Position numbers and translations under genes: made by a program. The notes beneath the pieces are model-generated. The model did not search any database. It saw only the letters and a list, made by a program, of their open reading frames with translations, and was not told the origin of the DNA. Below, in pieces: positions 1 through 64,000 of a DNA stretch of 64,000 nt. Origin of the DNA: Cirrosporium novae-zelandiae (lineage: Eukaryota); the NCBI GenBank assembly GCA_026023565.1, contig JAPETS010000034.1:248001-312000 (forward strand). The letters are read 5' to 3'. Each line of letters opens with the position of its first letter. The stretch's first letter is position 1.

Positions 1-1
1 G

Positions 2-1822
2 GAAACGACACAGGCAGAACTCCGAAGACTCATGACCCTTGCTTCTAGGACCTCGGAGCTCGAATCTCAGTTAATGGCATTGGAAAATGAGCAAATGCAA
101 CTGCGCGGAGACCTGGCAACAATGAGAGAGGATAAACACTCAGCAATCCAGCGCTGGAGGAAGGCCGAGAGAACGCTGAATGATCTTAATGATCAGGTAG
201 AAAGAATGGAAAGAGAGTCGAGAGAAGAGCGCGAAAGACATGTGGAGGTGGTGGCACGGTTAGAGCGCATGAGAGGCGTTGAAACAGAACTTAAGGCGTC
301 GGCTGCGGCAAAAGCCAGTACTGCAAGCCTTGGGCGAGCCAAGGGCAATAATCATGTCGTGTCAAGTTTCGTGAAAGACATATTGGAAGACAATGCGAAC
401 TTACAGTTGGGAATTGTCGAGCTCCGGGAGTTGCTAGGCAGGTCAAACGAGGAAGTGCAACAGCTTCGGGAGCAGATGATGATGCACCAATCAATGGATT
501 ATGATTTTGATACACAAAATGGTACTTTGCATGACGAACTGGCTGCACAGATCTCTGACCTCTCAGTCGGACCTCGCCAGCCACCTCCTCAAGAGGTTCG
601 AGTTAATGTTCATCACCATTATCATGCACCTGTGAGAGACCGTGTAGCAAAGCCACCCCATTTGAAAGTACGAAAGCGTCGACATCCAGTTACTCCTAGC
701 GCATTCGCAACTCCCAACTCTCCAAGCCCCCAAACACCTTTGTCCCTCCAGGGCCTTTCAACGGGCTCCACTATCTTATCACAGACCTCTGCCTCTATCC
801 CTCAGTCTCGCTCGAGACATCGTTGGTCTATACGGTCTACAGATACAACTACTACAAGTTCTTCCATACCAAGTTCCCCGCAATCTGCTTATCAAGCCTC
901 TTCCATCTTTGATCGACTCGACAGTTATACCCTTGATTCGTCACGACCTACAAGTCCTGAACCCAGCGAGTGCGACTCACCCATGTTATTTGAGAGGCAT
1001 CCACGTTTACGCTCAAACAGTAGGGGCCAATCTTCGCCTTCTACTCTGCAGAATCGTAAACTCCGCAATCTTCGAAATGTATATTCTCAGGGCAGCATTT
1101 TCCCAGAGGATCAAGACGGCGATGAGAGGTATGACCCGCTGGATCTCGCACCAGTCCACCACACAATCACAGAGGAAGACGAGGAGGATAGTAACGAGCA
1201 TTCCGATAAGGAGGTGCCTGATATGAAGGAAAAGGACAATGACGATCTCTTCGAGAGACTTCGTCGGCGTCCCAAACTACGTCGAACCCCTTCTCATGAA
1301 AGCGTGGTTTCGATAACTGGCATGGACGTTCATATTCTTCAGGACTGGCCACCATATGCTGTATTTGCCCGCCCCTTCCCCGGAATGAGACCTCCCTTTG
1401 GAATCGGATTACCAACACCTAAATTCCCACAGGCACCGAGTAAACCCGTTTTGACAGCCACAGCCGCTTTGGCCCAGCCTATCAGGCATGTCTCCAGAGG
1501 CAGCTTTGAGCAACCAAAATCCATGCTGTCCAGCACTAGCGGTCCTTCAGGCAGTGGCAGCAACATCAACACCCCGAACGATCGCTCCGCACTAGGCAAA
1601 CGCGTCGGCGAATGGGTATTTGGGAAATGGGGTATCGCACCCAAGGTCTCAACCAATCTGCGCCCGCCTCCACGCCGCCATCCACATCCTCCACATCCGC
1701 GTCCCGCAGGCGTCAATCAGCCAGGAGCAATCATAGGACTAAGACCTCCGCTCAGAGCGCCTAGCAACGTGCATGCTAAGTTTTTAAATCATGATCTTTT
1801 GAAGGAGAGTCTTAGAGAATGA
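2..1822 (+). CDS. Hypothetical coiled-coil protein, 5' end outside the window
   Basis: Frame open from base 2 to TGA at 1822. Heptad-like E/L/R-rich N-terminal part followed by a long S/P-rich low-complexity region. Confidence 0.8.
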   Translation, partial: ETTQAELRRLMTLASRTSELESQLMALENEQMQLRGDLATMREDKHSAIQRWRKAERTLNDLNDQVERMERESREERERHVEVVARLERMRGVETELKASAAAKASTASLGRAKGNNHVVSSFVKDILEDNANLQLGIVELRELLGRSNEEVQQLREQMMMHQSMDYDFDTQNGTLHDELAAQISDLSVGPRQPPPQEVRVNVHHHYHAPVRDRVAKPPHLKVRKRRHPVTPSAFATPNSPSPQTPLSLQGLSTGSTILSQTSASIPQSRSRHRWSIRSTDTTTTSSSIPSSPQSAYQASSIFDRLDSYTLDSSRPTSPEPSECDSPMLFERHPRLRSNSRGQSSPSTLQNRKLRNLRNVYSQGSIFPEDQDGDERYDPLDLAPVHHTITEEDEEDSNEHSDKEVPDMKEKDNDDLFERLRRRPKLRRTPSHESVVSITGMDVHILQDWPPYAVFARPFPGMRPPFGIGLPTPKFPQAPSKPVLTATAALAQPIRHVSRGSFEQPKSMLSSTSGPSGSGSNINTPNDRSALGKRVGEWVFGKWGIAPKVSTNLRPPPRRHPHPPHPRPAGVNQPGAIIGLRPPLRAPSNVHAKFLNHDLLKESLRE

Positions 1823-2744
1823 ATGAATAAAAAAGAAATAAAAAAGAAATAAATATGCATCGTGTCTGTGTGTGGGGGGGGCATGAGCGAGAAGAGGCTC
1901 GTTTGGAAAATGGAAATTCTACCCCCATAGCCAGTCACGCAAGCCGCATTTTTTTCGTGTAGCACGATTGATACCCTCTACCTAATATAATATTACTTTA
2001 TCCTTTCCATATCATGTACAAATATGCTGCTGTCTTTTCCTGTTTTTTTTTTTCCTTTTTTTGAAAATGATTTTATTTTGGAATATGGGTTTGGTTAGGT
2101 TTGGTGGGGGTAAATGGGTAAGGTTGGTTGGGTCGGGTCTTGAAACAAAAACTCTCTCCGCTCAATCGGAAAATATATTGGGGAATTGGAGTTTTGTTGG
2201 GTTATAGGGAATGGGAATTGTGTAGGGGAGGGGGGTGCATGATTTGATTGGACTGATAATGTAAATAAGTTAAAACAAAGTATATATATAATTTGAATGG
2301 AGGTGAAGAAGATGTGGATGTGGGGTTGAAAGATTGAAAAAATGGAAAAAATTGTTAATTTGGGGTTGCAACAGTTGATTTGGTTACTATGGTAATAGTG
2401 TGTGCATTTTTATAGGTCCGATTGAGTAAAGTCTTGCTAGTCTAGTCTGGAGGATTGACATACAGTAGAGCTTGGGGATTGGTAGGTGTTGAGTTTTTAA
2501 AAATTTGAAGTAATTATAATAAGAACGTAGATGTGTGATAGAGATCTCCTAACTAATAAACTAGCCAGCCAACAAATACAATTATGCCATACTATAGTTA
2601 TCTACACCTCTCACAATATTGCTATTAGCATTGTAAAGCCCCCCATCAGAAGATCTAGATCTTCTTATCTTCCCCACGGAGATTAAGCACAGGCGTAGCT
2701 GTAATCGCAGTCAATAATATCCGTGTGGAGGAAGTCGCGGGAGA

Positions 2745-3201
2745 TCATTCTTGGGAGCAACAGTGGTGAGGGAGGTGATGAGGGGTGATGGTGTCGGGAT
2801 TGAGACTGAGATCGCTCATCTTGGAGCATGTGAGGATGCACCACAACACCATCCCCTCGCACGCCCAAAGCCCCATTCCAAAAAATTTCCACTTGCTATC
2901 CGGGAGCCCTTCCGCAAGCGCCGCCACCACATCTTCTCTTCCCGCAGCAACCCCCCACAGCTCACCGTGGATGTTGTTATCAATATGCGTGAACACGCCA
3001 ACGTAATATGCAGTTTGGATTATTTCGGGAGCGCTGGAGGAGGTTGGTAGGCGGTTACCGTTGGAAATGATGCGGAGCTGTTTGAAGGGGCTGGATGCGA
3101 TGGGGAGGTAGGCGTGGGTTGCGAAATCGGTGGTGTCGAGGATTAGGACGGTGTCCGGGGAGTTGGGGGTCGGCGATGTTTGGAACGGCGATTCGGAGCA
3201 T
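2745..3201 (-). pseudogene. Candidate small gene (~151 aa) interrupted by a single extra base; pseudogene or homopolymer error
   Basis: ATG at 3201 in CAAAG-ATG context with a TATATAT about 65 nt upstream. MLRIAVPNIADP joins the long open frame NSPDTVLILDTT...CCSQE* only if one base is removed, e.g. from the G5 run at 3165-3169 (span 457 nt = 3n+1). Confidence 0.35.
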
Positions 3202-4465
3202 CTTTGGATGATTCTTATTGGGTTTGTAATGTATTGATTGGGGGGGATAGATGTTTGAGGGAAATATATATGGAGGTTTGGTTAGGAAGAGTGTTCAGGG
3301 GGTTCGGGAAAAAAAAAAAAAAGGACGTAGTTGTCGTCGGAGGCTTCACTTGCTGTCGTGTAGAAGTTATGAGAGCCTTATCTCATATGAATATTTAGTG
3401 TGAACGATGTGGTAAAGGCAATATGTTTGTGAATAAGCACATGTGGACATATATATAAACAGCATAACAAGGGCTTCGTGGATACAGGGATTCAATGACA
3501 ACTTTAGTCGAGTCTTAGGAAACGGTGAAATGAGGATCTTAGGTTAAATATCTGGAACTTTATGCCTAAGTGTTATGCTTATTATAAATGGGAGAAAGAC
3601 GGAACGTGTAGCTGTAAATAAGGCTTTGGCCCAATACCACCTCACAGAATCAGGCAATTCCAATGCAGGCGGTTGAACAAACAAGTTGGCAAGGGCAGTG
3701 CAACTCCCTAAGTAGGCCAGTCCCATGACTTTATCGAAGTTGCCATAAAAGAACTTTCACAGGATCAAAGAACAGGCCAGAGGCCATCTTGCCTATTTAC
3801 TATGAAGAGGTGGTTTAATTGATGAGTAGACTACTAGTAGGGTGGAAGTAATCGATAGTGATATAATTCTGTCGAGTCCTGAGGTTGAATGAAGCTTCTA
3901 AGGTGTAACTTTGGGAATAAGACAGTGGCTAGTCTACATCTCATTCCTTGGTTTGAATCCTTCGGTGACACTCTCATACCCCAACTAATGAATGTTACAT
4001 GAATGACAGATCATCACCATATCTCGTGATAGCGCGCACTGTACCTTTGACTACAACCGTTACTTACCCGTACGTTGCCGCTTATCCCATTGCCCTCTTT
4101 TCTAGATTGAGACTGTGTAACTAACAGCTGTTGGGTTACAATGCCGTTACACTAAAGAGTCTCTAATGAAACTTTCTATCAGGCTATGGGCCCTTTAGCA
4201 ATAATCTTGCTCTATGATCGGATAAAAGTTGCCGTGAATTGATATTTCGGTGCGGGGAATGGAAGGAAGCCTGGCCGCTCCGCGCTGGGTAACTGTTCCT
4301 TCAATCATGAGAATAATGATTTCCATTTTGGGTCCCACAATCGAAGCTGAGAGCCGGGCATCGAATCCTTGTTGGCCAGGCTTAAGTATTAACAGTTGGA
4401 CGTGGTTCCTCGACTTGAAAAAGGTATCGACTTCTTAAATTCCTCTGAGAATAATTCTTACCAAG

Positions 4466-6431
4466 ATGCTGGTTGAATTAGCATTTCTACTTTTTGCGGC
4501 AGCTTCTGCATTCGCCGTGCCTAATGCAACTGTCTTGAATGGAACCTGTGAGTATCGCTGGTTGACCTAGAACTGGAGGTCTTAGACTGACCATTTTTCA
4601 AAAGATACAGGAGTTTCTCTGCCGCAACTTTCTCAAGAAATATTCCTAGGAATTCCTTTTGCCTCTGCTCCTAGGTTGGATTTAGCACAATCCTTGAATG
4701 AGACATGGAATGGGACTAGAAATGCTACGACCTATGGTCTGGTCTGTGCTGGGTTCGGCACAAATCCGAGAGAGAATTGGTATTTAGCATATCACTAAGA
4801 TACTTTACACAATAGCCGTTGATGTAATGCAGGCCAATAGGGGAGGATTGTTTGAACTTGAACATTGCTCGCCCCGAGGGGACCCACCCAGGATTTAAAC
4901 TCCCAGTTCTTGTCTGGATTTATGGTGAGATATTCAGAAATAGAGCTAGGTTTGAAGAAAAATGCATTGGCTAATCAAGACCTGCAGGAGGGGGGTTTCG
5001 GCAGGGTGCTAACCGCGATCCAGAGTTTAATATCTCTTATATGGTTCAAACAAGCATTGAGATCGGACATCCCCTTGTAGTTGTTGCCATTAATTATCGA
5101 TTAAGTGGCTTTGGATTTCTCACCTCTAACAAAATGCAGTTGAACGGACTTACGAACATCGGTCTACGGGATCAATGGAAGGCCCTTGAGTGGATTAATG
5201 AGAACATTGGTGCATTTGGGGGCGACAAGGACCGCGTTACAATCTGGGGTGAATCTGCTGGAGCCATGTCTGTTGCTTCTTTGAGTGAAGCATATGGAGG
5301 CGACAATAAGGGTCTTTGGAGGGGTGGTATCATGGCTAGTGGTAGCTTCATCTACCCTTACTCAACCCTAACTGCTCAGCAAACCCTCTATGACAATGTC
5401 ACGAAGGAGTTAGATTGTTATTATGCAATTGATAGCCTGCAATGTCTACGAAACACATCGTTTGAAAAATTGAATGCTACATTCTATGCTTTGGACGAAG
5501 GTCAAGGTATTTAAGTCTACCCGCAATCCCCCCCATTCCCACTTTGCTCATTGCTGATCATTGATATTCGCAGATTTTACTCCCTATGTCGATGGGGAGT
5601 TTATCGTTAATGGCCCACTTTACAATTTTGGTTCGGTTATATCCTTCCTAAGCTTTCATACCAAGCTAACATTCCACTCTAGCGAACAAGAAGGTTGCTC
5701 CTATCAATTTTATTACCGGCTGTAACTCTGATGAAGGACTTATTTTTACGGGAGTTGCTCCCAATACAAGCATAGAAGTATCGACGTTCTTACAATCCTA
5801 CTTCGACATTGATAATGCTACGGCTTACGAGATGATGTCTGTCTATCCCCTTGATGGACCCCTGCCACCTTACTCCGTGTCATCCTCGATTGACTGGGTC
5901 AATCTGACCGCTGCCGTAGGCGTTTATACTGGCACTCAAACTCGTCGGCTGTACGGGATCTTTGGCGATTATGAATTCCATGTTGGTCGGAGGATGACAG
6001 CATCATCTTGGAATTCAATCACTGGGAAGCATGCATACTCTTACCGGTTCGATACAGATGTTACTCGTTTTCCCTTGGTAGTTACTCCCGGCTTGGGGGT
6101 TGGATTCTCAGAGCACGGTGCTGAGCTGAGCTTTGAATTTCGTTTGCCCTATGTTTCGCCAACTCCATACCCACCGTTGCCTAACATTACTTCCATGCAG
6201 AGGGAAAGCTATGCAATGCAAGCATGCTGGGCGTCTTTTGCCGCTACCGGCAGCCCGAATAATCATGGCCTGTCTTGGATACCTTATTGGCCTGCATATG
6301 ATGAGAGTCCTAGCAATTTTGTATTCAATGCCACGATCAACGACACACTTAATTTACATATTGAGGATGATAATTACAGGGTAAAGCAACTCAAGTGGTG
6401 GGATGAGCATCTGAGGATGTGGACTTTTTAA
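4466..6431 (+). CDS. Secreted type-B carboxylesterase/lipase (multi-exon)
   Basis: Signal peptide [17 protein letters not shown], then EDCLNLNI, oxyanion region WIYGGGF, nucleophile GESAG, acid NSDEG and His in SEHGAEL; five GT-AG introns restore the frame. Confidence 0.93.
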
Positions 6432-6976
6432 AGCTCCATGGGACACTTTGCGCAATAACAATGGTAGTTTATTAATCTATGGGACTAAACGGTCATATTT
6501 GTTTGTAATTATTTTACGAAAATCGCAAATATACATCCCCCGTGCGTCGAGCTAGTATATAATATTGACGACTGACATTAATTATTTTTGTTATTTAGTC
6601 TATCGCTCCTTGAACACGGAATTGATTCTCTTAGGGCCGGTTCATCGGCATTTTTCACTCCGTGTATGCTTGGTATACTTCATGTCGACCTGAGCACAAT
6701 AAAATACATGCTGTAATTATTTTCAGCCAACGCTATCCAATCACAATGGTTAGAACTTGCGAAGTTTAAGCTTATTGGAGGTCTGAGGCAAAAATTTGGT
6801 AGAGGCATCCAGTAATAATGATTGCGTTAAGTTATCTTCCAATAGAATAATTTATGTAATACCAGCCTTCTATTTTAGTGTCTTGGTATATTTCAAGGGT
6901 TCAGATAACTAATCCACATATCTCAACAACAACTGTGACAAGCTTGAACACTCCAATACCTAGATCAGCATTGATC

Positions 6977-9900
6977 ATGAACAGCACATCAGATCCCGAA
7001 ATCCACCAGCTCATGTCTCAGATGGAACTAGCCATGGCAGCCTTACAGCTCAGCCCAACCCCACAGCTGGTCCTAACATCAGCTAAGACCGTTTGGATGG
7101 TGAATGAAGCAATGGCGAGGTTACTTAGGTTTGGATCATCTAATATAACCAAAGACATTCCCAGTGGCGAAAATGATGCAAATAGTGATGATTATACGAA
7201 CACATGCCGTGGAAAGTCTTTCTTTGAGATGGGAATCGACTTGTCGCAAAATGGACAGACATCGTGGTTGAGCTGGGCCGATTTTTTCGAGAGTCTGGAC
7301 AGGGAAATAAAATTAGAAATTGCCCAGACTTCAAGATATTGCTCTAGCCCCCTCAAAAGAATCACCAAAATACGTCAAATTGTCCCTGCAGTTGCGGTGG
7401 ACATCACTGTCTCGAGAGATCGGTCTACCACTAGCAATATTAAACACATAACATCCTCCGGATATCGTGAACCGGTAACCATGGCAATATCAGAGTGGAG
7501 TCTGGAGCATAAAACATATTTCACACTTTCATTCACTCCATCTCCTTTAGTCCTATTTAATCACATTCCTTCGCAACATATGGAAGCCTTGAATATATCA
7601 CTTGTTTCCTCCACATCAAAGCTTGATATAAGCGATCCTACGTCTTTTGCATGTGATAAAAATTCCTACCAGGAACCAGAATCCCTATCAGCTGCAGCCC
7701 GTTCAAGCTCCAGGGCACTCCTATTCCCAGCTCAAACTGAAAAGAAAACCAGGGCCGGTGAAAACTGTGCAGTCTCTCTGAGGATAGCACAGATAATAGA
7801 TGCCGCACTGAACGCTTCAGATTCTCCCATCTTGGCTCTAAGGCAGGATGGGAGTTTCATTACTGCAAATAGACCTGCAAAAGAGCTGATGGTCGCCCCA
7901 TTTGACCCCATATCTAGACCGGATCAACGTTTTGAAGATTGCTTCGAATGCTTGGATGACTCTGACTTCGAAAGCATAATTTCAGTTGATGACTTCCCTA
8001 TTTATGAACTATGTTACAATGGCAAACCCTTTCGAGACTGGAAAATTGGGATTATACATCCCAAAAGCCAGAAAAGATTGAGTTTCAACGTCGTCGGAAA
8101 ATGCGTTTATGATGTAACTGGAGAACTCCTTGCCGCAATTGTGATACTAAGAGATAGAACTATTTATATGGAGGAGAAGGAGCGGCAATTTCAACTGTTA
8201 TGTGGAACTATGCCACAGGTAAGTGCATCTTAGACTGGTCCGCAAGTCTTAGTCTAGCATGAGAGTTTCCCTGTTCTTATAATTGATCGTGTCTTCTAGA
8301 TGGTTTGGACCAGTCAACCCGATGGCCAATACGACTACTTCTCGCCACGATGGTGTGAATCTACGGGTCTTAGCTTGGATGAAACTCTTAAGCTGCGTTG
8401 GAACTTGCCATTCCATGAAACTGATATGTAACATTCCTATCCTTAAATATAACAACCATTCCTAATTAACTCTCTCTAGGCCCGAGATAATGAAAAGATG
8501 GCAACACTCAATAGCTACAGGGGAAGGATTCAATATGGAGTATCGATGTAGGCGGCATGATGGCGCCTGGCGTTGGATGCTTGGTCAGTCTTTGCCATAT
8601 AGAGATCGCAAGACCGGTCAGATAATAAAATGGTTCGTTAGAAATGTCAATGTTTCGAGCCCATCTGCTAATATTGCTTCCGTAGGTTTGGTACAAGTAC
8701 GGCTCCAAGAAAATTGGAATTTAATCATTTAGTGTTTGCAATAAGCTAGTAGTATTGGAGCGGTAAATACTAACGATTTTCTAGGTACAGATATTCATGA
8801 TCTTGTGGAAGCGAGAACCACAGCAAAAAGGGTGCGCGAACAACTTGTTACCGTGATTAAGCATTCCCAAGTCACTCTATGGGTCACAGATCGATATCGG
8901 AAGTTGACCTTTTTGGAGGGCAAAGACCCTTGGAATGAAGAGGACTATTCTTCTAGTGGCTTAGGTAAAGATGTCGTCGAGGTTCTTGGAAAACATGCTA
9001 TAATCGAGGACCTTTCTCGCTATACGGAATCCATAGACGGAATTTTGAATGGGACTACATCCATGGAGATCTTCGAGCACCATGTTAGCGATACTAACCG
9101 CTGGTACCGTACACGCTTCGTCCCAATTCTTGAAAAAAAAGGAGACACGGGTGCGATGAACGACAAAGTTATTGATGGAATTATTGGTATTTCAATGGAC
9201 GTGACAGATCTAAGGAGACAAGAACAAGAGAATGTCGCACTGATGGCGAATGAAACGGCGGCTATAGAGGCTAATCAGTTAAAAAGCCAGTTTTTGGCGA
9301 ACACGAGTCATGAGATTAGGACTCCTATATCTGGCGTTATTGGGATGGCTGATCTACTTGTTGATACCACACTGACCGAGGATCAGCACGAGCTAGTCGA
9401 AAACATCCAGTTATCCGCAAGCTCGCTTTTAACCGTCATCAACGATATCCTGGATTTCTCAAAGGTTGAAGCTGGCAAACTAGAACTGGAGAATGTGCCC
9501 TTTAGGCTTCCAGTTGTCGTTGATGCCGTTGTTAGAATGTTATCATTCGCTGCTCGACGAAAGGGCCTTGAGTTTCTGAGCCATGTGAAGTTGGAAAACT
9601 GCCCGGAACTGTTGGGTGATCCTGGCAGAATTCGTCAAATACTGACAAATATTATAACTAACGGTATTAAGTTTACCACTAAAGGTCATGTTGAACTGGC
9701 TGTAAGAATACAAAACGAGACCGATGAGACTTGCGAAGTCAGCTTTACCGTCAGAGATACTGGGATTGGAATTGGTGACGAGGTTAAGAAGCAGTTATTC
9801 TTACCATTTAGCCAAGCCGATGCTAGCACAGCCAGAAGATACGGAGGCACTGGCCTTGGCCTAGCAATATGTAAAAGCGTATGAATTTTCCAATGTTCCT

Positions 9901-10767
9901 GATGAGAGCTGGCTTATGCTTACTTTAAAAGTTGTTGGATCTGATGAAAGGGGATATCGAATACTCGTCGAGTATTGGAATAGGTACAAGAGCTACCTTC
10001 TGGATCCCTTTCAATAAAATACAGGACTCGACCAAAGGGAAATTTTTGGGTGCCGCAGCCCCTTCCGAAAGGTTGCAATTGGAGCCATCTCTTCTTGCTC
10101 TTCCGATTGAGCATGGTGTGTCCCTTGGGGAAATTTCTCACCGCAGAAACCCGCTTGGAAGTGCAGATAGAAACCTTGTAGTTTCGTCATCTGAATCCTC
10201 TCTGGCTGCTAATTACCCATTAGTGCTGACGGCCTCAGAACGCAGCCAGATACAGGTTCTGGTGGTTGAAGATAAGTTCGTGGTACTTAGTTTCTCGTGT
10301 GATGTACGCTAACAATGCTAGTGCCATAAATCAAAAAATTGCCCGCAGAACTATCGAGAAATTGGGGTTCCCAGTAGAGACCGTGTGGAATGGCCAAGAA
10401 GCACTGGACTACCTTCTAAACCTTTCTCCGTCTTCACCCAAACTTAACATAATTCTAATGGATGTTGGTTGCTCTCTAGCTTTTTTTTATTAAAGTAACT
10501 GCTAAATTCTTGTGGTAGGTCCAGATGCCTGTCCTGAATGGTTATGATACCACCCATACTCTCCGTTTAAAACCTCCTTATAGCACCCGCGCTGACTTGC
10601 AAGCCATTCCCATAATTGCACTGACAGCATCCGCCATCCAGGGAGATCGGGAGAAGTGCATAGCTGCTGGGATGGATGACTATCTCACCAAACCTGTCAA
10701 GTCACCTATCTTGGAAAAAATGTTGGTCAAGTGGGGTGTTGAGGTTAGAAAGCGATCAATTGGCTAG
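6977..10767 (+). CDS. Hybrid sensor histidine kinase (PAS/PAC-HisKA-HATPase-REC), resembles fungal group V HHK
   Basis: PAS/PAC ([25 protein letters not shown]), H-box [13 protein letters not shown]-box [11 protein letters not shown]1 DTGIGI, G2 GGTGLGL, receiver VLVVED...ILMDVQMP...DDYLTKP; several introns. Confidence 0.93.
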
Positions 10768-11160
10768 AAAGATGCACCGGCGGAACCAATGCTCACGGAG
10801 ATATATAACGGTAGAGTGGATAACCTTTGACATGTAATAGTATTGTATTGACACAAATAGTTGCGTTAATTGCGCTGTTGACTGCAGCTGTCTAACAACG
10901 TAATTATCCCGGAATGACGTAATTAAGTACTTCGGCACGTGTCTAGTTCCGTACTATTCAAGTAGGCACGCACGTGGTACGCTAGGATTAGGGTTGGTGG
11001 AACACATTATTAATTATAATTAGTTAGTTTGCACTGTTTGTCGACTTTGTCGACTTTGTTTTCAAGTGAGGCTTCGGGGGTTTGTATAGTGGGGTTAAAG
11101 GGTGTGAAGAGTCCTCACGCTTACAATCATGCCTCTTAAACTCTTTAGCGTTCTATTACC

Positions 11161-12703
11161 ATGTCGGCAGCACGCCTCGGAGCTTTCATTGAGCTTAAGA
11201 GCATCCCCAAAATTACGAATCCTACAGCTGTCATTCGTCGAGACACTTCAGGACTTCCAGCATCTCCTCCTCAAGATCAATTGGATGAAATACAATGGGG
11301 AGAACGCCTCAATGGACCGGAGATATCGCCCACTACTCCTAGGAGTCCTAGAACCTTGAGTGAGCTAGAGATGAGCTCTCCAGGGACGACTTGTCCAGGT
11401 CGTGCGTCTGAAATCGTCCAGAGTATCTCGAACCCTCCAATGAATAAATGGAGATTCCAAGCTTCTTGTCTCATGAGCTTGGCCAATGGTCTCAACGACG
11501 GCGCCACTGGTTCATTAATCCCCTACATGGAAAGGTATTACAGCATTGGTTACGCCGTCGTCTCCCTCATATTTGTGGCCCAGGCAATTGGGTTTATTGT
11601 TGCTGCACCAATCACCTCGACCATCGAAATGCGTATCGGGAGGGCCAAGTCATTCATGCTCGCCGAAGTCTCGATGTGCTTGGCATATATTATCATTTTG
11701 TGCACTCCACCGTTCCCCGTCACTGTTGTTGGCTATTTCTTAGTCGGGTTTGGGCTCGCCGTCAATCTAGCTTTGAATAACGTCTTTTGCGCTAACCTCG
11801 CAAAGAACACGATAACATTAGGGGCATTGCATGGTTTTTATGGCGTTGGAGGTAGATCTTTGACCAACCTTTAGTGCCCTTAATTTACTAATATATCAAA
11901 TAGGAACCATCGGGCCCCTAATAGGCACTTCACTGGTCTCTCACGGCGCCCGTTGGTCCTACTTCTTCGCCATCCCTCTCGGTCTAACCGCAACAAACGT
12001 CTTGCTCGCCGGCTGGACATTCTGGAATTTTGAAAAAGACATATCATCGGATCCCCAAGCCTCATCCGCCGAGCTTATCCCCGCCCATCCAGAAACGACA
12101 CAAGAAGAGCCAACAAAGACCCAGCTAGTCAAACAGGCCATTAAAAACCAAGTCACCCTCCTCGGCTCCCTATTCATATTCGCCTACCAGGGAGCCGAAG
12201 TCTCCATCAGCGGCTGGGTCATCACCTTCCTCATCAACTACCGCGACGGCGCACCCTCCAAGGTCGGCTACGTGACATCGGGATTCTGGGCCGGGATAAC
12301 CCTAGGCCGCTTCCTCCTATCCCACCCGGTCCAAAAAATTGGCAAAAAACTCGCCATCGTTCTTCTGGTAATCGGCTCCATCGCCTTCGAGCTCGTCGTC
12401 TGGCTGATCCCAAACATCATCGGTGACGCCGTCGCCGTCTCCATCGTCGGGTTGCTCCTCGGCCCCGTCTATCCCTGCTCCGCAGCCGTGTTTACCCAGC
12501 TCCTTCCACGGAATATACAGGTGTCGAGTTTGAGCTTTATATCGGCCATGGGATCGAGCGGTGGGGCCGTGGCTCCCTTTTTTACGGGTATTCTTGCTCA
12601 GACGGTCGGGTCTTTTGTTCTGCATCCTATTGCTATTGGCCTCTTTGTTGTTATGGAGGTTTGCTGGGCTTGCTTGCCGAGGTTGGATAAACGGGATGAG
12701 TGA
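11161..12703 (+). CDS. MFS transporter (fucose permease/Bsc6-like)
   Basis: About 12 hydrophobic helices; motifs GLNDGATGSLIPY and FAYQGAEVSISGW; one intron at ~11852-11903. Confidence 0.9.
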
Positions 12704-13876
12704 TTGATTGATTAATTGATTGATTGATTGATAGAGGGAAATTGTTGAGTAAAGGAGTGAGTTCAACTGGTACAGTTTTCGGGATACATATATTACAGCC
12801 ACTCCCAAGGGAATTAACGAGTAACGATATAAATTTGATAGATCAGAATAAAGATTCTATTTAACCCTCAACTGCATAACGACCCTTGTTTTTATTATAT
12901 CACATACCCACACGCACACATTTTACCATCTCCATCCCCCCCCCCCCCTACACACACATATATATACATATATATATATTAGTATTAAGTCGTTACATTA
13001 CAGATTAGATGTCCCAATCCAATTCAGTCCAAATCCAACCCAATCTAACCAAAAGGGGTAGCTAGCGTAATAACAATACATATATATGTATATTTGGGGG
13101 ATAGTGAATCGTAGTTAGTAGTCATAAGGAACACCAATGAAAACGACAATAAAAAACCTTACTCAAGAAATTCTTTTCTCTTTATTCCATTCCATTATTT
13201 TTTCTAGGGAGGGTCGGTCACATATTTAAAGGGTACCTATGGAATCAATCAATCAAACAATTAATAACAAAATCAAAGTATACAAGCTAAATCCATTTTT
13301 TTTTTTTTCTAAAAAAAAAGGAATATCAAAAGAAAGAAAGGGCAAAACGAAAATATATCCCTAAACGGAAATCAACTTGACAAGTCTTGCTTCCTTTATC
13401 GTGCCATCCCACATTACCTTTAGTAGATACTCATCTGATCCAAGACAATCCCGCACCTCCTTCCGCAAAGCAGATAAACAGCATGACATGCATACGTATC
13501 CGATATATAATCCCTCCTCTCCCCAACTTAGACCAGATCAGATCAGACCAACATACCAATCCTCCATTCCACCATCTCTCCCGCTTGATGGTCATGACAT
13601 GACAGATTAATATTTGGGTAACTGATTGATCAGCTGACTGAGTATGGTCTTCCGGGTGGACACGATGGTAGGGAAGAGAGTTATCTCAGGACCACCTTAC
13701 TTGGGTGTAGTGGCTTTGCTGGTCAGGTTTGAGAGAAGAGAATAAAAATTTAGACTAAAAGAGATGGTGTGGGTTCTTTTTTTGTGGAGGTGGAGGTGGA
13801 GGAGTGGTCAACGTTTAGGTGATATACTTGTTTCGGCAGAAGTCCGAGTAGGTGGTGGAGAAGAGGGAAGAGGAGA

Positions 13877-15292
13877 CTACGCGGAAGGCGTCGCCACCTC
13901 GCCTGGCCAAGCGGTAGTAATAATATGCTGCCAAGGCTCCAACAGCAACCTCTCCAAAACCGTCTCCCTAACTTCCCTCCTCTTCTCCATCTCGTCCTCC
14001 TCATCCTTAAACCTTTTCCCGATAATCTTGCCCGGATACTCTATATCGAGCCTCTTCTCCACCATTCTCTCGAACATGGGATAGTATTCATGCGCGAGCC
14101 GTTCCTTGCGCTCCCAGTATTCGGTTTCGTTGTGCATTTTTAGAAGGGGATATACTCTTTTCATGGCGATCATGATATCGTCGTGTTTGGCCATGTAATG
14201 GGTGCGTAGAATATCTGACTTTTTGAGGAGGTCCGCTTCCTGGTCTACGAGGAGCAGTTGTTTCCAGAGACTTGTGTACCAGGGTATCTCGAGGCGTTTT
14301 TTCACGATTGAGTGATAATGCTTATAGGCTTCTTCTGATGCTAGGGTGTCCGAGACGAGGTTGCTGAGCTGGTTTTCGAGTTCTGCATAATGAGCTGAAA
14401 TGCGGCCTTCGACCCCGGACCTGATGAAACGCTTCTGGAATATCCTGTCTAGGGTTTTGGGAGATTTTGCGGTTGTTTTTTTGTATAGGGCCCATTCGAT
14501 ATCTGCTCTTTCGTTGAATCTTTGGATGAAGTCTGCAGTGGTTGCGTTTTCGCTGAGCGGTTCCCTGATGGACCAGTCTAATGCTCTGTCCAAACTGGGC
14601 CCTTCGATTTGGGCAGGTCTCATTTGATCCGTCGGATATAGGTATTTGAAATGGCACATGAAAACGTACATTATTATTAGGTATAGCAGAACGGATATCG
14701 TAGCTATGTCTCTGAACAACTTCGCGGCGGCAAGGACATCTGATCCTTGAAAGCTAGGGGTCCGAGATGCATTTCTGCCCCTGGTTGGAACATCCCGCGC
14801 CGATGAAGCTGATGCGACCGAAGAACCACCAAATACACTTATCGGAACGGACCTCATCCACGCGAGAAAAGGCGCTTGCGACCTAGTTTCATAGACTGAG
14901 CGATCTTTTGATAGAGCAGTAGTGGAGTCCGAGGAAGGCATAGGAGACGGTAAAAATGTCATCTCACTAATATTCCTTGATCTCGCTCTACGATCGGGCG
15001 AAGGTTGTGGACTGGACTTTTGAAACAGATTGCCTTCAAGCAGATTCGACTTGAGCCACTCAAGGTAAGGATACTGACTTCTAGTCCTATAAGGTTCATG
15101 CTCTTCAGAGGAAACAACAGGAGAATCTAAAGATGCCGGAGGACTAGGTGCATAATTGGCAAGGGAAGATTTTGTTCTTTTCCGGCGCGTAGGAGATTGG
15201 GCACTTTCTCTTGCTTTCCTCGCATGAGATCGGGTTTGAGGCGCGGCTGGAGCTGCGGGCTTAGCTAGAACCTTGGCCTTGCGTGGAGGCAT
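13877..15292 (-). CDS. Hypothetical single-pass membrane protein (471 aa)
   Basis: Uninterrupted ORF from ATG at 15292 (MPPRKAK). Basic S/P-rich N-half, one TM segment (ISVLLYLIIMYVFMC), helical C-half. Confidence 0.75.
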   Translation of the reverse strand: MPPRKAKVLAKPAAPAAPQTRSHARKARESAQSPTRRKRTKSSLANYAPSPPASLDSPVVSSEEHEPYRTRSQYPYLEWLKSNLLEGNLFQKSSPQPSPDRRARSRNISEMTFLPSPMPSSDSTTALSKDRSVYETRSQAPFLAWMRSVPISVFGGSSVASASSARDVPTRGRNASRTPSFQGSDVLAAAKLFRDIATISVLLYLIIMYVFMCHFKYLYPTDQMRPAQIEGPSLDRALDWSIREPLSENATTADFIQRFNERADIEWALYKKTTAKSPKTLDRIFQKRFIRSGVEGRISAHYAELENQLSNLVSDTLASEEAYKHYHSIVKKRLEIPWYTSLWKQLLLVDQEADLLKKSDILRTHYMAKHDDIMIAMKRVYPLLKMHNETEYWERKERLAHEYYPMFERMVEKRLDIEYPGKIIGKRFKDEEDEMEKRREVRETVLERLLLEPWQHIITTAWPGEVATPSA

Positions 15293-16160
15293 TTTGAATC
15301 CGGAATTATGGCCTTGTTGATGGTCTATTTGCCGTGGAGTCCTTAGGAATTCGGTCGAGGTCAATCGAACTCAATCTGTATTTCCCCCTAGACGCTATAT
15401 CAACAATATATATAAACCTCGCTATCTATAGTAGTATGGATGATTATTCGAGAAAAGGACAAACTCTTAGTGATAATTGTTGCTAGTAGCATATTTTCCA
15501 GCGGAAGGGGATTGTGATTCTTATTCTTTATTTCGGACCAACTACATAGGAAATTGTCTTTAATGATTATTCCGTTTTCGTATGAATATAAAGAAAATAA
15601 AACCATGTTGTATTCCTTTGTCCCTGTCGAACTCAGACGATCTATTAAGGCACAAGTTTTTTCGAAACCGAGAGAAACAGTGAAGCCGGAACAACTGCAA
15701 TACTGTTGTATCTGGCAAGCATGATATTTAGATGAAGTATGAACGTTCAAGGCTTGTTCCAGATGCGATAGTATACCTTAACGTTGAACAACGTTGGGAC
15801 TCTGAGACAACAGTTACGGTGTGAGTCGACTTTGTAGAATATTAGTTGACATGCCAGAAGTGTCATCATAGTAGCTTAAATTGTATCGTCAGCATTATGT
15901 TGCAAGTCAGTATTTAAAGTGAGCAACGGGTTGATGAAGTCTCAGCTAGAGATATTTATTAATGAATGTAGATATGAAGTTAACAGGGACCGCCGTAGCT
16001 TAAGCGAGGTGGCGAATAATTTGGTAGAAACATCTGCGATATTTCCGTTTTCGGCATTTTCACTATTTCCTTGACCCTGGAATTTCATGAAAGTCTAGAT
16101 CAGCACAGAGGCATAAAAGTCACAATGTGTCTATATATTAGCTCGCATAAAGAGCTAATT

Positions 16161-17863
16161 TTACGCTGTCCAACGCCAATTCGGATCCTTGGATCCCCCT
16201 ATTAAGCTACCTGTTGGCACATCTGCTGCAGTTAAGTTTACCCCTTGAGCCTTGTTTCGGCGATGATTGTCCATCCTAAACCACATGCCAAGTGATATGA
16301 GAATTATAATGCCCACAACTTGAAAAACACAAGCGACGATAAGGGCAGGCATGTATTTCGGTGCTGTTTTTGCATTGAATGACAAACTCGATACAATTCC
16401 TGCACTATTGGCCGCACCAACTAGAAACCCAGTAACTGCTGCTCTTTGGCTTTCCGCGGCAACATTGTTGGTATGCCAAGTATGGAACAGACAGCTAGGC
16501 GCAAAAGCTCCAGAACAGAGTAGGAAACAGGCAAAATAGGTTACTCCTTTATGAGTCTCGGAATCAACGGCGATGAGGATAATGTAACCAATGAAGGTCA
16601 ATAGTAGGCTGAAGGACATGTGGAAAGAACGTTCTCGGAAATGGTCTGAGGATTTGCAGAGGGCGAGAAGAACAACGGTGCCCACGCAATATGGAGCTAC
16701 TGTATATAAATTCGTTTTGACAGTTGAATACCCCAGGCGCTTTACCATCTGTGGAAGAAAGTTGCTCACAGAAGCCTGGGCAATGCCATAACAGAAACAG
16801 CTAGTAGCCCAGGTAAAGATACGCCAGTCGACGATTGCAGAAAGGGCTTCGCGAAGGTTAAATTCTTCGTCTGTTTTTATTGAACCATCTTGAAGGAGTC
16901 GGAGCTCCTCAACGAGAGATTCCTCTTCAGTGAACCAGTGGCATTTAGACCCACTTTTAGGCAGATGGAAGAATGCCAAAATGGCTGTTAATATGGTGCC
17001 GCTACCTTCAATGATGAACAAATATTTCCACCCAGGAATTGAGGGGTCTTTAATCTGAAAGACGCCAAAGGAAATCAATCCAGAGAATGCACCTATATAA
17101 TATTTAGTAAATTTTAGCACAACCTCGATGGTTTAGTCTTACCTGCAACAGTTGTTGTGCCGTAGAAGATGGATAGTCGAAAAGCAATCTCATTTCTCTT
17201 GTAGAATTGAGTAAGATAGAATATCACCCCAGCTATTTAGACACTAGGTCAATCCAGATTTTTATTGTATGTATAATGATTCCAGCTCACCAAAGAACCC
17301 AGCTTCGAAAGCGCCCATAAGGAGACGGCAGGCTAGAAGGCCTCCCCAGTTATATGCCGCACATTGTAAAAGAGTAACTGATCCCCTAGAGTATCGTCAG
17401 AGCACTGGAATATGAACACAGACCCTGTATCCATTCTTACCATCCAACCATCATTGTGGGAAGCATTATTTTGCCACTAAATCTCTTTAGAAGAAGATTG
17501 GATGGAAGATCCAGGCCACAAAAGGTGATATAAAAGAGGACAAGCGTCAAAGAGTATTCGTTTCCCTTTAAACCAAGGTCCTCTTCGAGGCCATCTGTTT
17601 TGGCATTACCGAGATTGCTGCGATCGAGGGAATTGAAGAAGTACATGAGAGACAACACGGGTAAGAGCCTGGAGAAAATGTTAATGAATTTATAAGACGA
17701 ACCAAGATTGACAGGCTTGCCTGAAGTCAAGCTTCCTCAAGATTGAAGCTTCAATTTGAGGATCGAGCTGTACCACTTGGGAAACCACCTCGCCAGCTTC
17801 TTCTGATGTGGCAGATGCACTAACTTTGCCAACATCAACCTTGGCTCCCTTTGAATCAGCCAT
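16161..17863 (-). CDS. MFS transporter, anion:cation symporter family (allantoate/nicotinate permease-like)
   Basis: ILRKLDF/RLLPVLSLMYFFNSLDRSNLGNAK and WKYLFIIEG motifs; several GT-AG introns. Confidence 0.92.
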
Positions 17864-18630
17864 AGTTTTCAATTGTTAGCTATTCGTACTGTGCCACAAA
17901 GGGGTTATGACAAGCTTCGTAAGAATATTTGGTCCGAGAAGCAGACATAGATCAGGATAATCAAGCTCATTAATAAATTTCAACAGAAGATACCAAACAT
18001 TTCAAGGAATCTCTCCCGCGAAACGTAATAGAAATAGAGAGATAGCAGCTGGGGTAAAGATAAAACAAAGGAGAGAGCCATTATGATTATATCATAAAGC
18101 TACAAGCCGGAGAACAGCTCGCATACATGAGATTCAGCTATAGATAAGGTCTGCAATGATCAACCATGATAGCAACATAAATATCGGTAGTTATAATTGG
18201 TGGGGATGCTCGTTCTCTAGCTGCAGGGACAATCAATCACTGAGGGATGTGTAAGGGTGGCAGCAAATGTTGTGTCATGGCCACCACTTTTTTATATGCC
18301 GATTCCAAACGATATAGACTGTATATATCCAAAGACGACACATTGAACCTATGGAATGATAATGAGAGAGTAGAGAGTACAGACAAGCGTGCTTCTAATC
18401 CGCTTTGGTGGGGGTTTCTCGGGTGTCGGCATTAAGCGATCGGGTCGACATTCTCCGACAATCAATCACTTCTTATCGCTGATTCTTATACAATGACATG
18501 GTGGAGTATTCCTAAGTCACAATTGAGTACTACTTTCTATATTCTATTTTAATGACTAGACTATGGAATTTATACCCCCATTAATGGGCAATTCATGTCC
18601 CTATTTTGCCCATAAAACAAATCGTCCACC

Positions 18631-20165
18631 ATGACTTCCAATATAGCCCTAGCCGAGAAAGACTCCCCTATTGCCATTGTCGGTGCCGGAATCTTTGGAT
18701 TGAGCTCTGCTATACATCTTGCTGAAAGAGGATTTCAACATGTCACTGTTTTTGACAAGCAATCCTACTTCGAGACTGAATACTCCTTTGCCAAAGGCTG
18801 TGACGCTGCATCCGCAGGTATCCCTCCAAGGGCTCCCCACCCTCCCCCAAACAAAGCAATTTCATCTAACGACAGACTCAAGATGCAAACAAAATTATCC
18901 GAGCAGCATACGGCGATGAAGTGATTTATCAGAATCTTACCTTCGAAGCCATGAAAGAATGGGAAGCATGGAATCAACACCTTACACAAGGAGAAGATCT
19001 ACCTCCGGGCATGACCCGCAACGATCGGATATTCGTAAAAGGTGGAAACTATCGTCTTTCCGATAACGCAGACCTCAGTCCATTCGAAAAGCTATCTATC
19101 AAGAATATCTCAGAGGCAGGGTATCCTGATTCCCAATACGTACTCGGAAATCCAGAAGAGGTCGCACGAGCTAAGCGCGATGGCTGGGTTCATGCGATCG
19201 ACCCTTTCAATCGCGCAAAGGATGGCAAACACACAGGATATTTGGATGCGATGAGCGGTTTTGTTTATGCCGACAAGGCCTGTCGCTACGCCCTCCACAA
19301 AGCGAAAGGCCTCGGGGTCAAATTTACACTCGGCGACCCGCAAGGCAAATTCCAGGCTTTCAAGGAAGAAAACGGAAAGATAACCGGCATCGAAACTGCA
19401 GACGGCTTATTTCATCCCGCAAAACTAACCATCATGGCATGCGGAGGCTGGACCCCGAGCCTCGTACCGGAGATGGACGGCCTATGCGAAACCACAGCCG
19501 GCTCAGTCGCAACCATCCAGATCCCAAGGGACTCCCCCCTCTACTCGCGCTTCGCGCCCGAGAATTTCCCAGTCTGGACATGGAAGATGCGTGGCGGGGA
19601 ATTAGGAAACCTGTACGGGTTCCCACGCGACGAGCAAGGCTCCATGAAGCTCGGATACCGAGGAACGAAATACACCAACCCGCAATCCCAGCCCGATGGC
19701 GTGCGCAGCATACCCATCACAAAATGGACAACCCCTTCAATCTCACGCCTCCCAGATAAATCCATCCAGATCATCCGCTCCTTCCTAGACACGTTTCTGC
19801 CGGAGCTCGGCCAGAACGGCATCAATATCTCCGGCACCCGCCTCTGTTGGTACACAGATTCATTCGACAACCAGTACGTGATCGACGCCGTGCCGCAGAA
19901 GCCAGGCGTGATGGTCGTGACCGGCGGAAGCGGCCACGCCTTCAAGTTCCTCCCGATCATCGGCCGTTTTGTTGCCGATCGCGTTGAGGGAAAGCCGACG
20001 GAGCTTCTGGAGGTCTGGCGGTGGCGCCAGCTTCAGCCGGGTCAGAAACCGTTTAATGTGCTGATGCAGGGGATGGGGAACCCGAAGGCGCTGAGGAATG
20101 TGAAGATGGCGGGGGATGAGGATCTCGTTCTTGGGAAAAAGTTGAAGACGGCTCTGAAATTATAG
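18631..20165 (+). CDS. FAD-dependent amine oxidase (fructosyl-amino acid / sarcosine / pipecolate oxidase family)
   Basis: Rossmann GAGIFG; spliced ASADANKIIR (intron 18818-18882); RLCWYTD with the family's FAD-linking Cys; GGSGHAFKFLP. Confidence 0.92.
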
Positions 20166-20734
20166 TTTTTTCTCTTTCTTTTGTTTATGTGTCCGCCCCC
20201 CTTTTTCTCTCTCTAGTATTATCCAACCCTAACTTAGTCGTTATAAAAGCATTAGATAATTAGATCCTGTGTCATGACCACAAACACACAACTATGCCAC
20301 CAACACGCTTCTAATCTCAAATCTCCCATCTCCTATCAGCTTAGCCATTACTTCTATCTAAATACTCTATAATATCTCCTGGCAAAGCTAGCATCCCCAC
20401 TACCCAACACTACGAACCCCTAACACGATTACACCAAATACTACCACATAGGTTTCCAAACTCACTTTCAACGTAAACATCATGTAAATTGATTTAGCAA
20501 AAAAAATTCGTCAGATCAGAGGACAAAACATTTAAACTAAAAGAGTGACTGAAAAACACGCAAGAAGGTACTTTCCCATCTCGTTGCTGGGGGGGATTCA
20601 AATCAAACGCTTCGGGGCTCTCGGGTTTAGTTGAACCCCCTACCAAGGGGTCCAAGCCAGGTTCTCAAATTCTGTGCCCTCGCTGTCGCTGTTGATGTTC
20701 AACCGACCGTAATCCTCACCTTCTTCGTGTATTC

Positions 20735-23700
20735 TTAATTCAGATATTTCATTTGAAACTTTAGAACTTCAATATCTCCGCCTAGGGATTGCAAGCTATT
20801 ATATCCGTCGGGAGTTTTTGTCAGTAGAACATTGTCAGATACCCTGCGCCCTAGAACCCCTTGAAAAAGATACTTGCTCCTGGGACTGAAAACATGTATC
20901 CGCACTATACTTCCATCTTCGATATCGCCCTCCTTGTCTCCGGACTCGGGCACAAATCCGAAGTATCCTGCATATTCAGGAGAGCCCCAGACACACAGAT
21001 ATGCTGTTCCGATTGTGGATAGCGTGGACCAGGTGGAAGATAGCACAAAGTCAGATTTCTTGGGAAACGAGATTTTGTAACGTTGATTGTAAGATAACTA
21101 TCGGAACAGTCAGACTCGGCTAAAATATTCAAAATAAAATTTGGGAAAAGATAAATACCCTTTGAGATTTTTCTGGATCGGCTGCGGCCATCATTTGAAC
21201 TCTCAACGTGCTAGATTCCACATCGCCTTCAACTAGCCTGGATGAGTAACACCCGATACCACTCATCTCCTTTACCTCAATTCTTGGGCTTTGGCTCGGC
21301 CAATCACGGTAACACCTCTTATGCTGCTTAGCTGCAGCGTCTGCATCGTGTGTTATCTTATGGACTATAGTACCGTGAGCATTTTTCATAACAATAAACA
21401 CTAGTGTAACTAACGAAGGTTTGTTTTGAGTGTGGATGAGAGATACTTTTCCGTATTGCAGACATTCAGTCTGAAGTCGCACCCGAGATTAGACAGAATA
21501 ATTCTTTTTCCCAACATTATCATCTTGAATCTCTCGGGTTCCTTGTCGAAGCCGGGAATTTGGCCAATTAGATCGATAAGAGGAATAAGTTTTTCTTGCT
21601 GGAAGGCCGTTAGTCTCCTAGATCTTGTGAAAAGGCTGGTAGCCAATTCGTTACCTTGATTACTCGCCAGTTGTAGAAATTAGATACGGTGGAACACCAG
21701 GCCGGAGGACTATGATAAACCAGAGTTATCAGTATGAACTTGATGCCACTGTGCCGAATGGGAATAGGTCTTATTTGCACTACAACTTACTCGTTGCATA
21801 GCAGCGTATCACCGCCCTGGGCCTCCCATGTCATCGAATTGTGGCTGTCGCTTTTCTGTGTACTGTCTGTTGTAGAGTCCCGAGTTTCGTGGCTTGCACT
21901 GACGGATCCCCCGACCCATGGCGTCGAGAAGGAAAGTTTAGCAGATGCTTTCATTTGGTTGGCCCTTTCGGCGAAGTTGCTTCCTGACACGACTTTCGAG
22001 GCTTCTGATGAGTGAAGTCGGCCTCCAAGTTCAACGCGTCTTACGAAGAAATACCCTTGGGAGGAAATAAGCAGAGTTTCCTATTTGTGCTTCCAAAAAC
22101 ATACCATATTTTTTGTAGAACTCTTCCACAGTCTTTTCGTCATCGACTTGTTTGAGGTCCTCTTCTAATTCCCTTGAGAGCTGGAGAGAGTCTGCGTCCA
22201 ACTCCAGAACAACACGAGGAAACTGTTTCCTGTCAGCCATAGTTACATGGCTAGGAGAGGCTTCGTAGACACTTACATTGTATGAAATATTCATATCCCT
22301 AGTATCCGTACTATTACTCTCACTTTTACTATCTGTACTACTGGTACTATGCCCAACAGAAGCCCCAACCGAGAAGCCACAAGCACCACCAGACCTTGAA
22401 ATAGCGTTAGCGAAATATACCTTATCAAATATTCAATGCTAGCTGCTTACATGGATGCCTCTACTATTGTCTCGGCAAATGCGCTTCGTGCCATGGATTG
22501 GTTAAAGGAGCCACTCGTCTCGAACACATCGACGTAAGAATCATCTGCAACTCGGAAAGGCGGGATTTGAAGTAGTTGCTTTGAACAGTCAGCTTGAAAC
22601 TATCAATAATTTTCTATTCAAGGATAGGAATACATCGGAGGTCTCGATACCAAGTCCAGACGGGATATCAGTGTACCGAAATGTTCTAGGTTTCAGATCG
22701 AACGCTTTAATAGTACTAACCATCAGCTCATCTAGCTCACAAGATGTCTAAGATAATTACATACCAGAATACAAAGCACGCTCGACACCTTTCGGAGCAA
22801 ATTTACTTCCAGCTTTGCTGTCCGACTCTTCTGTTACGGCTTTGTAGCCATACAGGAGATTGTTGGTCCTGATCACAACATTCCAGTGGCTCTCAGTCAT
22901 GTCCGCCGGAAAACTAAATTGTAAGTTTATTTTATCACAAATTGAAGCCTAAAGAAAGGAGGCGGCAAATGAGCTTACATTGTCTCATTCCAGACCTGGC
23001 TAGCCACCAGAGAAATGAAGGGATCTCGCGATGACATATCGTTTTCACTGCCATCAACGTATTTTTGGAGAAATGCCGTTCTTGCTTCGTCTGGACTGAG
23101 AGAAATCCTATTCACAGCAGTCTTGATATACACCTCATACCTCTGGATTGAAATGTTTTTGGCTGGCGTCTCTACCTATACGAATATTAGAAAAAACTGC
23201 GACTGCCTCATAGAGAGATACATACATCTGGGGATTTCATTCCCCCGTTCATGCCAACATAAACATAAAACAGAACATCGTCACTAACGTTGGCCCCTTG
23301 CTTCGTGCAAAAGGGGGCCGTGGTACTGATGGATTATGAGCTTGAGCATCTGATAAGAGCTAATCATTTGTAAGACCCGCAAACCTACTGTTGTGATTCC
23401 AACGAGCCATCTATAGTGAGCAATTTCCGGAGTCTTGCTAAATCTGCACCGTCCAAGCAACCCGCTAGTCCAATAGAGCTACACCTCAGATTGGTAGTCT
23501 TTTTTGATCTTTTATCAAGGGCGATGATATCGAGCACAAGCCTAGTGCCTTCAACGATAGTGCCTAAAAAAACAAAAGTTATCAAAGGGTTAGCCGTTGA
23601 ATTATTGTATCCTCCTACTTAAAGGAATAGCCCATGGAAGACATACTTTCATTTTGCTTTGCATCAGTAGAATCACCTTCGGGTTTTGCTACGAAGCATA

Positions 23701-23886
23701 TATATTGTTAGTCTTTTGGCATATAAAAGATTTAGTATTGTTGAAAATTCTGCGGAAATACGCACGCATCATTTCCGCCACATCATCTTCAACGTCAGCC
23801 ACACCACCAGCAGTGTCGGTAGTGACGTCCTTTGCGATCTCCTCCATGCTATTACCAACATTCTTAACAGATGGAAAGGCAAACAT
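20735..23886 (-). CDS. MACPF (membrane-attack complex/perforin) domain protein, no signal peptide, many short exons
   Basis: Spliced reading gives the MACPF signature FYKKYGYFFVRRVELGG (intron 22056-22104), followed by WEAQGGDTLLCNDPPAWCSTVSNFYNWRVIK; upstream PADMTESHWNVVIRTNNLLYG...VERALYS. The exons checked join in frame through GT-AG introns to TAA at 20735. Confidence 0.85.
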
Positions 23887-25165
23887 GGTAGAATTACTAG
23901 TGTCTGAGCTTTGGAAAGAACACTTTCAATAGTAGGTCAACAATTGAGGTGAATCGAGGCGGTCGGTCTGTTAAATGGCTGAGAGTCAAAAGGGCGTTGC
24001 GATGACTGAGAAATCCGAGTAGAATTTATATTTTTGCAATACTATCAGGAATGATATCTGCTTAGTGATCAGAAGGCTCGTCAATTGAGCCAAGGCCATT
24101 GAATTGAGAGGGGGGGGACGATCTATCAGGTAATCTCGCATACAAAGGTCATATGCGATCGATGTGGTTATCGTCCATGCAGAATGAGCACCAGCAGACA
24201 AGGCCCGAAACATCATGGCAGGATGCATTTTCGAGGATTCTAGGATATATATTCTAGACAGCGTCAATCATCTTTACCGATGGTAAAAGTTGGCGAATTT
24301 TCAGGCCATAGAAGTTCGCTTTTGTCTCAACCCCACTTTCTGTCCAACCTACTCAATGCAATCGTTATGACCCCGCCGATCAAACGTCTGCTTAGATCTC
24401 TAGTCATGGGAAGAAAGAGCACGAAAAAATGGGAATTGTAACATGTCAATGATGAAATGGCTTAAAATTAATATTGTCCGAACCCAAAATAATCCTCCCA
24501 ATTCTGCCCAGGTCACTCATCCGTACACAAAATCCCAAGCGTGGTATCAATACTAGTACAGATATATTCAGCTATCGGTGTGAAGGGTGGCAGCATGATG
24601 GCTCTTAGCATCGGGGCGACTATTAGGATGAACAGATAGATTGATATAAGGGTAAGGATTAATTTGATTAATGATACGTACAGTTAAGAGAAGAGGATGG
24701 TGGCTGGAGGAGAAATGTCCAGTAGTAATGGGAGCTCTACATTTAGAGCCCCAACGGATCTGGGTACACAATAGATATTTCTCACAGAAACGCAAAACCA
24801 GGTATATATTGAGCTGCAAGCACTGCGCATTCTTCCATGTACATGTGCTGCATCTAAGGGATACAGAGTGGGGTTAAAGTAGGATGAAGTTCAACAACTC
24901 GAAGCATTGTCGAGGGTTTTATCTCTCCAAAAGCTTGGCGCCAAGGCCTAAACTTGGCTATTTACATCCCCAAACAACAACCTCGCCAGCAATAATAAGA
25001 TAGCTATTCATTTACTTCCGGCCTAAGGACTAAACTTAAGCGGAACCGCAATTTAGATGTGGGGGCTATTGCGATTTTCTATATTTGTCTGCTGACTTCG
25101 GGGTGCTAAGGATAGCTCCTTTTTCTTTCTCAGCATCAATCCCCCCCATTCGCTTAATCTTGTAC

Positions 25166-26400
25166 ATGAATTCTTTAGGTATCCTTACCCATCCAATCCA
25201 TTAACACGAAATGCCGTCTACACACGTCCCTTACCCCACGGAGAACGCCCAGAGCCATCTGCATCGGTGCAGGTGCGTCCGGGTTACTAGTAGCGTATAA
25301 GCTCCACCAGCACTTCAAGGATTTTGAACTCGTGGTCTTTGAGATGAACGTATGCGACCCCAATGGAAATCTTTCGATATTTTGAAGATTTCACTACGAC
25401 ATTCGATTTGTATGAGTATATCTAGCTGCAGCATCAAGTAAGCTATGCCAAGTGGAATCAGGAGAAGGCTGTGTGGTATGTGGAGGTGAAGGATTTACGA
25501 ACAGGAAAAACCATGGAGGATGAGTGCCATGTGTTAGTTAACGCTATGGGTATATTGAATGGGTGGACATATCCAATTATTCCCGGGCTGAATAGTTATA
25601 GTGGGAAGTTGGTTTTTAATCCTACCTGGGACGAGGGACTCGAAGTCGAGAGGAAGGTGGTTGGGGTGATTGGGAATGGGTGAGTTAGCTTAACTGTATA
25701 ATTAAGAGAAAGGGTGGAAAGGGTTGACTTGTGTTACAGACCTACGGATATACAAACCCTGCCTGTCATACAGCCAGAGGCCAAGGAATTAGTTATTTTC
25801 ACCCGAGAGGCAACATGCGTAAGCCTTTCTGGAAGCCAATAACATTTCTTGAGAGCTACCCTTAAATCATTATCCAGATCTCTCCGCCCATTAGTCAGGG
25901 ATTTCAGTTATGCACGAACGAATGTAAGACCCAGTTCGTCCCAATTAAGTGGCGAGATTGAAAAGAACCTCGAAATCAAGCTTGAAACGTTCCACAAACC
26001 CTCGGAAGAAGAGCAAATGCCAAGAACACACATGGTCCCAGACATGAAGACAAAGTTGCTGATTTCAACATTGGGTGTAGAGGACAAGAGAATAACCTCC
26101 AGTCCGAACTAGCTGGAGAATTCAAAGACGGAGAATGGGAAGTACATAATTCCCCTAAATAGTACTTTATAATTAGTTCTCGAGGAATTGGCTGACAAGA
26201 GAATGCAGGTTTCCCTCTTATTCTTATTGGTACCAATACGGAGATATTAAACGATATTTGGAAAGATAGTCCAGGAGGATATTTAGGCATCGCAGCTCCT
26301 GGGCTTCCAAATTATCCTATGGATGATGATAATGTCCTGCCACCGATCGAAGCCACGGTAGGTTACATCATCAAAATGCTAGCGAAATTCCAAAAGGAGT
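25166..26400 (+). pseudogene. Decayed flavin-containing (Baeyer-Villiger-type) monooxygenase
   Basis: Remnant AICIGAGASG and VGVIGNG Rossmann motifs, eroded FMO fingerprint YSGKLVFNPTW, and GYLGIAAPGLPNY. In-frame TAG at 25423-25425, frameshift near the start, GGTW..YPG segment missing. Confidence 0.85.
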
Positions 26401-26541
26401 TCGGGATAGATAATAGAAGGGAAATACCTTGTAATTACCTTTCTTACCCCATAGCCTAGATTCTATGGATTATATCTGAAGTCTAAATCTTTATCTCCAT
26501 CCAATCCATTATATTCTACCTCTCCTCTCCTCAGCGTTTCC

Positions 26542-26790
26542 TTATTTGATTTTCTTGTCTTGGGTAGCAGCTAAATTCCCCCAACTCGAAGCATAGCCAC
26601 CGTCTCCCCCGAGATAAATCTGGCTATTTATCAAGCCTGAGATATTCGCTAGGCTACAGAATAGTGAGATTCCAACACTGCGCTTATAGTCGGGCTTGAT
26701 ATTGTTAGATATCCGGATCAGAAGCAGAAAGTTACAAGGAGATATTCCTGCACCGCAGAGAAGCATAGCGAAGTAGCCAGCGGCGCCCCT
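26542..26790 (-). pseudogene. Fragment of an ACS-family MFS transporter (late TM helices only)
   Basis: GYFAMLLCGAGISP...ISNNIKPDYKRSVGISLFCSLANISGLINSQIY matches the C-terminal part of this family; no other parts found nearby. Confidence 0.65.
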
Positions 26791-26889
26791 CTCGGTCGAC
26801 TACCTTTAGAATATCTTATAAGCAACCTTCCCCCTTTAAAGATTTGAACTGATAGAGTGCCTGTTGCTGAATGCAGGTTTCAGAGGTTA

Positions 26890-27042
26890 TTCTATTTAGC
26901 TAATATTCTCTCTGAAATCAGTGTCGGGCACAAATTGTATGCTGAAAAAAGCGAACGTGAAATTTCTAAGCTCTTTTATGAAAATCAATTCCCAGATATA
27001 ACTAGACCACCTTTGCACGATGTGATTGAGATGTGTTGGTAA
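26890..27042 (+). pseudogene. Fragment of a protein kinase C-lobe
   Basis: LSEISVGHKLYAEKSEREISKLFYENQFPDITRPPLHDVIEMCW* resembles subdomains IX-XI of small fungal kinases; no N-lobe or catalytic loop seen. Confidence 0.55.
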
Positions 27043-28258
27043 GACAAGTATAGCAGCGCTGATGAAATTATATCCCACCTTAGGAAAATACTTTTTGGGA
27101 AGAGCTCCTCCCGCAGGATTTCCAACTTTAGTAGTGATCATAGCTAGATGTGGCGCAGCTATCCCCATCCCCGTCTCCAATCACCTACCTACCTCCCAAA
27201 CAAAACTGGAGAATAGGAAGTGTGGTTATAGGAGGAAGAGAAAATGGTGATACGGGGAGCTAACTACTACTCGCGAGGGATTAGGACGAGACGAGACGAG
27301 ATGAGATGAAAATGGGATTAATTAATTAATTTATAGAAGTAATACATACATATTTCATAAAAGTACATGTATAGTAAATGGAATGTTATGTTAATAACTT
27401 TCTTTCTTTCTTTCTTTCTTTCTCTTCTTAATTATGATTATTTTGATCCGTATTTGGTGAATTCAAATTGTTGGACTTTTTTGTTTTTATCTGGGGTATT
27501 GGAATGGGAGGGGAAAAGGAAAGGGAAAGGGAAATGCAAAGGAAGAGGTCCTTGGAGAGTTGTTTAGCTTTGCATGTGCGTATGTATATAGTAAGTGGTT
27601 GTTGATGAAGAATGAAGAATTGCCGACATTCCGGTTTCGGGGATAACTTACCCAGGTAGACTACTGTATATAATACATCCTAATTACACATAATTACAGC
27701 AAGCTTTGGACTAATAAGTTCCTGAAGATCCCAATGAACCCAACCCACTGGACTATCTAATAATGAAACTCTTCTCACATGGATGTTTCCCTTGTAACCT
27801 ATAACTACTAATTCCTTGCTAAAAAAACAACAACGATGAAAATAAAAATAACTTACTCTTTGAGAATCCTCTGCAAAAAAATACAAGCAAATACTCAATT
27901 TGCCGCATTGTCCGATAACCGATCGTCCTTTTGCAACGAATAGATATTGTTCGTTGCTGTTGCTGGGAAAGGTTGTTTTGTCTCGTGATTTTTTTTAACG
28001 TGATAGACCCCCGTCCCGTAAGCCTCCGCGCTATGGATATTGATTTATTTAAAACCCCTGGGGAGGTGGAAGTCTTACGCTATTTTTTTTTCCTGGTATA
28101 TGCAAAATTTAGATTTCACTTGTTAAGCAGAGCTCTTCTTTGTGTGGTTGTGCTGAGGTTTGTTTTTGTGAAGTCTTACCTACATCTTAACTTGATATTA
28201 GATGTATCAGTTTGCCGCCACTCCGTGACAGCTTCTTACGATTGAATAGATTTCGAGA

Positions 28259-30103
28259 ATGGGGTCTTATGGGCCCTGGACGCCGCCATCCTCCCTCCAG
28301 AACCGTCCCGTAGCTGTGCTTGGCGGCGGAGTTCTCGGCCGCAGGATAGCATGCTCTTGGGTCGCTGGCGGGTACGATGTTAACATTAGGGATCCTGTCC
28401 CCGCCCAACTTGCGGCAGCGGTCAAATATGTTGAGACGCATCACAAGGGCTACATCGAAGGCGTAATTTCCAGGGCCTTTGGAAAGGTACAGACATTCCA
28501 GGGCTTGAAAGAAGCCGTTAGGGATGCCTGGTTGGTGATTGAGGCCGTACCAGAGAATTTGCAGCTGAAGATTGACACTTTCGCGGAGCTGGAGAAATTG
28601 GCACCCCAGGATGCTATATTGGCTTCGAATTCGAGTAGCTATAAGTCTGGGGAGATGGTGAAGGGGGTTGGACCGGCTACAAGGAGGAGAATTATTAATA
28701 CGCATTATTATATTCCTCCGGAGCGGCTGCTGGTGGAGCTTATGACGGACGGGGAGACTGAGGAGGCGATTTTTCCTTTTTTGATGGAGAAGTTTAGGGC
28801 CGTGGGAATGCATCCTATCCGTGCGAGGAAGGAGTCTACTGGTTTCGTTTTCAACCGCATTTGGGCTGCAATCAAACGTGAGTGTCTCAATGTCTTGTCT
28901 GAAGGAGTGTCCGATCCCGAGGAGCTCGATATGGCCTTCAAAGGGTTCTTCGGAGTTAATGTTTCGGGACCCTGCGAGTTGATGGATACGGTTGGGCTCG
29001 ATACCGTAGCTCTTATCGAGGATCACTACATCGCGGAACGTCACCTCTCCGGTCAAAATACCGTTGACTTTCTTCGAAAGAATTATATTAGCCAGGGTAA
29101 ACTGGGTGCCAAGTCAAGCAAAGGCGGACTCTATGCTCCCCCCGACCTCATGAAAGAGATGACTCATGCCCCCACTCTCTACTTCCTCGATATTGGGCTT
29201 GCGCATCGTGACAACCCTCTCCACAGCGGTCGCGTCCTCGTGGGGAGCGCCGATGGTCGACCTGCTCGCACTCTCATTGACGGGGAACCCGTGCCCGATG
29301 GTTTAGATATTTCGCCTTCTGCTGGCCGGCTGTTCTGGACAAATATGGGTGCCCCTTCTGAGAACGATGGTAACGTCAAGTCCTGCAATCTAGATGGCAC
29401 CGATATCCAGACCATTATCCCTGACGGCGCGGTGCACACCCCCAAGCAACTCTTCATCGACCACAAGAATTCCAAACTCTACTTTTGCGATCGTGAAGGC
29501 CTGAGAGTAATGCGCTGCGACTTTGATGGCAAAAACCATGAAACCCTGGTCAAAAATGGCGACTGGCAAAATCCCGCGCACCAAGCAGATATCACAAGGT
29601 GGTGTGTCGGCATTACAGTATCACCAGAGGAGGGAGTGCTCTACTGGACACAAAAGGGCCCTTCAAAGAGCAATCGGGGACGAATACTCCGCGCAAACAT
29701 GAAAATGCCCGCCGGCTGCGACGCAACTAATCGGAACGACATCGAATGTCTTTTCTTCAATCTGCCCGAGCCTATCGACGTCGAAATAGATCCTGAGACC
29801 CAAACCCTGTACTGGACGGACCGCGGCGAGCTTCCATTCGGAAACAGCCTCAACAGGGCTAAGCTCAGCGACATCAACCCAGATATCACCAAGCGAGATG
29901 GTAGCATGGGACGGGGATATGAGATTCTTGTAAGGAATCTTCACGAGGGTATTGGGTTGAAATTGGATATGAAGAATAAGTGTATATTTATTACTGATCT
30001 CGGGGGGTGCGTTTATATGACTGACTTGAATGGGGGGAATAAAAAGAAGATGTATGAGGAGGATGAGGCGTCTTATACCGGTATTGGGATAGCGTATTTG
30101 TGA
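28259..30103 (+). CDS. 3-hydroxyacyl-CoA dehydrogenase fused to a C-terminal YWTD beta-propeller
   Basis: GGGVLG NAD motif, EAVPENL, LASNSSS, NTHYYIPP..LVE, GFVFNRIW; C-terminal repeats LFWTN, LYFCD, LYWTQ, LYWTD, IFITD; intronless. Confidence 0.92.
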   Translation: MGSYGPWTPPSSLQNRPVAVLGGGVLGRRIACSWVAGGYDVNIRDPVPAQLAAAVKYVETHHKGYIEGVISRAFGKVQTFQGLKEAVRDAWLVIEAVPENLQLKIDTFAELEKLAPQDAILASNSSSYKSGEMVKGVGPATRRRIINTHYYIPPERLLVELMTDGETEEAIFPFLMEKFRAVGMHPIRARKESTGFVFNRIWAAIKRECLNVLSEGVSDPEELDMAFKGFFGVNVSGPCELMDTVGLDTVALIEDHYIAERHLSGQNTVDFLRKNYISQGKLGAKSSKGGLYAPPDLMKEMTHAPTLYFLDIGLAHRDNPLHSGRVLVGSADGRPARTLIDGEPVPDGLDISPSAGRLFWTNMGAPSENDGNVKSCNLDGTDIQTIIPDGAVHTPKQLFIDHKNSKLYFCDREGLRVMRCDFDGKNHETLVKNGDWQNPAHQADITRWCVGITVSPEEGVLYWTQKGPSKSNRGRILRANMKMPAGCDATNRNDIECLFFNLPEPIDVEIDPETQTLYWTDRGELPFGNSLNRAKLSDINPDITKRDGSMGRGYEILVRNLHEGIGLKLDMKNKCIFITDLGGCVYMTDLNGGNKKKMYEEDEASYTGIGIAYL

Positions 30104-30539
30104 TGTGATGTGATGTGATGTGGAATGGGTGGGGATTTTTATTATGATGGTAAGATAAATTATTAGTGGATCTGATAGCTAGTATAGACTGCGATGATAA
30201 ATAGTGAGGATAAAAGCAAAAAAAGGGATCTTGATTTGAGATTTATATGGCTGCTGTTGATATTTTTAAGGCTCAGATTCCGATGCCCAACTGCATTCTT
30301 GGTTGGCTAATTGGTACATAAATGAATGGGGGTTGAGATGGTTCTAGGATTTCGGTAACATGAATGGACCTTCAGGTTATAGGCCAGCGACAGAGTAAGT
30401 AAATGATCTTTACTAGTCCAAAATAGGCAGGAAGGTTAACCCGAGTACCTAGGTACCTAGGGTATCACAAGAGCCAAGAGTAGTGCTAAAGGACCTTCAT
30501 TTGTAATATGGACTATATCTACTCTATTTACACATCAAA

Positions 30540-32292
30540 TTACATGCTCTTACCCTTTAACTCTTGATTTCCTAAACTCTCCTCATCTCCTCCCTGCGGA
30601 ATCCCCTCCAGCTCACTCTCCCCATATATCTCATCCGGCAGGACTGTCTTGTCTATAAATGACTCCTTGTCTTTGAACGCTAGAGACAGTACCGTATATA
30701 CCAGAGCCGTGCTAAAGAACCCAAGAAGCCATCCGAACTGATACGGATGAACCCCAACACCCACAGAAATACTCGAGTTCACCGAATTAATCAAACCTGG
30801 GAGGTTCGGCGCAACTCCAACCAGGAAGGCGACAATGGCCCTCCAGTTGATGCCGTGCCAGTACCTATAAATTTCGTCCGGTTGGTAGAGTGCGAGGGTG
30901 TTATACTTCCTTTTATGAACTACCCAGAAGTCCATGACCATAATAGCGGCTATCGGGCCCAAGAAAACACTGTACGCGCTCATAAAATTCAAAAAGTTAC
31001 CTGCGGATGCCAGTATCTTCCATGGTACAAGACACCAGCAGAATAATGCACAGAGCAACTGCCCGCGTCGAATATTCACGTAGCGGGGAAATAGTGCAGT
31101 CAGATCATTGGCGGCTGACAGGGAATTCGCGCTTATATTAACACCGAGGGTGGCGATGGCAAAGGCGAATGCCACAAAGAAGCGGCAAGAACGATTAGTC
31201 CAGTTCGAAATGAGGTCCATGGGATCCCATTGGAAGCCTTGGTCATACCGGGCAGCGCCCGCGGAGGAGGCTGCAATTCCAATAAATGCAATAAACGTGA
31301 AGACAATCGGAAGCATGGGAACATAGAGCAACTGCCACTTCACGCTTACACGACTGTAACGAGAGAAATCGGCTTGGTTGACACTTAATGTGGCATAATT
31401 TCCAATCACCGATGTCAAACTAGAGAGCCATACCCAGCTATAAGCAGAGCCATGGACATTAGTGTGTTGATCCCAGATATCACCCCCACCGTCCGTGGCT
31501 TTGAATGCCCAAATAAGCATAGCAAGAAATGTAATCGGAACGATGATTGATTTAACAACAAATAACCATCTAAGAGTATTGGGATGCTTTGGATTTTATC
31601 AGCGAATCCGACTCGATAATTTTTTTTCTTCTGGGGGATTCATACCATATATAAGAACGGAATCTGCACGAGCCAGAAAAGAAAAAACGAAACCATTGTG
31701 TTTGTAGCAATTCCCTGGCTCTCCGGAATATGATTTGGCAAAGTAAGAAAGCTCGGCCATATTGCTCCCAACATTACCTGTACCGTTTCTGCCCCATTCA
31801 TTGTTTGAATTGCAAACCAAAATATAGCCAAGATAGCACGAGATATAATGGCAATGTAGGAACCCCAGAAGCCCCAGCTCGCTCTAGCAATTACGGGAAA
31901 AGGAGCATGGTGTATGACGCCGATCGCTCCGTTGAGCGAGATGACGATGGAGACGATGAAGAAGCCGACGGCAACAGTAGCAAGGGACTCGCGCCAGGTG
32001 AGGCCGACAGCGATGATACTACTGGCAAATTCCCAAGATGCGGCATTAAATGCATCAGAAACCCAATAGGCAATGAAGCTCCAAACGCCCCATTTTCGGT
32101 CGCGCGGGGGAACTGGATCGAGGTCTTTGAAAGTCAGAGGCTGTTATTGATTGCAAGCCGGAGAAAGGTAGAGGAATAACAATTACCTTTGTTGGTCCAT
32201 CTCTTATTGCCATCGGCAAAGGCAGATTTGGGATGCTCAACTTCCAAATGGAATTCAGGTCGCTTCAACTCTAGACTTGGCCGCCACTTCAT
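30540..32292 (-). CDS. NCS1 nucleobase:cation symporter (Fur-type uracil/allantoin permease)
   Basis: Spliced WTNKDLDPVPP..RKWG; ADFSRYSR; NISANSLSAANDL; PWKILAS; introns present. Confidence 0.93.
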
Positions 32293-32344
32293 GTTCGGTA
32301 AGATGAGCTCTAGGATGAGGATATTTATAAAGAGGAAAGATTAA

Positions 32345-32645
32345 AAGGCGATAAATGAGTATTTTTATTATTCAACGATTTAAATCCTCGTACAGTGAGA
32401 CTTATCAAAGGATGTACTTTCCTGATCAAACTGGTAGGTCAGGGGAACGAGATAGAGATAAGAGATTGACGTAGAGAAACAAGGTAAACCTTGCATTAGT
32501 TATCATGGAGCAGTGTGTAGCACGAACATGGGATTCGGATAAGACATGGGGCTTCTCTAAACACAAGACATCGTAGTACAAAGTAAGACGGGGCAGTTCT
32601 TGGCAATTGGAATAAACAAACATCTCGCTATTCCTCTAGATAAGC
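32345..32645. promoter_or_regulatory. Cluster of GATA (AreA/Nit2-type) sites upstream of the NCS1 permease
   Basis: At least six GATAA/GATAG words on either strand (about 32349, 32401, 32450, 32456, 32500, 32537, 32638) within 350 bp of the ATG, consistent with nitrogen catabolite control. Confidence 0.5.
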
Positions 32646-33131
32646 GGCATACATAGCTGGAGGTTGGTCAGCTAGGGAGAAGATTTCTGCTTCAAGTTAG
32701 GGTTATTTTCTTTAGAAGTAGTCATTTAAAGTTGAAGAAAAGACGCAGACTATGATGGACTCCTTTTAGAGTGAACATGGTAGGAAGATATGAAAATATG
32801 AAAATATGAAAATATGTCCAGGAGATATGAGAGGCTATCAAAGGCTATCTCTGAAAATCGGGCGTATCGATTAACATGATAATTATCATGGTATGGTAAT
32901 TGCCGTACTGTGGTATTTAGGATCTTCTCGCTTATCTAATCTATCAATACCAAAAAAATATCAGCTCAAGAAAAAGTAATACCAAAACGGTACGACATTT
33001 ATCTCTTACTGGATTTCCCATGAAACTGTTTCTAAAATTATTGGCATAGCTTCAATCTTATATTTCCTCTATCATCTCTCCCCCTTACTCCCTACAGCCT
33101 CTACATTGATTACGAATTACATTGTTCTCGC

Positions 33132-34058
33132 ATGGACGCAACCGCCTACCTCACCCGCCATGGCTGGCGCGGCAAAGGATACTCTCTCCATCCCGACCGT
33201 GGCATCTCAAAGCCTCTCCTCGTGAGCCGCAAGAACAATTCTCTGGGATTAGGAAAGAAGGAGCACGATGCCCAAGCTGATCAATGGTGGCTACGATCTT
33301 TCGATAGTGCATTGAAGGCTCTGCCAACGGAACAACAGGCACGGAGCAATGTTCCACGAAAGCCAATACCTCAGATCAAGCCTACGAAATGGACTGCAAA
33401 TGGAGGACTTTATGGTCGATTTGTGAGGGGTGATGGATTAAAGGGAACTCTCAATGACCTTAATGGGAAAGAAGCGACGGGGAAGGATGAGGGGGGAAGT
33501 AATGTCAGCGTGATAAAATTAAAAGAGAAAAAACGGAAGCATAAGAAGAAGGATAGCAAGACTGGACTTGAAACCCCCCCATTCTCCGCTTCATCCACTC
33601 ACAGCGATGCGACGGAGACCGAATGCCCCCGACCAGTGGAGAAGAAGCATAAAAAGCAGAAGAGGGATTCGATTGCTGTTGACGAAACAGATTCCGGAAG
33701 CACTAAACCAACAAAAAAATACAAGAAGTCTAAGAAGGAAAAATATCCATCCCGTCAGAATGAGAAGAAAGTCGATACCGAACCTGAAGGCTTAGAGCTA
33801 GTCAAGAAGCACAAGAAGGAGAAGAAAGAGAAGAAGCACGAGGATAAGGGAAGGACCAAGGGATTGGATAGCAGCGAAAATCCATTAACATTACCTAAAT
33901 TACCTGACACGAAACGACAGCAGTCAAGTCATCAGAAGTCAAAGTCTAGGAGCCAAGGGGCAAGTGGGTATGCTACGCCAGTATCGTTAAACACGGAATG
34001 CAACTCAAAAGCTAGGAAAAAGTCAAAGAAAAGGAAAAGAGATATTGAAAAAGCTTGA
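33132..34058 (+). CDS. TMA23: Nucleolar G-patch-like protein, Tma23 family
   Basis: MDATAYLTRHGW.G.G...KPLLV...GLG...QWWLRSFDSALK N-terminus followed by K-rich low-complexity tail. Confidence 0.8.
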   Translation: MDATAYLTRHGWRGKGYSLHPDRGISKPLLVSRKNNSLGLGKKEHDAQADQWWLRSFDSALKALPTEQQARSNVPRKPIPQIKPTKWTANGGLYGRFVRGDGLKGTLNDLNGKEATGKDEGGSNVSVIKLKEKKRKHKKKDSKTGLETPPFSASSTHSDATETECPRPVEKKHKKQKRDSIAVDETDSGSTKPTKKYKKSKKEKYPSRQNEKKVDTEPEGLELVKKHKKEKKEKKHEDKGRTKGLDSSENPLTLPKLPDTKRQQSSHQKSKSRSQGASGYATPVSLNTECNSKARKKSKKRKRDIEKA

Positions 34059-34280
34059 GCTCCAATCACTCTGCTGCATGTTTTTATTGTACTAGCAATA
34101 TACCCCTTCCCGCTGAGTATAGACCATATGTATTGTTAAACTTGCTACTATATGAAGCATCTAAGCCAGGATTCGTCATAGAGCTAACCTAACTTTTATT
34201 TCATTTTATCTATTCTATCTGATAACAAGCGGGTATTCATGAGCCCATAAAAAACATCATTTTTTGCCCGAGACAAGAAA

Positions 34281-35557
34281 TCATGGCTTTACTCCTTTTG
34301 TTGAAACTTTTAGGATCTCGTTTGATAGAAGCCAAGGCCGTTCGTTCCAAAATTCCTCCTTGATGACATCAATGTGTTTTGTAACAATGGTCGCCTTTTG
34401 CCTTGCCTTGCGCACCTTTTCTTGTTGGGTTTTCGACAGGGTGACTGGTCGATCCGATGATTCTAGTTCTTGCGCAGTCGTGATAGTGGTCGTTACGCCT
34501 TGGTCCAAGTTATACTGTAGAAAGTTAGCCTCCCCAATTTAGAACTAGGTCATGGGAGATCATACATCTCGGAAAATGACACTCCCCTTCTTGAATATGA
34601 GATCTTCGTTATTATAATTTATCTGGTATCGAGAGAAGAGTATTTCGTTTTTATCGGAGCTAAACGTCCCCTAATCTACAGTCAGTCTAATTTGAATAGC
34701 CCTTGTTAGCCATATCAGACCTTCAATTGGTTCTCGGCTTCGGCTGCATCAATACCACCTCTCTGGATCATGGCCCAGAAGGTTGTATTATAAAGATTGT
34801 TGATATGGCCTGTTCAGTTAACTAAATGAGATGCGATCTTCACCAGACTATCGTTACGTACAGTCAACTTGCCTCCAGCTAAGGTAGTCCTTCAGGTTCT
34901 GAACTGAGGGATATAGTATAGCACGACCATCAAAGGAAGGCAATAAATCATCCAGTGGAGTATCAGGGAAATACTTAGGCCATTTGTGGACATAATTGGC
35001 TGTAAATGTTGACACGACTGTCGTTACCAACTTACTATGGAGCATTAAATGGATGCACTGTCTAAATGACTATATGCGATCAATATCTAAAACTTACCTT
35101 GCTCGTCTCTCAAATAGAGCACACGATTTGTGGAATACGAAACTGATTCAAAATCAGTAGATTATCATGGGGCAATACATATAAATAAATTACATGCCTA
35201 AATTCATCACTTTGGCCATATGCAATAAATATATCTGGTAGGTTTTTCAAGACTGATATAGCAGAGTCATTCATCAACCCCAGAGCTCGTCTATCATTTG
35301 GCTTCTCAAATTGGTATTTGGCAGAGAGTCTAAGGCATAATTTTAGTCCATAAGACGATACAGTGTCAATCTTGTCAAGGAGTCAAGGAGCTTACTTGTG
35401 GAAACCTCTGCCATCGATTCGGATTACTATCCAGGTGTCTGGTAATAAGGTATCCGAAAGCTCGAAGTTTCTCACATATTCATATCTGCACTCTCAGAAA
35501 GGTCATTACAAGTACATCAATTGGGATTATCATGGCAGCTTACTGGGAGTTTGCCAT
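34281..35557 (-). CDS. THG1: tRNA(His) guanylyltransferase
   Basis: Spliced [73 protein letters not shown]. Confidence 0.96.
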
Positions 35558-35881
35558 GGTTAGATTTGTTCCTTGCGATGGCTAAGAAAGGAAATGAGAA
35601 AGAGAAAATATCAAATGTGCTTTACTATATATATTACTGCCTGAGGCATCAAGGGAAAAATATGTCCAGTCATTCATCAGCAAAATCCAGGCTGAATTCA
35701 GGCACAGATTTTCACGCCTAGGGCTATTTCGGTTAGTGGCCGGAGGTTTATTTCGAGGCTCCGTGTTCCCCAACTCCATCCACTCCATATCAATCCGTAA
35801 ACCCATTAACACCACTTGTGAAGTCTCCCCATCGAAACCCTATCAGAGCTCATCTAAAGGTCACTCGAAGAACATAGCAAA

Positions 35882-37942
35882 ATGGTATATGACTGGGAAG
35901 GAAAGGAAGCAATATGCTTCCGTATGTATATCCAAGAACGAAAGTCCTTGGAAGAGATCATGGAATATATGAAAGTTGCTCATCAATTTACTCCGAGGTA
36001 TGTTATTGAACTAAAAAAGCTACGGAGATCCGCAAGCTGCTATCATCTAGGTGACTTGTTCACCAACCGCAATTTGCGTTGTTGGTTCTGCAGTCGACCT
36101 CAAAGAGCTCACACCTTTCCTCGTTCCTCCTTCTCATCGTCGCTGACCAGTTTTCTCAGTAAACGAGCTTTCCAAACCCAATTCAAACGTTGGCAATTCC
36201 CCTCAAAGCAGAACCCCGCACACAAAAATCCTGCCCTTGTTGCTCGCGTTAAGGAATTATGGGAGCACAACACGAGTCAGAGAGACATGTTGAGGATCCT
36301 CAACGAGGAAGATGGCTTCGACATCAAAGAACGGGAACTCATGCGTGTGCGCGCAAAAAATAGGTGGTTATTAAGAGTTCCAAATGGCATGAAAAGTGGA
36401 AACCAAGCTTCAAACTCGAATCACCCTCCTTCCATATCTCCACCAGTACAACAAGAACAATCTACCGAAGATGCTGCACTTCAAGTCATGGGCGAAATGA
36501 TACAATCTCAAGTCAATGCCATGCCCTCGAACCCATCTAATCCTGCCGATGACCCTTTACCATATGCCCCTAGTCCTAACTTGGAGCAAGAGCCCGAGCT
36601 CCCTCCAGAGGTAGTCCAAAAACGCAAAGAACGCATGGCACACCTGCAGGCTGAATCGGCCTCCCGCTGGGCTTCGCGCAAACGCCGCCGTCGTACTCGA
36701 GGTTGGGCAGGTCTTCCAGCCGATCCCCCAGGGCCACCCCGTTTTCCCTCCGAAACTACTATTGATGAATCGAAGCACTTTCTAAACCTCAATAATGAAA
36801 TGTACAAGCAGATTCGCGATCAATTTCAACATATCTGCGAGGAGGCTGGGTTTATCAAGAAGACTATTGCTGGGCCGGACAGATGGCAGCAAGCAAAAGA
36901 TAGGCTGATACATGAGTCTCCGCATCTACAGGGCATTTTCTGGGGGAGTAACGAAAATCTTGAAGCCAAAACTCTTGCCCTGGATGTCGTCTGTACGGAT
37001 GTCACCAAACGAATGCGCACGCTCGAGCGCCGCATGACAATCGCAGAAGCCAAAAATGCCCTTGGGATCAATCCAGAGGAGTCTCGTCAAGTCCGCAATT
37101 CGTTCTACGCAATCTTGAAAGCCGATCACTTTACTAGTAAACTTGAAGCTGGTGACGAACATTGGAGAGAGTTGAAAGAACAGTGGATAGCGGGCAATCC
37201 ATTATTACAGCAAATACTTTCAGGTGGAGAAGTCGATCACGAGTACGGGACTAAGATAAAGGCAGTAGAGGTACTATGTCGGGATGTGATGAAACGTCTT
37301 CGCGACGACCAAACAAAACGCGACCCCACTCGTCCAAAAACCCAATCTCACAATCCCTCCCTCTCGAATTCCATCCCCACAGTCTCACCTACTACTTTGT
37401 CCACCACGGACGCGGGAATCTCCCAACTCGCCTCGCAAGCCCTTGCCAGCACCCCAAACCCCATGTCTGTCTCCGAAGACTCCAAACTCAACGACAACAC
37501 CTACAGTGACCTCCAAATCGACCCATCTCTCCTCGAAGCCGCCTCCGCTAATGTCGACCCCCGAATCCAACATCCATCTTTTACCGACCCCTTCCAATTC
37601 CCACCGTCCGATTCCTACGGTCTCCTCGCCGGCCCTCAGCCCGTGATCCCCGTTTACTTCCGCCTATCCCCCCTTTCACAGATCCCAGCGGGGATCAAAT
37701 TCCAACAGCTCTGGCTTGCCACGCTCTATTCACGAAGTGTCTCGCAGCTACGGGACCTAGCACTTGAAAAATACCCCGGAATGGGTATCAGCAAGATTCA
37801 GGGGCTTGCACGGGATCCTAACGGGAGCGGACAAGAAATGACTTACGAGATCGATGAAGACGACGAGCTGGATGCTTATCTCACGCATGTACAAGGCCAG
37901 AAAGCGACGTTCGTGGTTGAGGTTATTGGGGGAGGTATGTGA
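35882..37942 (+). CDS. Clr5-domain protein with two internal helical repeats
   Basis: MVYDWEGKEAICFRMYIQERKSLEEIM...FTPSKRAFQTQFKRW after removing intron 35998-36159; repeat ends ALDVVCTDVTKRMR and AVEVLCRDVMKRLR. Confidence 0.88.
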   Translation: MVYDWEGKEAICFRMYIQERKSLEEIMEYMKVAHQFTPRYVIELKKLRRSASCYHLGDLFTNRNLRCWFCSRPQRAHTFPRSSFSSSLTSFLSKRAFQTQFKRWQFPSKQNPAHKNPALVARVKELWEHNTSQRDMLRILNEEDGFDIKERELMRVRAKNRWLLRVPNGMKSGNQASNSNHPPSISPPVQQEQSTEDAALQVMGEMIQSQVNAMPSNPSNPADDPLPYAPSPNLEQEPELPPEVVQKRKERMAHLQAESASRWASRKRRRRTRGWAGLPADPPGPPRFPSETTIDESKHFLNLNNEMYKQIRDQFQHICEEAGFIKKTIAGPDRWQQAKDRLIHESPHLQGIFWGSNENLEAKTLALDVVCTDVTKRMRTLERRMTIAEAKNALGINPEESRQVRNSFYAILKADHFTSKLEAGDEHWRELKEQWIAGNPLLQQILSGGEVDHEYGTKIKAVEVLCRDVMKRLRDDQTKRDPTRPKTQSHNPSLSNSIPTVSPTTLSTTDAGISQLASQALASTPNPMSVSEDSKLNDNTYSDLQIDPSLLEAASANVDPRIQHPSFTDPFQFPPSDSYGLLAGPQPVIPVYFRLSPLSQIPAGIKFQQLWLATLYSRSVSQLRDLALEKYPGMGISKIQGLARDPNGSGQEMTYEIDEDDELDAYLTHVQGQKATFVVEVIGGGM

Positions 37943-38212
37943 TGAAATGGGGCGGGATGAAAATTGACGTTAATAATGAATGGTGTTCGGGATTCTATCT
38001 AGTGGAGGGATTATTATTTTTTGCATAATCATTGCCATAATAGCGTGGAGGATGGCGTACCGGTCACCATGGTATTGGTGGTGGGAATTTACTCTAACAA
38101 ATCCCCCGATAATTGAAACAAAAGCATGTGGGTTTGTTCTGTCTGGGAACCGCAACGATGAAGACGATGATGGTGACGATAACGAGAGGGGTTGTAGCTA
38201 GCTAATTAATAT

Positions 38213-38351
38213 CAGCGTTGTGAATAGACCAGTCCAAATAGACCATCTATATATACCTTAGACCGAGCTTTCCGAACCCACTTTTTATATTCGAACTTTC
38301 GACATATTTAAACCCCCTCGGTCTGGTCGGTCTGGTCTATTCACAACGCTG
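38213..38351. mobile_element. 139-bp MITE with 20-bp perfect TIRs, hAT-like
   Basis: CAGCGTTGTGAATAGACCAG ... CTGGTCTATTCACAACGCTG; subterminal AGACC/GGTCT repeats; flanks ATTAATAT and ATTAATTA form an imperfect 8-bp TSD. Confidence 0.82.
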
Positions 38352-39117
38352 ATTAATTATCCGGCTATATATATCATCCATCTCTATTTGCATTTGCAAT
38401 ATGAAGCTCTAATCTAATCTAATTTACCTTGATTTCATAATCATTATATGACTACTATGCTATATTATATTAAATACAGATATATCTTGTTTGTTACGGT
38501 ACAGTAGCATAAAGTAAACAAATCAACATCGATTTTAACTTAATAGACGACCTTCGAGGGTGCCCTTGCATTGTTGTTGGTATACCAAAAAAAATACTAT
38601 GAGCCAGTTTGTAAGGTATAAAAGGAAGAGCCAAACCACAAAGCCACTACACACCCATCAGTGACGACATATTTAGCTTAGATTTAGGGTGACTTACCCC
38701 AGCTTATAATAACCTTAACTGTAGACTACTCGAGTACTTGTATGAAACAGGAGTAGTATACAACGGAATTTAACGTAATGAAGCATAGACTAAAACTCAA
38801 TTCATGATTTAGGTTCAATTCGTAAAAGCATTAGTGATTGGTCACACTCGGATTTCTTTTCTCTTAGTAGAATTTTGGTCGGGTATAACGAACATGTCCC
38901 GTTGAAAAGTTGGACCAAATAGGCGGTCTATTTTATATCGAGGCCTGGACGATGTAACTGCGTAACGACAATGTGGGCGTCTTATGCTCAGTCAAGTAGT
39001 AGCATTTCACATGCTAATTGAGATAGAGCACTGCTACAAGGACGACGAGCTCAAGAGACCTAAGTTTGAACCACCCTTGCCATCATAGAATTTTAAAACA
39101 AATGTTCGAAATGAGCT

Positions 39118-39367
39118 TCATGTGTCCTGACCTTCTCGACGCTGGAGGGTTGAAATTAGCTTGATGAATAATGCGGTCATATCATGATGAGGAGGGAAAT
39201 ATAAAGACGATTGGGTGCGAGAAAAAGGAAACAGCACCACTGACATTATCTATTTGGCTGCTCTCATAGGAGCCCCGGCGAGAACGGTAGTGGTATTGCA
39301 GTAAAACGCCAGCAAGAGCGATGATGATAAAGAAGACGAATCCATCAGACGTTTCATATTTCTTCAT
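39118..39367 (-). CDS. Putative 48-aa single-TM microprotein (copy 1)
   Basis: MKKYETSDGFVFFIIIALAGVLLQYHYRSRRGSYESSQIDN, intron 39142-39244 (GTCAGT..GCTAAT..CAG), then RREGQDT*; paralogous to 42380-42511. Confidence 0.4.
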
Positions 39368-39404
39368 ACTTATTAATGCTAATTGCCTCTTATGTCCTCA
39401 TCCT

Positions 39405-39767
39405 TCCTTCCTTCATTGTGCTATTACATGTCCCAGGAAGGCATATTCACCCAGGGTCTTCCCTTCGCCTCCTCGGACGTTCAAGCACACCTATGTATAG
39501 ACCCTGGCTTTATATCGTCGGCTAACCTTATACTCTTCAGCTCACTAGCTCTCATTTTTCGCCAGAGCCCTGCTCCTACTCTTTTTTCTTTGTGACATTG
39601 TTTCCTTGCCGTCCCTAATTACCCACAGCTTATATCTCACGTTCATCATACTTTCACTGACACCTCTTTGCCGTCGTCGTATCCCATCTTCATCCAACAC
39701 AAGCTTCTTGGCTGTCAAAAGCTAGCCCTGCTCAACAGCTGTCATAGCAACGATGTCACATACATCC
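39405..39767 (+). repeat. Diverged direct duplication, copy A (copy B at 42757-43090)
   Basis: Colinear similarity by eye, e.g. CTCACGTTCATCATACTTTCAC vs CTCACATTCATAATACTTTCAC and TTCCTTCATTGT vs TTCCTTTATTGT. Confidence 0.7.
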
Positions 39768-42379
39768 CTCAACGGTAGGCACAAATCCCCTTTAACCATT
39801 AACACATTCTTCAATTATACGGCTTTCTTCCTTTATCTCCACTAGTTCAAGCTTTGGAACCTTCCAGTGTTATATCTTAGTACTTATATGCGTTTTCTGC
39901 CTTCTCTAGTTGTCATGTGTTCGAGTGTTGTGTCTCGCGTAACGTTACACGAACTATGACCAGTCCTCGGAAGTCCTTTCTAGCCTTCATTAAGGTCGTA
40001 AGGACTTAGGAGGGGCTATTGATATAATGTTATAAGGAACTTATAGACTTTTATGATGTTCTCGATATTTCTTCTCCTTTGTTGAATCTTTCTAGGTAGC
40101 TAATTTATTAATAAAAGTCTAGTGCTGTAGCCTGATGACAGATTTGCTGGTTCAGATGTGGTGGAATGGTTAATTGATTCATTGATTCATTCATATTCTT
40201 ATGAGCTGGTCTTTGTCAGGCGTGCTATGCGGGAATTGGTTGTAACCGATGGAATGGTTAAGGTACCTTGAATGTGGCTTTCCCTCAGATGGGGTAGTTG
40301 GTGAAGGGGTGTGACCCTTACTCTGCTGCTACAGACAGCTTGATGAATTTTGGTGGACCCTAGTCTAGTGAATTTGCTGGGCTTTATTGTACACTCACGC
40401 CCAACTCGTAACTAACAGGGAGTTAGTTGCTTTGACTTCTTATGCCAAAGACCAAAATTTTGGTGAAATAACTATCTCGCCGTCGTTGTTAACCACCTTA
40501 GGCAGTGAGATCGGTGTATGAATGGTTGGGTATTGAAGGGGTATTGTAATACATTTCTAGAATAGACTTGTTGTACGTTGCAGTAGTAGTTGTAGGCAGC
40601 AATGAAGGGGAACCTTGGAACCTTGAAACCCTGGAACAAGAAAGAAAGAAAAAAAAGAGTAGGCGATTATTTGAATATGTGAGTATCTAGTGCAGATAAA
40701 TTAGTCAATCTCGGTCTTTGTCCACGTAATAAGGCAGTAAGGCAGTAAGGCAGTAAGGCAGAAAGATTATTACGGTTGAGGTTATAGTTTATAGTTTGGA
40801 TAATTAAGAAACAAACTATCTCCTGCTCTGTCCACAAATGGGGGGTCAAGCTGGGGGGTCAGTTGGCCCAATGATAAGATCTTGAGGCTCAGTATTATAA
40901 TTATTCTCAACTAGCTTCCGAGGTAGCTTTAACAGTTATATATATTTTTTGATCTTGTAACCCCAAGAATATATGTTTTCCCCCTGCAGATAAAAAAGAA
41001 CCCAAGTCCAAGCGGGGTAAAAAGAACAAAACTAAAAAAAACAAGAATGTGACATCTCATTAGTTGCACTTCCCGTGCATCTTCAGTCCGTGTGTGAGAG
41101 AGACTATTCAATATTTACTTTCGAGCTAACTATAATAACTGGTGATTGGGTTTACTGGCACGAGTAATTCGTACTCAAGTGATCGTGTAAGCCTTTCTAG
41201 AAATCTCTTGCGTCACACCCTAGTTCCCGGACGGTTGACCAGGAGTGGAGGATCCTTGGCAGGACAGCACATTTATTTCCCTTTGCGGCAGCTCTGATTA
41301 GGGTAGCCTTACACATAGTTTATCTCACAGCGATCCCAGCCATTACCATCTTTCGGAATCGATGGACCGACGCGTAAGTCTCCAGTAAAAGGCACTCAAA
41401 GCACATAAAGGTGCACTCGTTATTTTTCAGGGATTTTAAATCTTTGTTGGTCGAGGTGGTTGATCCAAAAGTAATTCTAACTACGTAGCTAGATACTGTG
41501 GTAATATTGGTATCATTAGACAAAAAGAATCCTGGATGTAAATTTGGTTTAATGTTTTTTTTAACAGTACGAGAGAATATTCTACTAAATATCGCTGAGA
41601 GACTACCTGAGATGATTAAATTCAGCTTAAAATCTTTTTTTTTTGTATTTTAGGATTGTTTTAACTTGAGCGTGGACTGACGATCCAACTAACATGGCAT
41701 ATGTTAGGTTTTCCCTGGATTTCTTCAAAGCAGGGTTGATGGACTACATGCGACGAATACATAGTCTACCGGTAAAGGTTTAGGAGATTTGATAGGTTTT
41801 TGCTCCGCATTCTTTATCTTAGCTAGAAGGTACGGGAGAGGCACAATACGTGAAAAATAGTCAGCTCATGGATTATTTCACAAAAAAAACGAAGCGGACT
41901 GCCTTATTATGTGTTTGGCCAAGCTTTTTGGTTGTGGCTGTGCAAAGAGCGTACTTCGACAGGGGTCCCAGTTCTCTGTATTTTAATCTGTAATGTCAAC
42001 TTTTGTTGTCTTTCTTCCCCGCTTCTATGGTTTACAGGCACTTGAAGTCCGTAAATATTTGAAATATTACGGCGAATATTAACCGTATAAAGCTAGAGGG
42101 CGAGCTAACAGTTATTCTAGGATTGACTATGCAGTAGTAGCAGTAGTAGTCGTAGATTCATAACAGGATTAACCTGCGACGCGGGCTTGCTTTGCAACGG
42201 GAGAGAGGACCCTTGTGTCATTCGCTTATTCCATATAATATATAAAGTGAAAAATCCCATATTTCTCTATTACTTCTTTGATTTTGGTCTTTATTTTTTC
42301 CCTCGCATTCGTCTTCAGTTATTGTTATAGCACTTTTAAAGTCCCTTAAAGCCTCTAACCCCTTTGGAGTACTTCAATA

Positions 42380-42511
42380 ATGGACAACAACGAGACTATT
42401 GATGTTGTCATTGGTATAATTAGCATACTCATCGGTATCGTAAGCCTTTTGCTGCAACACTACTACCATGTTCACCCACACTTCCATGGCGCGGCTCCCA
42501 ATAACCCTTGA
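42380..42511 (+). CDS. Putative 43-aa single-TM microprotein (copy 2)
   Basis: MDNNETIDVVIGIISILIGIVSLLLQHYYHVHPHFHGAAPNNP*; TATATAAA at ~42239, CT-rich leader, CAATA-ATG context; intron-like 42531-42622 just after the stop. Confidence 0.45.
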   Translation: MDNNETIDVVIGIISILIGIVSLLLQHYYHVHPHFHGAAPNNP

Positions 42512-42756
42512 GGGAAGTTAAACAAACAATGTTAGTAGCGCTATTTCTTTTTCCTCGTATTCAACTTCTCTTCACGCCATGACATGACCACATTATTCAT
42601 CAAGCTGACCCCGATCCTTTAGTAGTAAAGGGGACTAATGAAGTAAACATTGAGACTTTTACTACTTGGGGTGTTTTGGTTAGCAGACCGAGACTAATTA
42701 TTGAAGCCGAGCTCACAAACACTTTCCCATTTCTTGACGCCGCCTACGTTCCCGCC

Positions 42757-43090
42757 ATTCCTTTATTGTACCGTCACATATATGTACGAAGACATACCAG
42801 CCCAGGACGGTCTTTTCAACTTCCTGGAGTTGAGTAGACCTATATACAGTCGCTGACTTTATTGTACCACCACCCGGCCTTACACTATCCATATGTTTCA
42901 TCAACCCTCGTTGTTCGTTAGCTGCTCTCGGTTCCCTTCTCTTGGAATATTGCATCTTTCCCGTCTCCGATCACCCCCGGCGCATACTCACATTCATAAT
43001 ACTTTCACCACAATCTTTTTGCCATCTTCATCACAAGTTTTGTCGCAGTCAAGCCGAGCTCAGTCATCACGGCAACGACACCAAACATCC
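42757..43090 (+). repeat. Diverged direct duplication, copy B (copy A at 39405-39767)
   Basis: Same colinear blocks as copy A, including CATCTTCATC..ACAAG and GCAACGA..ACATCC. Confidence 0.7.
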
Positions 43091-45550
43091 ATTTAGTGCG
43101 ATCTTTTGAAAGTGTTCTCCACTCGCTTGTGAATCATATACTGGCCGCTCTAGGCTCTTTCTAAAATAGACCGCCTGAGTTTCTCATGAGATAACCGTCT
43201 TCAGGGCTCTCGACGTGGCCCACGGCTTTGATCTCGCCTTGATAGGATCGCAGGATCCAGCTATGTCGCACATCACATTCTCTTACACAACCTAGACCGG
43301 TGGTCCGCAGTCCTCTCTATGCTTTATTTGGTTTTCATGGGTTTGGGCGTGATCATTGGTGGAATGATTATGTTATGGGAAACTTACGGATTTTTATGCT
43401 TTTGATATTCTTTTCCCACTTCGTTGGAATTTTTTAGATAGCGAATTTGTTTGTCGACATCAAGCGTTGCAATCATCTAGAGCGAGTATCTGGATATTGT
43501 TATTCCCGACGGGCGTTCTTAGCGAACCAATGGGGATTTTTAGGGTTATTTGTTCGACATGCAGTCCCTTGATTCCATTCAACTCTTCAGATTATCTTTT
43601 TGCCAATCTCAAGGGCCATGACTAAAGGAGTGGGATATATAGATAGAACTTACCTTTGACTAGCATAGCAAGTTTTGCATTAGCCTCGTCTTCTATCGAT
43701 GTACCTAGAAATAAATTAGACTCGAGGCCGCTTCCTGCTATCAAATAACAGTAGAGTTATTTGTGGAAGTTTTATGGGTAAAGGGTCTTTCCCTTTAGTA
43801 GGCTTCGATCATTATCCCTCTGTTTAGAGCGTTCGTAGGTCGAAGGTTGCTTTGAATTACCTGCGAGCTCTGATATTGTGATCTTCGTTTGATAGGACCG
43901 GCCTTATCTGTGTTATATTTGTCTTCTGTAGGTGGGATTGGAAGGAACCTGAGCTAGTTGAATGAGGCTATGGAGAGATATTGAATTGGATTATTGGTGT
44001 TTGCGGCGGCATTGGTGTTGATCACGTAACATTATTGATGATAGGGGGTTCAGGATATTGATGAAGAGAGGTCAGGCCTGTTGAAGATGACCGAAAGATG
44101 ATAATAAGAGCAGATATCAACAAGCATTTGAACTTTCTCATGGTAAAATCAAATAACATTTTAAAAAAAAATAATAATGAAGGAAGATGGCAAAAAGAAT
44201 ATCCAGCTCGCACCGAGTAGATCTGAGATATCCGAAACTCATCCAACCCATTACTTTGCTACTCTATCTACGCTTGGTCCTTTATTCAAGGCATTCATGG
44301 GGGATTGGTTTTCACAGGTCAGCTGGTCCACGGTTCAAGCCCAGGTTAAAGGTGCCACACAGATGCGAATTGTGTGGGGGTGGAAGATCTCTCGACCAAC
44401 CCGCCTGTTCGGTTAAAAAAAAACGTGGTAATGTAATATTTATGGGGTACCCGCACCTTGAGCACCATGGTTCAACCCCGGGGGGTTGCACGCAGATTTC
44501 TTTTTTGCAACGACCAACACCTACCATCATCTCAACCCATAAAACTCATTTAGAAGCAACCTCATCACCAAGTACAATAATTATTTTGATCAACCAAAAA
44601 ACAGAGGTTACTTTTTCAGCTCAGCTGCTGAGGGCCAAGGAAGGCATGGCCTAGTCACGGTGTATCTTACAAGGTCGATACTATGCTGCACTTCAATGTC
44701 AACTTCTCATATTACATCACCGAGTCATCTTTTCTCGCATACTTCATATCCACAATAACTCCAATTCTCAAACTCCCCAGTAAGAGGTTGAAGTTAATTG
44801 TCGATAACTACCACCAGCCATGTGAACTAATATCCCTCTTTCTCTAGTGCAAGGAAACTTTCCTACTTACTTTTACCATTATGACGAGCCTCCAGGAGAC
44901 TTTCTACACAAAATGCAAAGTACAGTGGAAGTCTCTCGGGATTTAGGATGAGGTGGAGAGAGTCTAGATGATGATACATCATAGACGTATGAAATGGCAG
45001 AGAATCCGTGGGAACATCAGAAAATTTAGTAATGAAAGGAGGGAATGTCATTAGATTCACGATATATAGGGAAGAACTCGGCTCTTGAGATGATATAGAG
45101 GTGGTACAAGATATTTAATGTAAGGACGCTCATTATATATAATGTGAAGTAATGATTTAGTTTTTTTTAAGGTTAGTAGTTCATGAGGCTGGCGTTTAAC
45201 GTTTAGCGCAATGTATACTCGAGACCTCGAATAATGACGCACCATTAAGTACCTCAAATGCGTTTACTGCGTATGTTGATTACCGTAGGACCTTCATGAA
45301 TACCCTAAGGCAGCCACATTTTAGTTAGCTGGGCTTTTGCACCACAGTTACAGTACTTTATCCTTCTTAGTAGCCCCTCTCGGCTTTGTACCTTGTACCT
45401 TACTGCTCCTTCTTATTTGTGACTTTCGCATTGGCATATTGGGCATCACCAGTCTTCTGTATTGCCATACTAAAGTAACCACGATCACGATACACTCACT
45501 CCATTCAGTCGCCCTGTCACCCCCCCGCTTAAGGTAAGCGGCAGCAACCA

Positions 45551-47325
45551 ATGGCCCCTTCAGGAACAGGCAAGAGAGGTCCAACAGTGCTGGTAAGACC
45601 GCTGTGATTTTTTTTATTGCTGAGTATTATCCAACCATCTTCTTGGTTATATCGAGCTCTGAACTCACCATGTTTCGTCGTAAACAGGTCACTGATGCGA
45701 GAGAACAACTTCCACCTTTTCGACGACAACCCTCACGGTCCATCATCACCGTCGACAACATCCTTCAATATGCCTCCGAGATTCCTTCCATGCAGCAGCG
45801 CCAACCTGGAGCCCGGATGGTGCCCGTCCGCACTCCATCTGGAAGGCCATTCCCTCAGCGCGTCCGCCTAACTGGCCAATTTGCACAGCAGCATATGCCG
45901 AATCGATCGAGTAAAACCAGCGAGAAGCTTGTCTACATACCCGAGGCAAAAGGACAAGGTGATCAAGATGAGAAGGCAGATTTTGACGAGGATAATGAGC
46001 GAATGCCACTCCGAGATGACGAGGAAGAGAGAAGGTCTGCGTCATCGGGAGGAAAGAGCTTTGCTGAACGATTACCTAAGGCTAAAAGAACGGAAAGATT
46101 TTCACGGGCTACAGCATACTGTACAGCTCAGGCTTTCAAGATGCGTTGGACGACCCAGTTCTTAAAGGATAAACATGAAGCTCGGACAAAATTATATGAT
46201 GATTGCTTATATACAGTTTATCAGCTCCCTCTACAACCAGGAAACGACGGCTATAGAGTAAAGAGCAGTCCAGTCCTTAAGGCCCCAGGCGGGAAAACTG
46301 TCCTTGATGAAGAAATCGAACGCAGCGAAAGACGAGATCATCACGACTGGGGCGAAACCTTTGGCACCAGCCCAGAGCTGACAGCACACAGAGAAGCCGC
46401 CCGTTCGAATTTAGACCAACACCTCAACGGTCACAGTGAGCATGACCACGAAAGTGGTACCAGCACTCCTGACCGTGTGGCTCCAGATGCCTTCACGTTT
46501 GGTGAAATGTTCGTCTTCTCCTACGGTGTCGTGGTGTTCTGGAATTTTACAGAACACCAGGAGAAAGACATTCTCGCAGACCTCACATTCTCCGCTCATG
46601 ACACCGGCGTCTCACTCGTTACGCAGCCCCTAGACGAAGAGGACTTTGAGACAGAAGAATTCCACTTCGAATATGCACCAGAGGTTGCTCGCCCCCGTGT
46701 CTTCAACGACATGATCACCCTCAAATCTGGTGACCACATGATCAAACTTTCCATCTCGCACGCCATCGCCCAGAGCACCAAACTCATCTACTTCGAAGAA
46801 CAAATCAAATCCCGCATGGAAGAAGTGATGTACGTACCGAAACGCCTCGCCCTAACTGGCCAACTTGGCCTCCAACGCATGGACGTCGTCAAGATCCTCG
46901 GTGGGCTATTCAAGTCCCGCGTAGACGTGAACCTCTCATCCAACATGCTCGACACTCCGACCTTTTTCTGGGAAAGCGAACCCACGCTGCGCCCCCTCTA
47001 CGAAGCCGTCCGCGAGTACCTCGAGATAAAACCTCGCATCCAGATCCTCAACGAACGCTGCCGCGTGTTCCTCGACCTTACTGAGATCCTCTCTGATTCC
47101 ATTGCCGATAGCAAGACCAGTCGCCAGACATGGATCATCATCGTTTTGATCATTTTGAGCATCCTCGTTACATGTAGCGAAGTTTTCTTAAGATTTGGGA
47201 TTCTGTCGAGGAAGGTGGATGGTAATAGGGGGGATCCGACTTTCGGGGGAAGTGGGGGGATATTGGGGAGTAGTTGTGTTTGCGAGGACGTGGGAGGCCT
47301 TGGGATCGTCAAAGATTTATTATGA
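45551..47325 (+). CDS. RMD8: DUF155/RMD1-family sporulation protein, RMD8-like
   Basis: Exon 1 MAPSGTGKRGPTVL, intron 45593-45687; TAYCTA, LYDDCLYTVYQLPLQPG..YRVKS, FVFSYGVVVFWNF, SHAIAQSTKL, YLEIKPRIQILNER; C-terminal TM. Confidence 0.85.
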
Positions 47326-48323
47326 GTATTGGTAGGGTTGGGGGGGTGTACGGTTGGATCGAGGGCACCGAACTGAAAACATAACTGAACAGAATAATCC
47401 ATGCATACCATCTGGAGTCGTTGAAACGAATGCCTAGTAGCCAACTTTGGGCTACTAATTACAAAGATTACGAATTTGTCTTTTTTTTTGCTATTGAAGC
47501 ATGGAATGGGATAGGGATGGCATAGGGATGGCGAAAAGTTTACCTGGACTTGCATTTTAGGAGGCGTTCGTTCCTGGTCATGGTTATGGTCTCCTTGATT
47601 GATAAAAAAGAAAAACGAGAAATGAACATATGGAGGACTCTCGTTTTTTTGTTGGTAGGAAGTAACAGAGGTTAGATTGTTAGTTGGACGTCGGAGGGGC
47701 TCATGCACATGCACACACAGAGAGAGAGGGAGAAGGGGGGGAGGGGAGGAGTGAATTAACATATTCAGCTAATGGTGACGTTATAGTGATGCTATAGTGT
47801 TGTGGTGCCTATCTTCCAAATATCAAATATTAAAACATCCAGAAGAAATTTGGATTTTTCCATGATTGGTTGATTGATTATAACTAATGCTGCCAGCCCA
47901 GGTAATTGCGAACATTGTAATTCATGCATAACTCATGTATGTGCCATACCATATTCATCATCACCATCGAATCATCGTCATCATCACGAATCATATACCC
48001 CATACCCCATATCTTCGACGCCGGATCTTCCTCGTCTTATTTGTTTGTTTGTTCCCCTTTCCTCCCTTTCCTCCATTTCCGCCAGAATAAACCATGCATG
48101 CATGCAATCAATGCAATTGAAATACCAGATCCAGATCCACCATTTGTTTGTCCAAGAATGAATATCCAAAGATGGATTTTGACAACGAACTCAACGTTGG
48201 AGAAACCCTCAATGAGATCTCACACCTCCCCCTCGTCCTCAGACCTCATCAAAATAGGGAAGCCCACAACCCAAACCCACAAAAATCAGCTACATCGTCC
48301 CCCCCCCCAAAAAGGACAAATCC

Positions 48324-49738
48324 TCACCCCTCCCTAACAAGCGTAACTCTCCCGCCCTTCTCCCCCTCATCCCGAACCTTACACCCCCTCTCAAGGGCCA
48401 ATTCGCAAAGCCACCGCAGCACGCCCTTGGCACAAGCCTCCTTGGCTGCTTTCTTGCCACTGATATGTCGCACCTCGCCGTAGGGGCCTGGGAATTGGAA
48501 TTCGTGGGTGAAATAGGCGGCGCCGCTGTGGAGGGAGGGGACTATTGGGTTGTCGGGCTTGATGCGGTATTCTGGGGGTGGGAGGCCGAGGAGGGGGCAG
48601 AGTTCTGTGGGTGGGGTTAGTTAAATGTGGGGGGTAAGGGTATAGTTTTGAGAGGGAAGGAGAGGGGACGACTTACGATTGACCCTCTGTGCATAGCTGA
48701 CTTCCTTTTTCACAGAAGGGATTCCGACAGACGACAGTGGTGGTGGAATATCATCCCCCAGAGAAGGCTGACGTCTATGTTCATGACTGTGTTCGGGGCC
48801 CGACTCAGACGAGGGCACCGGACATTTATCGACCTTCTTAGCTGTCCCAAGCTTTGCTTTCTTCTTTGCCGTCGTGAGGTCCTCAGGAATGTGGCCATTC
48901 TCCACGAGCCAGAGGACCGCTTCGCGGGCTGCGGCAGTCTTAGCGGCTCTTTTGCTGGGGTATTGCGTGTCCCTACTACCGAAGGACTTGAATTCTGGGC
49001 TGGAGGGTTGGCCCAGGGAGATTGTGAGTTCCATGGAGAAGGTTTTGGTGTTTGGGATGGTAAAGGCATTGTAGACGGGATGAGGGAGGGACTTTTGTTG
49101 CACCCATTCTGTGGGATGGTAAGTAAGAAATATAAGACGCCCCGCGTGGAATATCAAGCGGTGGAAAGTTGATACGGGTGGAGTCTACCTTGCAACTTGC
49201 CAATCCAATTCTCCTCGGTCCCTGCCTTAGATCCCGATCCCTGACTCGCCGTCTCGGTCCTCCTCTCCAAAGCCTCTATGCCTTTTATAGAAATCGACCC
49301 CTTTGCATCCTTCTTGCTCTGGTACGGGCCCTCATCATTTAATTCCTCCACGCCGAGTCGAAGTTTCACGGAGAACCGTTGCTGGGAGACTTCCTCAAAT
49401 CCAAAAACGGGTATGATGCCTTGTAATTGAGCGAGATGGTTGAGGCGTGCAACAGCCTCGGGGTTGGCACCTTTGGATCTAGGTGATAAGGGCACTGGCG
49501 TTTTGCTGGGGGAATGCGTGGGCGAAATTTCGCTCAGAATTTGCTGAATGTCTTCGCGGGCAAGGTAGGTGGCGACGTCGGGATATTCTTCTTTTGAGGT
49601 TTTCGGTGGAGATGGCTTCTGCGAGGAGGATGCCATAACCGGCGTTCTTTTGGAAGAAAAGTTCGCCTGTTGTGGTGAGCAAGGGGATGGCTGAGAGGAA
49701 GATGGTGAAATGAGGCTTTTCATAAGGTCTTCCCCCAT
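48324..49738 (-). CDS. Protein with three double-stranded-RNA-binding motifs (dsRBD)
   Basis: Three units: AVARLNHLAQ...SKKDAK; WIGKLQEWVQ..P.Y...SKRAAKTAAAREAV; YAQRVNQLC..LPPPEY...GKKAAKEACAKGVL. Introns 49109-49188 and 48605-48676. Confidence 0.82.
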
Positions 49739-50688
49739 GGTTGCTAAACTGCCTGTAATAGCCGTCCTAGACAACGCAATTGAGTGGATATCTGAACAAT
49801 TCGTAGGCCTAGAATAGCAACAGAAAAGGGCCAATGAAAGCTAAAAGAATCATTCAATATTCAGCGATAACAAGGAGTGTGGTAATTTGAAACAATGCTA
49901 AACTACAGTTCCATGCATGTAATAAGATAACCATAGTGTAGCAAGCAAATTTTTAAAGAGGCAGAAGAAAGAAGACAAACAATTGGCGAAGGCTATTGCC
50001 TCAACTACATACAAATTGTGAAGGGCTTGGGGTAATGACTTTATAACGAGGGGGAAGGAGTGAATATAATATAATACCTTCTCGACTTATGCCAAGTTCC
50101 TATTCTCGCTACTTGTACTGTTCTAAAGATATAAGTAGAGCCTAATGATTGATAAAGCTTGCTTATTTCTGTTATGGGTGTTTGGAGTGAAGCTGGAGGC
50201 ATGGATTTGTCGTGGTACCTATTGGACAATTAAGTGACTTTTCGATGACGAAGTTCGGAACGTGCGGGGGTGTCAATGTATCAATTTACATTTATAATTA
50301 CAATTTAATTACACCACCTTCTTTCCTTAGACAGCCACTAAATCATGTCTTAAGTTTATCGGACCCTAGCAGATGATATCAAGATATTTATTATATTGAG
50401 CTTAACAAATGCGCCAAATTACTAATGAATACTTGAGTAAAAAAAAAATATCCAGCTAGTACTATCTAGTTTTAATATAGTATTGAACCTGCGTATCATG
50501 CCCATGAAGCCGTAATGTACCTCCCACTCTTGTCGCAGAGAGCGCCGTTAGGGCTTAAACCTGAGGTCATTGTAGTAGCAGTGCGGGGAGAATAAGACAT
50601 AGATAGCACAGGTAATATTAGCAGTATCCTTGGATCCTTCCAGTAACAGTGACTTCAAGACATGACTCACATTAAGGGAAAAAGAGAA

Positions 50689-51089
50689 GAGAATCATCGT
50701 CCCACACCAGAGTAATCAGAATCGAATGATACCGTCACCTCCCCTCAAAAGAGAAGAGGTTTGGCACGCTGCGTATTGCACTAAAGTGCGAACATAGCAC
50801 ACAATCTTCGCAACGGCTCTCCCATAGGGACAACCCAGATCATCCTTAACCCTCCGAAGAGGTTATAAAGAAAGCAGGCAGCCCTGAATCTCTGATGCCA
50901 ATTGCAGACGTGAATCACGCCAGGCCCTTACGGGCAGTACCTGCGCACTTCTTTCAAAGGCGGTGGTGTAAGGTGAAGATTACTCCGAATTTCTCATTTG
51001 CATTCTGTAAGGCTCTCTCGAGAGAGGATAACTCGAAAGCTATCTGTTGGTAGCAAAGAAACGCAGCGTTGGGTGGGACGACGAAACTC
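50689..51089 (-). ncRNA. RPR1: Nuclear RNase P RNA (~400 nt)
   Basis: Minus strand shows P1 (GUCGUCCCAC 51073-51082 with GUGGGACGAU 50696-50705), P2 (CGCUGCGU 51061-51068 with ACGCAGCG 50767-50774), P3 loop ACAGA strands, CR-I GAGAAAUUCGG (50985-50995), CR-II AUCAGAGAUUCA (50885-50896), CR-III AUGGGAG, CR-IV AGUGCAAU (50775-50782), CR-V CGAUUCUGAUUAC (50712-50724). P4 AAUUCGGA/UCUGAUU is compensatory relative to the recalled yeast AAUUCGGU/ACCGAUU. GUAA and UUCG tetraloop hairpins; U5 run downstream. Confidence 0.93.
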
Positions 51090-51404
51090 TTGAAGAGAAG
51101 AAAAGAAAAAGAAAAGAGAATAGAAAGGCGATGTTGAAATGGGTCTTTAATATTTCTACAGCCTAGGGCTCGGCTAATAAAATTCTGCCCAAGGCAACTC
51201 CAAGTCGGTGAGGACATAGATCCAAGCCTCAACACCAAGGCTTCTACTTCTACTTCATACCTATGCATTTCTTTGCTGGTCAATATTGAAATCTACAAAA
51301 GTTGCTTTTACACCATGAATATTAACATCAATTCTGAATTTTTATTAAGCTTTTAAAAAAATCATCCCGGCCATATCTCATCATCATCACCAATGAACAT
51401 GAAT

Positions 51405-52546
51405 CTAATCTCTTGGTCCCTCAATCAATGTCTTGATGCCCTTTCCTTCCTTGACCGTCTTAAACGCCTCTTCCGCTTGCTCAAATGAAACCTTGCCTGT
51501 AATTAATTCCTTAACACTGACTCTGCCTGTGGTCAACATGTCAACAGCCAATGGCCAATCTCCACTGAAGTATCGGAAGCTGCCCTTGATGATGAGTTCC
51601 TTGCAGCAAGCAGCCATAATAGGGAAAGTAATGTCAGCGGCGCCCATACCGCCTTGGAGGTAGGTACCTCCATTCCTGACTGCGTGAATCGATGTTTGGA
51701 TGCATGATTCAACACCGGTAGCATCAACAACAACGTCGGCACCAGGGCCTAAATTGTTCTCCTTGACCAATCGGGCCGCATTCTGCTGTGGGGTTTCATC
51801 CCTCGATGAAATGAAGCTGGAAGTTGCAGCGTATTTTAGAGCAAAATCCAATCGATGTTTCTGGATGTCGCAAGCAATGATCTTAGAAGCTCCAAAGGCC
51901 TTGGCGCATGCCATAATAAGTAGACCAACTGGTCCACATCCAAACACCACAACGGAATCTCCTGGCTTCACAGCTGCTTGCCGGGTAATATGGACACCGA
52001 TAGCGAGGGGCTCACACAAAGCACCCTCCTCAAGACTGACGTGATCTGGGAGCTTGTAGCAGAAGTCCTCGGGAAGCTTGTAGTATTTGGCGAGGGTACC
52101 ATCATATGGTGGGGTAGCGGCGAATGCCATGTCGGGGCAAAGGTTGTAGAAGCCATCCTTGCAATACTTGCATCGTCGGCAAGGAACACCAGGCTCCATG
52201 CAAACACGGTCACCAACTTTCAGGGATTTGACAGCAGGCCCAACTGCGTGGACGATACCGGCAGACTCATGGCCGAGGACCATGGGATCTTTCACGACAA
52301 AATCGCCAATGGCACCATGGGTCCAGTAGTGAACATCACTGCCGCAAATACCGGTAACCTTGACTCTGATGATGACCTCGTGGGGATCTTTGATCTCAGG
52401 AACTGGCTTGTCCTCGTATTTGACGTTAAAGACCGAGTGAAGCACAAAGGAAGGGTTCTGGATCAAATACATGTATTGTTAGCCTTTCTTCGGTAGATAA
52501 ATTGGGAGCTATTGCAATGAAAGTTCCAATGTACCTGTCCAGCCAT
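51405..52546 (-). CDS. xdhA: Zn-dependent xylitol/sorbitol dehydrogenase (D-xylulose reductase)
   Basis: Exon 1 MAGQ then [18 protein letters not shown], structural Zn CxxCxxC..C, GCGPVG, GSFRY. Confidence 0.9.
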
Positions 52547-52695
52547 GATGTCTATTGTTTCAATTGAATTGAATTCCACAAAACTGTCCGATGATGTTGT
52601 ATTGTTGTAATTCCAAGAAGATATGCTCAACCGTTCTGTCTGGTGTGTTCAACTGTGTGAGTTGAGGTCCTTAAAGATTGAATCAATGTCTCCAT

Positions 52696-52702
52696 GGCTA
52701 AA
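52696..52702. promoter_or_regulatory. Possible XlnR site (GGCTAA) in the xdhA promoter
   Basis: GGCTAAA 150 bp upstream of the xylitol dehydrogenase ATG; short motif that could be chance. Confidence 0.3.
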
Positions 52703-53365
52703 AGGGAACAACTCCATCTCAAGATGATCTGCTGATTCGGCTGATACGCTGATGTGGAAACCCCACCATCTGGATCAATTGCCGGCCTGTGTTTGACGCA
52801 AATGATATCAGCCACGATAAAGCGGATCGCATGTGCAGGAGCCACATTTACATTTTACCGGAGAAGCTGTCATTGGCGGAAGAGAGTCTGTTGGTCGGAA
52901 AAACTAAGACCGAGCCGATCAACTTCAACCTTACTGCCTAGACCCAGAGCACAATATTATCCTCTTCCCTTGTACTCCGGTCATGCGCATATAGAATTCT
53001 GGAGTATCTCCTGTTTAAGATCAGAATGTTTGGAATTATTCATCATGCAGGTACCGTATCTCCGTCTAATCGGCATCCACTTCCTCTCCACCGAATCCAG
53101 CTGTGGTTTCAGCTCCCTCTACGAGTGTTCAAACAATCCACGAATTGTGGAATGCCGTCTAGGACATCTTGCCGAAGTTTTAGCGAGCAGCAAAATAACA
53201 AGTGATTATCAGAAGTCGACAGGAGAGCTGACTGTATTGTTCCAAAGAGCATCAGGAACTAACCACCTGATCTCATACTCCTCCAGTAAAGCCACGCAAG
53301 ACCGCTATTCCCATTGACTACATACCATATACGCCAACCCAGACAGTAATTCCGGCATCCCAAGC

Positions 53366-55978
53366 TTAGAGCCCAAGATATCGCACCGTCAGGCTTCCTT
53401 CCTCACTCTTCTTCAACCCCTTAACCCCAATGAAGACAGTCTCTCCTGGCACAATATCTACACAGTTATCTTCAAATGCCACCGAATCATCATTCGCATA
53501 TAGTGCGACGCCCTTGACGGGCACTTCTGCGGAGATCTGCACCATGGTTGCATCATGGGATACCTTGATGGCTAAGTTCTTCGGTTTCTGCAGATGGGTA
53601 TATTTCAAGGGTTCGGGCCAGTTAACGTATCGGGCAACTTGCTTACCGCTTTCGACAAGATAGGCCGCCACAACCGTCCTCAATTCTTCGTCGGCATTCT
53701 TATGGTGGACAGGTACTTCAAACTTTGTAATTTCAACGCTGCGATTTGCTTCTAGTGTGAAGCCATTGTGTAGAATCTTGGAATACATCTCTTCCCCGGT
53801 AACTACATCCCAAGCCTTCAGCTGCACGTCACAAGTCCGGTTCTCCAACGTGAGATTTGAGGCCCACATTTCAATCTCATAAACTTTCTTGATGTAGGCC
53901 CCGGTGTACTTGTCTTCTGGAATGGCTGTCATAGTTCTCTTGAGGCCAATGGTAATTGGTTCAAGTTCCCGCTTGACTGTATAGTAGGCATGCTTAGGCC
54001 GAAGATAATAGTCCACTATAGCCCATGAAGTGACTGGCCAACAGTCGTTGATTTGCCATACCAGAACCCCCGCACAATATTCTCGACCGGGCCCCTTCCA
54101 CTGGCGCTTCCATAACCGATAAGCGCTGGCTATGCATTCTGCTTGCATGAGCTGCGTGCAATAGACGTACTGCTCGAATGGCTCAAATTTGTACTGCATA
54201 TTTTCCACCAGATACAAAGCTATCCTTCTTTCGTGGCCATCGGCTTTGTTGTGAAAATCGACAGTTGAAGATTGAGGATACCGGTCGGGGTCATTGATAC
54301 CCTCTGGTAAATAAGCATCAATTGTCTTCATGTTTGGAAATGCTTCCATTCCAAACTCGGAGACAAAGCGCCCGACCAGTTTGTCAAAGTTCTGATACTT
54401 TTCTTGAGTACCATGCCAGACATTCCATTGATGCAAATCACCAACGGTGGGATCTGTTGTATTTTTGCCCCCATATGGTGAACCGAAATGGTAATATGTA
54501 TTCGGAACCAGCTCCTTGGTAACATCTACAAGAACTTTCTCATAGATATATCTCGCTGGAAAGTCTGTCTTGAGCCAGCTCTTACTATCATGATTACCAG
54601 GGTCATATGTGAGTCCCTCGCTCTCTTGATATTGATAATCTTCGTTGTTTCCAGCGTAGATGACAATACAAGGATGATGCCTGAGAAGCTTCACATTCTC
54701 AGTGGCTTCTCGTTTCACCGACTCCAAGAATTCTGGATGAGCAGGGTAATTACCACACCCGAAGAGGAAGTCTTGCCATACGAGCACGCCCATTTCATCA
54801 CAAGCATCATAAAATGCCTGAGCTTCAAATATACCGCCTGCCCATACCCGTATCATGACCTGGTTGCCGTCAACTACTAGCTTTACCCAATCTCTGTATC
54901 TTTTTGGGCTAATTCGTGGTAGGAAGTTGTCAGCAGGAATCCAATCACTGCCACCACAAAAGACAGGAATGTTGTTGACTTCAAAGAAGAAGCTTGTTCC
55001 AGGCTGGTCTTCAAGTTTCCGTTGTATGAGTTCTGCTTTTCGTATACCGAGCCTTTTGCTTACAATATCTTCCTTCGTGCCCTTATTCTGTAATGTAGCT
55101 GTAAGATGATACAGAGGTTGTTGGCCATATTTTGCAGGGTACCATAATTTTGGATGCTGAATGTCAAAAGTGGTGGTTGCGAGCCCTCCAGATATGTTTA
55201 CGGTTTGAGATTCAACCGTCTGGTCATCTAACGTCAGTTCAAACGTAACTGTATCTCCTTCCCCTTCGATATCTGCTTTGGTGACTACTCTCGCAGATTC
55301 CAGGGATTTGTCGACGTCGGTGGTGAAGCATAAATCTGATATCCTGGAAGTGTAGACTTCAAGAAGAATAGGTTTCCATGGTCCGCAAGTCATCAAAGTT
55401 GGGCCCCAATCCCATCCCTAGAAACTCGGGTTAGGAGATTGCGAAAATGTTAATGCATGAGCACTGACATAGTGATATTGAGCCTTCCTCACAGCCAGTC
55501 TACTAGGGTCTCCGTTCCAGCAACCCCAATGATGGTTCGGATACTTCTCGACGATTTTCTTACCAATTATATAAGTAGGATCGAATGTAATTTCCAAAAC
55601 ATTGTCCCTATCATAATTGAGTAGCTTCGTTACATTCACTCGTTCAGGAATGAACATGTTATCCGTCTTCAGGATCTGCTGGTGATTGAGAACAACCGTA
55701 GCATATGTGTCCAGTCCATCGAAAGCAAGGACTGCCTTCTCTGAGGTCAATAGCTTTGGAGAAAAGAACGTGGTCTTATAAATCCAGGTCTTTTCGCCAA
55801 CCCATTGAACCAGGTTCTCGTTTTTGCCGATGAAGGGATCTGGAATAAGTTTATTTTGGAGTAGGTCAAGGTGAACATTTGTCGGGAATTGGGCCACAGG
55901 AAGGAACCCTTCCGACTCGCTATCGGCTTGTCTAAACACCCAATTCGTCTGCAAAGATATTACAGTTCGACGAGCCAT
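53366..55978 (-). CDS. mndB: GH2 beta-mannosidase B (no signal peptide)
   Basis: FDGLDTYA, RKAQYHW/GWDWGP (one intron), GGSDWIP, WQDFLFGC, acid/base GNNED, nucleophile RFVSEFGM, WQINDCWP. Confidence 0.92.
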
Positions 55979-56523
55979 ACCTGACGCTGGTTTCGTCGAA
56001 AGAGAGGTGGAAGGAGTGACAAGACCGCACTGGTTTCCCTTGATTTCCATTTTCACAATCCAAAGGCAAACAAGAAAAGAAAATTATTATAGTCTATCAA
56101 AGTGACCTGTCAGACTTCCTATATACCAATCCTAAGAAAGGTAGACTCCAGCCGTCAGGATAAATCTACCATAGACCAGGCCCTCAGAAACAGCACCATG
56201 TCCAAAAGCGGATATAGGGACATCGGGCACACAGTCTTCAGTGGAGCCTTTGAATAGGAAAGCAGTCAGATAGCTAGGATAAGAGCTTATGGGTTGGAGG
56301 CGAAACGGTCCCCTCCGCGTCTCCGCGTTGCATTGATAGCACGGTAGTATACCAGTAGGATGCGATGGTATGTTTATGGATTGTTGAAATCACGGAGTGT
56401 CGGTCCGTATGATAGCCTTCCTCTTTGGGACAAATGACGAGGGGGGAGCAAACAAAGCAAACAAAATGATAGATACACGAAAAAGAATTGAAGCTCTGAT
56501 CTAATCTATAAACTGACAATCCG

Positions 56524-58169
56524 ATGGCCCATAATGTGAGTCGAATTGCCCGGGAGCTGGCTGGCTGTTCCGTACACATTCGAATGCAGCCTCGGCCCCG
56601 TAATCTTAGGGACAGTAGAGAGATTCTCAAAAATCTGGAGAACTTTGGTGAGGTTGTTATGTACCGCAATCTGAAGGTAATAACCATATACACAATCTCT
56701 GTGGTAGAAATACCAGAGCTTCAGCAGCACCAGTTTCCTTTTCTTTTGTAGCTCTTTTTATATCAGGCTAACATACATTTCTTCTCAAGTACGAATCCGA
56801 ACACCCAGCTCCAAATATCGCAGTTGCAATATTCGCAAATGCGTCTTCAGCCCAAAAACTGTTATCCTCTTCTCCCCTCTCCATCTCCTTGGACTCTCAA
56901 CTCCCACAATCTTCCATCTTAATCTCGCCAACTGACCCTCCAGCTAAAAAACCACCCGCGACCACCGGTGGTGGCATAGAAGACATCAATTCCCCATCTA
57001 AGCTAGACAATCCATCCGAGACGGATCGGTTTCCCGATATCGAGGTCTCACCTCCAAGCCCCGAACCACCCAAGCCGTTCCTTACACACCTACACATTTC
57101 TCCATCCTATCTGTCTCACCCCGATTATATATCCCGCCAATACTACTATGGGGAGTGGATCCCCTCTGGGGAAACCCAGGCAGCCCGGGATCTCTCCACA
57201 CGGGTTCCGTATCCCGCATACGCAGACTGCGACATCCGCAAATCAGCTGTTCCACTTCGAGTACGGAACAAAAGATTAGACCTAAGAACCCAACGCCGAG
57301 AAGATGTCCAATCCACGCTTTCGACGCTTGGAGCTACTCCTCCTTCCCATACCCCTACCTCTGGTGACACAGCAAAGCCCCCATACAACAGTATACTCTA
57401 CGCCCTATGTCGCGAGAACCTGCGCGCAGTATCGGAGCAGAACATGTGGAAAGCCACAGGAAGACGAGTTCAGCTAGGCATCAAATCTGCAGCCGAGGAG
57501 CGAGAGATAAACATCAAGAAGGCCGAAGAAAAAAATAAAAACGTACAAGAGAAGCGGCGTCAGAAGGAACGGCAGAAAGAACTTCAAGAAACATATGACG
57601 CAGAACTGGACTTTGAAACCCTCCGGCAGCATGAACCAGCGCCCGGCATGGGGGTTGTGTCCCCCGAAGCCCTGGGCTTGCGCGCACGGCTGAGGCGACA
57701 GGAGGAGGGGATTCAAACGAACTCCCCTGAAGTAGACACCAGTGCTCCTGAAAAGGAAGCCGGCATCGCCACCTCTACCACCACTACGGAGGAATATAAC
57801 CCAGACCCAACTACCACAACCAACGAAGATCCCAACACAACCACCCCATCAAAGCCCACCACCCATTTACCCACCCCCCAACAACCTCCCTCCTCTCCCT
57901 CCCCCACCACCCCCACTCCAAAAGAACCCCCCCAACCCCAAACAATCCTCTCCTACAAAGGAAAACCCCTCTCGGAAATCCACGGAAAATTCGTAAAACT
58001 CCGTCTGGATCTAAAAACCGGGTCGTGGATATTCGAAAGCAGGACCAATGGGGAGTATAGAAGCGAGGAACAGTTTCGGAGGGATATGGTGTGGGTGCAT
58101 TGGAAGAGAGTAGAGGATGGGGAGGGGGGTGGGAATGGAAGGCTTGTGATGAGGGGGAGTACGGAGTAG
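56524..58169 (+). CDS. Hypothetical protein with an RRM-like N-terminal segment and T/P-rich tail
   Basis: Exon 1 VHIRMQPRPRNLRDSREILKNLENFGEVVMYRNLK spliced (intron ~56678-56789) to YESEHPAPNIAVAIF, which continues into the long ORF. Confidence 0.7.
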
Positions 58170-59111
58170 AGGGGAGGTTAGAGCAGATGGAGATTGTATG
58201 GGTATGGTTTTAGGGTGGGGTAGGAGCAATATGGATTCCACGTGCACACATGTGTGTACCATGCATGCGGACATGTAAGCTCCTGAACTGGTATTCCTTC
58301 TCCCCTTACACCCCCCCTCCCGTTATCAAGACCCAGACCCAGTTCACGAGCTTTCTAAGCACGGGAGGGGGAGGGACCTAAATAAATCCATCAAGCCCTC
58401 ACCTTCACAATCTCCATCCCCATCTCCCCCCCATCCTCCATAGGTCAACCCTACTTACATGGGCTAGTTCAAGGGAGGAAGGAAATAAATGGCTTGGAGG
58501 GGGTCTTGGTGTAGATAGAACCAAGATTGGGAGGGGGGGATGAGGATCTGGGTGGAGATTAGTCTTGGGTTCCTTAAGTAAACATAACATTAGACATACA
58601 TAGACAGTAGTCTGGAGACGGATCTCCCTATTTACGGACGGATAGCGAGAGCTACGTTTTGGTTAAAACATTTATCTACTGTTTCAAGATTAGTAAACAG
58701 CATATAGATATGCAATAAAGTTCCTTAAAGTTCGTTTCATTTCGCATCAAGCCTGTCAAGTCTCCCGCAGGAGGATGTCCCCTAAAACCTTAACGTTGTT
58801 CACAACAGCAATTATAGCAATCAGTCAATCCCGTTTCATCCTATTCGTCTGTCCATCAGTCCGTCATACGCTTCCGTTTTGCTCCAGCCTTCTTACTTCT
58901 GTATGCAGCTTCTCCCCACCAACAATATTTTCCTTTGCAGATTAGGCATTCGGAATGACAAAGTATACTTTCTCCCATTTTTATCACCTCAGCTATTTTC
59001 AAGTCGAGAGGAGGTGCAATGTATATGTAGCATGAGCGAACGATCAAGCTTTCTCTCCAATAGTAAGAATGCCAGAACGACGCTTTCGCTCACGCAGACT
59101 CAACATCACAC

Positions 59112-60039
59112 CTACCTATCCTTCTTAGGAACGCTATCAGGGTTGGCCTTTTCATACTCGTCTCCCAGTCTACCATATTCTCTCTGCAAGCCCTCCGCTT
59201 GCTTCTTCATGGCTTCTAATTCATTATCCTTTTTCTTTAGCTCATTCTTGAGTCTTCCAATCTCGCCCGCCTGACCAGCCTCGGCCAATTTCTTGGAGTC
59301 CTTACCCTTGGCAGCAGAACTACCCTCGTAGCGCTTGACTTTCTCTTCAAGACGTAGGACATCGAGGATCATCATATAGGTACGGTTGAGAATGATCGAG
59401 AGGAAGAGTGTAAAGCCACAGAGATACATGTTACGTTGAGAGTAAAATTTGCGAGCTTGAACTTCCATGCGTTGGGAGCCCATTATGGTTGCTCTGGTTA
59501 GGGGATGAAAATTAGTATGATGGCGAGGACTAAGGGGGGGAACATGTCTGACAGAGGAATGAGGAATACAGGATAACATACTCGGCTGTGGCATCCCTCC
59601 TGATGGCATGCAATTCGGCCTCAACACGGTAGACGCGATTAACACTGTCAATGAAGAGAATGAGGATAAAGATAAAACAAATCTACCGATTCAGATGGCG
59701 CTTAGTTTTATGTTCAGCCACAGCGGAATGGAAAGGAATGTACCTTGAGGCCATATTGTAGTTTTGCTATCAGAGGGCTCTCAGAGATGAAGTTGAAAAG
59801 CTTGCGCTTGATTATAAAGGGTAGAGGTATAATCAGGCCTAGGAAGACGGCCATCTCGGCCACCAAAATGGCAAAGACCTTTAAGGATATATTGTTAGCA
59901 ATCAAATTTCCATCATTTTAATAGAGAAGGTCATATCAACCGGAGAGAGGATTAGCGAAGGCATTTTAGATGTTGCCAGGTACAAGTCAATATGTCTAGA
60001 TAAAGATTAGAAACATACCAAAGAATAGTAGAGCGTCAT
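59112..60039 (-). CDS. BAP31: BAP31/BAP29 (Yet-like) ER membrane protein
   Basis: MTLYYSL|VFAILVAEM, LFIDSVNR, ARKFYSQRNMYLCGFTLFLS, coiled coil and C-terminal KKDR (KKxx ER retrieval). Confidence 0.93.
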
Positions 60040-60906
60040 GTTGACTACTTATAGCCACAGACGGAGCCAGTACAAGGAGATGGCTGGGTAAACGCAGTGA
60101 TGATGCAACTTTCAAGATCTGGAGCCGGGGTGGTGGGTGGTAGGTAGATGGAGGATGGCGGATACAAGAGGGGCTGGGAATGGGAATTCCTGCCTCAGCT
60201 GATAATACTAATACTCAGTTTTCAGTTCTTCGCTCTTGGTTCTTAGTTCATTCGCTGGATATGTGGAACAAAGATGTGGTCAAGTATTTAATACTTGATG
60301 GCTGAGGAAGGTGTTTTCAATCTTCCAAGGCAACAACAAGGAAAGAACAGCACAACGGTTTTGGTGGTGGGCAGAAGTGGTAAAGTGGGATGAATGATGA
60401 ATTCTGCTTTCTGATACGTCATCACAGAGATATCCTTGGCAACACAAACTCAAAATTGCACCGCCACTTTTCCACCTCTATCGCTGCCACAGTGTCAACA
60501 ATTGCTATCAAAACTACCTAGGTGCCTAGGTATAGGTATCTATATACTTTAAAGTAGGTCATTTATTAGCTACATCTCATCGATTAAATGCATTCATATT
60601 TATTTTCCCTAGTTTTTTTAGTTTCATGTGTGACATGTCTATGGCATACATCTACATCTATCTATTTATGCCCTCTTTGGGTGATCTACTTGCCCCTCAA
60701 TCACATGCCTCCACGTACTCAATCAAAAAATGCCCTTCAAAAATATTTTAATATTCAAGAACTGTCCTTTTCCAAGGCAGGGATAGAAATCATCATCAGT
60801 CGTCTGATCATATCGTGTTTCATGCAGCACTAGTGACTTGTCAAGGCCACAACATACTTCAGAGATTAATTATCTGATAGTAGATTGTACTCTCTACATG
60901 GTCACA

Positions 60907-63378
60907 TCATCCTTCGGCTTCAATCTCATAGCTGTTCGATTTATGCTTGGGTTCGAAGCGGAAATCTTTGTGTGCCGGCCCCAGGAACATCTCGCTTCAA
61001 AGGATTCAAAGGATTAGCAACCGTCATCAGATAGCCCAAGGGTATCCGGCTCACCTGATTTTGATCCAGTCCTTGTAGTTATCGCTGCCTAGCAGCGTCT
61101 CTAATTCGTTTCGACCTCTGAATGCTGGCGGTCGATCATTAATTTTCGGTGGCAAATACTCCAATAGTCCGAGTGGAACATATCGATGAGTAAAACTCAA
61201 CCATTCCAGTAAGAACCGTCTTGTCAACCCAACCCCAACTTCATCCGACCCCCAGCAATCCAAACCATAGCGGACGTACTGCTCAACCAGGGCGAGCCGC
61301 TCGGTAGCTGACTTGTCCAAATATTGACCCTGTTCAATCTCTTCAAAGATCCAAGGCTTAATCAGAGCCCCTCGAGCGATCATCACCGAGTCAACATTAG
61401 CATGCTCAAGGTGGTTGAAATAATCAACATGCGAATAGCAATCCCCATTCCCAAGAAAATACATCTTTTCGTTGGGTGCTTGAAGCCGAGCATCTGCTTC
61501 TTTGGCCGTATCTGTCACCTCATCTTTCCGTTCATTCATCCGCTTAATCAAAGCAGCGCACTCAGAAATGTACTCCCAATCAGCACTTCGGGTGTATCTC
61601 TGCTGACGGCTTCGACCGTGGAGAGTGATTGCTGCCACACCAGCAGGTCCTTCATCAAAGTCCTTTGCTCCCACTCCTCCATACATTAGTCGGTCAACCA
61701 GTTTATGTGCAGTGGGCTTATTATCTGCAGTACCCATTCGAATCTTGACCGTAATAGGAACTTCTTTGGAGACCGCATTCATGCCCCGTAACATTTTCTC
61801 CAGTTTTGCTTCTCTGTCTAAAAGTGCGGACCCAGCACCTTGTCGAAATATCATATCGATTGGGCATCCACAGTTCATGTCGATGACCCGAAGTTTAGGG
61901 CACAGCTCAGTCAGAATCTCTGTAGCTTTCAAGGCTTGCCACGGTTTGGCGGCTGCTATTTGGGCACCGAATTTTAGGTCCCGGGAATTATCATAAGCGG
62001 TATTGACGATTCCCTGCGGTTTGTATTTTGGAGGCGAAATTTCACACTCGTGAGCCCTCACCAAAGCCCACTCAGACTTTTGTCCTGTTATCAGAGGCAA
62101 ACTCATTGCCATCTCAGAGTACGTCACTTGGGCTCCCAAAGCTACACAAAGTCGACGGAATGGTAAGTTGCCTTGTGTAGTTAATGGAGCAAGGACTGGA
62201 GTTTCAGCACCAAAGTAGACTCGCCTCTTCTCCGAGGGAAGGAAAGGTGGTTCAGTATAAGCAGCCCTGTTATCAAGGGTCTCTTGTGAAGGCTTAGATG
62301 TTTTATCTGTCATCTCTATTTTGCAGTCATTATCATTATCCCTCCCAGACTTGTAGATTTTTCCAAATTCTTGAGCATTTTTCTCCAACCAGTTGTTATA
62401 GGCATCTGCCTTAGGTGTTTGCATCTTCTTTCGAGAAAGAGACATCTTCTGTACTGTAGATACGTTGTTCACTGTATTAAGCTCCATATCTGGGGAGCCA
62501 GACATCTTCTCGTCTTTTCGACTTTCATTTTCTATCAAAACAAGCTCTTTACGCCCATCTTCAGTCACCTGTTCTCTCATATGAGATCCGACGAAGCGGC
62601 ATTTCCAACCTGAGCCACACTTGCCTTTTGTACTCCAAATAGGGCATTTGCCATCAAATGTAGTCAGGTCAGCTCTTTTATAGTTTGTCAAATACTTGCG
62701 TAGGTCATGCTCAAATTTGCACTTCTCTCCAAACTGGCATTCCTTGGGGGAAAATTCTGGATAATTGGCTCGAGATGAGCAAAGGCCCTTCTCGTCCCTT
62801 GAGCTGCCAAAATCTCGGTTTGTGTTTTGGCCCTTGGCCTTTCCACGTTTCTTACGGATACCGGGTTCGGCACTTCCCAGAGTCGCCTCCGCGGCATCAT
62901 CATCAGCCGCTGGTCTTATATCACGGGCATCTTTACATCCTGGTACGCTTATCAAGAATCTGAAGGGGGGGTATTAGTTAGTACGAGCCTGGACAACGGG
63001 ATCCGAGGAGGCAACAAACTCAGCCTTGATTGGAGCTACTCCTTTCTTCCTCTCTGTGGCGGGAGTGTCAGTAGCGGTGTGATTCAAATCGGAATTTGGG
63101 GAGGATTTCAGCGGCTCCTCGAGCTTGATTCTTTTGGCAGGCAACTGCTCCAGGTCGTCCGAGGATGTTTCCGTATTGGGGGCGAGAGCTAACCCACACC
63201 TCTCACGCTTCTCCCCCCCTGTTCCACCAGAATCCTCTGGTCGTGGAGACGCAGGGGGAACTGCTGGGGATGTCATTGGCTCTGGTGGTGGAGCAAGAAG
63301 CGAGTTCCCGGAATCAAACGGGTTTGCTGGAAGCGCCTCAGCTTGGTGGTTTTGCATATTAAAATGTTGATCATTCAT
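60907..63378 (-). CDS. DUS3: tRNA-dihydrouridine(47) synthase
   Basis: KGVAPIKAE, two CCCH zinc fingers, [45 protein letters not shown]; last exon SEMFLGP...PKHKSNSY. Confidence 0.96.
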
Positions 63379-64000
63379 GATTTCATCCAAATATTCACAA
63401 GCTGACGCGGGTTGACGTTAGAGGCGGTCACGAATCAAAACGTTTAAATGAGTTCCGATGAACTTAAGAGGTTAGTATTAAGCTGTAAGTGTAAGTAATC
63501 AAGGTTGGGTATGACAGGAATTTCCAATTGGTAGAGGCTTGATGGGGAGCTGAACGTTATGCTTCCGTATGGGATGGGAAAAACAGGAAACGACAGTCGG
63601 TTGTGCTTGCAGTACTTGAAAGTTAAAGGAATTTTACTCGATTAGGTATCCAGCAGCGGATCTTGCTTCTCTTGGTCGGCTTGGTCCTACCAAAACGCCG
63701 CCATACACGGGCCAAACCAACAGGAAGTACCGGAAATAAAACGATGAAAGAAAACGGATGGATGGGTGGATGGAGAAAAAGATGATAATTAGGATAGAAA
63801 GAGTTTCAGGATATGTCTTAATAAGTTCATAATCATCTACTGTATTGGATGAGAATCTAGACCTTTACTCTGGCCCTCCCCCCCTCTCTCTGGAACCCCC
63901 TTCCATTCCCTCCACTTCTTTTTTTCCCTCGGTTCTGGGTTACTCGCCAGTAAAGTGGTCTCAGGGTCTAACTAAACAAGAGAGAGAGAGAGAGACCTTT

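Follow-up and report, generated by a model that had tools for sequence, protein, structure and literature searches.

RNase P RNA is made by RNA polymerase III (Pol III) in budding yeast and vertebrates, where it is a textbook Pol III transcript. The budding-yeast gene, RPR1, has its A and B boxes in a leader 5' of the RNA, and its transcription is terminated at a T run. In insects, RNA polymerase II (Pol II) makes RNase P RNA as part of a host-gene intron. To our knowledge, telomerase RNAs are the only RNAs whose 3' ends are known to be formed by spliceosomal cleavage. In Kannan et al. 2015 (PMC4299874), the telomerase RNAs of fission yeasts and Aspergillus are described as having their 3' ends formed by spliceosomal cleavage, and a strong branch site is given as one known way to stall the reaction after step 1. 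The same paper did not settle whether telomerase RNA stands alone or is the first member of a group, and stated that computational searches for other substrates were hampered.

Here we analyzed a 64,000-nucleotide stretch of the Cirrosporium novae-zelandiae contig JAPETS010000034.1 (the window), in which an initial annotation had proposed that an RNase P RNA may be released by the spliceosome. In our reading, the minus-strand locus is an independent ascomycete gene for nuclear RNase P RNA. Table 1 lists its features; CR-I, CR-IV and CR-V are all present in the window RNA and in the correct order. The covariance model RF00009 of Rfam scored the window at 23.8 bits (E 8.9e-5, positions 51023-50700), compared with a gathering score of 28, and the alignment covered the full model (1-301) with P3 collapsed to 7 nt and P1-P3 misplaced. 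The full RNA is longer than this sub-threshold match. The same model gave 32.3-47.2 bits for 12 of 20 related loci.

Table 1. Features at the RNase P RNA locus of the window, in the direction of transcription
Feature	Position	Strand	Basis or remark
TATA-like TATTAAA	51152-51146	-	55-61 nt upstream of inferred first base
CT-rich tract	51128-51092	-	Adjoins P1 start
Nuclear RNase P RNA, ~405 nt	~51091-50687	-	P1 5' strand to P1 3' strand; relatives aligned
P1 5' strand	51091-51072	-	Inferred 5' end is A 51091
P2 5' strand (CGCUGCGU)	51068-51061	-	Pairs with 50774-50767; alignment columns 28-35 with 493-500
P3	51060-50994	-	Basal stem 51060-51053 with 51001-50994, plus variable distal part; columns 37-43 with 105-112
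CR-I / P4 5' strand	50995-50978	-	Invariant block; Rfam alignment and RNAalifold
CR-IV (AGUGCAAU)	50782-50775	-	Rfam alignment and RNAalifold
P2 3' strand	50774-50767	-	RNAalifold alignment
CR-V / P4 3' strand	50727-50710	-	Rfam alignment and relatives' alignment
P1 3' strand	50708-50687	-	Duplex with P1 5' strand
3' trailer, pyrimidine-rich	50686-50671	-	Between P1 and donor; U5 run 50683-50679
Putative 5' splice site GTGAGT	50670-50665	-	Motif and conservation in relatives
Putative branch-site 13-mer GGATACTGCTAAT	50629-50617	-	Branch A at 50618
CAG, first AG past branch site	50563-50561	-	Possible but unconserved 3' splice site

The helices were further analyzed by aligning 25 sequences, the window included, with RNAalifold. 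The consensus structure had 64 pairs, 33 of them with compensatory changes, and covariation backed P1, P2, P3 and P4 as well as the helices of the specificity domain. P1 comprised 13 pairs, among which 11 showed double changes in 1 to 11 of the 25 sequences, and P2 comprised 8 pairs. The duplex between the 5' and 3' strands of P1 was formed in 50 of 50 loci tested, with dG values from -24.8 to -38.4 kcal/mol. The fold z-score of the RNase P RNA was -5.4.

The initial annotation had pointed to a donor GTGAGT behind the RNA, a run of five U residues ahead of it and a branch motif GCTAAT, followed by a long stretch with no AG. All of these were found on the minus strand (Table 1). The GCTAAT motif (50622-50617) is the 3' half of the longer GGATACTGCTAAT, and no AG occurs from the branch A to the CAG 57 nt away. 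The donor does start shortly after P1, but at 16 nt instead of the proposed distance of about 19 nt, because the aligned relatives set the end of the RNA at about 50687. GGATACTGCTAAT occurs once in the window; with one mismatch allowed, the 13-mer is expected 0.22 times per window and was matched at least once in 18 of 100 shuffles. Taken within the window alone, the donor, the CTAAT and the AG-free stretch would be weak evidence, and the abstract of PMC4408805 reports that chance sequences are spliced in Neurospora and that little information is needed for splicing. The argument for function is based on what is conserved across the relatives.

Relatives were collected by scanning metagenome contigs with the exact CR-I 19-mer, which yielded at least 109 loci, and 57 non-redundant RNAs with sufficient 3' flank were kept. 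All of the loci share the exact 19-mer and are related sequences, so that the locus counts, which are counts among the matches listed, do not represent independent events. The mutual identity of the non-redundant RNAs was only about 50-77%. One locus (L047) is a chimera of the RNase P RNAs of two species with unrelated AT-rich sequence and was counted among the 57 as a miss, and another (L094) has a permuted repeat at its start; both were left out of the argument on the 3' end.

In the comparison of RNase P RNA 3' flanks that the initial annotation had suggested, donor and branch site were both present in 43 of the 57 non-redundant relatives among the matches listed. The motif GTNNG[TC] was found 25-45 nt past CR-V in 50 of the 57 loci among the matches listed, versus 12.6% of random 21-position windows. 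The 13-mer GGATACTRCTRAY was present with at most one mismatch in 44 of the 57 and exactly in 35, again among the matches listed. Loci L048 (donor GTAAGA), L011 and L013 (variant branch sites) likewise carry both signals. When 252,354 bases of loci were searched on both strands, every one of the 41 exact copies of the 13-mer was located behind CR-V, and in 37 loci the 13-mer started 28-88 nt (median, 37 nt) past the donor. The exceptions were L001, L032 and L043, which have T runs and no donor; L009, L014, L026 and L038, which have a different downstream element; and L002, L046 and L047, which have neither signal.

The two elements also vary in a characteristic manner. In an alignment of 36 sequences (A1), the GT and the +5 G of the donor were invariant. 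Positions +3 and +4 varied, giving at least 17 hexamers (GTGAGT, 14; GTAAGT, 7; GTATGT, 4; GTCAGT, 4; and others), and the branch core varied as CTRAY. This pattern fits recognition by snRNAs. Among the 493 most diverged pairs of loci (body identity, 0.50-0.70), the identity was 0.88 for the 13-mer, 0.76 for the donor and 0.64 for the RNA body, the first two figures being inflated because the loci were chosen for having both elements. In the same set, the spacer and the 120 nt past the branch site were at 0.43-0.48, which is background. The conservation of the donor and the branch site supports a spliceosome-dependent 3' end of the RNase P RNA and, indirectly, transcription by Pol II.

We propose that this RNase P RNA is a Pol II transcript and that the spliceosome frees its 3' end in the manner known for telomerase RNA; we consider this account somewhat more likely than not. 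In the proposed pathway, Pol II would start at the first base of P1, behind the putative CT-rich promoter, and the primary transcript would pass through the pyrimidine- and U-rich trailer into the 5' splice site and, about 50 nt further on, into a branch site that is very strong and conserved to an unusual degree. The spliceosome would assemble on the donor and the branch site, and the first transesterification would cut at the 5' splice site, after 50671, freeing the RNase P RNA as the 5' exon. Trimming may then shorten the freed exon toward the end of P1 or the U run. Ligation of exons would not be required, and the strength of the branch site, together with the absence of a good 3' splice site nearby, would probably work against it.

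Among the closest described systems is S. pombe TER1, as characterized in PMC4299874. In both cases, a structured non-coding RNA is followed, just past its mature 3' end, by a 5' splice site; a U- or pyrimidine-rich element precedes the donor, a strong branch site of the UACUAAC type follows, the first AG is far off (at 57 nt in the window), and no functional second exon would be needed. On the other hand, the substrate here is RNase P RNA rather than telomerase RNA, the long distance from branch site to 3' splice site is not conserved in the RNase P RNA family, and the branch site is contained within an invariant 13-mer that exceeds the heptamer pairing with U2. Fission-yeast telomerase RNA has a canonical Sm site, whereas the site AU3-7G was found in only 2 of 51 trailers here and was rejected as a trailer feature.

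The telomerase RNAs of filamentous fungi, which probably represent the same group of organisms, also have a pyrimidine-rich motif followed by a 5' splice site and a branch site. In those RNAs, a non-canonical AU donor (AUAAGU or AUACGU) blocks the second step, whereas no AU donor was found among the 36 RNase P RNA sequences of alignment A1, in which GT is invariant. Therefore a way of stalling other than the AU donor would be needed, or none at all. According to PMC4299874, the GUCAGU donor of S. cryophilus and S. octosporus TER1 over-stabilises U6 pairing. GTCAGT or GTCAGC was present in 5 of the 57 loci here; this cannot be a general mechanism, because most loci use GTGAGT, GTAAGT or other donors.

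Budding-yeast RPR1 belongs to the same RNA family (RF00009) and has a T-rich stretch past P1. It differs in that the genes analyzed here have no leader, no B box in any of 50 loci, a CT-rich tract adjoining the first base of P1 and, past the T run, conserved splice signals. Insect RNase P RNA would resemble the RNA described here in being made by Pol II rather than Pol III; it lies inside the intron of a host gene, whereas here the RNA would be the 5' exon of its own gene, with the intron behind it.

If the proposal is correct, RNase P RNA would be the first non-telomerase RNA matured by spliceosomal cleavage, and an essential ribozyme would have switched polymerases within the fungi. Yeast RNase P RNA and telomerase RNA share Pop proteins, and in these fungi the two RNAs would also share a route of biogenesis. 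A literature search found no description of splice signals at, or spliceosomal formation of, an RNase P RNA 3' end, and lists of candidate RNAs in other papers or their supplements could bear on this novelty. The conserved cassette of donor and branch site behind RNase P RNA in dozens of fungi makes it a second candidate substrate, one that is abundant and easy to assay. It also provides a compact signature with which other non-coding RNAs could be searched, namely, a U-rich trailer, GTNNGT, about 40 nt and GGATACTRCTAAY.

In a broader form of the proposal, filamentous ascomycetes of a large group would have moved their RNase P RNA out of the Pol III system. U2 snRNA would be able to pair with the branch element in either of two overlapping registers: the canonical URCUAAY, in which an A is bulged, or a bulge-free 9-bp duplex, GGAUACURC, that is shifted relative to it. 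We regard this form as plausible, with the balance tipping slightly against it.

It may also be envisaged that the intron is an ordinary one and is fully spliced. In that case, a Pol II transcript that is spliced and polyadenylated would begin with the RNase P RNA as its first exon, and other nucleases would excise the RNA from the spliced or unspliced form. The intron would serve expression or quality control rather than formation of the 3' end. The donors are canonical, the branch sites are strong, and the window has a pyrimidine-rich stretch ending in the CAG 57 nt past the branch A. A YAG was located within 30 nt of the branch A in 12 of 37 loci, and the low information requirement of Neurospora splicing given in the abstract of PMC4408805 points in the same direction. 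Because the donors are canonical and these YAGs are near, complete splicing is not forbidden by the sequence. However, the relatives shared no 3' splice site and neither a polypyrimidine tract nor a second exon; their identity past the branch site was at background, and no YAG past it was conserved. The pyrimidine fraction between branch and AG was 0.55. In 37 loci, the first AG located at least 8 nt past the branch A was GAG in 17, AAG in 8, CAG in 8 and TAG in 4, so that GAG or AAG accounted for 25; in shuffles, the fraction with a preceding G was 0.20. The first YAG lay at a median of 43 nt, with no difference from the shuffle median of 30 nt (range, 17-50 nt). Ligation would, in addition, bury the 3' end of the RNA, which would have to be made some other way. 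We consider full splicing of this kind unlikely.

Two suggestions of the initial annotation did not hold up in the relatives. It had taken a long spacing between branch and AG as favouring release after the first step, but across the family the first AG at least 8 nt past the branch A was found at a median of 24 nt (range, 9-122 nt), and the 57 nt of the window are at the long end. Long spacing was rejected as the general stalling device of the family. It had also considered that the RNA may be the first exon of a transcript running into the downstream gene. Sequence past the branch site is not conserved, the neighbouring genes on that side are not the same from locus to locus, and at least 7 relatives have the end of a convergent gene there instead, 120-250 nt past CR-V.

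Another explanation is an ordinary Pol III gene whose transcription stops at the trailer's T run. In that case, the GT motif and the 13-mer would have some other role, for example as DNA-level elements associated with the promoter or terminator, or would be a fail-safe acting on rare read-through. The established Pol III origin of RNase P RNA in budding yeast and vertebrates is in keeping with this explanation. In budding yeast, the U6 gene has a promoter element past its terminator, and the U6 of fission yeast is a Pol III transcript with a spliceosomal intron. The trailers themselves averaged 82% pyrimidine; the longest T run ended 0-11 nt before the donor in 51 loci, and T-run length varied from 3 to 18. 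The window and 36 of 50 relatives had at least five consecutive T residues in the trailer, which is the appearance expected of a Pol III terminator, and the U5 run of the window, noted in the initial annotation for this reason, could terminate Pol III. However, no run longer than four T residues was found in 14 of the 50 trailers, and 5 had only T3. The splice signals were conserved downstream of T8-T10 runs in L003, L012, L015, L049, L058 and L063. Internal T runs of 5 to 10 were present in 10 of 50 RNA bodies, with one T10, compared with a shuffle mean of 14.3 (SD, 3.1).

The Pol III promoter elements were also sought, using consensus strings. The B box GGTTCGANNCC was found with at most one mismatch in none of 50 loci, and 8 of 50 had A-box-like words, whose positions were scattered. 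The GTTCGAAGGAT-like words ahead of the 13-mer were also considered as a concealed B box and rejected; they are confined to a single clade, and allowing one mismatch gave no B-box match at any locus. For a control of local Pol III terminators, tRNA genes were looked for, and none were present in the window or in the at least 109 loci. Furthermore, the two elements vary like splice signals, unlike a protein-binding DNA site, and a rarely used fail-safe would not be expected to keep the 13-mer better conserved than the ribozyme body. Transcription of the gene by Pol III with termination in the trailer is thus, in our estimation, quite improbable.

Both upstream features pointed out in the initial annotation, the TATA-like TATTAAA and the CT-rich tract, are present in the window (Table 1). 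TATTAAA is not conserved as such; 7 of 50 loci have a TATAWA no more than 60 nt from where P1 starts. Pyrimidine hexamers were the commonest words at positions -120 to -1 (49 loci), and in nearly all loci P1 starts directly after ...TC, with no leader. The CT-rich tract looks like the Pol II core promoter and initiator (TC|AAG) of filamentous fungi and may serve as the promoter of the RNase P RNA gene.

It is also conceivable that U1 and U2 snRNPs are recruited to the Pol II transcript without splicing chemistry and direct termination, endonucleolytic cleavage or protection from the exosome. This would fit the same pattern of conservation and the lack of a 3' splice site, and the extended 13-mer exceeds what normal branch-site recognition needs. 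On the other hand, the elements show what catalysis requires, namely a +5 G that is invariant and a CTRAY core in which an A occupies the branch position, and we know of no fungal precedent in which U1 and U2 binding without splicing chemistry directs another 3' end pathway. We hold recruitment without catalysis to be very unlikely. A chance juxtaposition of splice-like words in one genome, for which the shuffle matches to the 13-mer could be cited, is refuted by the recurrence of the arrangement at a fixed offset in the 43 relatives among the matches listed and by the position of all exact 13-mers behind CR-V.

Public sequencing runs were also inspected. Short RNA contigs from two metatranscriptome runs matched at CR-I / P4 5' strand. 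Four public runs matched the RNA (0.04 of sampled words each) with pieces of 24-47 nt that fell within 50799-51126 and outside 50561-50700. These pieces were rejected as transcripts of this gene, as they belong to the RNase P RNAs of other organisms, and the joints listed in them, with sides of 20-25 nt, were rejected as splice junctions, as they are artefacts of cross-species alignment; the runs weigh neither for nor against expression or splicing of this gene. Among the metagenome loci, two were uninformative, L002 and L067, whose contigs begin within the RNA and in which a purine-rich repeat follows P1.

The minus strand of the window encodes a nuclear RNase P RNA, flanked by a zinc-dependent sorbitol/xylulose-reductase-type gene upstream (Pfam ADH_N and ADH_zinc_N; nearest Atlas cluster mostly Ascomycota) and by another gene about 870 nt further down. 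Rfam at gathering thresholds gave no match anywhere in the window, and in E-value mode RF00009 reached 23.8 bits (cut-off 28; E 8.9e-5) at 51023-50700 on the minus strand. In that alignment helix P3 was reduced to 7 nt and part of it was read as P1; because of this misalignment, the gene falls under the gathering score and would escape standard annotation. Folding of 51095-50685 paired 51083 with 50693 (MFE -154.1 kcal/mol, z -5.4, equalled in 0 of 100 shuffles), and this pairing, confirmed by relatives, sets the RNA at about A 51091 to 50687. The downstream gene had been called a dsRBD gene; Pfam gave a sub-threshold Dicer_dimer match alone, in the second open frame (16.7 bits against a cut-off of 23.7), and no match in the first.

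Features of the RNase P RNA locus (P, helices; CR, conserved regions; window-relative coordinates)
Feature	Position	Strand
Reductase-type gene, end	51405	
TATTAAA	51152-51146	-
CT-rich tract	51128-51092	-
P1	51091-51072 with 50708-50687	-
P2	51068-51061 with 50774-50767	-
P3	51060-50994	-
CR-I	50995-50978	-
CR-IV	50782-50775	-
CR-V	50727-50710	-
U5 run	50683-50679	-
Donor GTGAGT	50670-50665	-
13-mer GGATACTGCTAAT	50629-50617	-
Branch motif GCTAAT	50622-50617	-
Branch A	50618	-
First CAG	50563-50561	-
Downstream gene	48621-49840	-

The initial annotation had described a U5 run, a splice donor, a branch motif and an AG-free stretch up to CAG behind the RNA, and TATTAAA and a CT-rich tract before it. 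This sequence observation is confirmed in every element, the CAG standing at a distance of 57 nt from the branch A. GCTAAT belongs to a 13-mer, GGATACTGCTAAT, of which the 64-kb window has a single copy. When one mismatch is tolerated, the expectation is 0.22 matches in the window, and 18 of 100 shuffles contained at least one; seen in a single sequence, the 13-mer would not be convincing.

Relatives were collected by scanning metagenome contigs with a CR-I 19-mer, which yielded at least 109 loci (handles L001, L002 and so on), 80 of them with up to 2 kb of flank. The 73 sequences, including the window, in which CR-V was present and the 3' flank reached 250 nt or more formed 57 clusters at 97% identity. 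They were diverse, the best matches to the window among those listed being about 69-77% identical over the RNA. RF00009 scored 32.3-47.2 bits over the whole model in 12 of 20 loci submitted to Rfam, although their RNAs are built like that of the window. For 25 sequences with mapped P1, picked for diversity, RNAalifold gave 64 pairs, 33 with compensatory double changes, covering 13 pairs of P1, 8 of P2, the base of P3, P4 and specificity-domain helices. The P1 duplex formed in all 50 sequences tested (-24.8 to -38.4 kcal/mol).

Most relatives share one order 3' of P1: a pyrimidine-rich trailer with a T run, the donor, an unconserved spacer and the 13-mer. GTNNG[TC] started 25-45 nt after CR-V in 50 of 57 loci (12.6% of random windows of the same loci). 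The word GGATACTRCTRAY was exact in 35 of 57 and present with up to one mismatch in 44 of 57 (random windows, true sites included, 3.1%), and donor and 13-mer stood together in 43 of 57. One locus (L048) combined the 13-mer with GTAAGA, and two (L011 and L013) combined good donors with a variant branch site, GGACRTGCTAAC. Exact GGATACTRCTAAY occurred 41 times in the 252,354 bases of the 109 loci listed (both strands), each time behind CR-V. The donor hexamers (GTGAGT 14, GTAAGT 7, GTATGT 4, GTCAGT 4, GTTCGT, GTACGT and GTAGGT 3 each, and others) vary in a way that resembles 5' splice sites. Aligned with MAFFT, 36 of the 57 (donor-bearing sequences, near-duplicates dropped) had GT, G at +5 and two 13-mer positions invariant and seven further 13-mer positions at least 90% conserved; given this selection, the alignment serves as an illustration of the pattern and is no test of it. 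For the 493 pairs that had diverged most (0.50-0.70 identical in the RNA body), identity was 0.88 in the 13-mer and 0.76 in the donor, figures inflated because these 37 loci were selected for carrying both; it was 0.64 in the RNA body, 0.43 in the spacer and 0.48 in the 120 nt after the 13-mer.

We consider that, on balance, the 3' end of this RNase P RNA is probably made by the spliceosome. This interpretation, proposed in the initial annotation, is partly supported by the comparative test suggested there: donor and branch site are conserved among relatives. The window's 57 nt from branch A to AG is not a family trait: when any AG closer than 8 nt to the branch A is ignored, the first one lies a median of 24 nt away (9-122 nt; 37 loci). 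The best-surviving alternative, that the signals mark a fully spliced intron, appears unlikely. No conservation was found beyond the branch site among the compared loci. The base before this first AG was G in 17 of the 37 loci, A and C in 8 each and T in 4 (shuffles gave G 0.20), and the first YAG lay at a median of 43 nt, inside the shuffle range (median 30, range 17-50), and within 30 nt in 12 of 37. These distances and preceding bases give no visible sign of selection on a 3' splice site; good sites may be avoided to some extent, a pattern uncorrected for the relatedness of the loci. A convergent open frame stops 120-250 nt after CR-V in at least seven loci (L004, L015, L018, L030, L048, L058 and L063). 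Its C-terminus is conserved (...LLFQH..L.HSGDDV..G.K.T.RTD.MY...), and this block can be seen in several further loci. It is the downstream neighbour of the RNA in many relatives and not in the window. Since downstream neighbours differ among loci, both a conserved second exon and a conserved host gene are excluded.

Somewhat less likely still is a Pol III gene whose downstream elements have another role. In nearly all loci P1 follows a CT-rich tract immediately (TC/AAG at the boundary) and has no 5' leader. The words enriched upstream were pyrimidine hexamers, ACAAAA/CAAAAC between about -31 and -50 (13 loci), and GAGTCA/TGACTC(A), which resembles a Gcn4/AP-1 site, between about -23 and -57 (about 20 loci). 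Also recurrent were GCTACAAAACCCC at about -37 in one clade and GCGCTAGCG in about 10 loci; these two and the GAGTCA word may be promoter elements specific to the RNase P RNA gene, whose corresponding stretch in the window is 51146-51092. TATAWA occurred within 60 nt upstream of P1 in 7 of 50 loci. A match to the B-box consensus with up to one mismatch was found in 0 of 50 loci, and A-box-like words were found in 8 of 50 at scattered positions. The longest T run in the trailer was 3 in five loci, 4 in nine and at least 5 in 36 (n = 50). Pol III should not read through runs of 8-10 T, and splice signals are kept behind T8-T10 in L003, L012, L015, L049, L058 and L063, among other examples. Ten of 50 bodies contained an internal run of at least five T, with a T10 in one case; shuffles gave 14.3 (sd 3.1), so that no clear depletion is seen. 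In L031, a T10 lies about 244 nt into the body and donor and 13-mer are both present, a combination difficult to square with a gene transcribed by Pol III. Taken together, the upstream, box and T-run evidence favours Pol II over Pol III, without proof.

Some loci depart from the pattern. L001, L032 and L043 have T runs of 4, 9 and 18 with a common GGGTAAC word and no donor. The RNase P-like RNA of L043 (1-488) has the T18 after P1, neither donor nor 13-mer, and is a neighbour of a eukaryotic LSU rRNA gene (401.8 bits, about 600-1050), some 250 nt from the 3' end of the latter; L043 may represent another lineage, in which a Pol III-type gene adjoins the rDNA. In one clade (L009, L014, L026 and L038), GGTTGGC, GGTTAGC or GGCTGGC and a conserved CACCTGTACGTGGTGCTGACTACGAACC block replace donor and 13-mer; the first three carry GTTGGC or GTTAGC with GTGCTGACTACGAACC, and L038 has a comparable element that lacks GT. 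In L016 there is GTAAGT and no 13-mer. Neither signal was found in L002 (with L067), L046 and L047.

The spliceosomal route would run as follows. Pol II would start at the first base of P1 and continue through the trailer into donor and branch site, and the first splicing step would free the RNA, still carrying about 16 nt of trailer (to 50671 in the window). Exonucleases would shorten this trailer towards the U run or P1, and Lsm2-8 or La would bind the terminal U run, by analogy with yeast pre-RNase P RNA and with TER1, the fission-yeast telomerase RNA. For TER1, the analogy draws on passages of PMC13303942. A canonical Sm site was present in only 2 of 51 trailers. The same first-step route has been shown for telomerase RNA of fission yeasts and Aspergillus, where, according to passages of PMC4299874, the stall after step 1 can come from a strong branch site combined with a distant 3' splice site, from a GUCAGU donor or from an AU donor. 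The sole general stall candidate here would be a strong extended branch site with no selected 3' splice site. The GGAUACURC part of the 13-mer would be complementary to the conserved U2 snRNA stretch GUAGUAUCU, and such a duplex would be offset from the canonical pairing of URCUAAY. Binding of snRNPs to the signals without splicing chemistry has a slightly smaller chance than a Pol III gene. Chance as the source of splice-like signals held in common by so many relatives is scarcely credible.

A full-text literature search, with subscription journals and supplements outside its scope, found no link of RNase P RNA to splice signals or spliceosomal cleavage, and the novelty of the link holds within those limits. 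Going by titles and the opening lines of abstracts, nearly all literature since 2015 using 'spliceosomal cleavage' concerned telomerase or cited it in passing. Kannan et al., in a passage of PMC4299874, noted that searches for further substrates were hampered and asked whether telomerase is unique.

Two contigs had unusual structures. L047 joins RNase P RNAs of two species head to tail, followed by unrelated AT-rich sequence, and is thus an assembly chimera. At its start (1-60), L094 repeats 58 nt of its own 3' domain, fused there to the end of the P1 5' strand; the contig ends 9 nt past a GTAAGT donor.
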